DNA of 61,915 nucleotides from Candidatus Hydrogenedentota bacterium (GCA_016209895.1 JACQVH010000110.1:1-61915), one strand, 5' to 3'; counted from the stretch's first letter, positions 1-61,915 are shown. Numbers and translations are program-made. The notes: generated by a model from the sequence alone, not told the origin.

Positions 1-1
1 G

Positions 2-994
2 CATTACCTCGTACCGATGGACTTCCGGCCACATCAACGACGCGATCAACGTGCATTCATAATTGCGCTTATAGTCATTCCAACTACGGTCCGGGTTGTC
101 CTCCACCGGGTCGGCGAGAAACCAAAGCTTCTTGCTGGTGGGGCGCACCATCGCCAGCATCTGGCCGTATTCCAGGAAGGCCGTCTCGAATGTCCGCTCT
201 TTCTGTACTCCCCGATAGAAATTCGGTGTCCGCGCCGTGCCCGTCCACACCTGGGCGACGTAGCCGTCCAATTCCGGTATGTCTACCAGATGGGATTCGG
301 GGCTGACGATGCCCCAGTGCGCGTAGTTGATCATGCTGTGAGTCGGTACCACGCACTCCACGGATGTATTCTTTTCTTGTGCGCGATGTTTTGCCGCGGC
401 GAATACTTCCCGCAACGCCCGGAAATACAATTCGTACTTCAGCTTGCTGGCCCGGTATTGCGCACCCACGCTGCTGTCCGGGGCTTGCCACGGCTCTCCG
501 TGGAAGGCAGCCCATTCTTTCTTGAATGCCTCGCTCCAGCCGGTATTCGCCCAGTATTCCGGTTCTTCGAGATAAACGGCGCGGACGCCCTCGTCAACGG
601 CGCGTACTACCAGCCCTTTCATGTAATCCACGTAGCCCGGCGTGGGGACGTTATATCCGCAGTCCGTCCCGTGCATCCGCGACTGACCATCTTTCATCGT
701 CTGCACTTCGGTGGTCCTGAATTCCGTTCCGACGCCGAAGTAGTCGCCGTATCCGCCCCAAGCAATTCCCGTCATCATGCTCACGACATAGCCCCGATCT
801 CGCCACGATTTCAGACGCGCCGCGAAGCTGTCGTTCACGCCATAAACAATGGCCTCATCGGTCCCGATATCCACTTCCGGCGCGTACCCCGGATAAATCT
901 GGAACGTGGTCACATCCTCAAGCGCACTCGCTCCCCCTACGCAACTGATCATGAGTCCCGCTACGGCGAGGTAATCCCCCAATACACGAAACAT
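2..994 (-). CDS. Partial (3' end outside window) secreted conserved hypothetical protein, possibly glycosidase-like
   Basis: Manual minus-strand translation is open from ATG 994 to the window edge (MFRVLGDYLAVAGLMISCVGGASALEDVTTFQ...VYLEEPEYWANTGWSEAFKKEW...FLADPVEDNPDRSWNDYKRNYE). GGAGG RBS at 999-1003 and a signal-peptide-like N-terminus. Not in the ORF track because no stop lies in the window. Confidence 0.85.
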   Translation of the reverse strand, partial: MFRVLGDYLAVAGLMISCVGGASALEDVTTFQIYPGYAPEVDIGTDEAIVYGVNDSFAARLKSWRDRGYVVSMMTGIAWGGYGDYFGVGTEFRTTEVQTMKDGQSRMHGTDCGYNVPTPGYVDYMKGLVVRAVDEGVRAVYLEEPEYWANTGWSEAFKKEWAAFHGEPWQAPDSSVGAQYRASKLKYELYFRALREVFAAAKHRAQEKNTSVECVVPTHSMINYAHWGIVSPESHLVDIPELDGYVAQVWTGTARTPNFYRGVQKERTFETAFLEYGQMLAMVRPTSKKLWFLADPVEDNPDRSWNDYKRNYECTLIASLMWPEVHRYEVM

Positions 995-1061
995 CCTGCC
1001 TCCATTACCGTCTAGACCTGAGTTTGGCCTGATATGGCCCCCCAGAAGATAATAACCAACC

Positions 1062-2327
1062 ATGGACCAAATCAATAATGAGTCGCACAGGCCTGGATTC
1101 ATGGCAGACTCTCGCGCCCAGGAGCGCCCTCGGCTCGCCGTCACCAAGCGATTTCGCAAACTGTTGGCCTACGATAAGTTTGCCGACCCGGTCCCGCGCA
1201 TTTTGATTCCCAAGAGCTCCTACTGGCTGGACGATGCCTGGCGACGCGCGGCGGGTTCCCTAAACTGGCAAGTTCAGTCCGTACCGGTTGTCATGGAAGG
1301 TGTCCTGTCTCGCGACATGATCGCCAACTTCCTGGAAACACTCGCCACCTTTCGGCCCGATTTTATCCTCACCGTCAATCTGAGCGGCATGGACGATCAC
1401 GGTTTGTTCGCCCGGCTGTTCGAAGATATCAGGATTCCCTACGTCACATGGTTCGTGGACAACCCACGCACCATTCTCGGCGGACGCACCGGCTGTGCTT
1501 CGTTGTTCACGGTGGCCCTGACCTGGGACCGCTCCTATCGCGATTTCCTCGTTCAGGCCGGGTTTCCCGTGGTCGAGCACTTGCCGTTGGCTGTTGATCC
1601 CACCCTCTTCAATAGGGAACCGGCGGATACTTGGGAGCGCCCGGGCGGCTTCGTCGGAAACTCTGGTATTGCCCCGGCCGAGCGGGAATGGCTCTGGGTC
1701 AATGAACATCCTCCGCTGGCCGATGCGATACGTGCGGTACTGGATTGCGGCGTCGTGACACGTGAAAATTTTGCCGCGGGCCTTGAAGCGCTACTGTCCG
1801 CCGATTTGCTTGCCACGCTCGACCGGGACGAGAAACGCCATGCCGAATATCTCCTGTTCTTGGAAGGCAGTCGGCGGCTGCGGCACACCACCTTGCGGGT
1901 CGCGCATCCGGAAGGCGTCGAAATCCGCGGCGACCCAGAATGGAGACGCGATTTTCCCGCCGCCGGCGGGCTCGTCAATTACGAAAAGGAATTGCCGCGA
2001 TACTACCGCGAAACAGAAGTCAACTTGAACGTAACCAGTGTACAAATGCCCGCCACCGCAAATCAGCGCGTGTTCGATTGTCCCGCCACCGGTGGTTTCC
2101 TGCTCACCGACGCCCAAGCAGAACTGCAGGAGTTATTCGACGCCGAAAAGGAGGTGGCCCGCTATCATTCCCTCGACGAGTGCCGGGAACTCTTTCGCTC
2201 GTATCGCACCAACCCCCGCGCCCGCCGGGAATTGACCACTCGGGCCCGCAAACGAATTCTCGGCGAACACACCTACGCGCACCGCCTACAAAGGATGGTG
2301 TCGCTACTCAAACCAAGGTTCTCCTGA
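1062..2327 (+). CDS. CgeB-like glycosyltransferase (Glyco_trans_1_2-type C-terminal domain)
   Basis: WFVDNP, LPLAVDP, NLNVTSVQM...NQRVFDCPATGGFLLTD and EHTYAHRL motifs typical of CgeB-family GT-B proteins. Confidence 0.8.
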   Translation: MDQINNESHRPGFMADSRAQERPRLAVTKRFRKLLAYDKFADPVPRILIPKSSYWLDDAWRRAAGSLNWQVQSVPVVMEGVLSRDMIANFLETLATFRPDFILTVNLSGMDDHGLFARLFEDIRIPYVTWFVDNPRTILGGRTGCASLFTVALTWDRSYRDFLVQAGFPVVEHLPLAVDPTLFNREPADTWERPGGFVGNSGIAPAEREWLWVNEHPPLADAIRAVLDCGVVTRENFAAGLEALLSADLLATLDRDEKRHAEYLLFLEGSRRLRHTTLRVAHPEGVEIRGDPEWRRDFPAAGGLVNYEKELPRYYRETEVNLNVTSVQMPATANQRVFDCPATGGFLLTDAQAELQELFDAEKEVARYHSLDECRELFRSYRTNPRARRELTTRARKRILGEHTYAHRLQRMVSLLKPRFS

Positions 2328-2427
2328 CATCGGCCCTTCGTAGCTCCCATTGCAATGTGAGTGTTGCCAATCGTGTCGCGAGGCAAACCTAGGGCTTCCG
2401 GACCTCCCGTACCAACCCCGACCCTGC

Positions 2428-2456
2428 GTCATTCTGAGCGTCGGTATAAGAATCTC
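2428..2456 (+). repeat. Single arm of REP/RPE-like element (GTCATTCTGAGCG...AAGAATCT family)
   Basis: Matches the copies at 13158-13232 and 21818-21968; lies between convergent genes. Confidence 0.7.
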
Positions 2457-2463
2457 TTCCGCC

Positions 2464-3669
2464 TCAAGTGTATCTCTCTTCGAGGAACTTCTCCAGCGCC
2501 AGCAACCGGTGTCGGTGCGTATGGCGCGCGAGGATGCGACGCTGCGCCCGCTCGATGACTCCCTTGCGCTCTTCGGGATGCCGGAGGTAATAGGTAACTC
2601 TGTCCTTGAGTTCCCCGATGTCGGAATAGGTCACAACTTCTTGGCCCGTGTCGAACAATTCTTCCAAATCGCCCTGCGCGTCAGTGATCAAGAATCCGCC
2701 GGCGGCGGGACAATCGAACACGCGCTGATTCACCGCAGACTTCATCTGGAGACTCGTCGAATTCAGGTTGACCGCAGTAGACCGATAATACGGCGCCAAA
2801 TCGTCGAAATAACCCACCGGCCCGTCCGCAAGCTCGGTTACCTGCTTCCAGTGCGGATCGCCGCGCACCTCGATGCGAAGCGATTCCAGTGATTGCACCA
2901 GTTCACGCCGCTGGCGCCGCGTAGCCTCGTAAACCAGTAGCAGTTCCACGTCGCGCAGCGTCTCCTCGGAACAATCCGGCCGCGCATCCAGGTGGACCAC
3001 GTGCTCGATCCCCCGACTGAAATCCTCCCGGGTAACGCGGCCGCATTCGAACGCCTCTCGTACTGCTGCCGCGACCTCCGGCCACCGTTCCAGCCTTCGC
3101 CAAGCGTCCTGCGCGTGGTTAATCATCGAATGCCCGACAAAGGCCACGTCGCGCTCGAACCTATCGGATGGACCGCCATGAAAGATGCTCGGGTCCGTCG
3201 CCAGAGGCAAGAAGAGCACGTGCTGAAATCCGAGCCTTTCAAAGTGGGGGATATAGGCCCGTTCCCAACTCGCGGCGACGAGATAATGGGAGGGATATAC
3301 CTTCCGCTGGAACAGAATCATGCGTGGCGTGTCCGTGAACCAACTCACGTACGGGAGGCGCGCGTCCTCAAAAAAACGCGCAAACAGCCCTTCCTCGTCC
3401 ATACCCGCAAAATTCGAGGCCAGGATGAAGTCCGGTTTGAACTCGCCAATCGTTACAAACAGGGCGCGAATCTGCTCGCGCGTGAGGCCGCCGACCATGA
3501 CCGACGGCGCCTCAGCGACCTGCCAACCCAGGCTTTCCGCCGCATGTCGCCAACCCCGATCGAAGAAGTACTGCGTGTGTAGAATCAACAACCGCGTCTC
3601 GCCTGCAAACTTGGGATACGTCAACATCCGCCGTAGGCGGTCACTCCATCTCAGCCGCGCTTCGCCCAT
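2464..3669 (-). CDS. CgeB-like glycosyltransferase, paralogue of 1062..2327
   Basis: WFTDTP, LPLATDP, NLNSTSLQM...NQRVFDCPAAGGFLITD and HTHRHRL; aligns by eye with the neighbouring paralogue. Confidence 0.8.
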   Translation of the reverse strand: MGEARLRWSDRLRRMLTYPKFAGETRLLILHTQYFFDRGWRHAAESLGWQVAEAPSVMVGGLTREQIRALFVTIGEFKPDFILASNFAGMDEEGLFARFFEDARLPYVSWFTDTPRMILFQRKVYPSHYLVAASWERAYIPHFERLGFQHVLFLPLATDPSIFHGGPSDRFERDVAFVGHSMINHAQDAWRRLERWPEVAAAVREAFECGRVTREDFSRGIEHVVHLDARPDCSEETLRDVELLLVYEATRRQRRELVQSLESLRIEVRGDPHWKQVTELADGPVGYFDDLAPYYRSTAVNLNSTSLQMKSAVNQRVFDCPAAGGFLITDAQGDLEELFDTGQEVVTYSDIGELKDRVTYYLRHPEERKGVIERAQRRILARHTHRHRLLALEKFLEERYT

Positions 3670-3695
3670 CTCGACATCTCACTCTACGGGTAATT

Positions 3696-3766
3696 ATCGT
3701 AATCGAGTCTCGCAATCGAAACTCGTGTCCGTGATCGTACTCGCAATCGGACACCGTAATCGAGAC
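3696..3766. repeat. Degenerate 6-7-nt tandem repeat (about 11 units, each with a (T/C)CG core)
   Basis: ATCGTAATCGAGTCTCGCAATCGAAACTCGTGTCCGTGATCGTACTCGCAATCGGACACCGTAATCGAGAC in the divergent intergenic region. Confidence 0.7.
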
Positions 3767-3853
3767 TATGCAAATCCACTTCCCGCATGCTATAGTCAGT
3801 TTCCGGCGGCAGGGGTGAAGGCGCCGCATTTCCAAACGGTTCCGCATGATTAG

Positions 3854-5098
3854 GTGGATGGAGACATGAGCGTCAGCGAAGCGCAGCGCGACTGGCTGGC
3901 CTTGGCGCTGGTGCCGGGCGTGGGCACCGCGCACTTTATCCGACTCCTCGCACGTTTTCGTACCGCCGGACAAGTCCTCCATGCGGGACGCGCCGCGCTC
4001 GAAGAAGTGGTTGGACCTTCGCTTGCTGAGCGGATTGCAGCCTATGTGCAAGTGGCGGACGTAGAAGGGCAACTGCGTTCGATGGCGCAGTGCCAGGCCA
4101 CGCTGATTACCATGGAAGACACGCCCTATCCGCCTCGATTAGCCGAGATATACGACCCGCCGCTGTTGCTATTCGTCCGCGGCGATCTACGCGAAGAAGA
4201 CCAGAATTGCGTCGCCATCGTGGGTACGCGCCGGGCGAGTCCGTACGGCATTCGCATGGCCGAGAAATTCGGACGCGAGCTGGGGGCACGCGGCATCACC
4301 GTCGTCAGCGGTATGGCGACCGGCATTGACGCCGCCGCACATCGCGGCGCTATTGAAGGCGGCGGCCGCACCATCGCGGTCCTGGGCAATGGCGTAGACG
4401 TGGTATATCCGCCGCAGAACGAAGCGCTCATGGCCGAGATCATTCAGCACGGATGCGTCCTATCGCAGTTTCCCATGGGTACCAGGCCGGCCCGCGGCCA
4501 TTTCCCGTATCGCAACCGTATCATCAGCGGACTTTCGCTCGGAACCCTCATCGTGGAAGCGCCTCACGACAGTGGCGCGCTCATTACTGCCCGGCAGGCC
4601 GCCGAACAAGGCCGCGAAGTCTTCGCCATCCCCGGTCAAGTCGGTATGAAAAACAGCGAGGGCCCCCATGCGCTCATCCGCGAGGGCGCCAAGTTGGTCG
4701 AAACCGTAGACGATATTCTGGTCGAGTTGGACCTGCCGGAAGAGATTCGGCCTACACCATCTATTGTTGCCCCGACCCCCGCCGAAGAGATGTCCATGGC
4801 GTCTGACCTGTCCGTCGGGTCCGACAAGTCCGACAAAACCCCGCGACCCGCTCCCGTTCCCCGGAAAGCCACGGCCGTCGCGCCTCTCCCTCCGACACCC
4901 CCTCCGCCGGTGGTTCAGCCCCCTGGCTCGCCGCTCGAAAAACGCGTCTTGTCGGCGCTTTCGCCGAGTGGCTCATACGTGGATGAGATCGCAGCAACCT
5001 GTCGCATCTCCGTGTCCGAAGCCTTGAGTTCTCTTACCGTTCTCGAACTCAAGGGCCTTGTCCGGCAATTCAGTGGGAAACGTTTTGCGCCCCGGTAA
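3854..5098 (+). CDS. dprA: DNA-processing protein DprA
   Basis: YPPRLAEIYDPPLLLF, VAIVGTRRAS, VVSGMATGIDAAAH, FPYRNRIISG, SGALITA and a C-terminal winged helix; start may be ATG 3866. Confidence 0.95.
   Translation: MDGDMSVSEAQRDWLALALVPGVGTAHFIRLLARFRTAGQVLHAGRAALEEVVGPSLAERIAAYVQVADVEGQLRSMAQCQATLITMEDTPYPPRLAEIYDPPLLLFVRGDLREEDQNCVAIVGTRRASPYGIRMAEKFGRELGARGITVVSGMATGIDAAAHRGAIEGGGRTIAVLGNGVDVVYPPQNEALMAEIIQHGCVLSQFPMGTRPARGHFPYRNRIISGLSLGTLIVEAPHDSGALITARQAAEQGREVFAIPGQVGMKNSEGPHALIREGAKLVETVDDILVELDLPEEIRPTPSIVAPTPAEEMSMASDLSVGSDKSDKTPRPAPVPRKATAVAPLPPTPPPPVVQPPGSPLEKRVLSALSPSGSYVDEIAATCRISVSEALSSLTVLELKGLVRQFSGKRFAPR
4801..4836 (+). repeat. Four 9-nt GTCCGACAA-type units read in-frame in the DprA linker (SDLSVGSDKSDK)
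   Basis: GTCTGACCT GTCCGTCGG GTCCGACAA GTCCGACAA; the same unit type is intergenic at 9162-9197. Confidence 0.65.
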
Positions 5099-6092
5099 TT
5101 CACCGTTGCACGCTCTGTCTGAAAAGGTGCGACGCGGTGAACCCATTCCCCGAACTCTCCGCGCAATCCTTTCCGCGGCCACACCGGTCACCCGCTTCGG
5201 CATGTGGCTCCGACTTAGCAAGCCACGCGTGCGCGTGCCGGCGCAGGTCATTAGCTTCGGCAATCTGACCGTCGGCGGCACGGGAAAGACACCGGCCGTG
5301 ATCGAGCGGGCTCGGGCCGAGATAGCCGCCGGACGTCGAGTCGCCGTTCTCACGCGCGGCTACGGGGGTCGGGAATCGCGTTCGCCCATTGTTGGCGAAC
5401 CTGACACCTCGATACCTCTCAACTGGCAAGTCTTTGGCGACGAACCGGCATTGATCGCCCGGAAAGTGCCAAGCGCTGTGATCGTAAGAGGGTCCGACCG
5501 AATCGCGGCCGCGCAACTCGCCATCGAACGCTATGGGTGCAACGTCCTGTTGCTCGACGACGGCTTCCAATACGTGCGGTTGGAACGGGATGAAAACGTG
5601 GTCCTGATTGACGCGACTAATCCCTTCGGCAACGGCCGGCTTCTTCCACGAGGCATCCTTCGAGAACCGGTCAGCGCGCTTCGCCGAGCCAGTCACATCA
5701 TGATTACCCACTGTGATTTGGCCTCAGACCTCGACAGACTCTTGGAGAATCTCAGAGAAATCTGTCCGGATAAACCAATCCGGCGCACGCATCACGCGCC
5801 GACCGGATTGTGGCGGCCCAGCGACGGTTCGTTCTTACCTCTGAGCGCCATCCGGGGCCAGGAAGTAGCGGTTGTCTGCGGTATCGGTAATCCCGATGTG
5901 TTTATTAAGACCGTGGAACTGCTCGGCGCAAAGATTTCGGCGAACCGCATCTTCCCCGACCATCACCCGTATCAACCGGGGGACATTCCTAAGGCTTCGC
6001 TCCTGATCACAACGGAGAAAGATGCCATACGCATGAATGTGCCGGCGGAGAACGTCCTCGCTTTGTGCGTCGAATTGCAAGACTACGTGTGA
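5058..6092 (+). CDS. lpxK: Tetraacyldisaccharide 4'-kinase
   Basis: ISFGNLTVGGTGKTP, LTRGYG, GDEPAL, LLDDGFQ, LLPRGILREP, FPDHH and ITTEKDA; start codon uncertain. Confidence 0.95.
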   Translation: MSGNSVGNVLRPGNSPLHALSEKVRRGEPIPRTLRAILSAATPVTRFGMWLRLSKPRVRVPAQVISFGNLTVGGTGKTPAVIERARAEIAAGRRVAVLTRGYGGRESRSPIVGEPDTSIPLNWQVFGDEPALIARKVPSAVIVRGSDRIAAAQLAIERYGCNVLLLDDGFQYVRLERDENVVLIDATNPFGNGRLLPRGILREPVSALRRASHIMITHCDLASDLDRLLENLREICPDKPIRRTHHAPTGLWRPSDGSFLPLSAIRGQEVAVVCGIGNPDVFIKTVELLGAKISANRIFPDHHPYQPGDIPKASLLITTEKDAIRMNVPAENVLALCVELQDYV

Positions 6093-6128
6093 AACAACAA
6101 TTACACTTTATCTAATAGGAAGGGAATC

Positions 6129-9100
6129 ATGAATCTCATGGCGTCGGTTTGGGTAATGGTCTTGTTTCTCGCTCTTCCCGGCGAAATTCCCCAACAACTT
6201 GCTGTCAGCGGAAGGGGAATCGCGCGAATTTTGGGAGTCCGCGCGCAGCGGCTTCACACGGTCGAGTTTCGCAATGAGGTCGCGGGCCGTAAACTTCGTA
6301 CTGCCGGACCCGAGTTCGTTTTAACGTGGGGAAAAGGCGACACGGCAACCAGCGATGATTTCCACGTGCGAGAGCTCAAGGCGTTCGGTACAGGGGTTCG
6401 CGCCGTCCTCGAAAGCCGCGAACTCGGCCTACGTGCCGAGCTATCGTACTACCCGGCAGCGGACGGACCTTGGATTTACAAAGAAGTGAAGCTCACGAAT
6501 CTCGGGGACCAGCCGTTTCTTCTCCGCACCATCGAAGTCGAGCATCTTGCGGTGACTGACGAATCCATTAAGTTTGCAGTGAATCCGGGATTCCCTTTGC
6601 TCGGCGATTGGGGCCAACCGGTCTTCACCGAGTCTCTTTGGTTTGGATTGGAATTCCCTGCAGCGCGGTCCAGCGCCACCCCCGACGGAGTGATCTTCCT
6701 CCGGCATTACCCGGGTACCGAGATCGCTCCGGGTCAGAGCTACACCACGAAACAGGCGGTAATTGGAGCCGTGAGAGCTGGCGAAATCGCCGACGGCTTT
6801 CAAGCGTACGTCGGTACCTTGCCGCAATGGAACGACGTACCGAAGGCTCGCATCTATTGGAATGGTTTCCGCGTGATCAAACCGCCGAACCGTTTGTCGC
6901 AAGGCCTAAACATGCTCGAATACGCCCGCCGTTTGAAGGAAGATACCGGTTTTGTCTTCGACGGCTGGACCTACGACGCCGGATTCGATATGTACCGGCC
7001 CGACAACCTGTTTGTGCCGAACGAGCCCGAAATCTGGGACCGCACCGCAGAAGCCCTGAAACCGTTGGGCATTCCTCTCGGGATCTGGTGGAGTTTCTCC
7101 TGCATTTTCGACACGCCCACGCACGCCTGGGGCATAACCCAAGGCTACGAATTGCAGCACGACCACGCCTATTGCCTCGCCGGACCGAAGTACTTTGCGG
7201 CGATCAAATCCCGATTGGAGGAGGTGGTCTCCAAGTACGGCGTTGGCGCCATCAACTTCGATGGCATGTACTGGGGTCAGGGTTTCGGATGCAACACGGA
7301 GGGCCATGGACATCTCATTGGGGAAGGTTCCGAAGCCGGTGTTTACGCGACCGACCGCGTCGTCGAAAACAAGCTCAAGATATTCGAAGCCTTGCGCCGA
7401 ATTAACCCAAACATCGTGCTCGACCTCTTTGTCTGCAACGAATGGGCCAGTCCATGGTGGCTCACGCAGTTGGATGGCGTCCACACCGTCGCCGGTGACA
7501 CGTTGGGTTGCGATATCCCCTCGCCTTGGCTCCGCGACGAACTCATCACCGTGCGCGATATCCAGGTGTTCGACGAGCACCGGAATCTGCGCCGACAATT
7601 TCCGCTCTGGGCCGAAGACCTTTACGGCACCCAGGTCCGCCGCGACCACCTTATTGACGGTATCACGGTCACCGGCGAAGATATGACGGCGCGCTGGGAA
7701 GACGAATACGTCATGGCCCTCGCGGGTCGCGGCGCCATTTCCAATCACATTATCTGTTGCGACTTGGAAACCCTCGCAAACTCTCGCAGTGGGCTGGAGT
7801 TTTTGGGCAAAGTCGGAAACTGGGTGCGCACGAACGTGTTGCTTTACCGTGATTTTCGCCTGTTAGGCGGCTCGCCTTCCCTTCGCCAACCCTACGGTTA
7901 TTGCCACGGCGACAGCCAAGGCAGGTGCCTCGTCGCGTTGCGAAATCCCTGGATTGATCCACGCGTGTTTCGCTTGAGACTGAATGAAGAACTGGGCCTT
8001 GAGCCATCTTCCGAAAACTACTTCGTCAACGTGGTCTATCCCTATCGAAAGACCTTTCCAGCGGCGGTCTACGGCGAAACCGTGGACGTCTCGTTGCAGG
8101 ACTACGAGGTCATGCTACTCGAAGTCCGGGCCGCGTCACGCCAGTTTCCCGCCGTACCCGCGGATAAAAGATGGGATGTGGATTCGAGCGGGAATCTCCT
8201 CGTATTCGACGAACCTGAAGGTGAAGAAGTTCCGATTGGACGCTTGACAGCACGAACTGCGCCGGGAGAAATCTTCATCGCGGGGTTGGTTACCGTACCG
8301 TCCGATGTTGCCGAGGCCGAGGTGCAGCTAATGCTGAAGCCTTCCGGCTCGACTCCCCCTGAGCCCAAGATCCTCTGCAATGGTTCCTCCCCGGCGGTCG
8401 AGTTTCACCGCCGCGACCGCCAGAAGGGCGGCGATGCCTGGGCGCTCATCCCGTTGCGTCCGGGAAAGAACACACTGAGAATCACTGTGCCCGGTAAGGG
8501 AAACCTGCAGGTCGGAGCATGGTGCGTAGCCACCCGCAAATTAGCGCCAACAACTACCGTTGTCGCCGCGAAACTGAACGAAACTCTCTTTCCGGTTCAC
8601 GCGCCCAACGAGACCCGTGAGATATGCACGTTGCTTGCACCCGGCAACTACTCGATAGCGTTGGGTCCGGTGCCAAAACGTCGGATTCTATACTTGTCCG
8701 AACTTGCGAATCGCTGCGTCGAAGCCAACACTGGTTTCGGAACCGTCGGCTGGAACGCTTCCGGCTGGACCGATGACCCCGGGCTGAGAATCGGGAGAGA
8801 GGAGTATCGGAACGGCATGGGCATTCATGCCCCGGCGACGCTCGTCTTCGATATTGCGGGCGAATTCGCCCACTTTCGCGCGAAGGTCGGCCTGCACGGC
8901 ATCCCCGCGGAAAAGAAGGCCGACCGGTCAAAAATCGGTAGCTGCGGTTTCATCGTCGAAGGCGACGGCAGAACGCTCCTGACAACGCCCGTGCGCAAAG
9001 AAGGTGATCCGCCTTACGCCGTCGAAACCGACATCCGCGGCGTCAAAATCCTGACCCTTCGCACCACCGACGCCGGCGACTCGAACTGGGACGACTTCGC

Positions 9101-9134
9101 CACCTGGGCCGAAGCCCGTGTCGAGAGACAGTAA
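6129..9134 (+). CDS. Large secreted putative glycoside hydrolase (GH27/36-like barrel) with C-terminal NPCBM/NEW2 module
   Basis: Signal-like N-terminus; YWNGF...WTYDAGFD...GIWWSF...YCLAGPKY...INFDG spacing resembles clan GH-D barrels; C-terminal GMGIHAPATLVFDI...DAGDSNWDDFATWAEARV matches the NPCBM pattern. Confidence 0.6.
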   Translation: MNLMASVWVMVLFLALPGEIPQQLAVSGRGIARILGVRAQRLHTVEFRNEVAGRKLRTAGPEFVLTWGKGDTATSDDFHVRELKAFGTGVRAVLESRELGLRAELSYYPAADGPWIYKEVKLTNLGDQPFLLRTIEVEHLAVTDESIKFAVNPGFPLLGDWGQPVFTESLWFGLEFPAARSSATPDGVIFLRHYPGTEIAPGQSYTTKQAVIGAVRAGEIADGFQAYVGTLPQWNDVPKARIYWNGFRVIKPPNRLSQGLNMLEYARRLKEDTGFVFDGWTYDAGFDMYRPDNLFVPNEPEIWDRTAEALKPLGIPLGIWWSFSCIFDTPTHAWGITQGYELQHDHAYCLAGPKYFAAIKSRLEEVVSKYGVGAINFDGMYWGQGFGCNTEGHGHLIGEGSEAGVYATDRVVENKLKIFEALRRINPNIVLDLFVCNEWASPWWLTQLDGVHTVAGDTLGCDIPSPWLRDELITVRDIQVFDEHRNLRRQFPLWAEDLYGTQVRRDHLIDGITVTGEDMTARWEDEYVMALAGRGAISNHIICCDLETLANSRSGLEFLGKVGNWVRTNVLLYRDFRLLGGSPSLRQPYGYCHGDSQGRCLVALRNPWIDPRVFRLRLNEELGLEPSSENYFVNVVYPYRKTFPAAVYGETVDVSLQDYEVMLLEVRAASRQFPAVPADKRWDVDSSGNLLVFDEPEGEEVPIGRLTARTAPGEIFIAGLVTVPSDVAEAEVQLMLKPSGSTPPEPKILCNGSSPAVEFHRRDRQKGGDAWALIPLRPGKNTLRITVPGKGNLQVGAWCVATRKLAPTTTVVAAKLNETLFPVHAPNETREICTLLAPGNYSIALGPVPKRRILYLSELANRCVEANTGFGTVGWNASGWTDDPGLRIGREEYRNGMGIHAPATLVFDIAGEFAHFRAKVGLHGIPAEKKADRSKIGSCGFIVEGDGRTLLTTPVRKEGDPPYAVETDIRGVKILTLRTTDAGDSNWDDFATWAEARVERQ

Positions 9135-9161
9135 GCAAGAGATATTTCGCACAACTCTTCC

Positions 9162-9197
9162 GTCTGACAAGTCGGATAGGTGCGACTCGTCCGACCA
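9162..9197. repeat. Four 9-nt GTCCGACNN-type tandem units
   Basis: GTCTGACAA GTCGGATAG GTGCGACTC GTCCGACCA, 3 nt beyond the stop of the PfkB-family gene. Confidence 0.65.
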
Positions 9198-9200
9198 AGC

Positions 9201-10133
9201 CTAAACCGGTACCACTCGCACCTCCTGCGCGAGTTTCTCCACCTCCGCCCGCGTGAAATGGCCAATATCCCAGGACATCGCATTCGCCGTACCCGCCGCT
9301 ACGCCCAACACCGCCATCTCCCGCAAGGGTTGGTTTTCCATCAGCCCGATGGCAAACGCCGCCACCAACGCATCGCCGCTGCCGACCGGGTTGACCTCCT
9401 TTATCGTCGGCGGGATCACGTGAAAACGTTCCGTGCCTTGCGACACCAACGCGCCATCCTTGCCCAGTGAAAGGACCACCAACGTCACACCCCGCTCGTG
9501 GTACCAGTCAATGGCCCGCCATTTCGCCTCCGTCGTCGCCAGCGAATACTTGACTAGCTCTTCGGTCTCGGCGACGTTGGGCTTCACCATGTGCGGCACG
9601 GCCTCCAACCCCTGAGCAAATTCCGGGCCGTGCGAATCGAGTATCGTCAATGCGCCGAAATCTTGCGCTATTCTGATCAGTTCGCGATACAGATGATTAA
9701 TCGCGGGATCGGAGACAGTGCCATTGAACGTCACCACGCGCGCGTTCTTCACCGCCTCCGTGAACTGTTCAGCAATGTTAGCGTGCTCGGTCGGGCTCAC
9801 GCGCGATCCCGGCTCGAAGAAAGCAGTCTGCCGGTGAATGGGTTCCTCGAGCACCGTTGTAATGGTCCGCGTCGGCGACTGTACCCACACCGGCACCGGT
9901 TCCACGCCGTCTTGCTCCCGGATCATCTCGACGACGTGAGCGCCGGTATGCCCCCCAACGATGACCAGCGCTTTCGTTTCCCTCCCCAAAATCTTCACCG
10001 CCCGCGACACGTTGGTCCCTTTGCCGCCGGGAATGCACGTATATCGCGGCGCGCGAATGAACGTCCCCACCTTCAACTCATCAATGAAGACCGTCTTATC
10101 AACACACGGATTCGGTGTTACGGTGAGAATCAT
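9201..10133 (-). CDS. 1-phosphofructokinase/LacC-family hexose kinase (PfkB family)
   Basis: MILTVTPNPCVDK, PGGKGTNVSRA, VKPNVAE, VNPVGSGDA. Confidence 0.9.
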   Translation of the reverse strand: MILTVTPNPCVDKTVFIDELKVGTFIRAPRYTCIPGGKGTNVSRAVKILGRETKALVIVGGHTGAHVVEMIREQDGVEPVPVWVQSPTRTITTVLEEPIHRQTAFFEPGSRVSPTEHANIAEQFTEAVKNARVVTFNGTVSDPAINHLYRELIRIAQDFGALTILDSHGPEFAQGLEAVPHMVKPNVAETEELVKYSLATTEAKWRAIDWYHERGVTLVVLSLGKDGALVSQGTERFHVIPPTIKEVNPVGSGDALVAAFAIGLMENQPLREMAVLGVAAGTANAMSWDIGHFTRAEVEKLAQEVRVVPV

Positions 10134-10145
10134 CGTTTCACAATA

Positions 10146-10184
10146 GAACGCGGATGACGCGGATTCATCGGATGTTCACGGATT
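10146..10184. repeat. Left inverted arm of the GxxExxY cassette (4 x CGGAT units)
   Basis: GAACGCGGATGACGCGGATTCATCGGATGTTCACGGATT; inverted match to 10580-10619. Confidence 0.85.
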
Positions 10185-10556
10185 TTTCTTACCAAATACC
10201 TTGCGGACAAATTTCGCTTCAGGGCCAAAATTCAAAAGCAGGCCAACTTCCCGTTTGACACCCCGCAGGTAGTTTAGGAGTTGCGCTTCATGGGCCGGTG
10301 TTAGTGCGTCTGCGGCTTTCAATTCCACGATCACATCGTTGTTTACAAGGATGTCGGCGAAGTATTCACCGACAACTTGTCCTTTGTATAGCACGTTAAT
10401 CGGGACTTGGGTCTGAACAGCCAAACCCATTTGTTCCAATTCAATCTTCATTGCATTCTCGTAGACCTTCTCAAGGAACCCATATCCAAGGCCGTTGTAG
10501 ATATTGTAAAATGCTCGAATGATCTGACTCGTTAGTTCTTCATGCAAAAGTCCCAT
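10176..10556 (-). CDS. GxxExxY protein (PD-(D/E)XK nuclease-like)
   Basis: LGYGFLEKVYENA, YFADILV...IVELKA, HEAQLLNYL and GLLLNFG; GGGAG RBS. Confidence 0.92.
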   Translation of the reverse strand: MGLLHEELTSQIIRAFYNIYNGLGYGFLEKVYENAMKIELEQMGLAVQTQVPINVLYKGQVVGEYFADILVNNDVIVELKAADALTPAHEAQLLNYLRGVKREVGLLLNFGPEAKFVRKVFGKKNP

Positions 10557-10579
10557 GCTTTTGTCTCCCTTTAATCTCT

Positions 10580-10619
10580 AATCCGTGGGAATCCGCAGAA
10601 TCCGCGCAAATCCGCGTCC
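10580..10619. repeat. Right inverted arm of the GxxExxY cassette (4 x ATCCG units)
   Basis: AATCCGTGGGAATCCGCAGAATCCGCGCAAATCCGCGTCC; abuts the ROK kinase stop codon. Confidence 0.85.
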
Positions 10620-11593
10620 TATTCTTTCCCCTCGTAGCGCTGCAACGCGCAAGCCGCGGCCCCGATGACCCCCGAATCGGCCCCTAGCCCTGCCGGCACG
10701 ATTTCCGCCCGTCTTGCCGGTACCTCGAACGAGAGTCTTGACGCCGTTTCACGGATCGGTGAAAACAGAGTTTCCCCGGCCGCGATCATCCCGCCACATA
10801 GAACGACCTTCTCCGGATTGAGGAGGTTAATGAGACTCGAGATGCCGATGCCGAGCCAGACCGCCGTCTCATGCATCACCCACGCGGCAAATTCGTCGCC
10901 CTTCGCGATCGCTTCCGAGACCATCTTGCCCGTCAACTTCGATAAATCCTTCTCGCACATTTCGGTCAGAATGGTGGAGCGGCCATTCTCGATGCCCTCA
11001 ATCGCGGTACGCAGCATACCCGTAACCGACCCATAAGCCTCGAAGCAGCCGGTCGCGCCGCAACCGCATTGCCGTCCGTCACGCGCTACTTTCAGGTGTC
11101 CGATTTCCGCCGCCGTACCGTCAACGCCGCGCAGCAATTGGCCGAACACCACGATCCCGCCGCCGATCCCGGTGCCGAGTGTCAGCAGGCACATCGTGTC
11201 CACCCCCTGTCCCGCCCCGGACCAGAATTCGCCGAAGCAGGCGCAGTTTGCATCGTTGTCCACGAACGTAGAGATGCCGGTGCGGTCCTTCATCGCTTCG
11301 GCCAAATGCACATCGTGCCAACCCGGCAAATTCGGCGGTGAATACACGATTCCCGTCTGCCAATTCATCGGACCCGGCGCGCCGATGCCTACCGCGACCA
11401 CGTCGTCGGTATCCACTCGTGCGCTTTTCATCACGGCCTCGATGCTTGCTTGCATCACGTCCATGACCGCCTCAGGCCCACCTTCAGCTTGCGTCCCGCG
11501 CGAGTCCTTGCTCACCAGCCGCTTGTCGCTCGAAACCACCGCCGTCTTTACGTTCGTGCCACCCAAGTCTACGCCGATTACGACTGCGCTCAT
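10619..11593 (-). CDS. ROK-family sugar kinase (probable glucokinase)
   Basis: IGVDLGGT, DNDANCA, TLGTGIGGG and EIGH...CGCGATGCFEAY zinc motif. Confidence 0.92.
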   Translation of the reverse strand: MSAVVIGVDLGGTNVKTAVVSSDKRLVSKDSRGTQAEGGPEAVMDVMQASIEAVMKSARVDTDDVVAVGIGAPGPMNWQTGIVYSPPNLPGWHDVHLAEAMKDRTGISTFVDNDANCACFGEFWSGAGQGVDTMCLLTLGTGIGGGIVVFGQLLRGVDGTAAEIGHLKVARDGRQCGCGATGCFEAYGSVTGMLRTAIEGIENGRSTILTEMCEKDLSKLTGKMVSEAIAKGDEFAAWVMHETAVWLGIGISSLINLLNPEKVVLCGGMIAAGETLFSPIRETASRLSFEVPARRAEIVPAGLGADSGVIGAAACALQRYEGKE

Positions 11594-13077
11594 GCTGGGA
11601 CCTCCCCCTTTTTTGCGATGTATTGAATCGCCCGGTCAATCCGAGCCAAACATGTTTCCTTGCCCAGTAGTTCCGCGAGTTCGAATAATCCGGGGCCGAC
11701 GCTCTTTCCGGTAAGCGCCAAACGCGTCGGATGTACCAGTTCGCCCAAAGAAAGGCCCGACGCCGCTACTTCCTTTTCATACACCCCTCGCAACGTTTCG
11801 GCCGTCCACGCCCCCGTACCGTCCAGCAGCGCGCGGACTCGTCTCATCCGGTCGCCGGCCCCGGGACTTTTCCACTGTTTACGGACCGCCTTCTCTTCAT
11901 ACGTTTCAATGTCACGGAAGAAGAAATCGGTATAATCCACGATCTCGTTCAAGGTTCGAATCTTTTCCTGGCAAATTGCCGCCATATGCGCCAGCCATTC
12001 GGGCGATTTCGCCGAGACGTTCAAACCCGCCTTCTCAAGAAGCGGGAGGACCCGATCCCGCAACTCTTCCGGCGAAAGCCGCCGCAGATGCTGGCCGTTG
12101 AGCCACTGCAATTTCTTGACGTCGAATTTGCCCGCGGACTGTCCCAGGCGTTCGAGAGAAAAGAGTTCAATCAACTCCTCGCGCGTGAACAGTTCCCGGT
12201 TATCGCCCGGCGTCCAACCCAGCAATACGAGATAATTCACCAGCGCCTCGGGCAAGAAGCCGTCTTCCCGCCAGTCCAGGACGTTCGCGCCGTGCAGCCG
12301 CTTGCTGTATTTTTTCCCGTGTTCATCCAGCACCATGGGCAGATGCGCGAACTTCGGGACCGGATAGCCCAACGCTTTGAATAACATGACATGGCGCGTC
12401 GCATTGGTCAGGTGATCGTCGCCTCGGATCACGTGCGAAATCTTCATCAGACCATCATCCACCACCACCGCCAGATGAAAGATCGCGTCCCCGTTCGGCT
12501 TCACAATTACGAAGTCGTCAAACTCCCGATTCTCCGTGCGCACCGTGCCTTGAACGAGATCATGAATCTCCGTGACGCCCTCCGGCACCTTGAATCGGAT
12601 GGCATACGGCGCGTCGCCTCGGGCCGCAATTTCCGCGGACGTCAGATTGCGGCACTTGCCGGAATAGCGGGGGGGACGTTTCTCCCGCGCGGCCTGTTCG
12701 CGCGCGGCCTCCAGTTCTTCCTTCGTACAGAAACACTTGTACGCCTTACCTTCCTCGATAAGACGCGCCGCTTCACGATGATAAGTCTCCGCCCGTCGCG
12801 ATTGCCGATAGGGACCATACTCGCCGCGTTCCGCTCTCGCGCCGAAACCCGGACCCTCGTCCCAATCAATGCCCAGCCAGTGCAGCGCCTCGAAGACCAC
12901 CCCCGCATACTCTTCCTTGCTCCGTTCCACGTCGGTATCTTCCAGACGCAGAATAAAAGTCCCGCCGGTCTTCCTGGCATACAGCCAGTTGATCAGCGCC
13001 GTCTTCGCATTGCCGATATGAAAAAAACCCGTCGGCGAAGGCGCAATCCGCACCCGCACCACGTCCGCGTTACTCAT
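11590..13077 (-). CDS. gltX: Glutamate--tRNA ligase
   Basis: RIAPSPTGFFHIGN (HIGH motif), LRLEDTD, HVIRGDDH, KYSKR (KMSKS motif) and anticodon-binding domain; start 13077 or 13086. Confidence 0.95.
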   Translation of the reverse strand: MSNADVVRVRIAPSPTGFFHIGNAKTALINWLYARKTGGTFILRLEDTDVERSKEEYAGVVFEALHWLGIDWDEGPGFGARAERGEYGPYRQSRRAETYHREAARLIEEGKAYKCFCTKEELEAAREQAAREKRPPRYSGKCRNLTSAEIAARGDAPYAIRFKVPEGVTEIHDLVQGTVRTENREFDDFVIVKPNGDAIFHLAVVVDDGLMKISHVIRGDDHLTNATRHVMLFKALGYPVPKFAHLPMVLDEHGKKYSKRLHGANVLDWREDGFLPEALVNYLVLLGWTPGDNRELFTREELIELFSLERLGQSAGKFDVKKLQWLNGQHLRRLSPEELRDRVLPLLEKAGLNVSAKSPEWLAHMAAICQEKIRTLNEIVDYTDFFFRDIETYEEKAVRKQWKSPGAGDRMRRVRALLDGTGAWTAETLRGVYEKEVAASGLSLGELVHPTRLALTGKSVGPGLFELAELLGKETCLARIDRAIQYIAKKGEVPA

Positions 13078-13157
13078 GATCCTCAAAATATCCTCAGACT
13101 GAAGTTTCCAATAGAACTGACCAAAATGGCTTCCTCACACGTCAACGCCACCCCTCC

Positions 13158-13232
13158 CTGTCATGCTGAGCGCAGTCCTCACTGTCATGCCGAGCGAGGC
13201 CTACCTGTCATTCTGAGTGCAGCGAAGAATCT
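13158..13232 (+). repeat. Three tandem REP/RPE-like arm starts (CTGTCATNCYGAGYG), the last one complete to AAGAATCT
   Basis: Units at 13158, 13182 and 13205; same family as 2428 and 21818. Confidence 0.75.
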
Positions 13233-13319
13233 AGCAGACCAACCTAGCATACACACTCCCGCACAGAGGCCGCACGTTTTCCGCTACCCCGAAAACAACC
13301 CGGAGGCTTCTTCTTGTCG

Positions 13320-13354
13320 CTGACCACTGACCACTGATCACTGGTCACTAGTCA
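13320..13354. repeat. Five heptamer tandem repeats (CTGACCA type) directly after the melA stop
   Basis: CTGACCA CTGACCA CTGATCA CTGGTCA CTAGTCA. Confidence 0.8.
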
Positions 13355-13355
13355 T

Positions 13356-14657
13356 TCACCAATACTCCGGCAAATACGTCCCATGCGCCTCAATCAGTTC
13401 GTCGCACATCTGCACCGTCTCATCAATCGTCAACTCCGCGCACGTATGCGGGTCCAGCAGCGCCGCCTGATAGATGTACTCCTTCTTCCGCGTCAGCGCC
13501 GCCTGGATGGTCAATTCCTGTACGTTAACGTTCGTGCGGGTCAGCGCTGCACACTGCGGCGGCAAATCACCCACGAATGTCGGCGTCACCCCGTTGTGGT
13601 CCACGACGCACTTGACCTCCACACAGGCGCCCTGGGGCAGGTTGGTAATCAAATGCCTGTTCAGAACATTCCCGCCCAGCGTATACGGTTTCCCCGTCTC
13701 CATCGCCTCGAAGATATACGAAGCGTACTCGTGCCCGCGCCGATGCTGCATCGGCTTGTCCGCGAGCAAATCCTCTTTCATCTTCGCCCAGCCCTGAATT
13801 TGGTTTACGCAACGTCGCGGATATTCGTCCAGCGGGATGTGGAACCGCTCAATCAACTCCGGCGCCTTCGCCTTGATGAACCACGGCACGTACTCGCTGC
13901 TGTGTTCGCTCGATTCCGTCAGGTAGTAGCCGAACCACTTCATGATCTCGAAACGCACCGCGTCCTTCTTCTTATACTCCGGCAATTCCGCGCGCCGCTT
14001 GATCTCCGGATACAGGTCCACTCCGTTCCGCGAAATTTCGAGGAGCCAACCCTGATGATTGATACCGGCAATCTTCCATTGCAGCTTGTCTTCCGGTAAC
14101 TCCAGCATGCGGCATAGATGCGGCGCGCACACCTGCACACTGTGGCACAGGCCCACCGTGCGCACACCCGTGGCCTTCAGAATTGCCCCGGTTAGGATTC
14201 CCATCGGGTTCGTATAGTTCAGCAGCCACGCGTCTGGCGCGACCTCCTCGATGATCCGGCAATAATCGAGCATAACCGGGATGGTGCGCAGCCCCCGAAA
14301 AATCCCGCCGATTCCCAGCGTATCGCCGATGGTCTGACGCAACCCATACTTCTTCGGAATCTCGAAATCAATTACCGTGGCGGGTTCATATCCGCCCACT
14401 TGAATCGCGTTCACGACGTAGTCTGCGCCCAACAACGCCTTCCACCCATCCGCCGCCGCAAATCCTTCAATCTTCGCCTTCGCGCCCAGCGTGCGATTCA
14501 GGTTATTCAGCATCACCTCCGATACCCGAAGCCGCTCCGGGTCAATATCCACCAAGGTAATATGCGCATCCTTCAGACACTCCACGTGCAAACAATCCCC
14601 CAGCACGCTCTTCGCAAACACCGTGCTCCCTGCCCCCAAAAAACAAATCTTCGCCAT
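13356..14657 (-). CDS. melA: GH4 NAD-dependent alpha-galactosidase
   Basis: KICFLGAGSTVF, QTIGDTLGIGG, LNYTNPM, GLCHSVQ, AGINHQ and TESSEH; GAGGAG RBS before ATG 14657. Confidence 0.92.
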   Translation of the reverse strand: MAKICFLGAGSTVFAKSVLGDCLHVECLKDAHITLVDIDPERLRVSEVMLNNLNRTLGAKAKIEGFAAADGWKALLGADYVVNAIQVGGYEPATVIDFEIPKKYGLRQTIGDTLGIGGIFRGLRTIPVMLDYCRIIEEVAPDAWLLNYTNPMGILTGAILKATGVRTVGLCHSVQVCAPHLCRMLELPEDKLQWKIAGINHQGWLLEISRNGVDLYPEIKRRAELPEYKKKDAVRFEIMKWFGYYLTESSEHSSEYVPWFIKAKAPELIERFHIPLDEYPRRCVNQIQGWAKMKEDLLADKPMQHRRGHEYASYIFEAMETGKPYTLGGNVLNRHLITNLPQGACVEVKCVVDHNGVTPTFVGDLPPQCAALTRTNVNVQELTIQAALTRKKEYIYQAALLDPHTCAELTIDETVQMCDELIEAHGTYLPEYW

Positions 14658-14961
14658 TTTCCCCAACTCCTCCTCGAAATTGCCGCGGATGATACCGGTA
14701 GTTCCCATCGGGTTCAATCAATGAATACCCGAGTTACGACGGATTGCCGTTCGCCGCTCCCGACTTCCGCCCACGATAGACCGCAAATATGCGTGGCGTC
14801 CCAATATACTCTTGGCCCGCCGATCTCAACGACAACGCATGAGAGCAAAAGTCGTTTTGAACTCGTCTGTCTTGAACTGAATAATCGTGGATAGCCTGCC
14901 CTTAGTAATCGCAGGCAAGTCCATATTGGAAACGTCAGTTCAAACGACGAAAGGAACTGCC

Positions 14962-15246
14962 ATGCGCCCGATACTCTGTTTCCTCGCCGTTGTAGTTCTG
15001 GCCCCAGCGGCGTATGCCGAACCTAGTGTAAACGGCGGATTCCATATCGTCCTGTGGCTGATAGTATTCGCTGGGGCCGCGGTGTCAGCGGCTGTACCCG
15101 TGCTGATCAAGAAATGTTTCAAGCCAGTCATGCCCGCATGGCTCTTCTGGATCGCGGTCATCGGCCTGCCAGTGCTCTTCATCCTTTTCGCGGCGCCGAT
15201 CATCGTAGGTATAGGTAGCATCCTGATCACCGGGCGGACCATGTGA
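14962..15246 (+). CDS. Small membrane protein (signal peptide plus 2-3 TM segments)
   Basis: AAGGA RBS before ATG 14962; strongly hydrophobic translation. Confidence 0.7.
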   Translation: MRPILCFLAVVVLAPAAYAEPSVNGGFHIVLWLIVFAGAAVSAAVPVLIKKCFKPVMPAWLFWIAVIGLPVLFILFAAPIIVGIGSILITGRTM

Positions 15247-15360
15247 GCACTTAAAGCTCCATCGTGGCTTCCCAGGATTTACCACGACAAAGCGGGGCAA
15301 AATCTTGCAGGACGCGGCGGTGCGGGCACTGCCGCGTTACAGGCAGTTGCGCGCTTTGCT

Positions 15361-15389
15361 TTGACTATTGGCGGCGATGGTGTTAAGGT
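15361..15389 (+). promoter_or_regulatory. Putative sigma70 promoter for thiC
   Basis: TTGACT-17 nt-TAAGGT with an extended -10 TG. Confidence 0.55.
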
Positions 15390-15479
15390 AAAAAGGTGAG
15401 ATGAGTTGGCGTTAGACTGACCATTCCTGTCAGAGGTTGAATGATCTCGTCGTTTTTTGACTAACCCTAAGTACTGTAA

Positions 15480-17411
<1,932 letters not shown>

Positions 17412-17441
17412 TGCTCGTTCCGGTGAGGATGCCCCGCCATT

Positions 17442-18179
17442 TTGGACGCGCTCTACAATGCTCGCAAGGAAAAACAGGGGAGAACCTTCCCGCGCCAGTT
17501 CGCGCCGGAATGGATGGATGCGCCCGACCTCGCCCCCAACCGGCATGAGGCGGCCTTGCGGGGCATACAGCGGGTCAACTTCTGGAGTCGTGCCCACCGC
17601 ATTCTGTGGCCGCCCATCCGCGAGCTCGCCGCCGAAATCGGCAGACCCGTTCGAGTGCTCGACCTGGGATGCGGCGCAGGCGATATCGCGGTGCGCTTGT
17701 GGAAGACGGCGCAACGCGTCGGCGTACCCTGGGAGATTCGGGGCTGTGACCTTAGCCCGTATGCCGTCGCACACGCCCAGCGCCGCGCCGACCAGCATGG
17801 CGCAAACATTCAGTTTCAAATATTGGACGTCCTCCACGATCCGCTGCCGCAAAATTATGATGTCCTCTGCGCGTCGCTCTTTCTCCACCACTTCGAGTGG
17901 GACATCGCGTGCGACCTCCTGCGCCGCATGGCCGATGCGACCCAGCACCAACTGCTGATAAACGATCTCGTCCGCTCCCGATCCGCGTACCTGTTCGCGG
18001 TCGCGGGTTGCTCTTTACTCACACGCTCCGACGTGGTGCGTCACGATGGTCCGCAATCGGTGCGTTCCGCATTTACGGTCGAGGAAATGACCACGCTGGC
18101 CACTACGGCAGGATTGAAAGACGCTCACATCACTCGTCACTGGCCTTATCGCCTTCGCCTGCTGTGGAGAAAGCAATGA
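17442..18179 (+). CDS. Class I SAM-dependent methyltransferase of the type III PKS cluster
   Basis: VLDLGCGAGD, SLFLHHF, NDLVRS and HDGPQSVRSAFT; ATGA overlap with the next gene; start uncertain. Confidence 0.85.
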   Translation: MDALYNARKEKQGRTFPRQFAPEWMDAPDLAPNRHEAALRGIQRVNFWSRAHRILWPPIRELAAEIGRPVRVLDLGCGAGDIAVRLWKTAQRVGVPWEIRGCDLSPYAVAHAQRRADQHGANIQFQILDVLHDPLPQNYDVLCASLFLHHFEWDIACDLLRRMADATQHQLLINDLVRSRSAYLFAVAGCSLLTRSDVVRHDGPQSVRSAFTVEEMTTLATTAGLKDAHITRHWPYRLRLLWRKQ

Positions 18180-19342
18180 ACGCGGTCGCGCTCGAGACCG
18201 TGCAGGGTCGAGTCTGGGACGCCGCCGTGATCGGGGCCGGGCCGGCCGGTGCCATGCTGGCGCGACAACTAGCCCGTCAGGGCGCGTCCGTATTCCTCGT
18301 GGACAAGGCCGCCTTTCCGCGGCGTAAGGTCTGCGGATGCTGTCTTAATCAGCGCGCCGTGAGCGCGCTCGAGGAAGCGGGTCTTGGACACATCCTGCGA
18401 CAAAACGGCGCCGTTCCACTCCGCTCCCTCAACCTCGTTGTCGCCGGACAGAACGCGGTCATTACTTTGCCCAGCGGCTATGCGCTTTCCCGAGAAGTAT
18501 TCGACACGGCGCTGGTCAACGAGGCCATCGCCGCTGGGGCTTCATTCTTGCCGCAGACCCGCGCCGACGGAAGTGCGACTCAGGAGAACGTTCGTACACT
18601 TCGACTGCGACGCGACAACGCGGATTTCGAAATCGCAGTACAAGCCGTGGTCGTGGCCTCCGGGTTAGGGAGTAAGCTTTCAGGTCACGACGAAGATTTG
18701 TTAGCGCCACCAACGCCCCATTCCCGAATTGGCGCGGGAACGATCCTCGAATCTTTGCCGGATGGATACCACTCGGAGACCATCTACATGGGCTGCGGCT
18801 CACGTGGCTACATCGGTCTGGTCGCGGTCGAAGGTCGGCGTCTTAACATTGCCGCCGCGCTCGATGCCGAATGGGTCAAAGAATGCGGTGGCCTGCCCTT
18901 CGCCGCCGCGCGACTCCTCCAAGAAAGCAGCCTGCCGCCCATTACCGGCATCGAAGAGCTTCCTTGGAAGGGCACCCCCGCGCTGACGCGTCGCGCCTCT
19001 CGCGTCAGCAGTCACCGTCTTTTCATTCTCGGCGATGCCGCCGGATATATCGAACCATTTACCGGCGAAGGCATGGCGTGGGCCCTCACTTCCGCTCTCG
19101 CCCTAGCCCCGCTGGTCGTCCGCGCCCTGGAAGACTATCGTCCCGAAGTGGAAACGGACTGGGAGGGACTTTATCATCAGTTGGTTGTAAAGCGGCAGGG
19201 CTTTTGCCGAATTCTGGCCTCCTTGCTGCGGCATCCAGGCTGGATGAAGCAGGGCGTACGTCTACTGCGTGCACTACCGCAAGCCGCCGCCCCTATGGTG
19301 CGAAGTGTGAACGCCCGGTTGCAACTTCAAGGAGAACCATGA
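18176..19342 (+). CDS. FAD-dependent oxidoreductase (geranylgeranyl-reductase-like)
   Basis: DAAVIGAGPAG, FPRRKVCGCCL and LGDAAGYIEPFTGEGMAWAL. Confidence 0.88.
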   Translation: MNAVALETVQGRVWDAAVIGAGPAGAMLARQLARQGASVFLVDKAAFPRRKVCGCCLNQRAVSALEEAGLGHILRQNGAVPLRSLNLVVAGQNAVITLPSGYALSREVFDTALVNEAIAAGASFLPQTRADGSATQENVRTLRLRRDNADFEIAVQAVVVASGLGSKLSGHDEDLLAPPTPHSRIGAGTILESLPDGYHSETIYMGCGSRGYIGLVAVEGRRLNIAAALDAEWVKECGGLPFAAARLLQESSLPPITGIEELPWKGTPALTRRASRVSSHRLFILGDAAGYIEPFTGEGMAWALTSALALAPLVVRALEDYRPEVETDWEGLYHQLVVKRQGFCRILASLLRHPGWMKQGVRLLRALPQAAAPMVRSVNARLQLQGEP

Positions 19343-20502
19343 TGTCTATCGTGTCGGAACCAGTCGAGTTTTCCGCATCAACTTCGACTTTTCCGGAAAC
19401 CCGTACCGTGAAAGACCTGGCGATCCTCGGCATGGGTACCGCGCTTCCGCCGTATTTCATCGGTCAGGAAGAGTCAGTCCGCTATGCTCAAGAGGCCTTC
19501 TGTCGCACTGATGAACAGAAGCGCATATTGCCCCTGCTGTACCGCATGTCCGGCGTGAAAAAGCGCTACAGTGCCCTGCTCGAAGCGCCCGAAGGCACCG
19601 AAAACCGGCAATCGTTTCTTCCGATGCCCACGGGATCGGAGGACCGCGGTCCAACCATCGGCGCGCGAATGAATGTTTACGAGCGCGAGTCCTTGCCGCT
19701 GGCAGTGCGGGCCGCGACCCAGGCGCTCGCCAACTCTGCAACCGTCCCGAAAGACATCACCCATCTCGTTACGGTGTCATGCAGCGGATTCGTCGCGCCC
19801 GGCGTGGATATCCGGCTTATCAAAGACTTGGGCCTAAGAGCCACGGTGCAGCGCGCACACCTCGGGTTCATGGGTTGCCACGGCGCCCTTAACGGACTGC
19901 GTGTGGCCCACGGATTTGCTAACACTGACCCGCAGGCGCGGGTGCTCCTGTGCGCGGTCGAGTTGTGTAGTATTCACTATCATTACGGTTGGAACCCCGA
20001 TTTCATCGTCGCAAACGCCCTATTCGCCGACGGCGCCGCCGCCTTGATTGCCGCCCCCGCCAAAGATGGCCAGGACGGCGCTTGGCAAGTTCACGCGACC
20101 GGCTCGTGTCTGCTGCCGGATTCCGAGGACGCCATCACTTGGCGAATCGGCGACCACGGATTTGTGATGTCGTTGTCGCCCCGAGTCCCAGACTTGATAG
20201 CGACCCATCTAAAGGCTTGGCTCGAAAGTTGGTTATCCGCCCACGGACTCGCCCTGTCCGACATTCGGTCCTGGGCCGTCCACCCCGGCGGCCCGCGCAT
20301 TCTCGGCGCGGTGAACACGGCCCTCAGCCTACCCAAGGACGCGCTCGACGTTTCCAAAGAACTCCTCCGCGAACACGGTAACATGTCTTCGCCAACGGTG
20401 CTCTTCATCATCAACCAACTTCGGCAACGCGGCGCGCAGCGCCCCTGCGTAGCCCTCGCCTTCGGTCCCGGTCTCATGGCCGAGGCAGCTCTCTTTGTTT
20501 GA
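19339..20502 (+). CDS. Type III polyketide synthase
   Basis: Cys-His-Asn catalytic triad (GFMGCHG, VHPGG, GNMSS), ALFADGAAA and LAFGPGL; GGAG RBS and ATGA overlap. Confidence 0.95.
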   Translation: MMSIVSEPVEFSASTSTFPETRTVKDLAILGMGTALPPYFIGQEESVRYAQEAFCRTDEQKRILPLLYRMSGVKKRYSALLEAPEGTENRQSFLPMPTGSEDRGPTIGARMNVYERESLPLAVRAATQALANSATVPKDITHLVTVSCSGFVAPGVDIRLIKDLGLRATVQRAHLGFMGCHGALNGLRVAHGFANTDPQARVLLCAVELCSIHYHYGWNPDFIVANALFADGAAALIAAPAKDGQDGAWQVHATGSCLLPDSEDAITWRIGDHGFVMSLSPRVPDLIATHLKAWLESWLSAHGLALSDIRSWAVHPGGPRILGAVNTALSLPKDALDVSKELLREHGNMSSPTVLFIINQLRQRGAQRPCVALAFGPGLMAEAALFV

Positions 20503-20539
20503 ACGAGCCATTCCATGAAGTCACAACTGTGGATGCGGA

Positions 20540-20590
20540 GTCCTTTTTTGGTCCTTTCGGTCTCTTTCGTCTCTCTCCCTCGTCCTTGGG
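20540..20590. repeat. Degenerate ~9-nt GTCCTTT-type tandem repeat
   Basis: GTCCTTTTTTG GTCCTTTCG GTCTCTTTC ... GTCCTTGGG; similar to 50919-50954. Confidence 0.5.
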
Positions 20591-20593
20591 GAA

Positions 20594-20616
20594 CCTACGG
20601 CCTACGGCCTACAGCC
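20594..20616. repeat. Orphan CCTACRG heptamer arm
   Basis: CCTACGGCCTACGGCCTACAGCC; near-identical to the arms at 57863-57893 and 58277-58300. Confidence 0.8.
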
Positions 20617-20694
20617 CCTTGAAGGCGAAGCCACGAGCGGATATCTTGCTTGAGCCTGGAATAAGCATGTTTACACCGGAAGGAGAATCATCCA

Positions 20695-21810
20695 ATGCCG
20701 TTACCAACTGAATTGAACCCTACCCCGCGCTTCCTCATGGGGCCCGGCCCCAGCGATGTCCACCCGCGCGTACTGCGGGCGATGGCTACGCCGGTCGTCG
20801 GCCATCTCGATCCGGGTTTCCTGCAAATCATGGATGAACTCAAGGTCATGCTGCGTGAAGTATTTCGCACCAGCAACGAGCTGACCTTTGCCGTCTCCGG
20901 CACCGGCAGCGCCGGCATGGAAACCTGTCTCGTGAATCTGCTCGAACCCGGCGACGAGGCGGTCGTGTGCGTGCACGGCGTGTTCGGCAATCGCATGGCC
21001 GATATCGTCGAGCGGTGCGGGGCCAAGCTGACGCGCGTGGACGCGCCCTGGGGTCAACCCATTGACCCCGCCGATGTGAAGAAGACGCTGGGTAGAGGTC
21101 ATCCGAAACTAGTGGCTATTGTGCATGCCGAGACCTCGACGGGAGTCCTGCAGCCCCTCGAAGAAATCAGCTGCATGACGCACGAGGCCGGCGCCCTATT
21201 CGTGGTGGATACAGTCACATCGCTCGGCGGCACGGACGTGCGCGTGGACGACTGGGGCTTTGACGCGGTGTACAGCGGCACACAGAAATGCCTGAGCGCG
21301 CCGCCCGGTCTGTCGCCCGTGTCGTTCAGCGCCCGCGCCATCGAGGCGATGGAGAAACGCAAGTCGAAAGCGCAGAGCTGGTACCTCGACATGAGCATGG
21401 TGCGGAAGTACTGGGGCGCGGAGCGCGTCTATCACCATACGGCGCCGATCAGCTCGGTCTATGCGCTGTACGAGGCCTTGCGGCTGGTGCTCGAAGAAGG
21501 ACTCGAAGCGCGATTCGCGCGCCACCAGCGTAGTCATGAGCTGTTGCGGGAAGGGCTCGAAGAACTCGGTTTCGAATTCATCGTCCAGCCGGAATTCCGG
21601 CTACCGATGCTAAATGCCGTCCGACTCCCGGCCGGCGTCGAAGACGTGCCCACGCGCCGACGCCTGCTTCAAGAATACAACATCGAAGTCGGCGCCGGAC
21701 TGGGCGAATTCGCCGGTAGAATCTGGCGTATCGGTCTCATGGGCTGCAGCTCGACCGAAAACCACGTAAACTTACTGACCTCGGCCCTGCGCACGATTCT
21801 GCATCCATAG
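20695..21810 (+). CDS. Alanine--glyoxylate/serine--pyruvate aminotransferase (class V PLP enzyme)
   Basis: [41 protein letters not shown] and WRIGLMG; AGGAG RBS. Confidence 0.92.
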
Positions 21811-21817
21811 GCCCTTT

Positions 21818-21968
21818 TGTCATTCGGAGCGCAAGCGAAGAATCTTGCATACCCAGGTCGTGAGTCCAAACGATGCTTCGACTTCACTTAGCATGACAGT
21901 CCCTGCTGTCATTCCGAGCGTAGTCGAGGAATCTCGCATACCCAAGACTTGGGTACATGAGATGCTCC
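21818..21968. repeat. REP/RPE-like palindromic element array (one complete hairpin element plus a truncated second)
   Basis: TGTCATTCGGAGCG..AAGAATCT (21818), inverted GATGCTTCGAC..AGCATGACA (21872-21898), TGTCATTCCGAGCG..GGAATCTC (21907-21935) and a truncated inverted arm near 21959. Confidence 0.8.
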
Positions 21969-21989
21969 CCTGTCCCGCACCCGACTCAA

Positions 21990-22637
21990 TCAATCGAACC
22001 AGTAGTGTGGCGGAATCCAGAATGCTCCGGCCGCGGCCAGAAGCACCACTATTGCCGCGAGAGTGTATCGCCATTCCTTTTTGAGGACTCCTATCGAAAT
22101 GCTGCAAAGAAACAGGATTGGAGTCAGGATCACCCAGGCCAACGGTAGGACGATCAATACCGCAAAGTGGAATGGCTTACCCAGCCAATTGAAAGGCATC
22201 TCACCGCGCGGGTCCCAGTAACCGTGGGCGTTTTCGCCGCCAGCGAACATAGGCCAAAAGATGCCGTTAACAAGAATTGGATACGTGTGCCACCCTAGAA
22301 GAAACGCCAAGAGGACCAAGCCAAACTGAAAAGAGACGCGTTCGAGCCTTTGAATCTTTGCGATGACGGTCAGAAAACAACTTATCAGCGAAATATACGG
22401 GACTAACAATCCGTAAACAATAAAGGGAATATAAGGCAGAGAGTCGCCGCCACTCCCCGTGCGAGTGATGAGTGGAGGCATAGATCGCACATAGTACTCG
22501 CGTGGCGCGACGAGGATGATGAAGGGAACGAGTAGGACCATTACGCTCACCATGACCACGTGCGTGATAAAGAGCTTGCGCTCCCAGATCATGAGCGCGT
22601 TCGGTGGGTGCGCTTCCCAGGAATGTTCGTTGGCCAT
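21990..22637 (-). CDS. Hypothetical multi-pass membrane protein
   Basis: 215-aa ORF with about five hydrophobic segments, starting 15 nt after the preceding stop. Confidence 0.65.
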   Translation of the reverse strand: MANEHSWEAHPPNALMIWERKLFITHVVMVSVMVLLVPFIILVAPREYYVRSMPPLITRTGSGGDSLPYIPFIVYGLLVPYISLISCFLTVIAKIQRLERVSFQFGLVLLAFLLGWHTYPILVNGIFWPMFAGGENAHGYWDPRGEMPFNWLGKPFHFAVLIVLPLAWVILTPILFLCSISIGVLKKEWRYTLAAIVVLLAAAGAFWIPPHYWFD

Positions 22638-22652
22638 TGGCTCGAATCCCGA

Positions 22653-24784
22653 TTAGCCCAGCGTCAGCAGCTCCAGTGGATGATAGACCCTTAATCCGGT
22701 GCCTTCCAGAAGGTGCATGCGGCAGACGCTGCTCTCGGTGACGATGGCTTCGATGTTGGCTTCTTTGAAGGCTTTGAAAAGCGGCTCGCCCACGGTTTGC
22801 GCGAGTTCGTAGCCCAGCGGACCCGCCTTCAGTCCGAACGTACCGCCCATGCCGCAGCAGGTGCCGCTTTCAATCAACGTAACGTCGGCGCCGAGGCGAC
22901 GCATCCATTCCATGGCCGACTTGCCGGCGTCGAGTGGCCGCTGGTGACAAGCGAGATGGAAGCCGAACTTGCGTCCTGCCAGCGGAGTCTGCGGCGGGCT
23001 TGCTGAAGAACTCCCTGCGCCTCGAGCCGCATCAAGTAGTCGAAGAGTTCGAAGGAGCACGCCGCAACGTCCGCTGCCTCGCCTTGTCGCTCGAGCAGTT
23101 TCGGATAGGGCTTTTTGAGGCAATACGCCGCCGTGGGCTCGATGGCGACGATGTCGTATCCGTCACGGGCATAGGGCGCGAATTGCGCGATGTTGAACTG
23201 CGCGACCTCCCGCGCCCGTTCCAAATCCCCGTACCCGATATAGGGATACCCGCTCCAGCGCTGGCGCGGCACGACGACCTCGCAATAGCGTTCTTCGAGA
23301 CAGTCCACCGCCGTCCACGCCAGGTCCGGCCGGTTGTAGTTCGCGTACAGGTCCAGGAACAGCGCGACTCGTCGCGCCGGCTGGGAAAGCGTCCGGTATC
23401 GTTTTCTCTTTTTGAACTGTTTTTCGAAAGGACGGCGATCAAATTCCGGCAAAGCCCGGTGCCGGTCAATGCCAGCCAGTTTTTCGAGCAATGCGCGAAA
23501 CGTCTTGTTTCGTAGTAGCCAATTGGCGATGGGTGCGGTTGTGCTTCCCAGCGTGGTGGCACGTTCCGCCGCCATCATCACGCGATTCACGCGCGTTGCC
23601 GGATGCTTTTTTCGGTCCTCGTCCTTAACCGCGGCGATCATCATCGGGATGTCAATTTCGGCGGGGCAAATTTCTTGGCACAACCCGCAGGAAATGCACA
23701 GGGGCGCGAATTCAGCCGCCTTGTCCAGACCGTGCACTTGCGCCGTCCACGGAATCCCAATCGGTCCCGGATAGATATAGCCGAAGGTGTGTCCACCAAC
23801 TACGCCGTAGGTTGGGCAGACGTTCATGCACGCACCGCAACGAATACAGTTCAGCGCGTCCTTGAACAACGCGTCGGCGCGCATGCGGCGGCGGCCATTG
23901 TCGAGCAGAATGATGTGCGACTCGCGCGGACCGCGCCCGCCTTCGCCCAAGGCACAGCGGCCCGCCATCACGGTCACGTACGTCGTCAACATCTGGCCGA
24001 CGGCGCTGACCGGGTGCGCCAGCATCATCTGCAGCGCGTCGTCGATGGTCTCGACAATCTTCTCGATGCCCATGATGCACACGTGCAGATCGGGAACCGA
24101 TGACACCAAGCGTGCGTTGCCTTCGTTCGTCTCGATCACGATGGCCCCATTCTCGGCGATCCCCACATTCGCGCCCGTCATCCCAATCTGCGCATTGAGA
24201 AAGATCGGTCGCAGATACTTCCGAACGGCAGCCATGATGGCGCGAATGTCATTGGGAACCGCGCCGCCGAGCGAGCGCGTGAATATATCCGCCACCTCGG
24301 CCTGCGTTTTGTGCACTGCCGGAAAGACCAGGTGATACGGCTTTTCGCGTACCTTCTGGATGATCAGTTCGCCGAGATCGGTCTCGATCACCTGTATACC
24401 CGCCGCTTCCAGCGGATGGTTCACCTCAATCTCTTCGCTGGTCAGCGACTTGGACTTCGCAACGGTTTTGACGCCGCGCTCGCGAGCTAGCCGCAGTATG
24501 TAATCAATTGCTGCTGCGCCATCCTCAGCGAAGAAGACCTGTGCTCCACTGTTCCGGGCCATTTCCGAGAATCTCTCAATAAGCTCTTCCTGCTTCTCGA
24601 GACATCGCTCCTTGATCTGTCGGATGCGTTCTTGGAAATGTTCCAACTGCGGCATGGCCGCGAGCGCCCGGGCCCGGCTGTCGCGGCCCCGTTTCATGGC
24701 GCTGTAGAGCGCAGACCGTCGCGACGGGTCGGCCACGGCCTGTTGGATACGCTCGGATAAGTGGGTAGTGGTCGCGTCAGACAT
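22653..24784 (-). pseudogene. lutB: LutB/LldF (LUD plus 4Fe-4S) fused to CCG domains, interrupted by a frameshift near 22985-23030
   Basis: KSKSLTSEEI, ETDLGE, TNEGNARL, CIRCGACMNVCP and CISCGLCQEICP in frame 22874..24784; the continuation (FHLACHQR...TCCGMGGTFG...SSVCRMHL...VYHPLELL) is in frame 22653..23123. Confidence 0.75.
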
Positions 24785-25364
24785 CGGGACGGTTCCCGGC
24801 ATCAATAATGATGGCATGCGCCGCTTCTGGGCCATGCACACCGAGTACGAGTTTCATTTCGATATCGCCGGTGCGGCTCGGTCCCGAGATGAAAGTGACG
24901 GCGCAGGCGCCGTTGTGCCGTTGAAAGGCCTCGCGCAAGCGCGACGCGGCCGATTCGAGCGTGGGCACAATGTCTTCCGCGCGCAGCAACGCGATGTGAA
25001 CGCGCGGTAAGGCCGAAACCAGTCGGACGGTATCGTCCGTCGTAGTTTCCACGAGCGTGCCCGTCTCCGCGATAGCGAAATCGGCCGACGTGATGCCGCA
25101 GTTCGCTTCGTCAATCGTACCCGTCAAATTTTCCCCCGAATAGGGTGGAGCAATCACGCCGACCCCGTCTTGGCGGCAACGCGCCAGGAATGGCTCCCGA
25201 ATATCGCCCGGCAAAATCCCCAAAGCGACTTGGCGTCCGGAAACCTCTTCGAGAATCTCGCAAATCTTCTCAATAGTTTGTGCGCTGTCCGTGACGACGT
25301 AAACCTTCCCGGCCAGCGATTCGAATTTCTGCCGAAACATCTCGATCAGTTCTGAAGGCATCAT
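24777..25364 (-). CDS. lutC: LutC/YkgG LUD-domain protein
   Basis: ADFAIAETGTL and FISGPSRTGDIEMKLVLGVHGP; overlaps the lutB start. Confidence 0.88.
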   Translation of the reverse strand: MMPSELIEMFRQKFESLAGKVYVVTDSAQTIEKICEILEEVSGRQVALGILPGDIREPFLARCRQDGVGVIAPPYSGENLTGTIDEANCGITSADFAIAETGTLVETTTDDTVRLVSALPRVHIALLRAEDIVPTLESAASRLREAFQRHNGACAVTFISGPSRTGDIEMKLVLGVHGPEAAHAIIIDAGNRPDV

Positions 25365-25469
25365 CCGACCCCGGCCGCATAGTACCCGATCGGGGCCACT
25401 CGCGCCAAGGGTCCGAAAGCGAGTAGACTGGTCCCTCAAAGGACATGAAAATGAAGGAGGGAAGCGGCC

Positions 25470-26438
25470 GTGATTGGAGGTTCGTTCGTCACTTGGATTT
25501 CCGGACTCGCCACCGCTGCGTTGCCGCATGATCCTGTCAAGGATAAAGAGCCGCGGGTGTTTCCCACGGTGGTAGAACTGTTGCAGGGCGAGGGCAACTT
25601 CATTTCCTTCACCCACCGCGAACATCCCGGCAACCGGATCGGTTATCGGTTTCACGAACACAGTCCCTACGTTCTTGGCGCGATTCCCACGGCTGCAGAG
25701 CAACACGAAATCGAGGCCGTCTCACGGCTCGAGACCGAATTCGCGGGCCGGCCTGGCGCTTTCAAGAACGCCCGCGAGGTGCGGGAAGCGGGCTGGATAC
25801 CCCAAGATTGGACGTTCTATATCGCCCCCGCGTCTGAGGGCTTTGATCTTCTCTGGGTGGTCCAAACGCATGAATCGGGGTTGAACACATATTACGCTGT
25901 GCAGCAATGTTTTCGCATGAGCGGGGCGACCAACGAGGCGTGGCGCAGAAAGGTTGCCGAAACACCCGCCTTCAGCGAGTTCGATCTCTGGGCCACGCAA
26001 AAAGCGGCGGGGGACCCGTTGACGAGCTTGTCCTACGTCCACAGCGGCGGACGGTGGCTCGCCATTCCCGCAACACAAGATACACTCGGTTTTCGTACAC
26101 GACTGGGCTTCGAGATGGATACAGCGCGCACCGGCGGCAACCTGAAAGCGGCAACCTATGAGCCTTACAACCCAGCCTTTTCCGACGAAGTCCTGGATAC
26201 CGGGTTGGCGGCCCGCACCGACGCGAAGGGCGAGTGGATTTGCGCCCTCTACTGGGAGCACACCACCCACGTTACCGACCACCATCCCGCCGATTGTCTG
26301 CATGCCGTAGTCAACCTCGGCCCACTCGCACCACAAAGCAAGCGGGCCATTCGCGGGAAGATTTACTGGTTCAAAGGTTCCTTGGACGACCTCTACACCA
26401 AGTGGCAAGCCGATTTCCACTTCTCTGGAGTGCGGTAG
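25470..26438 (+). CDS. Hypothetical protein, possibly exported
   Basis: AGGAGG RBS, GTG start, 322-aa open frame with protein-like composition; no family recognised. Confidence 0.7.
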   Translation: MIGGSFVTWISGLATAALPHDPVKDKEPRVFPTVVELLQGEGNFISFTHREHPGNRIGYRFHEHSPYVLGAIPTAAEQHEIEAVSRLETEFAGRPGAFKNAREVREAGWIPQDWTFYIAPASEGFDLLWVVQTHESGLNTYYAVQQCFRMSGATNEAWRRKVAETPAFSEFDLWATQKAAGDPLTSLSYVHSGGRWLAIPATQDTLGFRTRLGFEMDTARTGGNLKAATYEPYNPAFSDEVLDTGLAARTDAKGEWICALYWEHTTHVTDHHPADCLHAVVNLGPLAPQSKRAIRGKIYWFKGSLDDLYTKWQADFHFSGVR

Positions 26439-26569
26439 CTTGCTACCGCTTTCCCAAGGGGAGCTTGCTCCCCGTCCGTACACTCATCACTTTTCCTGTT
26501 TCCACATACCCTCAGGCAGGTCGCCGGCATGCTGGCTCAATGAAAGCGGGAACAAGCTCCCGCACTACC
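26426..26569. repeat. REP doublet of the GGAGTGCGG...CCGCACT type
   Basis: TGGAGTGCGGTAGCTTGCTACCGCTTT (26426-26452), inner GGGGAGCTTGCTCCCC hairpin, inverted AAAGCGGGAACAAGCTCCCGCACTAC (26543-26568). Confidence 0.75.
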
Positions 26570-26644
26570 GAGCGCTTTGCGCGCAAAGTCGAATTACATT
26601 GGCACAATGACCTATTCTGGTCGTCACGATCGGAGGGCAATCCC

Positions 26645-27148
26645 ATGCGGAATCAAATCGTCATCATCACGGGAGGAGCGCGCGGGATTGGGTTCGGAAT
26701 CGGGGAATGCTTCGCGCGTCAAGGCGCATCTATCGCCATCCCGGACCTGAACGCCGAGGCCGCGCGGGACGCCGCCGTTCGGCTCAATGCACAGGGCGCC
26801 GTGGATTCAATCGGTATTACCTGCGATGTCGCAGACCGCACACAGGTGGACTACGGGGCCTCCAAAGGCGGACTGCGTATGTTGATGGTGGGATTCGCAA
26901 CACGTCTCGGTCGGCACGGTATCACCTGCAATGCGATCGCTCCCGGCATGATTCTCACTGAGATGACGCGCTGGCACTGGGAACAACCCGGCCCGGCGGA
27001 AGAGATCAAGAAGCGCGTCCCAGTGGGCCGCATCGGCACGCCCGAAGACATCGGTCACGCGGCCGTGTTTCTGGCTTCCCAAGAAGCATCGTATATCAAC
27101 GGCATTAGTCTCCGAGTGGACGGCGGACACCAAGCCCTGTGCGTGTGA
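26645..27148 (+). pseudogene. SDR oxidoreductase with an in-frame internal deletion
   Basis: TGGARGIG...CDVADRTQVD joins directly to YGASKGG; the NNAG and catalytic-Ser segments are absent; 167 aa. Confidence 0.75.
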
Positions 27149-27154
27149 GAGGGC

Positions 27155-27189
27155 GTGCGAAGTGCAGAGCGCAAAGTATGAAGTATGAA
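27155..27189. repeat. Five heptamer tandem units just after the SDR stop
   Basis: GTGCGAA GTGCAGA GCGCAAA GTATGAA GTATGAA. Confidence 0.65.
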
Positions 27190-27212
27190 ACGATATAGAG
27201 GGGAGAGACTTC

Positions 27213-27998
27213 ATGAGGATCGAACTGGATGGTAAGGTAGCCGTCGTAACCGGGGCGGCCGGCGAATTGGGCCGGGTAATGGTACGAACCTTGGCAGAGT
27301 GCGGTGCGGACGTGGCGATTCACTACCATAGGAACGAGGTGAAGGCGAGCGAGCTCGTGGACGAGGTCCGAAAACTCGGCCGTCGCGCGTTCGCAATCCA
27401 GGCCGACGTGACGGATATTCGGTCCGTCGAAGAGATGCGGGACCAGGTTGCCCAAGCCCTGGGCGATGCGGACATCATCGTTAACAACGCGGTCAGTCAA
27501 TTCAGTTGGAAGCGAATTCTCGATCAAGACGTATCGGATTACGAAGGCCAGTTCCGGTCCAGCGTCCTTCACAATCTGTTTATGACGAAGGCCTTTGTGC
27601 CGACAATGATCCGAAAGGGCTGGGGACGCGTCATCGGCATCAACACGGAATGTACGCTTCAATGTTGGCCCACGCAGTCGGCCTACGTAACCGGCAAGCA
27701 CGGGATGAATGGGCTGCTTCTCGTTCTGACGAAAGAGGTCGGCGTGCACGGCATCACCGTCAATCAGGTTGCGCCGGGCTGGATGTACAGCGACCGCGAC
27801 CGGGAGCGGGCCCAAGCCGGTCTGCCGCCTAATGATGCAAAGGGTGAATACGCGGGCATGTTGCCGCTAAAACACCGCGGCGAGGACCAGGACATTGCCA
27901 ATGTTGTAGCGTTTCTGGCGTCCGATTTGGCCAAATTCATTACGGGCGCGTTCATTCCCGTCAACGGTGGCGGCGCAACCGTTCCGGCTTGGCTATGA
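27213..27998 (+). CDS. SDR family oxidoreductase (FabG-like)
   Basis: VTGAAGELG, IIVNNAV, YVTGK (YxxxK), ITVNQVAPG and FITGAFIPVNGG. Confidence 0.9.
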   Translation: MRIELDGKVAVVTGAAGELGRVMVRTLAECGADVAIHYHRNEVKASELVDEVRKLGRRAFAIQADVTDIRSVEEMRDQVAQALGDADIIVNNAVSQFSWKRILDQDVSDYEGQFRSSVLHNLFMTKAFVPTMIRKGWGRVIGINTECTLQCWPTQSAYVTGKHGMNGLLLVLTKEVGVHGITVNQVAPGWMYSDRDRERAQAGLPPNDAKGEYAGMLPLKHRGEDQDIANVVAFLASDLAKFITGAFIPVNGGGATVPAWL

Positions 27999-28158
27999 AC
28001 CAAGTCTTGACCATATCGCACGCGATCGCCCCCCGCACTCTACGAATACAGGCTCGAAGTGTTCCACGACTTCGTACGCAGCCGCAGTCAAACGACGGCA
28101 AGCTACTAGTTACGTCTGAAATGTTGGGTTGGCCGTGGCGAGTATAGTCGAACTGCGC

Positions 28159-29607
28159 TCAGCCCGGCAGCGTTACCAGCGCCTGGATCACTTTCAGTAA
28201 TGGCGCGGGATACACACCGATCCAGACCAGGGCACCGGTCAAGATAACCAGCGCCGACGCGCCTGACCAATGGGCCGGCAGCGCGGGGGGGAGGGTAGAA
28301 GCTTCAGAAGATCGAGGCGTGCCTGCGCACATTACGGCGACCACTCGGACGTAGTAAAACAGACCGATGGCACTATTAACTACGAGCGCCAGAATGGCCG
28401 CCCAGCGCGCCGATTCTTCGCCGGCTGCAATCACAAGGAATTTGCCGATGAAACCGGCCGTGAGCGGAATCCCGGCCAGGGATAGCAACATCATCGTGAA
28501 CGTCAACGCCATCCAGGGGCGGCGCCAGAACAACCCGCGGTACTCGTCCAGATTCTCCGGTTCATGGTCGCGGTCAGACAACGCCGAGATGACGCCGAAA
28601 GCGCCCAGCGTGGTAATGAAATACGCGGCGAGGTACACCGCGGCCGCCGGGGCGGCCAAGGGACCGCTGGCGAGAAAGGCTACGAGAAGATAGCCGAGAT
28701 GCGCGATCGATGAATACGCCAGCATCCGTTTCACGTTGAGTTGCATCAGCGCGAGGAGATTACCCACGAACATGGACGTGATGGCCACCAGGGTAAAGAT
28801 GAACAGCAGCGCATGATGGGCGTGAACGCCCGACTCCGTGAAATAGCGGAACAACACTGCGAATACCGCCCCTTTCGAGACGGTCGCGATAAAGGCGGTG
28901 ACCGGCGCCGACGCGCCTTCATATACGTCGGCCGTCCAAAGGTGGAACGGCACCAGCGCCAATTTGAACCCGACCCCGACGATGATGAGGCCCAGACCTG
29001 CCAATACGATGGCGCTCGGGATCGGCGTACCGGCATTGAGCGCCGCGGCAATCGTCGGCAACTCCATCGTTCCGAACTCCGCGTAAAGCAGGGCCGCGCC
29101 GAAGAAGAGAAACGCCGCCGAACCTGCGGCCAACACCAGGTACTTGACCGCGGCTTCCAGGGGTTTCAACGTTCGAGCGTAGGCGATCAACGCGTAGAGG
29201 GAAACGCTAAGAATCTCCAAACCCAAAACGAGTGAGACAAAATGATTGCTGGCGGCCAAAACCTCGCCGCCCACAACGGCGCACAGCAAGAGGAGATAGT
29301 ACTCGTGCGGGTCTACAGCCCTCCGTTCAAAGTAGCCGAACGAAATCATGACAATTGCGACTGCGGCCAGAAGTATGAGTCCGATGTAGTAGAGCGCAAA
29401 ATTGTCCAAAACGAGGAGCGCGGTCGCTTCGCGCACGGCTGCCGCTCCGCTCACGGGCAGGATGAGAAAGGCCGCAACCAATCCACACGACGTCAATGCC
29501 GCCGTGAGCGCATGGTTGCGGTAGAATGCGACCACCAGCATCACCGCCACCGTGGTAACCCCAGTTACGATTATGGGCAACAACACTACGAACATTGCGG
29601 ACGTCAT
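28159..29607 (-). CDS. nuoN: NADH-quinone oxidoreductase subunit N
   Basis: EAAVKYL, FKLALVPFHLWTADVYEGA and KRMLAYSSIAH; operon position. Confidence 0.95.
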   Translation of the reverse strand: MTSAMFVVLLPIIVTGVTTVAVMLVVAFYRNHALTAALTSCGLVAAFLILPVSGAAAVREATALLVLDNFALYYIGLILLAAVAIVMISFGYFERRAVDPHEYYLLLLCAVVGGEVLAASNHFVSLVLGLEILSVSLYALIAYARTLKPLEAAVKYLVLAAGSAAFLFFGAALLYAEFGTMELPTIAAALNAGTPIPSAIVLAGLGLIIVGVGFKLALVPFHLWTADVYEGASAPVTAFIATVSKGAVFAVLFRYFTESGVHAHHALLFIFTLVAITSMFVGNLLALMQLNVKRMLAYSSIAHLGYLLVAFLASGPLAAPAAAVYLAAYFITTLGAFGVISALSDRDHEPENLDEYRGLFWRRPWMALTFTMMLLSLAGIPLTAGFIGKFLVIAAGEESARWAAILALVVNSAIGLFYYVRVVAVMCAGTPRSSEASTLPPALPAHWSGASALVILTGALVWIGVYPAPLLKVIQALVTLPG

Positions 29608-31148
29608 CGAATCTCTCCCGAACGCGGCGAAGACATTCCGACCAACTTTACCGTGGCGGCCTTGGACTGGGCCGTGACCACGGTCTGCTGAATGCGTGTC
29701 AGGGTTTGTGAGGCCGTGTTAATTACCGGCTGCGGATAGAGGCCCAGCCATACCAATCCCGCCATCAAAACCGCCATCGTGGCCATCTCGCGCCGCGTAA
29801 AATCGGAAACGCGCCGAGTCTCGGGCGCGACGCCGTGGAACGCACGTTGGATAATCCACAACGAGTACACCGTAGACACGATCAGTCCGATCGACGCCAC
29901 TACCGCTATCGGAATGCTGGTCTGATAGGTGCCGAGCAAAACCAGAAACTCGCCGATGAAGTTCCCCAGTCCCGGAAGCCCTAGCGAGGCCAGCGCCAAG
30001 AACATCGCCACCCCGCCCATGCGCGGCGCGTTCGTCCACAGCCCGCCCATGGCTCGCAGGTCCCGGGTATGGATGCGTTCCTGTAATGCCCCGACCAAGA
30101 TGAAGAGAGCGCCGGTGCCGAGGCCATGGCAGAGAACCTGCAGAACGGCCCCCTGAAGAGCGAGCAGGTTATTGGTTGCAACACCGAGTAAGACAAACCC
30201 CATGTGGCTCACGCTCGAATAGGCCACCAGCCGTTTCAAGTCCGTTTGCGCAAAGGCCAGGACCGCGCCGTAGATAATGCCGACGACGGCCAAGACCATC
30301 GCCACCGATGCCATCTCGCCGGCGGCCACGGGAAACAACGGCAGAACGAACCGGAGCAACCCATACGCGCCGGTTTTCAGGAGCAGCCCGGCAAGAATCA
30401 CGCTCCCGGCGGTCGGGGCTTCGGTGTGGGCGTCCGGCAACCAGCTATGGACGGGCACCACGGGCAGTTTCACGGCAAATGCCGCAAAGAAACCCAGCAT
30501 CAGCCACAGAGAAATTGTGCGAGACAAAGGCGTACCGATCAATTCGGCGTAATTGAAGGTAAAGACTCCGGCGGCCGTATGGTGCATGAAAACCAGACCC
30601 AGAATCGCCACGAGCATAAACAGTCCGCTTAATTGTGTAAAGATGAAGAACTTCATTGCGGCATACAGGCGGCGCTCATGCCCCCAGATCGCGATGAGGA
30701 AGTACATGGGGATCAACATGAGTTCCCAAAAGCAATAAAAGAGAAACAAATCTGCCGCCATGAACACCCCCAGGATGCCGGCGAGAACCCAGAGCAGATT
30801 GAAATGGAAGAAGCCCACGCGGTGTCGGATTTCGGTCCACGAAACCGGCACACACAGGAGACCGAGAAGCGCGGTGAGGAGCAGCAACAAGAGGCTGAGA
30901 CCATCCACGGCCAGATGAAAACTGATTCCAAATTGCGGAATCCAGGACGTGTGAAGTTCCTGTAGCCACGGTCCGGAGATGGAAAAGTCCGCCGCGCCGT
31001 ACTGTTTCCACAGACCCAGCGCCAACGCAAGGTCCAGGGCCATCGCGCTCAGGGCGATCCAACGGGGCGCCGTGTCCGAGCGGTGACCCGCCGCCCATGC
31101 CAGTAGCCCTCCGACCAGAGGAATCGCGATGATCCAGACTAAAGTCAT
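29604..31148 (-). CDS. nuoM: NADH-quinone oxidoreductase subunit M
   Basis: FWELMLIPMY, HSWLPDAHTEAPTAGS and KRLVAYSSVSHMG. Confidence 0.95.
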   Translation of the reverse strand: MTLVWIIAIPLVGGLLAWAAGHRSDTAPRWIALSAMALDLALALGLWKQYGAADFSISGPWLQELHTSWIPQFGISFHLAVDGLSLLLLLLTALLGLLCVPVSWTEIRHRVGFFHFNLLWVLAGILGVFMAADLFLFYCFWELMLIPMYFLIAIWGHERRLYAAMKFFIFTQLSGLFMLVAILGLVFMHHTAAGVFTFNYAELIGTPLSRTISLWLMLGFFAAFAVKLPVVPVHSWLPDAHTEAPTAGSVILAGLLLKTGAYGLLRFVLPLFPVAAGEMASVAMVLAVVGIIYGAVLAFAQTDLKRLVAYSSVSHMGFVLLGVATNNLLALQGAVLQVLCHGLGTGALFILVGALQERIHTRDLRAMGGLWTNAPRMGGVAMFLALASLGLPGLGNFIGEFLVLLGTYQTSIPIAVVASIGLIVSTVYSLWIIQRAFHGVAPETRRVSDFTRREMATMAVLMAGLVWLGLYPQPVINTASQTLTRIQQTVVTAQSKAATVKLVGMSSPRSGEIR

Positions 31149-33049
31149 AGCAGCACCGCCAAGGCCACGGTCAGCGCCGCGCCCGCTACGATGCCCATCA
31201 TGTACCAGCGTAGTTGGCCGGTTTGTGTACGGCTCAGGATCACGTGACCCAGTAGGTTCGCGCCCGCAATACTTGTGTATATCGAGTCAATAAAATCGCT
31301 TCGATTGATTTCTGCGAGGCGCACGAACGGTCGCACAAAGACGAGATTGTAGGCCCAATCGAAGCCGCAACCCGAAGCGAGAAATCGGTGCAGGGCCACA
31401 CCCCAAGGCGCCGCTGACCAGCTACGCACGTACTGGGGCGACCGTAGGAACAAAAGCCAGGCCATCAGCATCCCAGCCAATACGACCGTGCCCGCGACGA
31501 CCTGAAACGCAGCTTCCGCGCTGAGGCCATAGTGTGCTTCCGGCGGTGGCGGCAATGCGGTTTCAACGAGCTTCGAGAAGAGCGGAAGATGGCCCAAGGT
31601 TCGCGGAAGCTCGATGAAACCGCCCACCATCGAAAGCGCCGCCAACACCGCGATAGGAATCAGTAGGAAGCTCCCTCGATGCGGAGTCACATGGCTCTGG
31701 GTCTCACCAAAAAACGCGAGGAAAACCATGCGGAAGGTGTAAATGGCGGTAACAAACGCGCCGATTGATCCCGCCAACCATAGCCACGGCCCACCCAACG
31801 GCGAAGACCACACCATCCACAGAATCAAGTCCTTGCTGTAGAAGCCCGCGGTCACCAATGGCAACGAAGTAAGTGAGAGCGCGCCCACGAGAAAGCTCCA
31901 GAACACGAGCGGCATCTGTTTGCGCAGTCCGCCCATCTTAAACAAATCTTGTTCGTGGTGCAGACTCAGAATCACGACGCCGGCCGCCATAAACAACAGG
32001 GCTTTGAAAAACGCGTGCGTTACCAGATGAAAAATCGCCGCCGACCACGCGCCGACGCCCAGAGCCAGGAACATGTAGCCGATCTGGCTGATGGTCGAAT
32101 ACGCCAATACGCGTTTGATGTCGCGCTGGGCCAACGCCGCCATACCGGCCAGCAACAGCGTCACGGCCCCAATCGCCGCCACCGCCGACTGTACCACCGG
32201 CGCCCACTCGAACAGCACGTGCGTGCGCGCGATTAGATACACGCCGGCCGTGACCATCGTCGCCGCGTGAATGAGGGCGCTAACCGGCGTCGGACCGGCC
32301 ATCGCATCCGGCAGCCACACTTGCAGCGGAACTTGTCCGGATTTGCCGAGCGCGCCCCCCAGCATCAGGGCCGCGGCGGCCACGGCAAGTCCCGAACCGA
32401 CCGACCACTGCTCCTTGACGCCCTGCATCACTTCCTGAATGCGCAACGTGTGGAAGTGGCTGGCCAGCAGCAGGAGCCCGATCGCCATGGCCGTGTCACC
32501 AATGCGAGTTACCAGGAAGGCCTTCACCGCGGCGCGCGCGTTCGCCGGATTCTTATACCAGAAGCCAATCAACAAATAGCTGCAAAGACCCACACCCTCC
32601 CAACCCAGGTAGAGCAGAAGTAGGTCATCGGCCAGGACGAGGATGAGCATGGAACCGACGAAAAGATCCATGTACGCGAAGAAGCGAGCGTAGCCGTCGT
32701 CATCGGCCATGTATTGGACGGAATAGACCAGAATCAGGAAGCCCACGCAGGCCACCACGAATGTCATCACCAGAGCCAATGCGTCGAAATACAGAGCGAT
32801 GCGAAACACGTAACCGGCCACGTTCATCCAGGTCCACAGATGCTGCGTGTAGGCATGTTCGGCCGGCGGCGAATCGAGAAAACCGGCGCTGAGCATGATC
32901 CCTATCGCCGCCGATAGCCCCACCGAACCCGCGCCGATCATGGCAATCGCCGGTTTGCGCAATCGGGAACCGAAAAGCGTAAGTACGAGGAAGCCGGCCA
33001 GCGGTGCTGCCGGAATCACCCAAAGGAGTTCAAGCATGGCTAGCCCCAC
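31145..33049 (-). CDS. nuoL: NADH-quinone oxidoreductase subunit L
   Basis: [37 protein letters not shown] and HAFFKALLF. Confidence 0.95.
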
Positions 33050-33351
33050 ATCCGGTTGGCGACATCGGCGTCCAACGTCTTGAAATGATGGTAGAATTGA
33101 AGCACCAGCGCGAGACCGATCACTACTTCCGCCGCCGCCGTGCTCAAGATCACCAGAAACATGATCTGGCCGTCCGGTTGCCCCCAGCGCGCGCCCGCCA
33201 CTACAAAGGCCAAACCGGCGGCGTTCAACATGATCTCGATAGACATCAACATGTACATCACGTTGCGTCGCACCAAGAGTCCTACGGCGCCGAGCACGAA
33301 CAGTATGCCCGCCACGATCAACCCATGTTCCAAGGGTATTTCCCCAGTCAT
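33040..33351 (-). CDS. nuoK: NADH-quinone oxidoreductase subunit K
   Basis: [10 protein letters not shown] and [11 protein letters not shown]; ATGA overlap with nuoJ. Confidence 0.93.
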
Positions 33352-33863
33352 GATTTCGGCGCCTCCTTGCCCAAGTACTCGCGACGGCCCAAGCAAAAAG
33401 CCCCGATAATTCCTGCCAACAGGAGGATCGAGGCCAGTTCCACGACCAAGAAATACGGTCCGAAAAGCGACAAGCTGACGTCCTTGGGCTCCGCGACGGC
33501 GCCTTTACTTAGATGCGCGGAATTACTCCCAAGCGCGTAAATCAGCTCCGCGCTGAGGATGAGGGCGAGCAGACCCGGACCCACCCACATGCGCCCCGTA
33601 AGCCAGAGGCGTTCCTGCCGGGTGGATTCAGGCCCCTGATTCAGCATCATGACGACAAAAATGAAGAGCACCATGATGGCGCCGGCGTAAATAATGATTT
33701 CCAAGACCGCCGCCAAGTAAGCGCCCAAGGCAACGAACACCAGCGCTACGGCCATCAGGGAGACGATAAGGTACAGCAACGAGTGCACCGCATTAAACCG
33801 GGTGATGACCATCCCGGTTGCAACGATGGCAATCAGCGAAGCCACGTAGAAGACGGCGGTCAC
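33348..33863 (-). CDS. nuoJ: NADH-quinone oxidoreductase subunit J
   Basis: [20 protein letters not shown] and VELASILLL. Confidence 0.93.
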
Positions 33864-34375
33864 AATTGCAGGCTCCTTACGTCTACCGGCGGTGCTTCGT
33901 TTTCCGCCTCACCCTTGCCTTTGCCGCCGATGGAGACCCCCGCGACACGGTAGTAGTTGTAACCGGCATATTTTCCCGGCCCGTCAATCAGCAGATGCTC
34001 TTTCTCATATACGAGGTTCTGACGGTTGTACTCGCCCATTTCGAAGTCCGGGATCAGTTGAATCGCGTACGTGGGACAGGCCTCTTCGCAATACCCGCAG
34101 AAAATGCAGCGCGAGAAATTGATCCGGAAAAATTCGGGGTAGCGCCGGCCATGTTCATCTTCCGTCGCCTGGAGCGCGATACAATCCACCGGGCATGCCA
34201 CCGCGCACAAGTGACACGCGACGCAGCGCTCCCCGCCATCCGGATCACGGGTGAGTATGATGCGACCCCGCCACCGGGGCGGCAACGGCACGGGCTGTTC
34301 CGGATATTGATACGTCACGCGCCGACGAAAGGCATGTCGGAACACGATCCAGAGGGTGCGAAGCATGCTTAACAT
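33860..34375 (-). CDS. nuoI: NADH-quinone oxidoreductase subunit I
   Basis: [12 protein letters not shown] and [12 protein letters not shown] 4Fe-4S motifs. Confidence 0.95.
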
Positions 34376-34451
34376 GGATTGACCTCTTCCGCCGATTCAT
34401 CGGCCACGTCTATAAATTCGCGACGAATATTCATACGGTTTCTCGTGCCGG

Positions 34452-35429
34452 CTACTTGGTGGCGAGCATCACCGCGCCGGTTATCAGCACGTTCAACAGA
34501 GATAACGGCAGCATGGTCTTCCATGCGAACCCGATAAGTTGGTCGTATCGCATCCGCGGTAACGCCGCGCGAAGCAGAATGAACCCGCACACGAACACTC
34601 CGGTCTTCAACGCAAACCAGACGACCGGCGGCAGCCAGGGCCCCAGCCAGCCCCCAAAAAACAGCGTCACGGTAATCGCCGAGATCAACGTGATGCCCAA
34701 ATATTCGCCCAGGAAGAACATGCCGAATTTCATGCCCGAGTACTCGGCGTGAAACCCGGCTACCAATTCGCTCTCCGCTTCGGGCAGATCAAACGGAACG
34801 CGGTGCGTTTCCGCGACGCCCGCAATCAGGAACATGATCAGTCCGGGAAATTGGGGAATACAGAACCACATACCGCGCTGGGCCTCGACAATTTCGCGCA
34901 AGTTGAACGAACCCGCGAGCATGACGACGCCCATCAGCGAAAGCCCCATAAATACTTCGTAGCCGAGCATCTGAGCCGACGCGCGCAGGCCCCCCAGGAG
35001 AGAATATTTATTGTTGGACGCCCAACCCGCCAAGGCTACGCTGTACACGCCCATCGAAGACATCGCGAGAAAGAACAGGAGCCCCACGTTGAGATTCGCG
35101 ATCACAATGCCGGGCGTGAACGGAACCACCGCGAACGCCATCAAGCCCGTGAAAACCACCACCACGGGAGCTACCACAAAGACCACCTTATCGGCGAACG
35201 GGGGAATCCAATCTTCTTTCATGAAGATTTTGATCATGTCCGCGATCGGCTGCAGCAGGCCAAAGGGTCCGACGCGATTGGGACCGTACCGATCCTGCCA
35301 AAGCGCCAACAGCCGCCGCTCCAGCCAAATCAGCAGTGGCACGAGGTTCAGCAACAGCATCAGTATCGAGGTGACGATCACTAATTGCCCCACGAACGTT
35401 TCGGCAAACGAAGGCCCGGCAACGTTCAT
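34452..35429 (-). CDS. nuoH: NADH-quinone oxidoreductase subunit H
   Basis: [10 protein letters not shown] and [15 protein letters not shown]; ATGA overlap with nuoG. Confidence 0.95.
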
Positions 35430-38137
35430 GCCGGCACCTCTTTGACTATCTTGCCCCAACCGGGCAACTTGACCCACGACATTTCGGGAAGCCCCGAGGG
35501 AAGCCCGACGACTCCCGAAGGCAAATCGGGCAGGATGCGCACCGGCAAACGGTACGGGATGCCGTCGAGCACGAGTTGCACGTTCTCTCCGTCAGTTATC
35601 TGTAGCGCCTCAGCATCGCGGAAATTAACGGCTACATAAGACGCCGGCGCCCGCTCGGCCACCGACGGGGACAAGACGCTAAGCTCTTCGGAGCCGAAGA
35701 TGTGGTGGAGAGGAACTGCCAAATGTTCCTTCTCCCGACTTTGAAACGCCGGCGGAATGACTTCGAAATACTTGTGGTCGTGCCCTTCCGCCACTTCCCA
35801 GAGGCGCACGCCGGCGTTTCCAACGCGCAGCGGCCCGCCAACTTCCGCTTGAAATTTGTTCAGCGCTTGAACTGAGTTCCAGCCGGGCGCCCAGTAGGCC
35901 GACGTCAGCGCCGACGAACACGTGCTCGGGAACCCTTCCATTGAAAAGGCCATCGGAGAGTCCGGGTCCTCCGGCAACGCAGGTTCATGCACGTTGACGT
36001 GAGCGCCAATCGCCGTGCGCCCGCTGTAGCGGTGCGCTTGTCGAGGGATTCGTTGCGCCAAGAAACGTGCGGTCGCCGCGGGTGCCACACGGGCGATTTC
36101 GCCAAGCGCCGGCGCCGTCTCCGCAATCCGCGTGCAGATATGGTCCAGGTTCTGCCATGCGCCATTGGATGGCGCCGTACGGCTAAGTTCTCCCAACCAA
36201 CGCCAGCTTTCTTGGACGTCGCCCTGGGCCTTAAACACCTGCACGAATCGCTGGGCCCGTCCCTCATTGTTGACCAAGGTGCCGTCTCCTTCCGCGAATG
36301 TGGCAGCCGGCAAGACGACATCCGCCCGCTTCGTCGTGTCATGGACCGTGTGGTCAATTACCACGACCTGTTCCGCGCCCTCGAGGAACGCGTCTACGGC
36401 GGCGCGGTCCGCGCGACGATATAGATCGTTCTCGAGAACGATTGCCGCGTAAACCGAGCCTGACTTTGCGGCCTGAAGCGCCTCGTCGAGGCCGTGGCCG
36501 TCCAATAAGGCGGGGCCAAAGGAATTGCACTCCGGTGCGTCGTAACAAAGGGCGGCATGTTGGGCGCCCGCAGCCGAAAGACTGATCGCAACGTTGGCTG
36601 CAGCCTGTACCACCGCCAGGCTGCCGCAGGACGGTCCCGAAACAATCAACGGTCGTTGCGCAGACCGCAATGCGCCCGCGATCTCTTTCGCCAAGCCCGG
36701 CAACTCTTCGGAAAGGTCGCTCACGGAAGGCGCAGTGGGATCGATGCAATGGGCGACGGCGAATCCCAGCCTCGCAAGGTCGTCGGGCGCCGCGCACCAT
36801 GACCGGGTCGCTACGTCCGCTAATTTGTCACCCGTGACCGTGGCCAGGTAAAGCGGTCCGTGGCGGCCTTGGATCGCTTCTCGGATCGCGCTGTCATGCC
36901 ACGCTGGGATTCCGAGCCGTTCCCCCATGGGGACCGTGGAGCGATACACGGCCTGGCGAACTTGCAAGGCGATCATCGGCGCTACCTCGGCAAGATTCTC
37001 GCCCAGCACAAAGACTGCATCGGCTTCGCCGACCTCCCGGAGCGAAGGAGAATGTACCCCGGGTGCGCGCAACGTGGAAAGCATGGCCGAAAGAAGTTGC
37101 CGCTCGCGCGCCGACACACCGTCATAAAACCGATCCGGTCCCACCAGTTCCCGTAACGCGAAGTTTGATTCGATGGACGCCCGAGGAGAACCGATGCCGA
37201 GTAGGACGGCTGGCCCCGAAAGTACCTTTCCGATTTCGGTGAGTGCCTCCGCCCGCGTTACCGGTCCTAGTGCGCCGTCCCGCTTCAACAATGGCGTGCG
37301 TACCCGTCGCTCGCCGTTCACAAATTCGTACCCATAGCGCCCACGGTCACACAGGAAATAGCCGTTTACATCGTGATTGAACCGATTGTGAATACGGCGC
37401 AGCAATCCGTAACGCTCGCCCGGCGTCGTATTGCAGCCGACGCCGCAATGCACGCAGACTGACGGCGCCGTTTGCAGGTCCCACGCCCGCGTGTAGTGTC
37501 CCTTGAGTGTCTTATCCGTGAATACGCCGGTGGGGCATAGCTCGACCAAGTTCCCGCTGAACTCGTTCTCGAGGACGCCGTCCTTATGGCGGCCGAAATA
37601 GACCCGATCATGCGCCGCGAAGACGCCGAGGTCTTGACCGCCGGCGTAGTCCTGATAGAAGCGCACGCACCGGTAGCACTGAATACACCGGTTCATTTCG
37701 TGATTGATGAACGGGCCCAGGTATTGATTCTGGTACGTACGCTTCGGGAAACGGTACTTTCGGTAGTTGTGCCCCGTCATCACGGTCATGTCCTGAAGGT
37801 GGCACTCGCCCCCCTCATCGCACACTGGACAATCGTGCGGATGGTTCGCCATCAGCCACTCGATAACCGTTTCACGAAACTGGCGGGCCTCCTCGTCGTC
37901 AACGGCAATCCGGACGCCTTCGGCGGCGGGGGTCATGCAGGCCATAACGATCTTGCCGCGCTTGTCCTTCTCATCTTTGAACTGTTTCACGGCGCACTGC
38001 CGGCAGGCGCCCACGGAGCCCAGCGCGGGATGCCAACAGAAATAGGGGAGATTGAATCCCAGCGAAAGACAGACTTGAAGCAGATTCCGCCCTTCATTGA
38101 CGACGTATGGTTTGTTATCTACGTAGATGGTCGCCAT
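35426..38137 (-). CDS. nuoG: NADH-quinone oxidoreductase subunit G
   Basis: [36 protein letters not shown] and CVHCGVGC (N7-type cluster); 903 aa. Confidence 0.95.
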
Positions 38138-38140
38138 GGA

Positions 38141-39418
38141 CTATCTCCAGGGGCACCGTCGCTCGCGGATATGCTTCTCAAAATCATCTCGCCACCGATT
38201 CAACGCGCTGCCCAGCGGCGCCATCGCGCCCGGCGCGAGCGGACAGTAAGTCAGGCCCGGTCCAAGGAACTTTACGTGCGTGCGGATCTCTTCCAGATCT
38301 CCCGTCGCGCCTTTCCCGTCTTCCAGGGCCTTCAGGATGCGCTCCAGCCACGGGAGACCCTCGCGGCACGGCGTACACCATCCGCACGATTCGTGGGCGA
38401 AGAACTTGGTCAGGTTATGCACCATGCCGACCGGGCAAGTCCGGTCGTCCAGGACAATCATGGTACCCGTGCCCAATCGGCTGCCCGCTTGCTGAACCGT
38501 GTCGAAATCCATCATCAGGTCCAGGTGTTCTTCAAACAGGAATTCCGTAGACGCGCCGCCCGGGATGATCCCGCGCAGTTGAAGACCGTCGCGCATTCCG
38601 CCCGCGTGCTCTTCCAAAATCTCACGTGCCGTCGTGCCCATGGGCAATTCCCATACCCCGGGTTTCTTGACTTTGCCGCTGACGCCGTAAAGCTTCGTCC
38701 CACCGTTCTTAGTGCGGCTCAACTTCTTAAACCATTCCACCCCGCGGTTAACGATGTGTGGTACGTTGCAGAGAGTCTCGACGTTGTTCACGATGGTCGG
38801 TTTGCCGAAGAGGCCGCTGGTTTGGGGAAATGGCGGTTTGGCCCGTGGGATGGCGCGCTTCCCTTCCAGCGAGTTAAGCAGGGCCGTTTCCTCGCCGCAG
38901 ATATATCGCCCCGCGCTCATGTGCATGTATATTTGGAGGCTGTAGCCCGTTCCCAGAATGTTGCGGCCCAAGTAGCCTCGCGCCCGGGCTTCGTCTATCG
39001 CCTGACCCACGCGCTTACCGGCCAAGACGTACTCCCCGCGCAGGAAGATGTAGGCAATCTCGGCTTCGATGGCGTACGCGGATAGTATCATGGACTCCAC
39101 CATCAGATGAGGGTCGCCTTCCAATAAGAGCCGATCCTTGAACGTGCCCGGCTCCATCTCGTCCGCGTTTACGACCAGATATTTGGGACGCGGCGCGTCC
39201 GCGCCCATCGGCACGAAGCCCCACTTCACACCCGTCGGGAATCCCGCGCCGCCGCGGCCGCGGAGGTTGGCTTCCTTGATCAACTTCGTAACTTCGGCGG
39301 GCGCCAAGGTCGTCAGCGCCTTGCGCAAGGCCTGGTATCCGCCCGCTTCTTCATACTCGGCCACAGTCAGAGGTGGAGCGTTGGATCGGATATTTGCCGT
39401 CAGCGGTCGTTCACTCAC
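38141..39418 (-). CDS. nuoF: NADH-quinone oxidoreductase subunit F
   Basis: GRGGAGFPTG, NADEMEPGTFKDR, YICGEETAL and ESCGWCTPCREG. Confidence 0.95.
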   Translation of the reverse strand: MSERPLTANIRSNAPPLTVAEYEEAGGYQALRKALTTLAPAEVTKLIKEANLRGRGGAGFPTGVKWGFVPMGADAPRPKYLVVNADEMEPGTFKDRLLLEGDPHLMVESMILSAYAIEAEIAYIFLRGEYVLAGKRVGQAIDEARARGYLGRNILGTGYSLQIYMHMSAGRYICGEETALLNSLEGKRAIPRAKPPFPQTSGLFGKPTIVNNVETLCNVPHIVNRGVEWFKKLSRTKNGGTKLYGVSGKVKKPGVWELPMGTTAREILEEHAGGMRDGLQLRGIIPGGASTEFLFEEHLDLMMDFDTVQQAGSRLGTGTMIVLDDRTCPVGMVHNLTKFFAHESCGWCTPCREGLPWLERILKALEDGKGATGDLEEIRTHVKFLGPGLTYCPLAPGAMAPLGSALNRWRDDFEKHIRERRCPWR

Positions 39419-39472
39419 AACGTGCTCCCATCCGGCGGATACTCGCCCAATCTGCTGCGTTTCATCATCAAT

Positions 39473-39937
39473 TCATTGGTAGTGCTCAAGCACTGCCTCC
39501 ACGTTCGCAACATCCAAGTCCTGATATTGGTCCTGGTCAATCATCAGCGCCGGCGCATGGTCGCACGCGCCCAAGCACTGATTGAGAAGCAAGGTGAAGC
39601 GTCCATCAGCGGTGGTCTCGCCAACCGCGATCCCGAGTCGCTGGATGAGATGGTCCAGCAAGCGCTCATAGCCGAGCAACCAACAACTCACGCTGGCGCA
39701 TACCCGGATCACGTGGCGGCCGACGGGATGGCGGTAGATCAGATTATAGAAAGTGGCCACGCTATCCACTTCGTCCGGCGACATGTCCAATACACTCGCG
39801 ATATCGCGGACACTCTCGTCGTCCACCCAACGCCGATGCATCTGCACGATGCGCAGGGCCTCGATGCAAGCGGCCTGCTTGCGCTCGAAGCGTTCCGCCT
39901 CCGCTTCAATCTCGTGTTTGATCTCCTCCGTCAACAC
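39473..39937 (-). CDS. nuoE: NADH-quinone oxidoreductase subunit E
   Basis: VATFY and CASVSC...CLGACDHAP 2Fe-2S motif. Confidence 0.95.
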   Translation of the reverse strand: MLTEEIKHEIEAEAERFERKQAACIEALRIVQMHRRWVDDESVRDIASVLDMSPDEVDSVATFYNLIYRHPVGRHVIRVCASVSCWLLGYERLLDHLIQRLGIAVGETTADGRFTLLLNQCLGACDHAPALMIDQDQYQDLDVANVEAVLEHYQ

Positions 39938-39983
39938 GGTAGCGTCACGCCTCGATTCTCTTTTGGATCGATCGTGGAAACGG

Positions 39984-41780
39984 TCATCGGTCCAAATCTC
40001 CCAATACGTAGTCCATCGCGCCCAAGATCGCCAGCAAGTCTGACACCCGCAAACCCCGACAAATCTCCGGAAGCATTTGCAAATGCGGAAACGACGGGGT
40101 CCGAATTCGGGTTCGGTAGGACATCGTGCCGCCGTCGCTGATCAAATAGTAGCCGTTGTGACCTTTGGTGCCTTCGACCCCGACGAACGCCTCGCCCGGC
40201 GGGATCACCGGTCCCCAACTCACACTTAGGAAGTGGTTGATCAGAGTTTCAATGTCGTGCATCGTGCGCTCTTTGCGCGGTGGAGTCGTTAGCGGATGGT
40301 CCGACTTGTACGGTCCTTCCGGCATGTTATTCAAGCACTGTTCGACGATGCGCAAACTCTGCCGCATTTCCTCCATGCGAACGCGCGCGCGATCATAGGA
40401 ATCGCCGTTGCTCGCCGTGGGAATGTCGAACTCGAACCGGTCGTAGCCGGCATACGGACGCTTCTTCCGGAAATCCCACTCGAATCCGCAGGCCCGCAGT
40501 CCCGGGCCGGTAACCCCCCAATCAATAGCCTCGGCCAGCGTGTACGTGCCGATACCCTGGGTGCGCTTGATGAAGATTCGGTTCTTGATCACCGCTTGCT
40601 CAAAGTCGGCGATTCGCGGCGGAAAATACTGGATGAATTCCCGGACCAGGCGGTCCCAACCTCGAGGCAAATCGTCCGCCACGCCGCCGATCCGAAACCA
40701 ACCGGGATGCATTCGCGCACCACACACCGCCTCGATGATCGTGAAGACCCGTTCCCGGTCATTGAACATATAAAAGATGGGAGACATCGCGCCGATGTCC
40801 TGTGCAAAGGTTCCCGACCAGACAAGGTGGCTGGCAATCCGGAAGAGCTCCGCGAGCATGATCCGAATCACTTTGGCCCGCTCCGGAACCTCAATGCCGG
40901 CAAGGCGCTCGACCGCCAGCACGTACGGGAAGTTGTTCATTACGCCGCCGAGATAATCCACGCGGTCGGTGTACGGGATGTAGGAATGCCAGGATTGGCG
41001 TTCGCCCATCTTTTCCGCGCCCCGATGGTGATATCCAATGTCCGGAACCGAGTCCACGATTTTCTCGCCGCTCAATTGCAGAATGATCCGCAAGAGACCG
41101 TGAGTGCCGGGATGGTGCGGCCCCAGGTTCAGAAAGATGTAGTCGGAATCCTGCGTACCGCGTTGCATACCCCATTCTTCGGGCCGAAACAGCAGGGCGT
41201 CTTGTTCCACGTCCTGCTTCTCGTCCGGCAAGCGAAACGGCTCCATCTCCGTGGCCCGGGCCGGGTGTTCCTTACGAAGTGGGTGCCCCTTCCACGTCGG
41301 CGGCATGAGAATCCGACGGAGGTTCGGATGCCCCTCGAAGCGGATGCCGAACATGTCCCACACTTCCCGTTCGTACCAATTGGCCGCAGGCCATACGCCG
41401 GTCGCGGATGGTAGCGAGGGATATTCATCCATAAGCGCTACCTTCAGGCGGAGATCCTCGTTCCGCTCGAACGAGAGCAGATGATACACCACCGTAAAAT
41501 TGCTGGGCGGCTGACCGTTACGATGGCCCCGGACCCGCTCGTCAATGGCGGTCAGGTCATACAGCAACTTGTACGGGCGTTCCACGTCATGTTTCAGGTA
41601 CCCGAGCACGTCGCAAATCCGGTCCGCATTCACCCATACCGTGGGTAGGCCGTCTGCGGTCGGTTGTGCCGGGCCGATGGCCGTGCCGAATCGCTCGCGG
41701 AGGTGCCGCACAATGGTGGTCCGGTCTAGGATGGTTTCCTCAACTCCCGGGACCGCTCTTGACTCGACCGTCGCGGCCAC
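39984..41780 (-). CDS. nuoCD: NADH-quinone oxidoreductase fused subunit C/D
   Basis: [12 protein letters not shown] (C part) continuous with [19 protein letters not shown] and RIRTPSF (D part). Confidence 0.95.
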
Positions 41781-41782
41781 GA

Positions 41783-42457
41783 CTACACCTCGTCCGGCGC
41801 AGGGAAATGGGTGCGCTTTGCGCGGTCACCCTGCTGAAGGTCGCGCATCGCCGGCCGCGCTGGCTTGATGACGCCCTGCGGGCCGATGACCCAACTCAAC
41901 GGTCGGGTTTCCTTCCCAATCGCCTCTTGGAGGAGCATGAGTCCCTGGATGAAAGCGTCCGGACGGGGCGGGCATCCCGGCACATACACATCTACCGGCA
42001 GAATCTTGTCCACGCCCTGTACCACGCTGTAGATGTCGTACATTCCCCCGGAGTTCGCACACGACCCCATCGAAATCACCCAGCGCGGCTCCATCATTTG
42101 TTCGTACAGCCGCTTCACGATCGGCGCAATCTTCACGAACACCGTCCCGGCTACCACCATCAGGTCGGCCTCGCGCGGGGTGCCGCGAATTACTTCCGCG
42201 CCGAATCGTGCGAGGTCAAACTTGCTGGTAATGCTCGTGGCCAATTCCACGAAGCAACAGGAAAGCCCGAATCCGAACGGCCAGATCGAATTCTTGCGCC
42301 CCCAGTTAATGAGGTCTTGCAGTCGGGCCAGGACAAAACTCTGCTCAAACGGCTTGAGGTCTTGCGCGGTATTGCCGGTCAATGAGGACTTTGAGGCGGA
42401 ACTGAACCACCGACTCATATGCGGCACTTTCCGTTCACGTGGTTCACCCCCGGTCAT
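41783..42457 (-). CDS. nuoB: NADH-quinone oxidoreductase subunit B
   Basis: [17 protein letters not shown] and YVPGCPPRP; start 42457 (ATGA overlap) or 42418. Confidence 0.95.
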
Positions 42458-42822
42458 TCCTCCAGCGCTCGAAGCCGCCACAGGTAGACCAGAGCGGCCA
42501 GGAGTACACCGATGAAGACACAAATCTGGGCGTAGCCAAACCAACCCAATTCCGGGACCGCAGTGGCCCAGATGAATATGAACACGGATTCCAAGTCGAA
42601 CACGACGAAGAAGGTGGCGATCAGATAGAAGTCCGCCGAAAAGCGCACCCGGGCGGACCCCGTCGAAACAATCCCGGATTCATAAGGTTCCCCCGTTGCC
42701 CGCTCGCGGTGCGCCTGACCAAGCACATGGGAGAGCGCCACGGTGCTGACCACGACGAGAAACGCCCCCGCGAAATACAGGCCCAGCGGCCACAGCGGAA
42801 CCATCTCCACGTTTCCAGTCAC
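42454..42822 (-). CDS. nuoA: NADH-quinone oxidoreductase subunit A
   Basis: PYESG and FFVVFDLE; GAGGA RBS. Confidence 0.93.
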
Positions 42823-43323
42823 AGGTTCCTCTCTTGTTATTTGAACCCTGCCACGCGTACGTTACAAGAAGGTCAGGACTTTCGAGAGAATAAGGGTGGA
42901 AAACCGAGACCGAGCGCAGAGCCGTCTGCTCCCACTTCGGTCCGGAAAGACGTCGCTAAATAAGCCTTCGGCGCCGTTCGCATGAAACCTTGGCAATCCA
43001 AAACTCACCTTTGTCAGAAACATCACCTATTGTCGAATCATTTCCGCTCAGTTCGATCGCGAGCCGCAGTCCTCCCTCCCCTCTGGACTCCTTCCCGCAA
43101 GTCGAAAAGGTACTTTGTCCTTCGTCTCCGGCCCTAACCGTGACTCGACCGGGATGATTGTGCTACGCTGACGACACGTAGGCATCAGGCCGAATCGGGA
43201 ATAAAGGAACAAAGACCAGATGTCTCAAGTGTAGTGGGTGAGAAGAAGCAGTTTAGTCCTCCCCTTTCTCAGAGGGGGGCGGGTTGGTCCGTATCCGGCA
43301 GTCCGAACATAGGAGGATGCCCC

Positions 43324-43893
43324 ATGAAACTAAAGCGAGTCCCACCCATACGTGAGTTCATGACAGCCTACGATGCATACACGTTCGACCCGGATATGGA
43401 CATGGTGGACGCCATTGATGTGCTGCTTAAGAAGCGCGCCTCCGGCCTGTCCGTCGTGGATAAGGAAGGCCGGCTTGTCGGCATCCTGACGGAGAAGGAC
43501 TGTCTGCGGGTGCTGAGTAATAACGCCTACGACCACTTTGACATGATCGCCGGGAAAGTCCGCGACTACATGTCGTCCGTCAAGTACACCGTGGACCCGA
43601 ATATGGATTTATTCGCGGTGGCCGAGTTGTTCCTCTCGACCAATTTTACCTACTTGCCCATCCTCGAGAACGGCAAACTCATCGGGCGGATCAGCCGGCA
43701 AGGCATGTTGCGCGGCATCCAGGCCATGCAGCGCGCCGTCGAAGAAGAGGCCCAAGCCGAACAGAAGATGCTCGACTCGGTGCAACATCCCAACTCCATC
43801 GGAGCGTTGCAGAAACTGATGTCCGTCTCGCAAACCAAGGAACAGATGGTCGCCGTTCTGAGCAAGCGACAGACTCCCTCCGGCGGCCAGTGA
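43324..43893 (+). CDS. CBS-pair domain protein
   Basis: SGLSVVDKEGRLVGILTEKDC and LPILENGKLIGRISR; AGGAGG RBS before ATG 43324. Confidence 0.88.
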   Translation: MKLKRVPPIREFMTAYDAYTFDPDMDMVDAIDVLLKKRASGLSVVDKEGRLVGILTEKDCLRVLSNNAYDHFDMIAGKVRDYMSSVKYTVDPNMDLFAVAELFLSTNFTYLPILENGKLIGRISRQGMLRGIQAMQRAVEEEAQAEQKMLDSVQHPNSIGALQKLMSVSQTKEQMVAVLSKRQTPSGGQ

Positions 43894-43952
43894 GCCCAAC
43901 CGCTCCGCCCATCGAACTAGGCGCCGCACATACGCTGCCCATTGATACCGTC

Positions 43953-44546
43953 CTACGTCTCTTCGGCGAAGCTCGTCGGCGTGACCGGCATCTCCGGAGG
44001 CGCCACGGTCGGCGACGATCCTTTAGACCCGCCCCCGAGCACCGTGATCGGACTATTGAGCAACGTCGAACTCGGTACCAGCACTCGGTTGCCGCCCATG
44101 TCCAAGGTCACATAGCGCAAATCAATCTCTAACACCGAGCCTTCGAATCCCGCGATGAAGACGCGGTCACCCACCTTAAACGGGTGTAAGAAGAGTATCA
44201 TCAGACCAGCGATTATGCTCGAGGCCAAGTCTTTCATGGCAAAACCCAGCGCGAACCCGCCGACGCCCAGCCCCGCAATCAGCGGCCAGATGTCCACGCC
44301 CGCCGTGCCCAGCGCCATCGCGGCGCCAAAGGCCAGAATCCCGACGTACGCGGCACGAACCAGCAAATGGAGGATATCCTTATGGCGGCGGTCACGGTCC
44401 GCGAGGCGTTGACCCACGCTGCGGGCGAATATCGCTCCGAGCCAGAATGCGCCGAACAAGGCCAGCGCGGCCAATGCCTTGTACCCGACGCTTATCAAGG
44501 GCGGCAGGAACATTTCCGTAAGACTGGAGATGGTAGTGTCACTCAT
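43953..44546 (-). CDS. Short MscS-family mechanosensitive channel protein
   Basis: AGLGVGGFALGFAMKD...PFKVGDRV...EGSVLEIDLRY; AGGAGG RBS. Confidence 0.85.
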   Translation of the reverse strand: MSDTTISSLTEMFLPPLISVGYKALAALALFGAFWLGAIFARSVGQRLADRDRRHKDILHLLVRAAYVGILAFGAAMALGTAGVDIWPLIAGLGVGGFALGFAMKDLASSIIAGLMILFLHPFKVGDRVFIAGFEGSVLEIDLRYVTLDMGGNRVLVPSSTLLNSPITVLGGGSKGSSPTVAPPEMPVTPTSFAEET

Positions 44547-44674
44547 GGCAATTACCCTCCTTTATTCGCAAATCCGAGGTTGATTTTCACGTTTCGGACA
44601 AAATCAAGCGAAGCCTGACCACGCCACCAAATCGAAACAGCCCGCTTAATATTTCTATGCGTACACTTTGCACT

Positions 44675-45790
44675 TTATGCGTACGGGTCGGCGGCATCAC
44701 GCAGGGCATCGCCGACAAAATTGTATGCTATCACGACGATCACCACCGGAACCGCCGGGAACAGCAGCCAGGGATGGTGCAGCAAAACCGTCACGCGTTG
44801 CGCTTCCTCCAACAGCACTCCCCAACTGGTCATCGGCGGGCGGATGCCGAGGCCGAGGAAACTAAGAGCGGTCTCGCCGAGGATCATGCCCGGAACCGCC
44901 AGCGTCGAGACCACGATAATGTGGCTGTAGCAGTTGGGGAGCAGGTGCCGCGAAATAATCCGCCAGTGCCCGGCGCCGGCGGCGCGCGCCGCCATGACGT
45001 AGTCCTGTTCACGACAGGCCAGCACTTTCCCGCGCACCTGCCGCGCCAATCCGCCCCATCCGACCAGCGACAGAATAAGCGTGATTCCGAAATACACCTG
45101 GACGCTGGACCAGCCCGGCGGCAGCGCGGCCGCCAGCGCCATCCAAAGCGGAATGCCCGGAAACGCCGCCAGGACTTCAATGACGCGTTGAATGGCGTCG
45201 TCAATCCATCCGCCCCAATAGCCGGAAATGGTCCCCAGTAATGAACCGAATATCAGGCTCAGGACTACGCCTGCGATGCCGACGGTCAGTGAAATACGGC
45301 TGCCGAAAAGTATACGAGAAAGTAGATCGCGGCCCATGCGGTCGGTGCCGAGCAGAAACATGGGGCCTTCCGAATTGACTAGACGGAAATCGCCGGAGCT
45401 ATCTTTCCCCAGGAATCGCACCGGATACGTCCGGGACAGGTCCGCCGTAAACTCGAGTTCAAAGGTTTGCGGATCACGCACCGACTTGAGGCCATATACG
45501 TAGAATCCCAATCCGCCCGAGAAATGAATCCCTTGCGGTGGGACGTGGCGATACCGTATGTCTACCCGATCATGAGGAAACGGCGCAAAGATTCCGGCAA
45601 ACACCGCCGCGCCGTAAAACGCCGCCAGCACCATTGCCGACGCGACCCCCAACTTGTTTTTCCGGAACCGCCGTCCGATCAACTGACGGTAGCTCTGTTC
45701 GACGAACCGCGGCGCCGCGGCGCCGGCGGCCTCCGACCGCGTGGCTGTCCCCTCGCTCCCCACGTGGTCTCTCGCCGGCGTTTCAATCAT
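44675..45790 (-). CDS. Opp/Dpp-type ABC transporter permease (OppC-like)
   Basis: LGTDRMGRD, EAA loop, ETALSFLGLG and GDALRDAADP. Confidence 0.92.
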   Translation of the reverse strand: MIETPARDHVGSEGTATRSEAAGAAAPRFVEQSYRQLIGRRFRKNKLGVASAMVLAAFYGAAVFAGIFAPFPHDRVDIRYRHVPPQGIHFSGGLGFYVYGLKSVRDPQTFELEFTADLSRTYPVRFLGKDSSGDFRLVNSEGPMFLLGTDRMGRDLLSRILFGSRISLTVGIAGVVLSLIFGSLLGTISGYWGGWIDDAIQRVIEVLAAFPGIPLWMALAAALPPGWSSVQVYFGITLILSLVGWGGLARQVRGKVLACREQDYVMAARAAGAGHWRIISRHLLPNCYSHIIVVSTLAVPGMILGETALSFLGLGIRPPMTSWGVLLEEAQRVTVLLHHPWLLFPAVPVVIVVIAYNFVGDALRDAADPYA

Positions 45791-46769
45791 AGCGAATCCT
45801 CGGATCCGCCCATGCCAGGGCCACGTCCGCCAACAGATTCCCGGCGATTAACATCAGGCTGTACATCATGATCAGTGTGCCGCCCAAATAGACGTCTTCA
45901 TTCAAGAGGCTTTCCAGCAGGAGGGGGCCGATGGTCGGCAGCCCCAGCACCACCGAAACGATGGCATCGCCGCTGAGGATCACTGGCAAGCTCATCCCGG
46001 CAATACTGATCAACGGGTTGATCGCGATGCGCACCGCGTGCTTCGTCACCACGACCCGCTCTTTCAACCCTTTGGCGCGCGCCGTCTGAATGAAGGGTTG
46101 ATCCAGCACGTCGAGCAGATTCCCGCGCATGATTCGCATCAGACCCGCGGCGCTGTTCAGCGCGATCACAAATGCCGGAATCCAGAGATGCTTCAGCAAA
46201 TCCAGGAGCTTCCCCAGTGTCCACGGCGCGCCCTCATACGCCAGTGAAAAGAGCCCGAACAATGGAACGCCGAAAACTTCGAATACGAACACCATCAAGG
46301 CCAACGCCATCAGGAACGCAGGGAGCGACATGCCGAGGAAGCTGAGGAGCGTCAATAGATGATCGGACCAACGGTGCTGGTTCATGGCCGAGTATATGCC
46401 CAGCGGAATCGCGATGAGGTAAGTCAACGCCAAACACGAAACGGCGAGCAGCACCGTAAGACCAGCGCGGTCCCAGACGAGAGTGCGGACCTCCTCGTCG
46501 TACGCGAACGATTCGCCGAAATCGCCCCGAATGAAACCGCTGATCCACAACACGTAGCGGCGCCACAGCGGCTGGTCCAGTCCATACCGCTCGCGCAGTT
46601 CGGCGGCCCGCGTCAATGAACTGCTGTCGCCGTATTGTCGCTCTAACTGCGCAATCTTCTGATCGAGGTAGTCGCCCGGCGGTAACTGAATCAGGACGAA
46701 ACTGATGATCGAAACGGCCGCCAGCGTGGGGATAGCCATCAGGACTCGCCGCAAGACGTAGGCCGTCAC
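45783..46769 (-). CDS. Opp/Dpp-type ABC transporter permease (OppB-like)
   Basis: LPPGD, GDFGESF, QTARAKGL and DPRIRY; GTGA overlap with the upstream gene. Confidence 0.92.
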   Translation of the reverse strand: MTAYVLRRVLMAIPTLAAVSIISFVLIQLPPGDYLDQKIAQLERQYGDSSSLTRAAELRERYGLDQPLWRRYVLWISGFIRGDFGESFAYDEEVRTLVWDRAGLTVLLAVSCLALTYLIAIPLGIYSAMNQHRWSDHLLTLLSFLGMSLPAFLMALALMVFVFEVFGVPLFGLFSLAYEGAPWTLGKLLDLLKHLWIPAFVIALNSAAGLMRIMRGNLLDVLDQPFIQTARAKGLKERVVVTKHAVRIAINPLISIAGMSLPVILSGDAIVSVVLGLPTIGPLLLESLLNEDVYLGGTLIMMYSLMLIAGNLLADVALAWADPRIRYD

Positions 46770-48691
46770 GGTGACTCCTCCGAAATGTAATACTGCTCCG
46801 GGTAGCTCGTCGCCGGTTGCGCCATCGCCCACGGGCCCAGAATGCCTTCCCGTGGCACGTTGTGAAAGTCATCCGCCACCAGGACGAGTTCCGGGCGACG
46901 GCCCGTCGTGCCGAGCATGAACGGCCCGGCTTCAATATGGATTCGAACCGCTTCGCGAACGTACTGGTGCCGTCTCTGCAAATCTTTCTCGCTCTTGATC
47001 CGGTCGTAGAGCGCCACGAGTTTTCTTAACGGCCCCGTCGGAGGCTCGCCCCGCGACCCCCCGGACTCATACCACCGCCCTTCGAGCGGATGCCAGTACC
47101 GGGGCGTCGTCGGAAATACCCAGTCCGGATAGGTAAACAGGTCCATCTCTGCGGCGCCGAACGTGCTGATGGTGTAGTCACCCAGAGTGCGCCGCAGTTC
47201 CAATTCGGTGGCACTCGGCGTGTGCAGGACGGTATCAATGCCTAACGCGCGCCAGTTCTCCGCCACGATCACGCCGACGTCATTCTCTTGCGCGTTCAGA
47301 CCGGAACTCGGAACATCCATCAACAGCGTCAACCGTCGGCCGTCGGGGCGCAGCCGATACCCGGCGGGGTCCCGTTGCCTAAGCCCCATCGCATCGAGTA
47401 AAGCGTTGGCCTCGACCGGATCGTATTCGGCGTCAGCGCGTTTCCATTGGTCGAACAAGGCCTGTCCCTCGGCGTCCTGGAAGTGCCAGCTTTCCTGGCT
47501 GATCGTTGCGGCTTGCGGCTGCAGCAGCCCTTTCCAGGCGATCGCATTACATTTTTCCCGATCAACGGCTAGCGCCAGCGCCTTGCGAAAGCGTTGGTCG
47601 CGTATCAGGTCGCGCAGGACAAGGTCCGGCGGCGACCAGTTCACCAGGACCGCAGGGTCCGCGCCGCTGGCCGTCTTCCACTGGAAAATGCGATAGCCGC
47701 CACGTTCCGCGCCGCGCACATAAAGCGCGAGATCCCGCAGTTCCAGATTGCGAAACATGCAATCCACCTGGCCCGCCAGCAACCGTAGCGCCCGCACCTG
47801 CGGGTCCGGCACCAGCGCACTTTGGACTTCATCTATATACGGAAGCTGCCGGCCCAACTCATCCACGACGTAGTAATAAGGATTACGACTGAAAACGAGG
47901 CGATGGCCGCCCTTTTCGCGCGCGGCTAGTACCCAGGGCCACAAACTTGGTCGTTCCGGATTCTGATGCGTCAAGTCTTTTTTCTCGAACGTAATGAAGT
48001 CTTGATACGCGGGGTTGAAGTCGGGATCGAACTGTTGCATGTAGTGCGTCGGTATGTTGTATTCATCGCACCACCAATACCCGGTCGCCAGCCACAACGG
48101 CGCCAGCCAGTTCGGCCCGCTAAATTTCATCACGATGGTGTAATCGTCCGGGGTCTCGACCGTCATTTCCCGACCCTGTACCCGGCACCATACCGGCGGA
48201 GAATAACGGTGTCGCTTGTCCCGACAAAGGCGGTACCAATACGCGAACGACTCAGACGTATAAGGGTGGCCGTCAGACCAGCGCAGACCTTTGCGTAGAT
48301 GCAACGTGAGCTCTGTGCCGTCTTCGTTAAACTCCCAGGACTCGGCCAACCCGGGTTCGAGACCGGCGCAATCGAACCGCCAACGAATCAGCGGCGCATA
48401 GCCCGCCACCATTTTCCAGGTCGAGAAATCCGCAGTAGTGTGAAACGAATGCCACGTGCCGCCGTAGACCCCCGGACCCTCATAGCCGACGTAGTCATGC
48501 TTCGCGACCAGCGGATGTTCCGGGAGACGTTGGTCAAGAGGCGGCAGGTTTCCGTCCTCCACTTGGCGGGCCAACATCGGCGCTTCTTTGAACTCACTTC
48601 CCGCCGAATACGTGCGACCGTCGCCTACAATCTTTTGCGTCGCCGAGCAACCCGCGACAAGGAGCGCCAAAATATGGCCCATAACGCGCAC
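46766..48691 (-). CDS. ABC transporter substrate-binding lipoprotein, family 5
   Basis: Lipobox LVAGC, LPPLDQRLP, LRKGLRWSDG and RNPYY..VD..GRQLPYID. Confidence 0.9.
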   Translation of the reverse strand: MRVMGHILALLVAGCSATQKIVGDGRTYSAGSEFKEAPMLARQVEDGNLPPLDQRLPEHPLVAKHDYVGYEGPGVYGGTWHSFHTTADFSTWKMVAGYAPLIRWRFDCAGLEPGLAESWEFNEDGTELTLHLRKGLRWSDGHPYTSESFAYWYRLCRDKRHRYSPPVWCRVQGREMTVETPDDYTIVMKFSGPNWLAPLWLATGYWWCDEYNIPTHYMQQFDPDFNPAYQDFITFEKKDLTHQNPERPSLWPWVLAAREKGGHRLVFSRNPYYYVVDELGRQLPYIDEVQSALVPDPQVRALRLLAGQVDCMFRNLELRDLALYVRGAERGGYRIFQWKTASGADPAVLVNWSPPDLVLRDLIRDQRFRKALALAVDREKCNAIAWKGLLQPQAATISQESWHFQDAEGQALFDQWKRADAEYDPVEANALLDAMGLRQRDPAGYRLRPDGRRLTLLMDVPSSGLNAQENDVGVIVAENWRALGIDTVLHTPSATELELRRTLGDYTISTFGAAEMDLFTYPDWVFPTTPRYWHPLEGRWYESGGSRGEPPTGPLRKLVALYDRIKSEKDLQRRHQYVREAVRIHIEAGPFMLGTTGRRPELVLVADDFHNVPREGILGPWAMAQPATSYPEQYYISEESP

Positions 48692-48692
48692 G

Positions 48693-49751
48693 TCAGACCC
48701 CTTTCAAATTCAACTTCTCGCTAAGATGACACGACGCCAAGCTCTTTTCGGCAATGGGTCGAAGTTCGGGAACGCATTCCCGGCAAAGCGGTTCGGCGTA
48801 GCGACAGCGCGGATGAAACGGGCAGCCCGGCGGTGGCGACGACGCATCCGGCACCTCACCCTCCAGTCGCACTCGCGTCCGCTCACGTTGTGCAACCGGG
48901 TCCGGAATTGGTACTGCCGAAAGTAAGGCCTCCGTGTACGGGTGTTGTGGCGCGCGATAAAGTGTGTCCGTGTCGCCGATCTCGACGATCCGTCCCAGGT
49001 ACATCACCGCCACGCGGTCACAGATGTGCTCCACTACGCTCAGGTCGTGCGCAATGAAAATGCACGAAAAGCCAATACGCTCCCGGAGTTCCGCCAACAA
49101 ATTCAGAATCTGCGCCTGAACCGAAACGTCCAACGCCGAAACCGGTTCGTCGGCTATGACCAGTTCCGGCCGCAACGCCAAGGCGCGCGCGATACCAATT
49201 CGCTGTCGCTGGCCCCCGCTGAACGCGTGCGGATAGCGCCGCAAGTCGTCTCCGTTTAGGCCGACCAATTCCAGGAGTGTCGCGACCCGCTCGTTCAGTT
49301 CCGTGCCCTTGGCAACTCGGTTCACGATGAGTGGTTCGCCGACAATCTCACCCACGGTCATACGCGGATTCAGCGAAGAGTGTGGATCTTGAAAAATCAT
49401 CTGGAGGCGCGGCCGGATGTCTCGCAACTTTCGGGCGGAAAGGCCGCACAGGTCTACCCCGGCCATCGCGTTGTACAAGAGAATTCTACCAGCGGTGGGC
49501 TGGAGCAAACGCATCAAGCAACGACCGACCGTGGTCTTGCCGCTCCCGCTTTCACCGACCAGACCGAGCATCTCTCCGCGGCGAACTTCAAAGCTGACGC
49601 CATCCACGGCGCGTGTTTCACCCACTACTTTGCGCAACAGGCCTCGGCGAATGGGAAAATACTTCCGCAGTCCGCTCACCGCCAAAAGGAGGTTTCGGTC
49701 ACTTGCGCCCGCGTGCTCCGGGGACGTTCTAGCGTCCGTGCTGATGATCAT
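48693..49751 (-). CDS. ABC transporter ATP-binding protein (OppF-like)
   Basis: [30 protein letters not shown] and GCPFHPRC. Confidence 0.93.
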
Positions 49752-50754
49752 ACAGCCAACAACGCACCTTGTGGTCCGCGTTCGGCGAAGCGTCCGCCGC
49801 GCCGCTTGCGCCCTCTAATTCGGGCATTTCCACGCACACCGGCATCCGCCGAGAGCACCGTGGACGGAACGCGCATCCTTGTGGCAGCCTTTGCAATCGG
49901 GGTACCGTTCCGGGAATGGCGACGAGACGCGCCTTCGAGCGACGACCCAGCACCGGGACGGACGCGAGCAATCCCTGAGTATACGGATGCAACGGCTTAT
50001 AGAAGATGGCCTCCGGCTCTCCTTGTTCGACAACTCGGCCCGCATACATCACCACCACTTCGTCCGCCATTTCGGCGATTACACCCATGTCATGCGTAAT
50101 CAGGAGGATAGCCATCCCAAACTCCTGCTGCAGACTCTTCATCAACTCCAGCACCTGGGCTTGGATGGTCACATCGAGCGCTGTCGTTGGCTCGTCCGCA
50201 AGAAGAAGCGCGGGACGACAGCACAGCGCCATCGCAATCATCGCGCGCTGCCGCATCCCGCCCGAAAGCTGATGTGGGTACTCTTTCGCCCGCTGTCTCG
50301 GATTGGGAATGCCGACCCGGGCCAGCATCTCGACGGCGCGGGCGCGAGCCTCTTTCCGATCGGCCGCTTGATGCAGCGCGACCGACTCTGCGATCTGATT
50401 GCCGATGGTGTACACCGGATTTAGCGACGTCATCGGTTCCTGGAATATCATGGCAATCTCGTTGCCTCGAATCTCGCGGATCGCGTCTCCGTGCGGACAC
50501 AATCGAACCAAGTCTATGGGCGCGTTTCCTCCCTTGGGACGATACCAAATGCTGCCCGCGGCAATCCGACCCGGCGCCGGCACCAACCGCAGGATCGAGA
50601 GCGCCGTCAGACTCTTGCCGCAGCCGCTCTCTCCCACCAGTCCCAGCGTCTTACCGGGTGTGATCGAAAAAGTTACGTCATTGACGGCGCATACCGTCCC
50701 GTCATCGGTCGGGAAAACCGTCGTCAACCCGCGGATTTCGAGTAAAGGTTCCAT
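49729..50754 (-). CDS. ABC transporter ATP-binding protein (OppD-like)
   Basis: [25 protein letters not shown] and HPYTQGLL. Confidence 0.93.
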
Positions 50755-50918
50755 AGAATCGGCCTACTTATCAGAACAAACGCCAAACGGCTTTTCTTTT
50801 CCTCGCCGCCGACTTTAAGGTACTAGTCCTCAGAACAGAGCAATCCTGACTTCTTTGCGTCCTTTCCATCGTTGCTCTGCCGGCGGCCCTTGCTCTCATC
50901 TGCATGCACCCGGTCAGC

Positions 50919-50954
50919 GTCGTTTTGGTCCCTTTGGTCCTTTTCGTCACTCAC
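50919..50954. repeat. Four 9-nt GTCCNTTTN-type tandem units
   Basis: GTCGTTTTG GTCCCTTTG GTCCTTTTC GTCACTCAC. Confidence 0.55.
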
Positions 50955-51187
50955 CCTCCTTCGGCCGGGGGGACAGGGTGTCAACAGCATGAGTACGGGA
51001 GCGTTTAGATGCGATTTCGCGGGATATTCAAGCTTATACGTTAAGCCGCGGCAGGTTTTCAGAGCGTGAGCGGGATGCAGATTCCTTGTTTAAAAGAGAT
51101 TTCCACCCGGTTTCCGATACTGCGTACCGGCACGAAGTGAAGGCACACAACGCGGGCGCCGGTCCGGACGTATGCTGTCAACGAACC

Positions 51188-52057
51188 TTAGTCCGTCAAT
51201 TCACGAATCCAGATGTTCCGAAACACCACCGGGTTGCCATGGTCCTGGAGCATGATGGGGCCCTTGTCCGGGTGGGGCTCATAGTCGGAGACCGCGTGCG
51301 ATCCCAGCCAATCCGTACCGCCGGATAACTCCACGTGGTCGTGCGCCAGCACCCCGTTGTGAAGCACCGTGAAGGTCGCGCGTTTGACGACTTTTCCATT
51401 CTCGAACCGCGGCCGATGAAATATGATGTCGAAGGTCTGCCACTCACCCGGCTCGCGACTGGCGTTGACCAAGGGCTTGTGCCGGCCATACAGCGCCGCG
51501 GCCTGGCCGTCCGGGTAAGTCGTGTTGTTGTACGAGTCGAGCACTTGAACCTCGTATTGCCCCATGAGAAACACGCCGCTGTTACCTCGTCCCTGACCCC
51601 CGCCCCGGACTTCCTTCGGAGGGGCCCATTCCACGTGCAGTTGACACGACCCGAATTCCTGCTTGGACCGAATCATGCCCGATCGCTTCGTTGGCATCAT
51701 TGCGCCGTCTTCGACCACCCACTTCGTCGCCTCACCGGCCTGATTCGAAGTCCAGTTCGAGAGGTCCTTGCCATCGAAAAGCACGATGGCATCCGAAGGC
51801 GCCTGTCCGGCCTTCTTCGGGGTGCTGTCCTTACCCGGCGTGACTACCGGCGGTGGCGGTTGTTTCGCGGGGTCGGTCTCGTGCACCATCACCCCGTCAA
51901 TGGTCATATACACCACCACTTCGTCTTCCCCTTTCGCGTTCTTGTGAGTCTCCGTCCACTTCTTGATCACCGGCGTATCAAAATCCGCGAACGCGTACAA
52001 AGCCGACACAAGAACGAACGTGGCAACGATGGCTGCGAGAAAGTGCTTTTGCCTCAT
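51188..52057 (-). CDS. Secreted DUF1080 (3-keto-disaccharide hydrolase-like) protein
   Basis: Signal peptide; LFDGKDL, LHVEW, GNSGVF..YEVQVLD and LQDHGNPV.FRNIWIR. Confidence 0.9.
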   Translation of the reverse strand: MRQKHFLAAIVATFVLVSALYAFADFDTPVIKKWTETHKNAKGEDEVVVYMTIDGVMVHETDPAKQPPPPVVTPGKDSTPKKAGQAPSDAIVLFDGKDLSNWTSNQAGEATKWVVEDGAMMPTKRSGMIRSKQEFGSCQLHVEWAPPKEVRGGGQGRGNSGVFLMGQYEVQVLDSYNNTTYPDGQAAALYGRHKPLVNASREPGEWQTFDIIFHRPRFENGKVVKRATFTVLHNGVLAHDHVELSGGTDWLGSHAVSDYEPHPDKGPIMLQDHGNPVVFRNIWIRELTD

Positions 52058-52078
52058 AGTCGTTTCTCCTGTGAATGA

Positions 52079-52318
52079 TTAGACGAAGCGCCCGCGTCCG
52101 GCTCCGGCATCCCCTATCCCCCGCCGAAGGCTGCGATTCAATTTCGAGTTAGCTCGCATTTCGTCCATTTCGAACTCGCCGATGAACTGCTCTATTTCGA
52201 CGTGCCGCAGGACCGCGGTCGCGATGAAATCAGACAACGTACGATTCTCTCGCTGGGCGAGGGTTCGCAACCGTTGATACGTCTCGTCGGGAAACCGTAG
52301 GGTCACGGTGCGAGACAT
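52079..52318 (-). CDS. CopG/ribbon-helix-helix antitoxin-like protein
   Basis: MSRTVTLRFPDETYQRLRTLAQRENRTLSDFI; GGAGA RBS; 79 aa. Confidence 0.8.
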   Translation of the reverse strand: MSRTVTLRFPDETYQRLRTLAQRENRTLSDFIATAVLRHVEIEQFIGEFEMDEMRANSKLNRSLRRGIGDAGAGRGRFV

Positions 52319-52357
52319 CTGTTTCTCTCCAGTGGCTTCACGCGAATTCGCGCGGAT

Positions 52358-52386
52358 AGGATACAGAGCAATACCAGACACGTCAA
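52358..52386 (-). promoter_or_regulatory. Putative sigma70 promoter for the RHH gene
   Basis: TTGACG-17 nt-TATCCT on the minus strand. Confidence 0.55.
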
Positions 52387-52398
52387 TCTACAGAAGAA

Positions 52399-52427
52399 TT
52401 GAAGCTTCTCGGCACGCGTGGCACAAT
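52399..52427 (+). promoter_or_regulatory. Putative sigma70 promoter giving a leaderless transcript
   Basis: TTGAAG-17 nt-CACAAT with extended TG; ATG 52433 follows after 5 nt with no RBS. Confidence 0.5.
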
Positions 52428-52432
52428 GTAGT

Positions 52433-52669
52433 ATGTCTGAGTTCAGCGTCATCGGCGAGATTGCGAACGTCGAGCTCATTGCTCGGGGCACGGGTGTCCG
52501 AGACCGTGCGCGGCTCAATCGGCTGTACGGGCGTGCCCGCTGGCGCAAGCTTAAGGGCCGAGCACTAGTTCGTCTGAGCAATGGCCACATTCGACGGGCT
52601 GAGTTACATTGGTACGAGGCGCATGGAATTGGCCGGCGTGAAATGAAACGAAAACGATACCTCGACTAA
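52433..52669 (+). CDS. Small basic hypothetical protein (candidate toxin)
   Basis: 78 aa, Arg/Lys-rich, WRKLKG...AELHWYEAHGIG; 2 nt from the next gene. Confidence 0.75.
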   Translation: MSEFSVIGEIANVELIARGTGVRDRARLNRLYGRARWRKLKGRALVRLSNGHIRRAELHWYEAHGIGRREMKRKRYLD

Positions 52670-52671
52670 CT

Positions 52672-52908
52672 ATGAGAACATCAAGAAAAGCCCTACGATT
52701 CGTTGTCTGCGTTGACAACACAGACTACCCCGCGTCGCTCGAATTACACAAAATCTACCGCGTGCTTCCCGACGAAGATGCGGAGGCTGAAGGGGACATC
52801 AGAGTCGTGGACGAGAGCGGCGAAGACTATCTTTACTCACAAGACCGTTTCGTTCCAATCAACGTCCCGGCCGTGGTCAGGGAATCGCTCGTCCATACCG
52901 AGCGGTAA
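52672..52908 (+). CDS. Small hypothetical protein with acidic core (candidate antitoxin)
   Basis: 78 aa, FVVCVDNTDYPASLELHKIY...IRVVDESGEDYLY. Confidence 0.75.
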   Translation: MRTSRKALRFVVCVDNTDYPASLELHKIYRVLPDEDAEAEGDIRVVDESGEDYLYSQDRFVPINVPAVVRESLVHTER

Positions 52909-52955
52909 TCAGCGCGGCCGGTTCTGTCACAATGGAACTGCGTGCGGCGGTGGAA

Positions 52956-54134
52956 TTAGAAGGGAGGAAGTTCCGGGTTGGCGGCGGGGATGATCGCCTT
53001 TCCCTCGACTTCCACGAGCCATCCGGGACGGCAGACGCGGGCCGCCACGACCTCGATAGGCATCTCCCCGAAGCGCTCGCGCATCTGTTGGTACACCAGC
53101 GCGCGGTCGCTGGGATCGCGGACGTAGACGATGAACACGCACATGTCCTTCACCGTAGCTCCGGCCTGTTCCAGAAGGGCCTCCACGTTCTCGAGCGTGC
53201 GGTCAAGCTGTCGCAACACCTCGCCCGGATACAGTATCTTGCCTTCGCGGTCCACGCTGGCCGTACCTGACAGGATCACCTGCTTGCGGTCCTGATACGC
53301 TACCGACGTGCCGCGTTCGAAGGTTACGCCGTAAATGTGTGTCGGGCTGAGGTGGTCCAGGGCCGCCAGATAGCGAAGCTGTTCGCGTTTCACGCCGGAA
53401 ACGGCATGCGCATCCATCGAGACCTTCGCGGCCGTATTGGTGGAGAGGCTCTCGATGCCCGAACTGGCGATGAAATGTGTATCCGGCGTCAGTCCCCGCT
53501 CTGCAAAAAACTCCCGCCGGGCGGCCACGAACCCTTGATAGTTTGCGTCCACGTCTTGCACGTAGAACCAGGTGCGGAGCACGTTGTCGGCTAGTGAGAG
53601 ATTCCGCGTGTGCAAGAAGGCATTGTATTGCTCCAATATCCCCCGCGTCTGCTCGTAGGAACTGTTCCCCGTCGGGCAGGTTACCCCAGTCGTCCAATGA
53701 TGGACCAGCGTTTCACGCCGAAACGTCAGGGATGCGCCTTCTTGCGTCTTATCCAACTCGACCTCCGGGTCGCTGACGTGGTACGCCCAAAGCGCCACCT
53801 TCGCCGGAGGAAACGGTGGCTGACACACCCACGATACCGCGCACGGCTCGGCCGCATTGCGAGGATTCGAAAATGGACAGGCTTCGAGCGCCGATACCTG
53901 ATTCGAAAGATCGCTGCAGAAAAACCGCCTCAGTACTGCGGTCTGCATATCCAACCCGAACGAATCGAGTGCCTCCCGGTACGCATGGAGAAGCCATTCT
54001 AACTGAATTTGAATGGCGCCGTATTCCGTGGGTCGCACAACGAAATGAAACTCGCTCACTCCGCTCGGCCCCCGGAACCGCGAGACATTCACCGAAGCAT
54101 GACGTATCTTGCCGTTATAAGAGTAGAAGTCCAT
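52956..54134 (-). CDS. Rid/YjgF (endoribonuclease L-PSP/chorismatase-like) multi-domain protein
   Basis: RTWFYVQDVD.NY, THFIASSGI, TFERGT, LSGTASVD and VCRPGWLVEVE. Confidence 0.8.
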   Translation of the reverse strand: MDFYSYNGKIRHASVNVSRFRGPSGVSEFHFVVRPTEYGAIQIQLEWLLHAYREALDSFGLDMQTAVLRRFFCSDLSNQVSALEACPFSNPRNAAEPCAVSWVCQPPFPPAKVALWAYHVSDPEVELDKTQEGASLTFRRETLVHHWTTGVTCPTGNSSYEQTRGILEQYNAFLHTRNLSLADNVLRTWFYVQDVDANYQGFVAARREFFAERGLTPDTHFIASSGIESLSTNTAAKVSMDAHAVSGVKREQLRYLAALDHLSPTHIYGVTFERGTSVAYQDRKQVILSGTASVDREGKILYPGEVLRQLDRTLENVEALLEQAGATVKDMCVFIVYVRDPSDRALVYQQMRERFGEMPIEVVAARVCRPGWLVEVEGKAIIPAANPELPPF

Positions 54135-54153
54135 CCAGGAAATCCATCCGTTT

Positions 54154-56514
54154 CTATTGCTTTACGACCTCGAATGGGATGGCGGGCAACACCCCGAGCG
54201 AAACACGCCGATTCTGGTTAGACGGCTTGCCGTCCGGTGGTGCGTTCGGTTTCTCCACGAACGCCTCGACGATCAAATTGCCTGCAAGCCCGGATTGCGC
54301 GGCGCCGGCGTCCGCCTTCAGCAAGAACGACAGTCCTTCCGGCGCCACCTGCACTCCTTCCAGCGTCAATCCCTTGGGGGGCTCGTCGAGTTCGAGTTTG
54401 ACCTGGGCGAGCATCGGCGATCGCGGCGCGCGGACCCGTACCTCCGCCGTACCCCCTTCACTAATCCGAACCGGATAATTGCCGGCCAATTGAATCGGCC
54501 TCCCCCGGAACAGGGGACCCGTCACGGCAACCATGAGTTCTTGGGCTGGCACCAAGTGCCGATAGAGGAATGCCTGCATCATGTCGTCGGCGGGTGCGAC
54601 CGGATGGGTGACCCATTTCCCGTTGAGCCAGACTCGACCTTCCAACTGCAAGAATACCGGCTGCGGGAGTGGCTGGCTGGGCGCCGTCAGGGTCATGCGA
54701 ACCCGCTCACATCCAGACGGTATCCTTCCGCCGTTTAGCGCGAAACCGGGCGGGGCATCTTTCAAAGTGATTTCGATCTCGCCTTCGAAGCCGTCTTTTC
54801 GGAGCGCGTATACACAGATAGGCGCGGCGCGTCCCGCTGGCACGTTAATACTCGATGGCGTCACGCGCAACGCGAAATCCGGCCGCGGCGGGGCAATGGT
54901 CAAACGGTAGGAATATGCGCTGCCGCCGTGTTGCTGGACGTCGGCCAGATGAACATAGTAACTCCCGGTTTCCGGTAGCTGCGCGCGCAGATACGAATCC
55001 GCGTGGTGCGTCAGGAGTCCGCTTTCCTTATCCTCCTGATCGTCGTTCCATTCCAACACACGCCCGGATGCGTCGGTCAGCCGCAACAGCGAGTCCAGCG
55101 GCGATTGCAACCGGCGAGCGCTTACCTCGGCCACGATTTGTTCGCCAACATGGCCCTCGAATCGAAAGACGTCCACGTCGTCCGGCGCGGCGATGCGACC
55201 ATTCACGGTCAGCGGAAGCGTGACCCCCTGCGCCTCGCGCACGGTATCATTGGGCTCCGTCTCGTCGCATTCCGGCAGCGTGTCTATCGCATACGGGACA
55301 GAATTGGAGAGACACGCCTCGCCGCGCAGCTCCGCCCATCGGATTCGGTCGGCCCAAGGCTCCGTGTCCAGAAGCAACTGCCTCGCCGGGAGATTCCAAC
55401 CGGCGACGGACGCCGTTGTCTTCTCACCTGCATGCGCCCCAAGCGGATACAGTTCGGTGATAAACGGCAACTCGCCGACGGCCACGCGGTAAACGAAATC
55501 GTCCCGTCCACGATAGATCGAATCGCGAATTTCCAGCGAATACTCGCCGTCTTCAGGAATCTCGTAGAAAACGACCGGGTCAGGATCAAACCGATAATCG
55601 TCGTCAAAAGCGATTTCCCGGCCCGGGCCATCGTACAAGGCCAGCGTCGCCTGAAACCAGCCGGGAACGGCATCCGCCAGATAGGGAACGAGCCGCCGCG
55701 CCTGCGTCTCGACCACGATGTCTTGACCACGCCGAGCCTGAAAGCGAAAACGGTCTACGTCCCCCGGCATAATCTGTCCGTTTATCACTACGGGCGAAGC
55801 CAGAGCCGCGTCCGGCGGCGGACCTTTGGGTCCGGGCGCGAACGCCACGGGGCCGTTGGGTTCGAGCTCGCTCACTTCCGGCAGCAACCCCACCTGGAAA
55901 CGCATCGGATTCGTCAGGCCGGCGGGCGTCAGGAGCCGGAGTTCTCGATCGCCGGGTGTTGCCGTAGGCTCCACCGTGACGGCAATAAGTACTGTTTCTT
56001 CGAGTTGGGGGTTAGGCTGCTTTTTCCTGAATTTGAGCAACTCGTGGCGGACATGGGCCAACTGCCGAAGGCTCATATTATCCAAGCCCCGCAACAACGG
56101 GTGTTCGGGAAGGTCCACTTCACTCATCGGTGTGGGTCCGGGATCGGCAAGACCATCAGGCAGGACGTCGTTCCGCAGCGGCATGGATTTCTGAAGCTCG
56201 AGCGGCAGTTCGGCGAGCCGCTTCTTCCATAACTCTTGCAACCGACTCCGCAGAGCCTGGACTCGATCCTGGGCGAGAAATCGAACCGGTCTGTAGTATT
56301 GGATAACCGAAGCGCGAACGCCTTCGCCCGATACGTACACCCTGTTCACTCCCCGCAGGAACTGCCCGCCGGCCGTGATTTCCACCACCGTGCCTTGCTG
56401 ACCGCCGGCCGGGTAAAGATAACCGAGGTGCGGAGATCGTTCTTTCGACTCGGCCCACGCCCCTGCAACTAGCAAAGTCAGGATCGCGAGTAAGATTTTG
56501 GGGGATACTTTCAT
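54154..56514 (-). CDS. Secreted PPC-domain repeat protein (planctomycete type)
   Basis: Signal peptide, YPAGGQQG, repeated E.EPND...NG.I....D.D.F.F modules. Confidence 0.8.
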   Translation of the reverse strand: MKVSPKILLAILTLLVAGAWAESKERSPHLGYLYPAGGQQGTVVEITAGGQFLRGVNRVYVSGEGVRASVIQYYRPVRFLAQDRVQALRSRLQELWKKRLAELPLELQKSMPLRNDVLPDGLADPGPTPMSEVDLPEHPLLRGLDNMSLRQLAHVRHELLKFRKKQPNPQLEETVLIAVTVEPTATPGDRELRLLTPAGLTNPMRFQVGLLPEVSELEPNGPVAFAPGPKGPPPDAALASPVVINGQIMPGDVDRFRFQARRGQDIVVETQARRLVPYLADAVPGWFQATLALYDGPGREIAFDDDYRFDPDPVVFYEIPEDGEYSLEIRDSIYRGRDDFVYRVAVGELPFITELYPLGAHAGEKTTASVAGWNLPARQLLLDTEPWADRIRWAELRGEACLSNSVPYAIDTLPECDETEPNDTVREAQGVTLPLTVNGRIAAPDDVDVFRFEGHVGEQIVAEVSARRLQSPLDSLLRLTDASGRVLEWNDDQEDKESGLLTHHADSYLRAQLPETGSYYVHLADVQQHGGSAYSYRLTIAPPRPDFALRVTPSSINVPAGRAAPICVYALRKDGFEGEIEITLKDAPPGFALNGGRIPSGCERVRMTLTAPSQPLPQPVFLQLEGRVWLNGKWVTHPVAPADDMMQAFLYRHLVPAQELMVAVTGPLFRGRPIQLAGNYPVRISEGGTAEVRVRAPRSPMLAQVKLELDEPPKGLTLEGVQVAPEGLSFLLKADAGAAQSGLAGNLIVEAFVEKPNAPPDGKPSNQNRRVSLGVLPAIPFEVVKQ

Positions 56515-56530
56515 GGGTACATTCCCGGCT

Positions 56531-57841
56531 TCACACCAGTTCCTTAAGTCGGCCCGCGGACGGCATCACCTTCGCCTCGATTCCCCGCGTGTTCGGTAAC
56601 GGCCCTTCCGGACTGATCCCAAGCAATTGATACATGGTGGCAATCAAATCCTGCGGATGAACCGGCCGTTCGCTCACCTCTTCGCCGGTCGCGTCCGTGG
56701 AACCAACCACGTGCCCGCCCTTGAACCCGCCGCCCGCAACTACGGCCGAAAAACAGTTGCCGTGATGCCCGCGACCCCCGTTCCAAGGCGCCTCCCACTG
56801 AACTTTCGGCGTCCGCCCGAATTCGCCGCTCCACCACACGATGGTGCTCTCGAGCAAACCGCGGTCGGTCAAATCCTGCAACAACGTCGCCAGGCCGCGG
56901 TCCAGTTCCGGCAGTTTCCGCCGCATGATCTCGAAGTGCTGTTTATGCGTGTCCCAGCCTTTGTAGTTGATGGTGACATAAGGCACGCCCTGCTCGACCA
57001 GCCGGCGTGCCGTCAGACACGACTGGCCGAACGTGTTGCGGCCATATTGTTCCCGTACTTCGTCCTTTTCCTGCGAAAGATCGAACAGCTTCCGGGCTTC
57101 TCCGAACATCAGCTCATAAGCGTGCTCCTCGCACTGGTCCAGCCGTTCGAATTGCGAGCTGCCCGGCATGGCCTTCCCAAGCGAATCGAGCGCATGAAGC
57201 AATTCCCGCCGCCCACGCTGGCGCTCATCCGTAATACCCGCGGCGACGATTCCCTCCACGGCAAATTGTTTCTGATTGGGATCGCCCCCGGTCGCAAAAG
57301 GCTTGTAGCGGGATTCCAGAAAGCCGGCCTCGGAGAAACGGCCCTGAAGCTCAGTCAACACGATGTACGGGGGGACAATCCCCTGATAGCCATGGTCGTA
57401 ACCCTTGAACACGGACACGACTGTCCCCACGGATGGGTAAACCACCCGGTCGCCGCTCTCGTGACCGGTCTGCACGAGGTACGAGGCGGTCTCATGGGCG
57501 TTCACCCCATGCGTCATGCTGCGGATAATCGAGTACTTGTCCGCCTGCTGCGCAAGCCTGGCCAGCGGTTCACCGATCTGAATTCCGTCCGCATTCGTCG
57601 GGATCGCCTTATTCAGCGGGCCGCAGTAGTCGTAGCCCGCCCCCGGTTTCGGATCGAAAGTGTCGAGATGGCATGGGCCGCCCCACATCCAAATCTGAAT
57701 CACGGACTTCGCGCGTGCCGCTATGCTGGCCGTCCGTGCTTGCACTCCCGCGCGCTCGCCAAGCGCCAATCCGGCCGCCCCAAGAAGTCCCAATTTCAAT
57801 GCCTGGCGGCGGCTCATGCCCTTGGTTCGTTGGTTGTCCAT
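56531..57841 (-). CDS. DUF1501 protein with Tat-like signal
   Basis: SRRQALK, WMWGGPCHLDTFDPKP, YGRNTFGQSCL.ARRLVE.GV, GWDTH and GEFGRTP; GGAGA RBS before ATG 57841. Confidence 0.92.
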   Translation of the reverse strand: MDNQRTKGMSRRQALKLGLLGAAGLALGERAGVQARTASIAARAKSVIQIWMWGGPCHLDTFDPKPGAGYDYCGPLNKAIPTNADGIQIGEPLARLAQQADKYSIIRSMTHGVNAHETASYLVQTGHESGDRVVYPSVGTVVSVFKGYDHGYQGIVPPYIVLTELQGRFSEAGFLESRYKPFATGGDPNQKQFAVEGIVAAGITDERQRGRRELLHALDSLGKAMPGSSQFERLDQCEEHAYELMFGEARKLFDLSQEKDEVREQYGRNTFGQSCLTARRLVEQGVPYVTINYKGWDTHKQHFEIMRRKLPELDRGLATLLQDLTDRGLLESTIVWWSGEFGRTPKVQWEAPWNGGRGHHGNCFSAVVAGGGFKGGHVVGSTDATGEEVSERPVHPQDLIATMYQLLGISPEGPLPNTRGIEAKVMPSAGRLKELV

Positions 57842-57862
57842 CGTCATTCTCCATGCCCTATT

Positions 57863-57893
57863 AGGCTGTAGGCTGTAGACCGTAGGCTGTAGG
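57863..57893. repeat. Left inverted heptamer arm of the four-helix-bundle cassette
   Basis: AGGCTGTAGGCTGTAGACCGTAGGCTGTAGG; abuts the gene's stop codon. Confidence 0.9.
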
Positions 57894-58247
57894 TTAGCGG
57901 CGAAGGGCGCGTAGTAGTCCGTTGAGGACTTTGCATGCCTCTTCACACTGCATGTGGACAGCTTTGTAATCTGCCTCCTTCACGTAGTTGAGCTTCCAAG
58001 CAAGCGTCAATTGATACTGAAGTTCGCCTGAGGAACCATAGGCAATATCGAGAAAATGCCAGTAGTCGGCTTCGGTGTGCCGCGCACAGCCTTCTACGAT
58101 GTTCGAAGCGACGGACACCGCCGCGCGACGCATCTGGGTGGTGAGCCCAAACTGTTCCTCCTTCGGAAACGCCCGTGTGACCGTATAAATCTTCATCGCT
58201 AACGCATCGGCCAACTCAAACGCCCTCAACTTCGTATGGTCCCTCAT
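57894..58247 (-). CDS. Four-helix-bundle protein (23S rRNA intervening-sequence protein family)
   Basis: FPKEEQFGLTTQMRRAAVSVASNIVEG...FLDIAYGSSGELQYQL; GGAGG RBS; 117 aa. Confidence 0.93.
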   Translation of the reverse strand: MRDHTKLRAFELADALAMKIYTVTRAFPKEEQFGLTTQMRRAAVSVASNIVEGCARHTEADYWHFLDIAYGSSGELQYQLTLAWKLNYVKEADYKAVHMQCEEACKVLNGLLRALRR

Positions 58248-58276
58248 CCTATCTCCCTCCAATCGCCAAACCATCC

Positions 58277-58300
58277 CCTACAGCCTACGGCCTACAGCCT
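58277..58300. repeat. Right inverted heptamer arm of the four-helix-bundle cassette
   Basis: CCTACAGCCTACGGCCTACAGCCT; its reverse complement matches 57870-57893 at 23/24 nt. Confidence 0.9.
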
Positions 58301-58305
58301 CACTC

Positions 58306-59871
58306 TCAATGTCTGTACAAGAACTCCTTCGTATTGATCAGCGCCCACGCCAAATCCGCCGCGGCCTGCTCCGGGCGCAACCCGCTGCTTTGAGCATAGG
58401 CCTCAGCCGCTGCCACTTCGTCCGGGTTTGGAAACCGTGACAGAATCATCAGGTACATACCCCGGATGATCCAGCGCCGGTTCCCGTTACTGCCTGCAAA
58501 TAGCGCGCGCAGCCGCGGGCTCCGCTCGATCTTGCGCTGAAGGTCGCTCGAGTTAAGCAAGTACGACCGCTGCGCGTCCGACGATTGATTGTTGCGCTCA
58601 GACTCCAGCCCGGTATCGCGGGCGGGGCGGCCGAACGTTTCAAGAAACGAACTGGTTATACTGCCGTCCGCCAACGCGATCGTCCGCTGGTGCTCCGGGA
58701 TATAGGTGAAAGGTTCGGGAATGGCGCTCGAATAACCCTCGCCGGTTCCGCCGATCCACGACAGAGCATCAATCAACACCTCCGCATCGAGCCGCCGCAC
58801 CGAATAGTGCGCGAACAGCGCTTCGGCCTCCGGGTGGTCGCTGCGCGGGACCGAGGACTGCTGATACGTGCGCGAGTTTAGGATATCGCGGTAAATTTGT
58901 CGCAGATCGTAGCCGGAACTCACCAGTTCCTTTTCGAGATAAGCCAATAGTTCCGGATTCACCGGTGGATTGTCCGGCCGAATGTCATCCGGTTCATGGA
59001 TAATGCCGCGTCCGAGCAGCCACGCCCAGATGCGGTTCACAACGTTCCGCGCAAACCAGGGGTTCTCCGGGGCGATCAGCCAATCCGCAAAGACCCGACG
59101 CGGGTCCTGCCCCGGCGGAATCTGCGTCTTCACGTCATCGGGGAAAATCGCGTCCAGCGGCTCGGCCGGCGCCGGGTCGAGGTGTACAATTTCCTCCTTC
59201 CACTCGGCGGTCGTCTTGTAGGCAATCCGCGAGAAGAAGGCGGCCATTCCGGCACGCCGTTCTTTGGGCCAATGCTCGGTGCGCGTCCCCATGAAAGTTA
59301 GAGCCACCGCGTCGGCGATGGCGGCGGGCTCGCGGCCTTGCACGGCGCGATAGAAATTGACCGGCGGCACGCGGAAATTGCTCCCGCTTGAAGTCAACAG
59401 TTCGCGGACGAATTCGTCGTAGGGCTTGTTCTGTCGAATCGCATCCCGAATCCAACGATGATACGCCTGTACTGCGTTCGGCCACAGATTGATCGGGAAT
59501 TCCGACTTGACCCGCAGCAGATCACACCACTTCAGCGCCCAATAGTCGGCGAATTCCTCCCGCGCCAGCAGCGAGTCAATCAACGCGGCTCGTTTGTCCG
59601 GACGCTTATTCCACAAGAACTCCCGCACCGCCGGCGGCTCCGGCAACGTGCCAATGACATCCAGGTACGCCCGCCGAATAAAGACCTCGTCCGAACACGG
59701 ACTCGCCGGTTCGATGCCCCGCTCGCGTAGCGCGGCCAGCACGTGGACATCAATGGCGTTCCCGGTTACGGGCCACGATTCGCTCTCGAACGGGCGCACC
59801 GCTGGCGAACCGGCCCCTTGGCCGTTCGCAGCCACGATAAGAATCGCCACTGTAACTAGGGATTTGCTCAA
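58306..59871 (-). CDS. DUF1549/DUF1553 protein
   Basis: FIRRAYLDVIGTLP, KPYDEFVRELL, NPWFARNVVNRIW..LLGRGI, RRLDAE and DLAWALINTKEF. Confidence 0.9.
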   Translation of the reverse strand: MSKSLVTVAILIVAANGQGAGSPAVRPFESESWPVTGNAIDVHVLAALRERGIEPASPCSDEVFIRRAYLDVIGTLPEPPAVREFLWNKRPDKRAALIDSLLAREEFADYWALKWCDLLRVKSEFPINLWPNAVQAYHRWIRDAIRQNKPYDEFVRELLTSSGSNFRVPPVNFYRAVQGREPAAIADAVALTFMGTRTEHWPKERRAGMAAFFSRIAYKTTAEWKEEIVHLDPAPAEPLDAIFPDDVKTQIPPGQDPRRVFADWLIAPENPWFARNVVNRIWAWLLGRGIIHEPDDIRPDNPPVNPELLAYLEKELVSSGYDLRQIYRDILNSRTYQQSSVPRSDHPEAEALFAHYSVRRLDAEVLIDALSWIGGTGEGYSSAIPEPFTYIPEHQRTIALADGSITSSFLETFGRPARDTGLESERNNQSSDAQRSYLLNSSDLQRKIERSPRLRALFAGSNGNRRWIIRGMYLMILSRFPNPDEVAAAEAYAQSSGLRPEQAAADLAWALINTKEFLYRH

Positions 59872-60371
59872 AGCGTCCCCCTATAGGTCCGTCAAGTCCC
59901 ACACCATCCAATTATTAGACTTTGTCCAGTCTAACACCGTTTCGCCCAACGAGTTCCAATGAAGTCTACCTTGCCGAAACGCCCCAATCCATACCACCGG
60001 TACAATTCAGGGACCCGTCGTCGCTACGCTTCTTGACCCCTTGGGAAACGAATCCGCGGTTAATATAGATGATATTGGTGATTATTTTAGCAAAGAATTC
60101 CCAGAGAGTTTGCTTGGTGCGGGGCCACTTCGTCATTGGCTTTTGAACAGTTCTTGAGCCGGCGTGCACATATCAGGAAGAGGCTCTGTTTTTTGGTGAC
60201 AACTGTTCAATGAGGCGGTAGAGTTAGTTGATTGGCCAAGGCAACGATTGGGGACTCAATTCTATGCGACTTCCCAGCTAGACTAACCGACGGCTTCGTC
60301 GAAGTCTGGAGATTCCCGCAACTTGCGCTATCGGCGAAATCCTGAGAAGGTCAAGTCAAAGGAGGAGAAAG

Positions 60372-60557
60372 ATGCGCCATTTTGTACCAATCGGCAAAGC
60401 GTTACCGCTGAAAGCCTGCATATCGCCCTGCGAGGGGACCAAGTCTGTCTCCGCGTACATAGAATGCATTCATCGATATCTGCACCGTGTTGCAGTGGAC
60501 CCGAACGCATGCGTAGATTTCCTGGATGATTGTAAAGCGTGCCTATTCGGTTGGTAG
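60372..60557 (+). CDS. 61-aa six-cysteine peptide
   Basis: Strong AGGAGG RBS at 60360-60365, ATG start, isolated in an approximately 900-nt gap; six Cys after a 15-aa basic leader. Confidence 0.65.
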   Translation: MRHFVPIGKALPLKACISPCEGTKSVSAYIECIHRYLHRVAVDPNACVDFLDDCKACLFGW

Positions 60558-60729
60558 GCGACACGAGCCGGGCGAAGCGCCACCGGCCGTTCGCGACACC
60601 CCACGATGTATGGACGGCTCGGAAAACTCCCGTTTTTAGAAGACTTGTAGTCGAGGATTCGTAAGCGGGAGTCGTAACCAAGTGACGCGGCAATCTCTAG
60701 TTCCCAAGACCTCTCCTCCTCTGTGACAA

Positions 60730-60765
60730 GCCTCCTGCCCCTTCAGCCTTCGGTCTTCTGCCTTT
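60730..60765. repeat. Degenerate heptamer tandem repeat after the stop of the last gene
   Basis: Minus strand AAGGCAG AAGACCG AAGGCTG AAGGGGC AGGAGGC. Confidence 0.55.
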
Positions 60766-60771
60766 TCTTCC

Positions 60772-61854
60772 TCAGGTTTTTTCCTCCGCACTCCTCAATG
60801 TTGCCGCGAGTATCTCCGAGTTTCTACGGTTCGACTCTTGACCCTCGGCCTCAATCCGCGTCGTCAACGGGCCGACGGCCTTCACCTCGAACGAAACGCC
60901 GTCCAACTCACCGGTCTGGGCGTTCTGCAACCGCAAGACAAGTCCCGACCAGAGATCGTGAAGCTGGGCGCGCATGGGCCAAAGCAGGTACGCGAATAAC
61001 GCCAGCAACGCCAGAATCACCAGCACACCCGCCGTGCTCGATACGCCCGTTACCACACCCAACGCAAGCAGCGTAGTCACGATCGTGATCCCCAGCCCGA
61101 CAAAGTACTCAAGCTCCGAATGGTCGGCACCCTCTTTACCCTTGGACCGGCTCAGCGACTGCACCCAGATTAGCCCGAAATAGCCGATGGCGAAGGCCGC
61201 CAGACCAGTGAAGAGTCGCCCGCATATCTCCCACGCCGGGCCGATGAGGCCCGACATGGAAGCCCCGTTGAACACGCCGACCATCACGATGAATGCCACC
61301 AACACGAATACGGCATAAATCAGGACGCAGATGCCGCGTGCCACAGTCTCGGAGAACGAAGCCTCCGTGCCGGAAGCCTGACCGAACAGCACATCCAATT
61401 CGTGCTTGAGCCAAGGCGTTTGCAGGAAGTCGTACGTGGCCCGCGCCAGATACCCGCTAACCAGCGCGGCAACCACGACGAATACTCCCACCTGCCAGCC
61501 GCGTGCCAGAACCAATTCGATAAACTGGACCGTCGCATCCCCGCCGTGCAGACGAGCGATTCCCATGATCGCTCCGGCCCATACCGTGCCGGTAACCAGC
61601 CAGCCCACGCCTTTCGTCAACAGCGATGGTTCAACCTTCCGCGGTCCCACTTGGCCGGTCGAGGCCGAAACGATGCTGGGTGGATGCCACGGAAACCGGA
61701 AATACGCATCTACCCCCTTCGTCACAAGAAAACGTTTGACCAAACTTCCCAACAGCCAGCCGACGAGCAGGCCCGCCAACAGCAATCCGCCATCCTGCAG
61801 GACAAACCGGGCTTCCGGGCTAAGATTCCTCCACGATTCAGTGAACTCGTTCAT
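60772..61854 (-). CDS. Multi-pass membrane protein, possibly MscS/CmpX-like
   Basis: About eight TM segments; C-terminal EVKAVGPLTTRI...RRNSEIL resembles the MscS beta domain. Confidence 0.6.
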   Translation of the reverse strand: MNEFTESWRNLSPEARFVLQDGGLLLAGLLVGWLLGSLVKRFLVTKGVDAYFRFPWHPPSIVSASTGQVGPRKVEPSLLTKGVGWLVTGTVWAGAIMGIARLHGGDATVQFIELVLARGWQVGVFVVVAALVSGYLARATYDFLQTPWLKHELDVLFGQASGTEASFSETVARGICVLIYAVFVLVAFIVMVGVFNGASMSGLIGPAWEICGRLFTGLAAFAIGYFGLIWVQSLSRSKGKEGADHSELEYFVGLGITIVTTLLALGVVTGVSSTAGVLVILALLALFAYLLWPMRAQLHDLWSGLVLRLQNAQTGELDGVSFEVKAVGPLTTRIEAEGQESNRRNSEILAATLRSAEEKT

Positions 61855-61915
61855 CGCGCCCCCTTCCGTTTCCGGCAGTAAAGCCACGGCAATCTAAGTA
61901 CACCCTATATTACAC

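Follow-up and report, generated by a model that had tools for sequence, protein, structure and literature searches.

The 438-nt segment at positions 57863-58300 of the window (the whole stretch of DNA analysed here, 61,915 nucleotides from a Candidatus Hydrogenedentota bacterium) may well be a cassette of the intervening-sequence (IVS) type, in which a small four-helix-bundle (4HB) protein is paired with a cognate heptamer repeat, and in which two inverted arrays of that repeat would form a stem that is a plausible RNase III substrate. We put the probability of this reading at about 0.5. The cassette is one member of a widespread class that appears to be undescribed in print.

All genes of the locus lie on the minus strand. 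The upstream host gene (58306..59871) encodes a DUF1549/DUF1553 protein with PSCyt2 and PSD1 domains (PF07587, E 4.5e-42; PF07583, E 4.7e-33) and ends with a TGA at 58308-58306. A spacer of 5 nt, GAGTG, leads to the 5' arm (58277..58300, AGGCTGTAGGCCGTAGGCTGTAGG), in which TRF found 3.4 units of AGGCTGT/AGGCCGT and whose sense strand is G-rich. Between this arm and the start codon lies a spacer of 29 nt (58248..58276) with a Shine-Dalgarno-like GGAGGGAG, followed by the 4HB gene itself (57894..58247; 117 aa plus stop), which runs from the ATG at 58247 to the TAA at 57896-57894 and whose start, MRDHTKLRAFELA, is kept in relatives. The 3' arm (57863..57893) directly abuts this TAA, its first base being 57893, and was resolved by TRF into 4.6 units, CCTACAG/CCTACGG, that are complementary to those of the 5' arm; the arrays of both arms have period 7. 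The downstream host gene, DUF1501 (56531..57847; PF07394, E 8.8e-100), begins with the ATG at 57847 or that at 57841 and is preceded by GGAG at 57852-57849, the last unit of the 3' arm standing 15-21 nt before it. The repeat search paired positions 57870-57893 with 58277-58300, two inverted arms of 24 nt that are 383 nt apart and complementary at 23/24 positions (96%), and the sole mismatch places a G opposite a U in the sense RNA. A first-pass annotation, made from the sequence alone, had put a 4HB gene between DUF1553 and DUF1501 with one arm 5 nt after the upstream stop and the other at the gene's own stop, and this description was confirmed as written.

The 438-nt cassette contains no transposase ORF, and a consensus scan found no promoter or terminator inside it. 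The flanks, GAGTG and AATAG, show no duplication, and no target-site duplication was visible at the cassette edges; a mobilising enzyme acting in trans is conceivable. The cassette resembles MITEs and insertion sequences in being a small unit that is bounded by inverted repeats and inserted into a spacer, and gene-less derivatives occur in one relative, G043. It differs from them in that its arms are tandem arrays of variable length and in that it has neither a transposase nor a visible target-site duplication, and on the latter two grounds an assignment to MITEs or insertion sequences was rejected. A CRISPR array was ruled out because the cassette units are contiguous at period 7, without unique spacers. 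An ORF-bearing IVS located in 23S rRNA was also ruled out, as no Rfam family reached its gathering score anywhere in the 61,915-nt stretch and the flanks are the DUF1553 and DUF1501 genes. Elsewhere in the window, at 20594-20614, the unit of the cassette recurs as a solo (CCTACGG)3 array away from any 4HB gene; we also observed a (CAGTGGT)n-type heptamer array at 13316-13349, with no 4HB gene near, and a tandem repeat of period 24 at 13153-13222 (three copies, 78% matches).

Among the public sequencing runs listed as containing the analysed stretch, three are DNA runs from a single groundwater study and none is an RNA run. One public DNA contig extends, with 0 differences, from inside the 3' arm through the 4HB gene and the 5' arm into DUF1553, and a second reaches from DUF1501 as far as the point where the 3' arm ends; the contigs of the three runs showed no joint in which the cassette is skipped. 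The public metagenome contigs break at 57862-57893, where their summed depth rises from about 5-12 to 113-603. The breaks together with this spike in depth indicate that arrays of the AGGCTGT unit are common in those samples and fragment the assemblies.

The 4HB protein matched PF05635 over profile positions 2-106 of 106 (E 1.8e-35; 121.8 bits against a cut-off of 33.8) and TIGR02436 (E 7.2e-35; 119.5 bits against a cut-off of 24). The closest solved structure was 2gsc_A (E 2.2e-23), and the solved homologue entries have 5 chains each. The only other Pfam match was to the bAvd model PF22296 (E 2.7e-6), which fell below its curated cut-off, as did the match to a second Avd model, NF033474 (E 5.9e-7; 29.8 bits against a cut-off of 80). 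The protein is thus related to Avd, the DGR accessory protein, in fold and in sequence, and nucleic-acid handling is plausible for it. However, there is no reverse transcriptase near the cassette and no pair of template and variable repeats, and the two RVT_1 genes of the source genome (G000) are on contigs C34 and C236, whereas its 4HB genes are on C61, C119 and C230. Because the reverse transcriptases lie on other contigs than the 4HB genes, and because NF033474 scored below its cut-off, we rejected a DGR and its Avd protein as the identity of the cassette. We also ruled out a REPIN-RAYT system as judged by the protein, since the cassette gene has no match to a Y1 (IS200/IS605-type) transposase.

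Members of this protein family were first discovered inside ORF-bearing IVSs of 23S rRNA, which also occur in Leptospira. The IVS of Coxiella burnetii is, according to the abstract that reports it, 428 nt long, contains the S23p ORF, is excised by RNase III and is described as selfish and horizontally acquired. The cassette is like it in its PF05635 protein, in its size (438 vs 428 nt) and in the complementary terminal arms that form a long stem around the ORF. It differs in lying between two protein-coding genes and not in rRNA, and in that its arms are tandem heptamers whose unit follows the protein subfamily and is dispersed throughout the genome; moreover, cutting by RNase III was demonstrated for Coxiella, as the same abstract states, whereas the cassette is known from its sequence. 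The background given in the first-pass annotation (the IVS family, excision by RNase III and kinship to Avd) fits both the Pfam and TIGRFAM matches and that abstract.

We analyzed the folding of the cassette RNA. The MFE fold of 57850-58310 closes the arm stem, with z = -4.74 and 0/100 shuffles as stable, and so the 24-bp stem with a single G-U mismatch that had been proposed earlier was recovered both by the repeat search and by folding. The pair probability along the stem has a mean of 0.99 and a minimum of 0.82, and the energy of the arm duplex is -53.0 kcal/mol in the sense RNA vs -47.5 in the antisense RNA. The complementary terminal arms enclose the ORF in a stem-loop, as in IVS-type elements, and G000 encodes an RNase III gene. 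We propose that in the DUF1553-DUF1501 transcript the arms would pair into the 24-bp stem, which host RNase III could cut, removing the cassette RNA and separating the host cistrons in the manner of the Coxiella IVS, and that the 4HB protein and the heptamer array form a cognate pair in which the protein would bind the array as RNA or as DNA. For the host operon, the insertion may uncouple the DUF1553 and DUF1501 cistrons.

The stability of the stem, the RNase III gene in G000 and the precedent of the 428-nt Coxiella IVS would also suit a selfish element that works at the RNA level only, with arms that serve only to form a stem through which RNase III excises the cassette from its transcript, and a unit that is common to a subfamily by joint descent. 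If the arms were maintained as a helix in the sense RNA, G.U should exceed A.C among their mismatches. We counted 83 G.U and 63 A.C mismatches (p = 0.12), along with 125 transversions; the bias is not significant, and this weak excess means that selection on a sense-RNA helix is not supported by the mismatch spectrum. Across 65 loci, the sense strand of the 5' arm is consistently rich in G (G 975 vs C 398). The idea that the arms act as three-frame stops against incoming translation was dropped, since such stops occur in 17/65 5' arms in sense and 8/65 in antisense, a weak effect of base composition and no rule.

Next, we asked whether the cassette has a counterpart in relatives. A search with the DUF1501 protein (E <= 1e-100) gave 15 loci in 14/40 related genomes, and none of these 15 loci has a 4HB match (E <= 1e-5). 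Fourteen of the loci, from 13 genomes, carry both DUF1553 and DUF1501, and the remaining one is cut by a contig end. All 14 comparable junctions, one of them probably a paralogue at 54% identity, are empty: they contain no 4HB gene, the gaps between the aligned gene ends are 22-163 nt, and inspection of these gaps revealed no heptamer arrays. DUF1501 identity at these junctions is 54-75%. As the 13 genomes belong to other genera, their empty junctions show that the 4HB gene is not syntenically fixed, and the comparison does not date the insertion. In the window, 5 + ~21 nt (~26 nt) of spacer remain outside the cassette, which widens the spacer between DUF1553 and DUF1501 to ~460 nt. These sequence comparisons show that the cassette was inserted into what was a short spacer between DUF1553 and DUF1501. 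At the other two cassettes of G000, the 4HB gene was found in 0/19 (C119) and 0/10 (C230) of the relatives' junctions, where ~1.5 kb downstream was covered; the case of C119 is weaker because a different gene lies downstream of it than in the relatives. These results agree with the earlier suggestion of a self-contained inserted unit that has no transposase.

We then examined whether the layout of a gene between inverted arrays is common in the protein family. The source genome has three strong PF05635 genes, all with inverted arms and each with a different unit. The unit of the C61 cassette (57863-58300) is of the GGCTGTA type, the C119 gene (C119:52154-52468) has GAGTTCC-type arms, and the arms of the C230 gene (C230:13851-14162) are of the TCGTAATCG type and include a 63-nt arm at 90%; CGATTACGA is the reverse complement of the C230 unit. 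In the taxonomic family, 38/54 genomes carry the PF05635 family, with 0-12 copies each. We scored 29 of 32 loci in these genomes, namely those flanked by 120 nt or more on each side; the other 3 were dropped. The median local-alignment score of the two flanks was 20.5 in inverted orientation, 9.0 in direct orientation and 8.5 between loci, and in comparison with 812 cross-locus pairs, 15/29 loci scored above the 99th percentile. The units vary by locus, and include GGTGRNC, GGGTTYC, AGTTGTC, GGAGTCA, TAGGAGT and others.

The same layout was found far outside the taxonomic family. Among the relatives of the window protein, the best 80 are 58-70% identical to it and are spread over many phyla, archaea included; for the C119 protein, the best 80 relatives likewise span many phyla, and they have GAGNNNN-type arms. 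Each set of 80 gave 74 loci with usable flanks, and an inverted score of at least 15 was reached by 45/74 relatives of the window protein (12/74 in direct orientation) and by 57/74 relatives of the C119 protein (8/74 in direct orientation). An arm on each side was not present in 18/80 loci of the former set and 17/74 of the latter, which lack at least one, and a copy of the 4HB gene on a Nostoc plasmid has one arm only. Taken together, these data show that the gene with inverted arrays is the rule for the PF05635 protein family, though not a universal one. Homologues are strongly enriched for inverted arms, a point that the first-pass annotation had suggested checking, but the targeting to operon junctions that it had proposed found no support: among 55 relatives' loci at which both neighbours were called, by ORF calls that are crude, the cassette was co-oriented with them in 21, antisense in 15 and between convergent or divergent neighbours in 19, and this near-random orientation does not support such targeting. 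Many of the relatives' 4HB loci sit at contig ends. Organisms found to carry a cassette include Adhaeretor mobilis HG15A2 (L096), Stieleria spp. (L121, L125) and Nostoc PCC 7120 (L147). Matches were found in 28 plasmid records, mostly cyanobacterial, and in none of 50,697 phage records.

We next compared the repeat units with the proteins that they flank. At least 2 units of AG[GAT]C[TCG]NN in both flanks, in cassette orientation, were present at 62/80 loci of window-protein relatives, at 0/29 genes of other subfamilies and at 0/52 controls displaced by 700-900 nt, so that here too inverted arms are enriched at homologues. The reciprocal comparison gave the same picture. Arms of AGNCNNN occurred in 53/80 relatives of the window protein vs 0/80 relatives of the C119 protein, and arms of GAGNNNN in 6/80 vs 42/80, respectively. 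Because neutral flanks should be unrecognisable at 60-70% protein identity, the core of the unit appears to be constrained. The two arms of one locus also change together at the variable positions of the unit: exact heptamers common to both arms amounted to 48% within a locus vs 16.5% between loci, a value that 0/2000 permutations reached. A fine code from residue to base was not visible in the overall identities of the window subfamily, in which proteins with the same dominant unit were 65.8% alike and those with different units 64.1%. The pairing of protein and repeat is thus well supported by comparative evidence, at the level of the subfamily.

These comparisons bear on two of the alternatives. 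The joint change of the two arms would be expected of an element acting on RNA only, but a unit core that is still recognisable at 58-70% protein identity across phyla would not, given that neutral arms should be lost over such distances, and descent leaves unexplained both the ~30 dispersed arrays per cassette type and their co-occurrence with the gene, which are described below; we consider that explanation distinctly unlikely. The other alternative is coincidence, in which heptamer arrays are common, microsatellite-like spacers and the gene merely happens to lie between two of them. Arrays of period 7 are indeed very abundant in G000, where TRF reported 217 at a score of at least 44 vs 6 of period 6 and 1 of period 8. 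Yet chance would hardly give 62/80 against 0/52 displaced controls and 0/29 other subfamilies, nor the reciprocal table of units, nor inverted scores that far exceed the direct ones, nor relatives' junctions that are empty of gene and arrays alike, and we regard coincidence as extremely improbable.

The repeats of the cassettes are also dispersed. After merging, G000 has 429 heptamer-type arrays, which are mostly solo, 28 having an inverted partner within 1.5 kb, and which sit in spacers beside stops and starts. The units of its three cassettes occupy 29 (window unit), 32 and 35 dispersed bins, compared with 0, 9 and 0 for the reversed controls. The commonest array class in G000, GAGCAAT/GAGCAAC/GAGTACC/GAGTTCC (at least 90 TRF rows), is of the GAGNNNN type, like the C119 arms and those of its relatives in other phyla. 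Such tandem 7-nt units at many loci are also characteristic of the known intergenic heptamer repeats, among them the STRR of cyanobacteria.

In the taxonomic family, the dispersed arrays are nearly confined to genomes with a gene of the matching subfamily. Taking a subfamily gene as one whose product is at least 58% identical to the window protein, at least 5 three-unit matches were present in 7/8 genomes with such a gene (partial in three of the eight) vs 2/46 without it, 54 genomes whose counts are not phylogenetically independent; the reversed-pattern control was near 0. The exceptions are G054 and G058, which have arrays and no gene, and G042, which has a partial gene and no arrays. CGGTGRN arrays behaved in the same way, being found only in 2 genomes of one genus that encode a protein at least 97% identical to L023 and in 0/52 others. 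The relative G043 has 3 intact genes and 897 three-unit pattern matches, and 8/10 array loci inspected there, chosen from the first places and partly for close plus and minus matches and so not at random, are gene-less hairpins with a short loop. Many of the G043 matches are ~70-nt hairpins in which a short loop separates (AGGCTKT)n from (AMAGCCT)n; its arrays combine AGGCTTT with AGGCTGT units, while AGGCTTC stands in arrays of its own. Outside G043, the number of arrays does not scale with the number of genes, and for the abundant G000 units GGTTTCC, GGATTGC, AAGGACA and AGGAGTC the assembly, which is 94% complete, contains no 4HB gene that matches.

This distribution raises the possibility of a system that acts on DNA and propagates repeats as REPIN-RAYT systems do. 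In those, a single-copy gene is associated with an inverted short repeat that co-occurs with it and whose copies are scattered over spacers, some of them as hairpin doublets. The cassette is similar in that inverted copies of a dispersed repeat stand on either side of its gene and this repeat co-occurs with the gene across genomes; it differs in having a 117-aa four-helix bundle in place of a Y1 (IS200/IS605-like) transposase and tandem 7-mers in place of a single palindrome. The 4HB protein would then spread or maintain the arrays and hairpins, either by itself or together with enzymes of the host, with the cassette as the autonomous form, the gene-less hairpins as the non-autonomous form and the RNA stem as incidental. 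The bracketing of 4HB genes by the dispersed repeat, the co-occurrence with its CGGTGRN replicate, the arrays of G043, the scatter of the closest relatives over many phyla including archaea and the weak G.U bias all fit a role at the DNA level. However, we know of no nuclease or recombinase activity of the four-helix-bundle fold and of no mobilising activity of the 4HB protein, and the missing target-site duplication, the predominance of solo arrays in G000, the unit classes that are orphans of any gene and the array numbers that do not follow gene numbers outside G043 argue against it. We regard such a system as unlikely.

Since the arrays lie beside stops and starts, the 4HB protein could instead be a domesticated regulator, that is, a host protein that binds nucleic acid at the dispersed arrays beside genes and whose own arms serve autoregulation. 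In a preprint on Nostoc, deletion of a heptamer repeat altered reporter output, and its available text postulates a binding partner that was not identified. But an insertion that has no counterpart in relatives, together with patchy copy numbers (0-12 per genome within one taxonomic family) and near relatives across phyla, is more in keeping with a mobile element than with a conserved regulator, and a regulator of this kind seems very unlikely.

Several heptamer repeats have been reported without such a gene. The available text of Rehm 2015 describes GGGAATC of Xanthomonas, which forms 70-75 convergent pairs capable of a stem-loop, and GGGGAYT of Nostoc as intergenic heptamer repeats, and that of MacGregor 2015 describes TAACTGA of Beggiatoaceae. 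Like the arrays studied here, these have period 7 and are over-represented, intergenic, present in both orientations and of unexplained function. We found no link between heptamer arrays and a 4HB gene in the available text of these two papers, and no published description of PF05635 genes linked to flanking heptamer arrays in a search whose scope left out subscription journals and supplements. A wider proposal, which we offer as tentative and somewhat doubtful, is that PF05635 proteins supply the partner that has been missing for the heptamer repeats of bacteria (STRR, GGGAATC, TAACTGA and the arrays here), each subfamily recognising its own 7-base word. There would then be a very widespread mobile element, with no transposase known for it, whose autonomous form is the gene with its inverted arrays; excision by RNase III would let it sit harmlessly in rRNA or mRNA, and its descendants that lack the gene would be the solo arrays and short hairpins. 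If true, this would tie a large family of 4HB/rRNA-IVS proteins, with solved structures and no function, to over-represented heptamer repeats, and the link between gene and array would explain why assemblies break at such arrays.

Two further arrangements were observed. On the Pseudanabaena plasmid NZ_CP112875.1 (45668-47215; L148), a 4HB gene lies between cas6 and cas4, flanked by long direct arrays, (AAAAGCT)n and (AAAAGCC)n; one more array, in inverted orientation, stands farther upstream. The available text of a large CRISPR screen names '23S rRNA IVP' among the array-associated proteins, and a layout of the L148 type may be the reason why large screens associate the family with CRISPR arrays. 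Finally, two distant 4HB-like ORFs of G000, C78:13129-13326 (-) and C104:49030-49176 (+), match PF05635 with E 2e-5 and 6e-5 and adjoin 9-mer arrays; on C78, an inverted pair of (AAGGACAGC)n and (TGTCCTTGC)n lies ~80 nt upstream of the ORF, and period-9 arrays are also frequent in G000.
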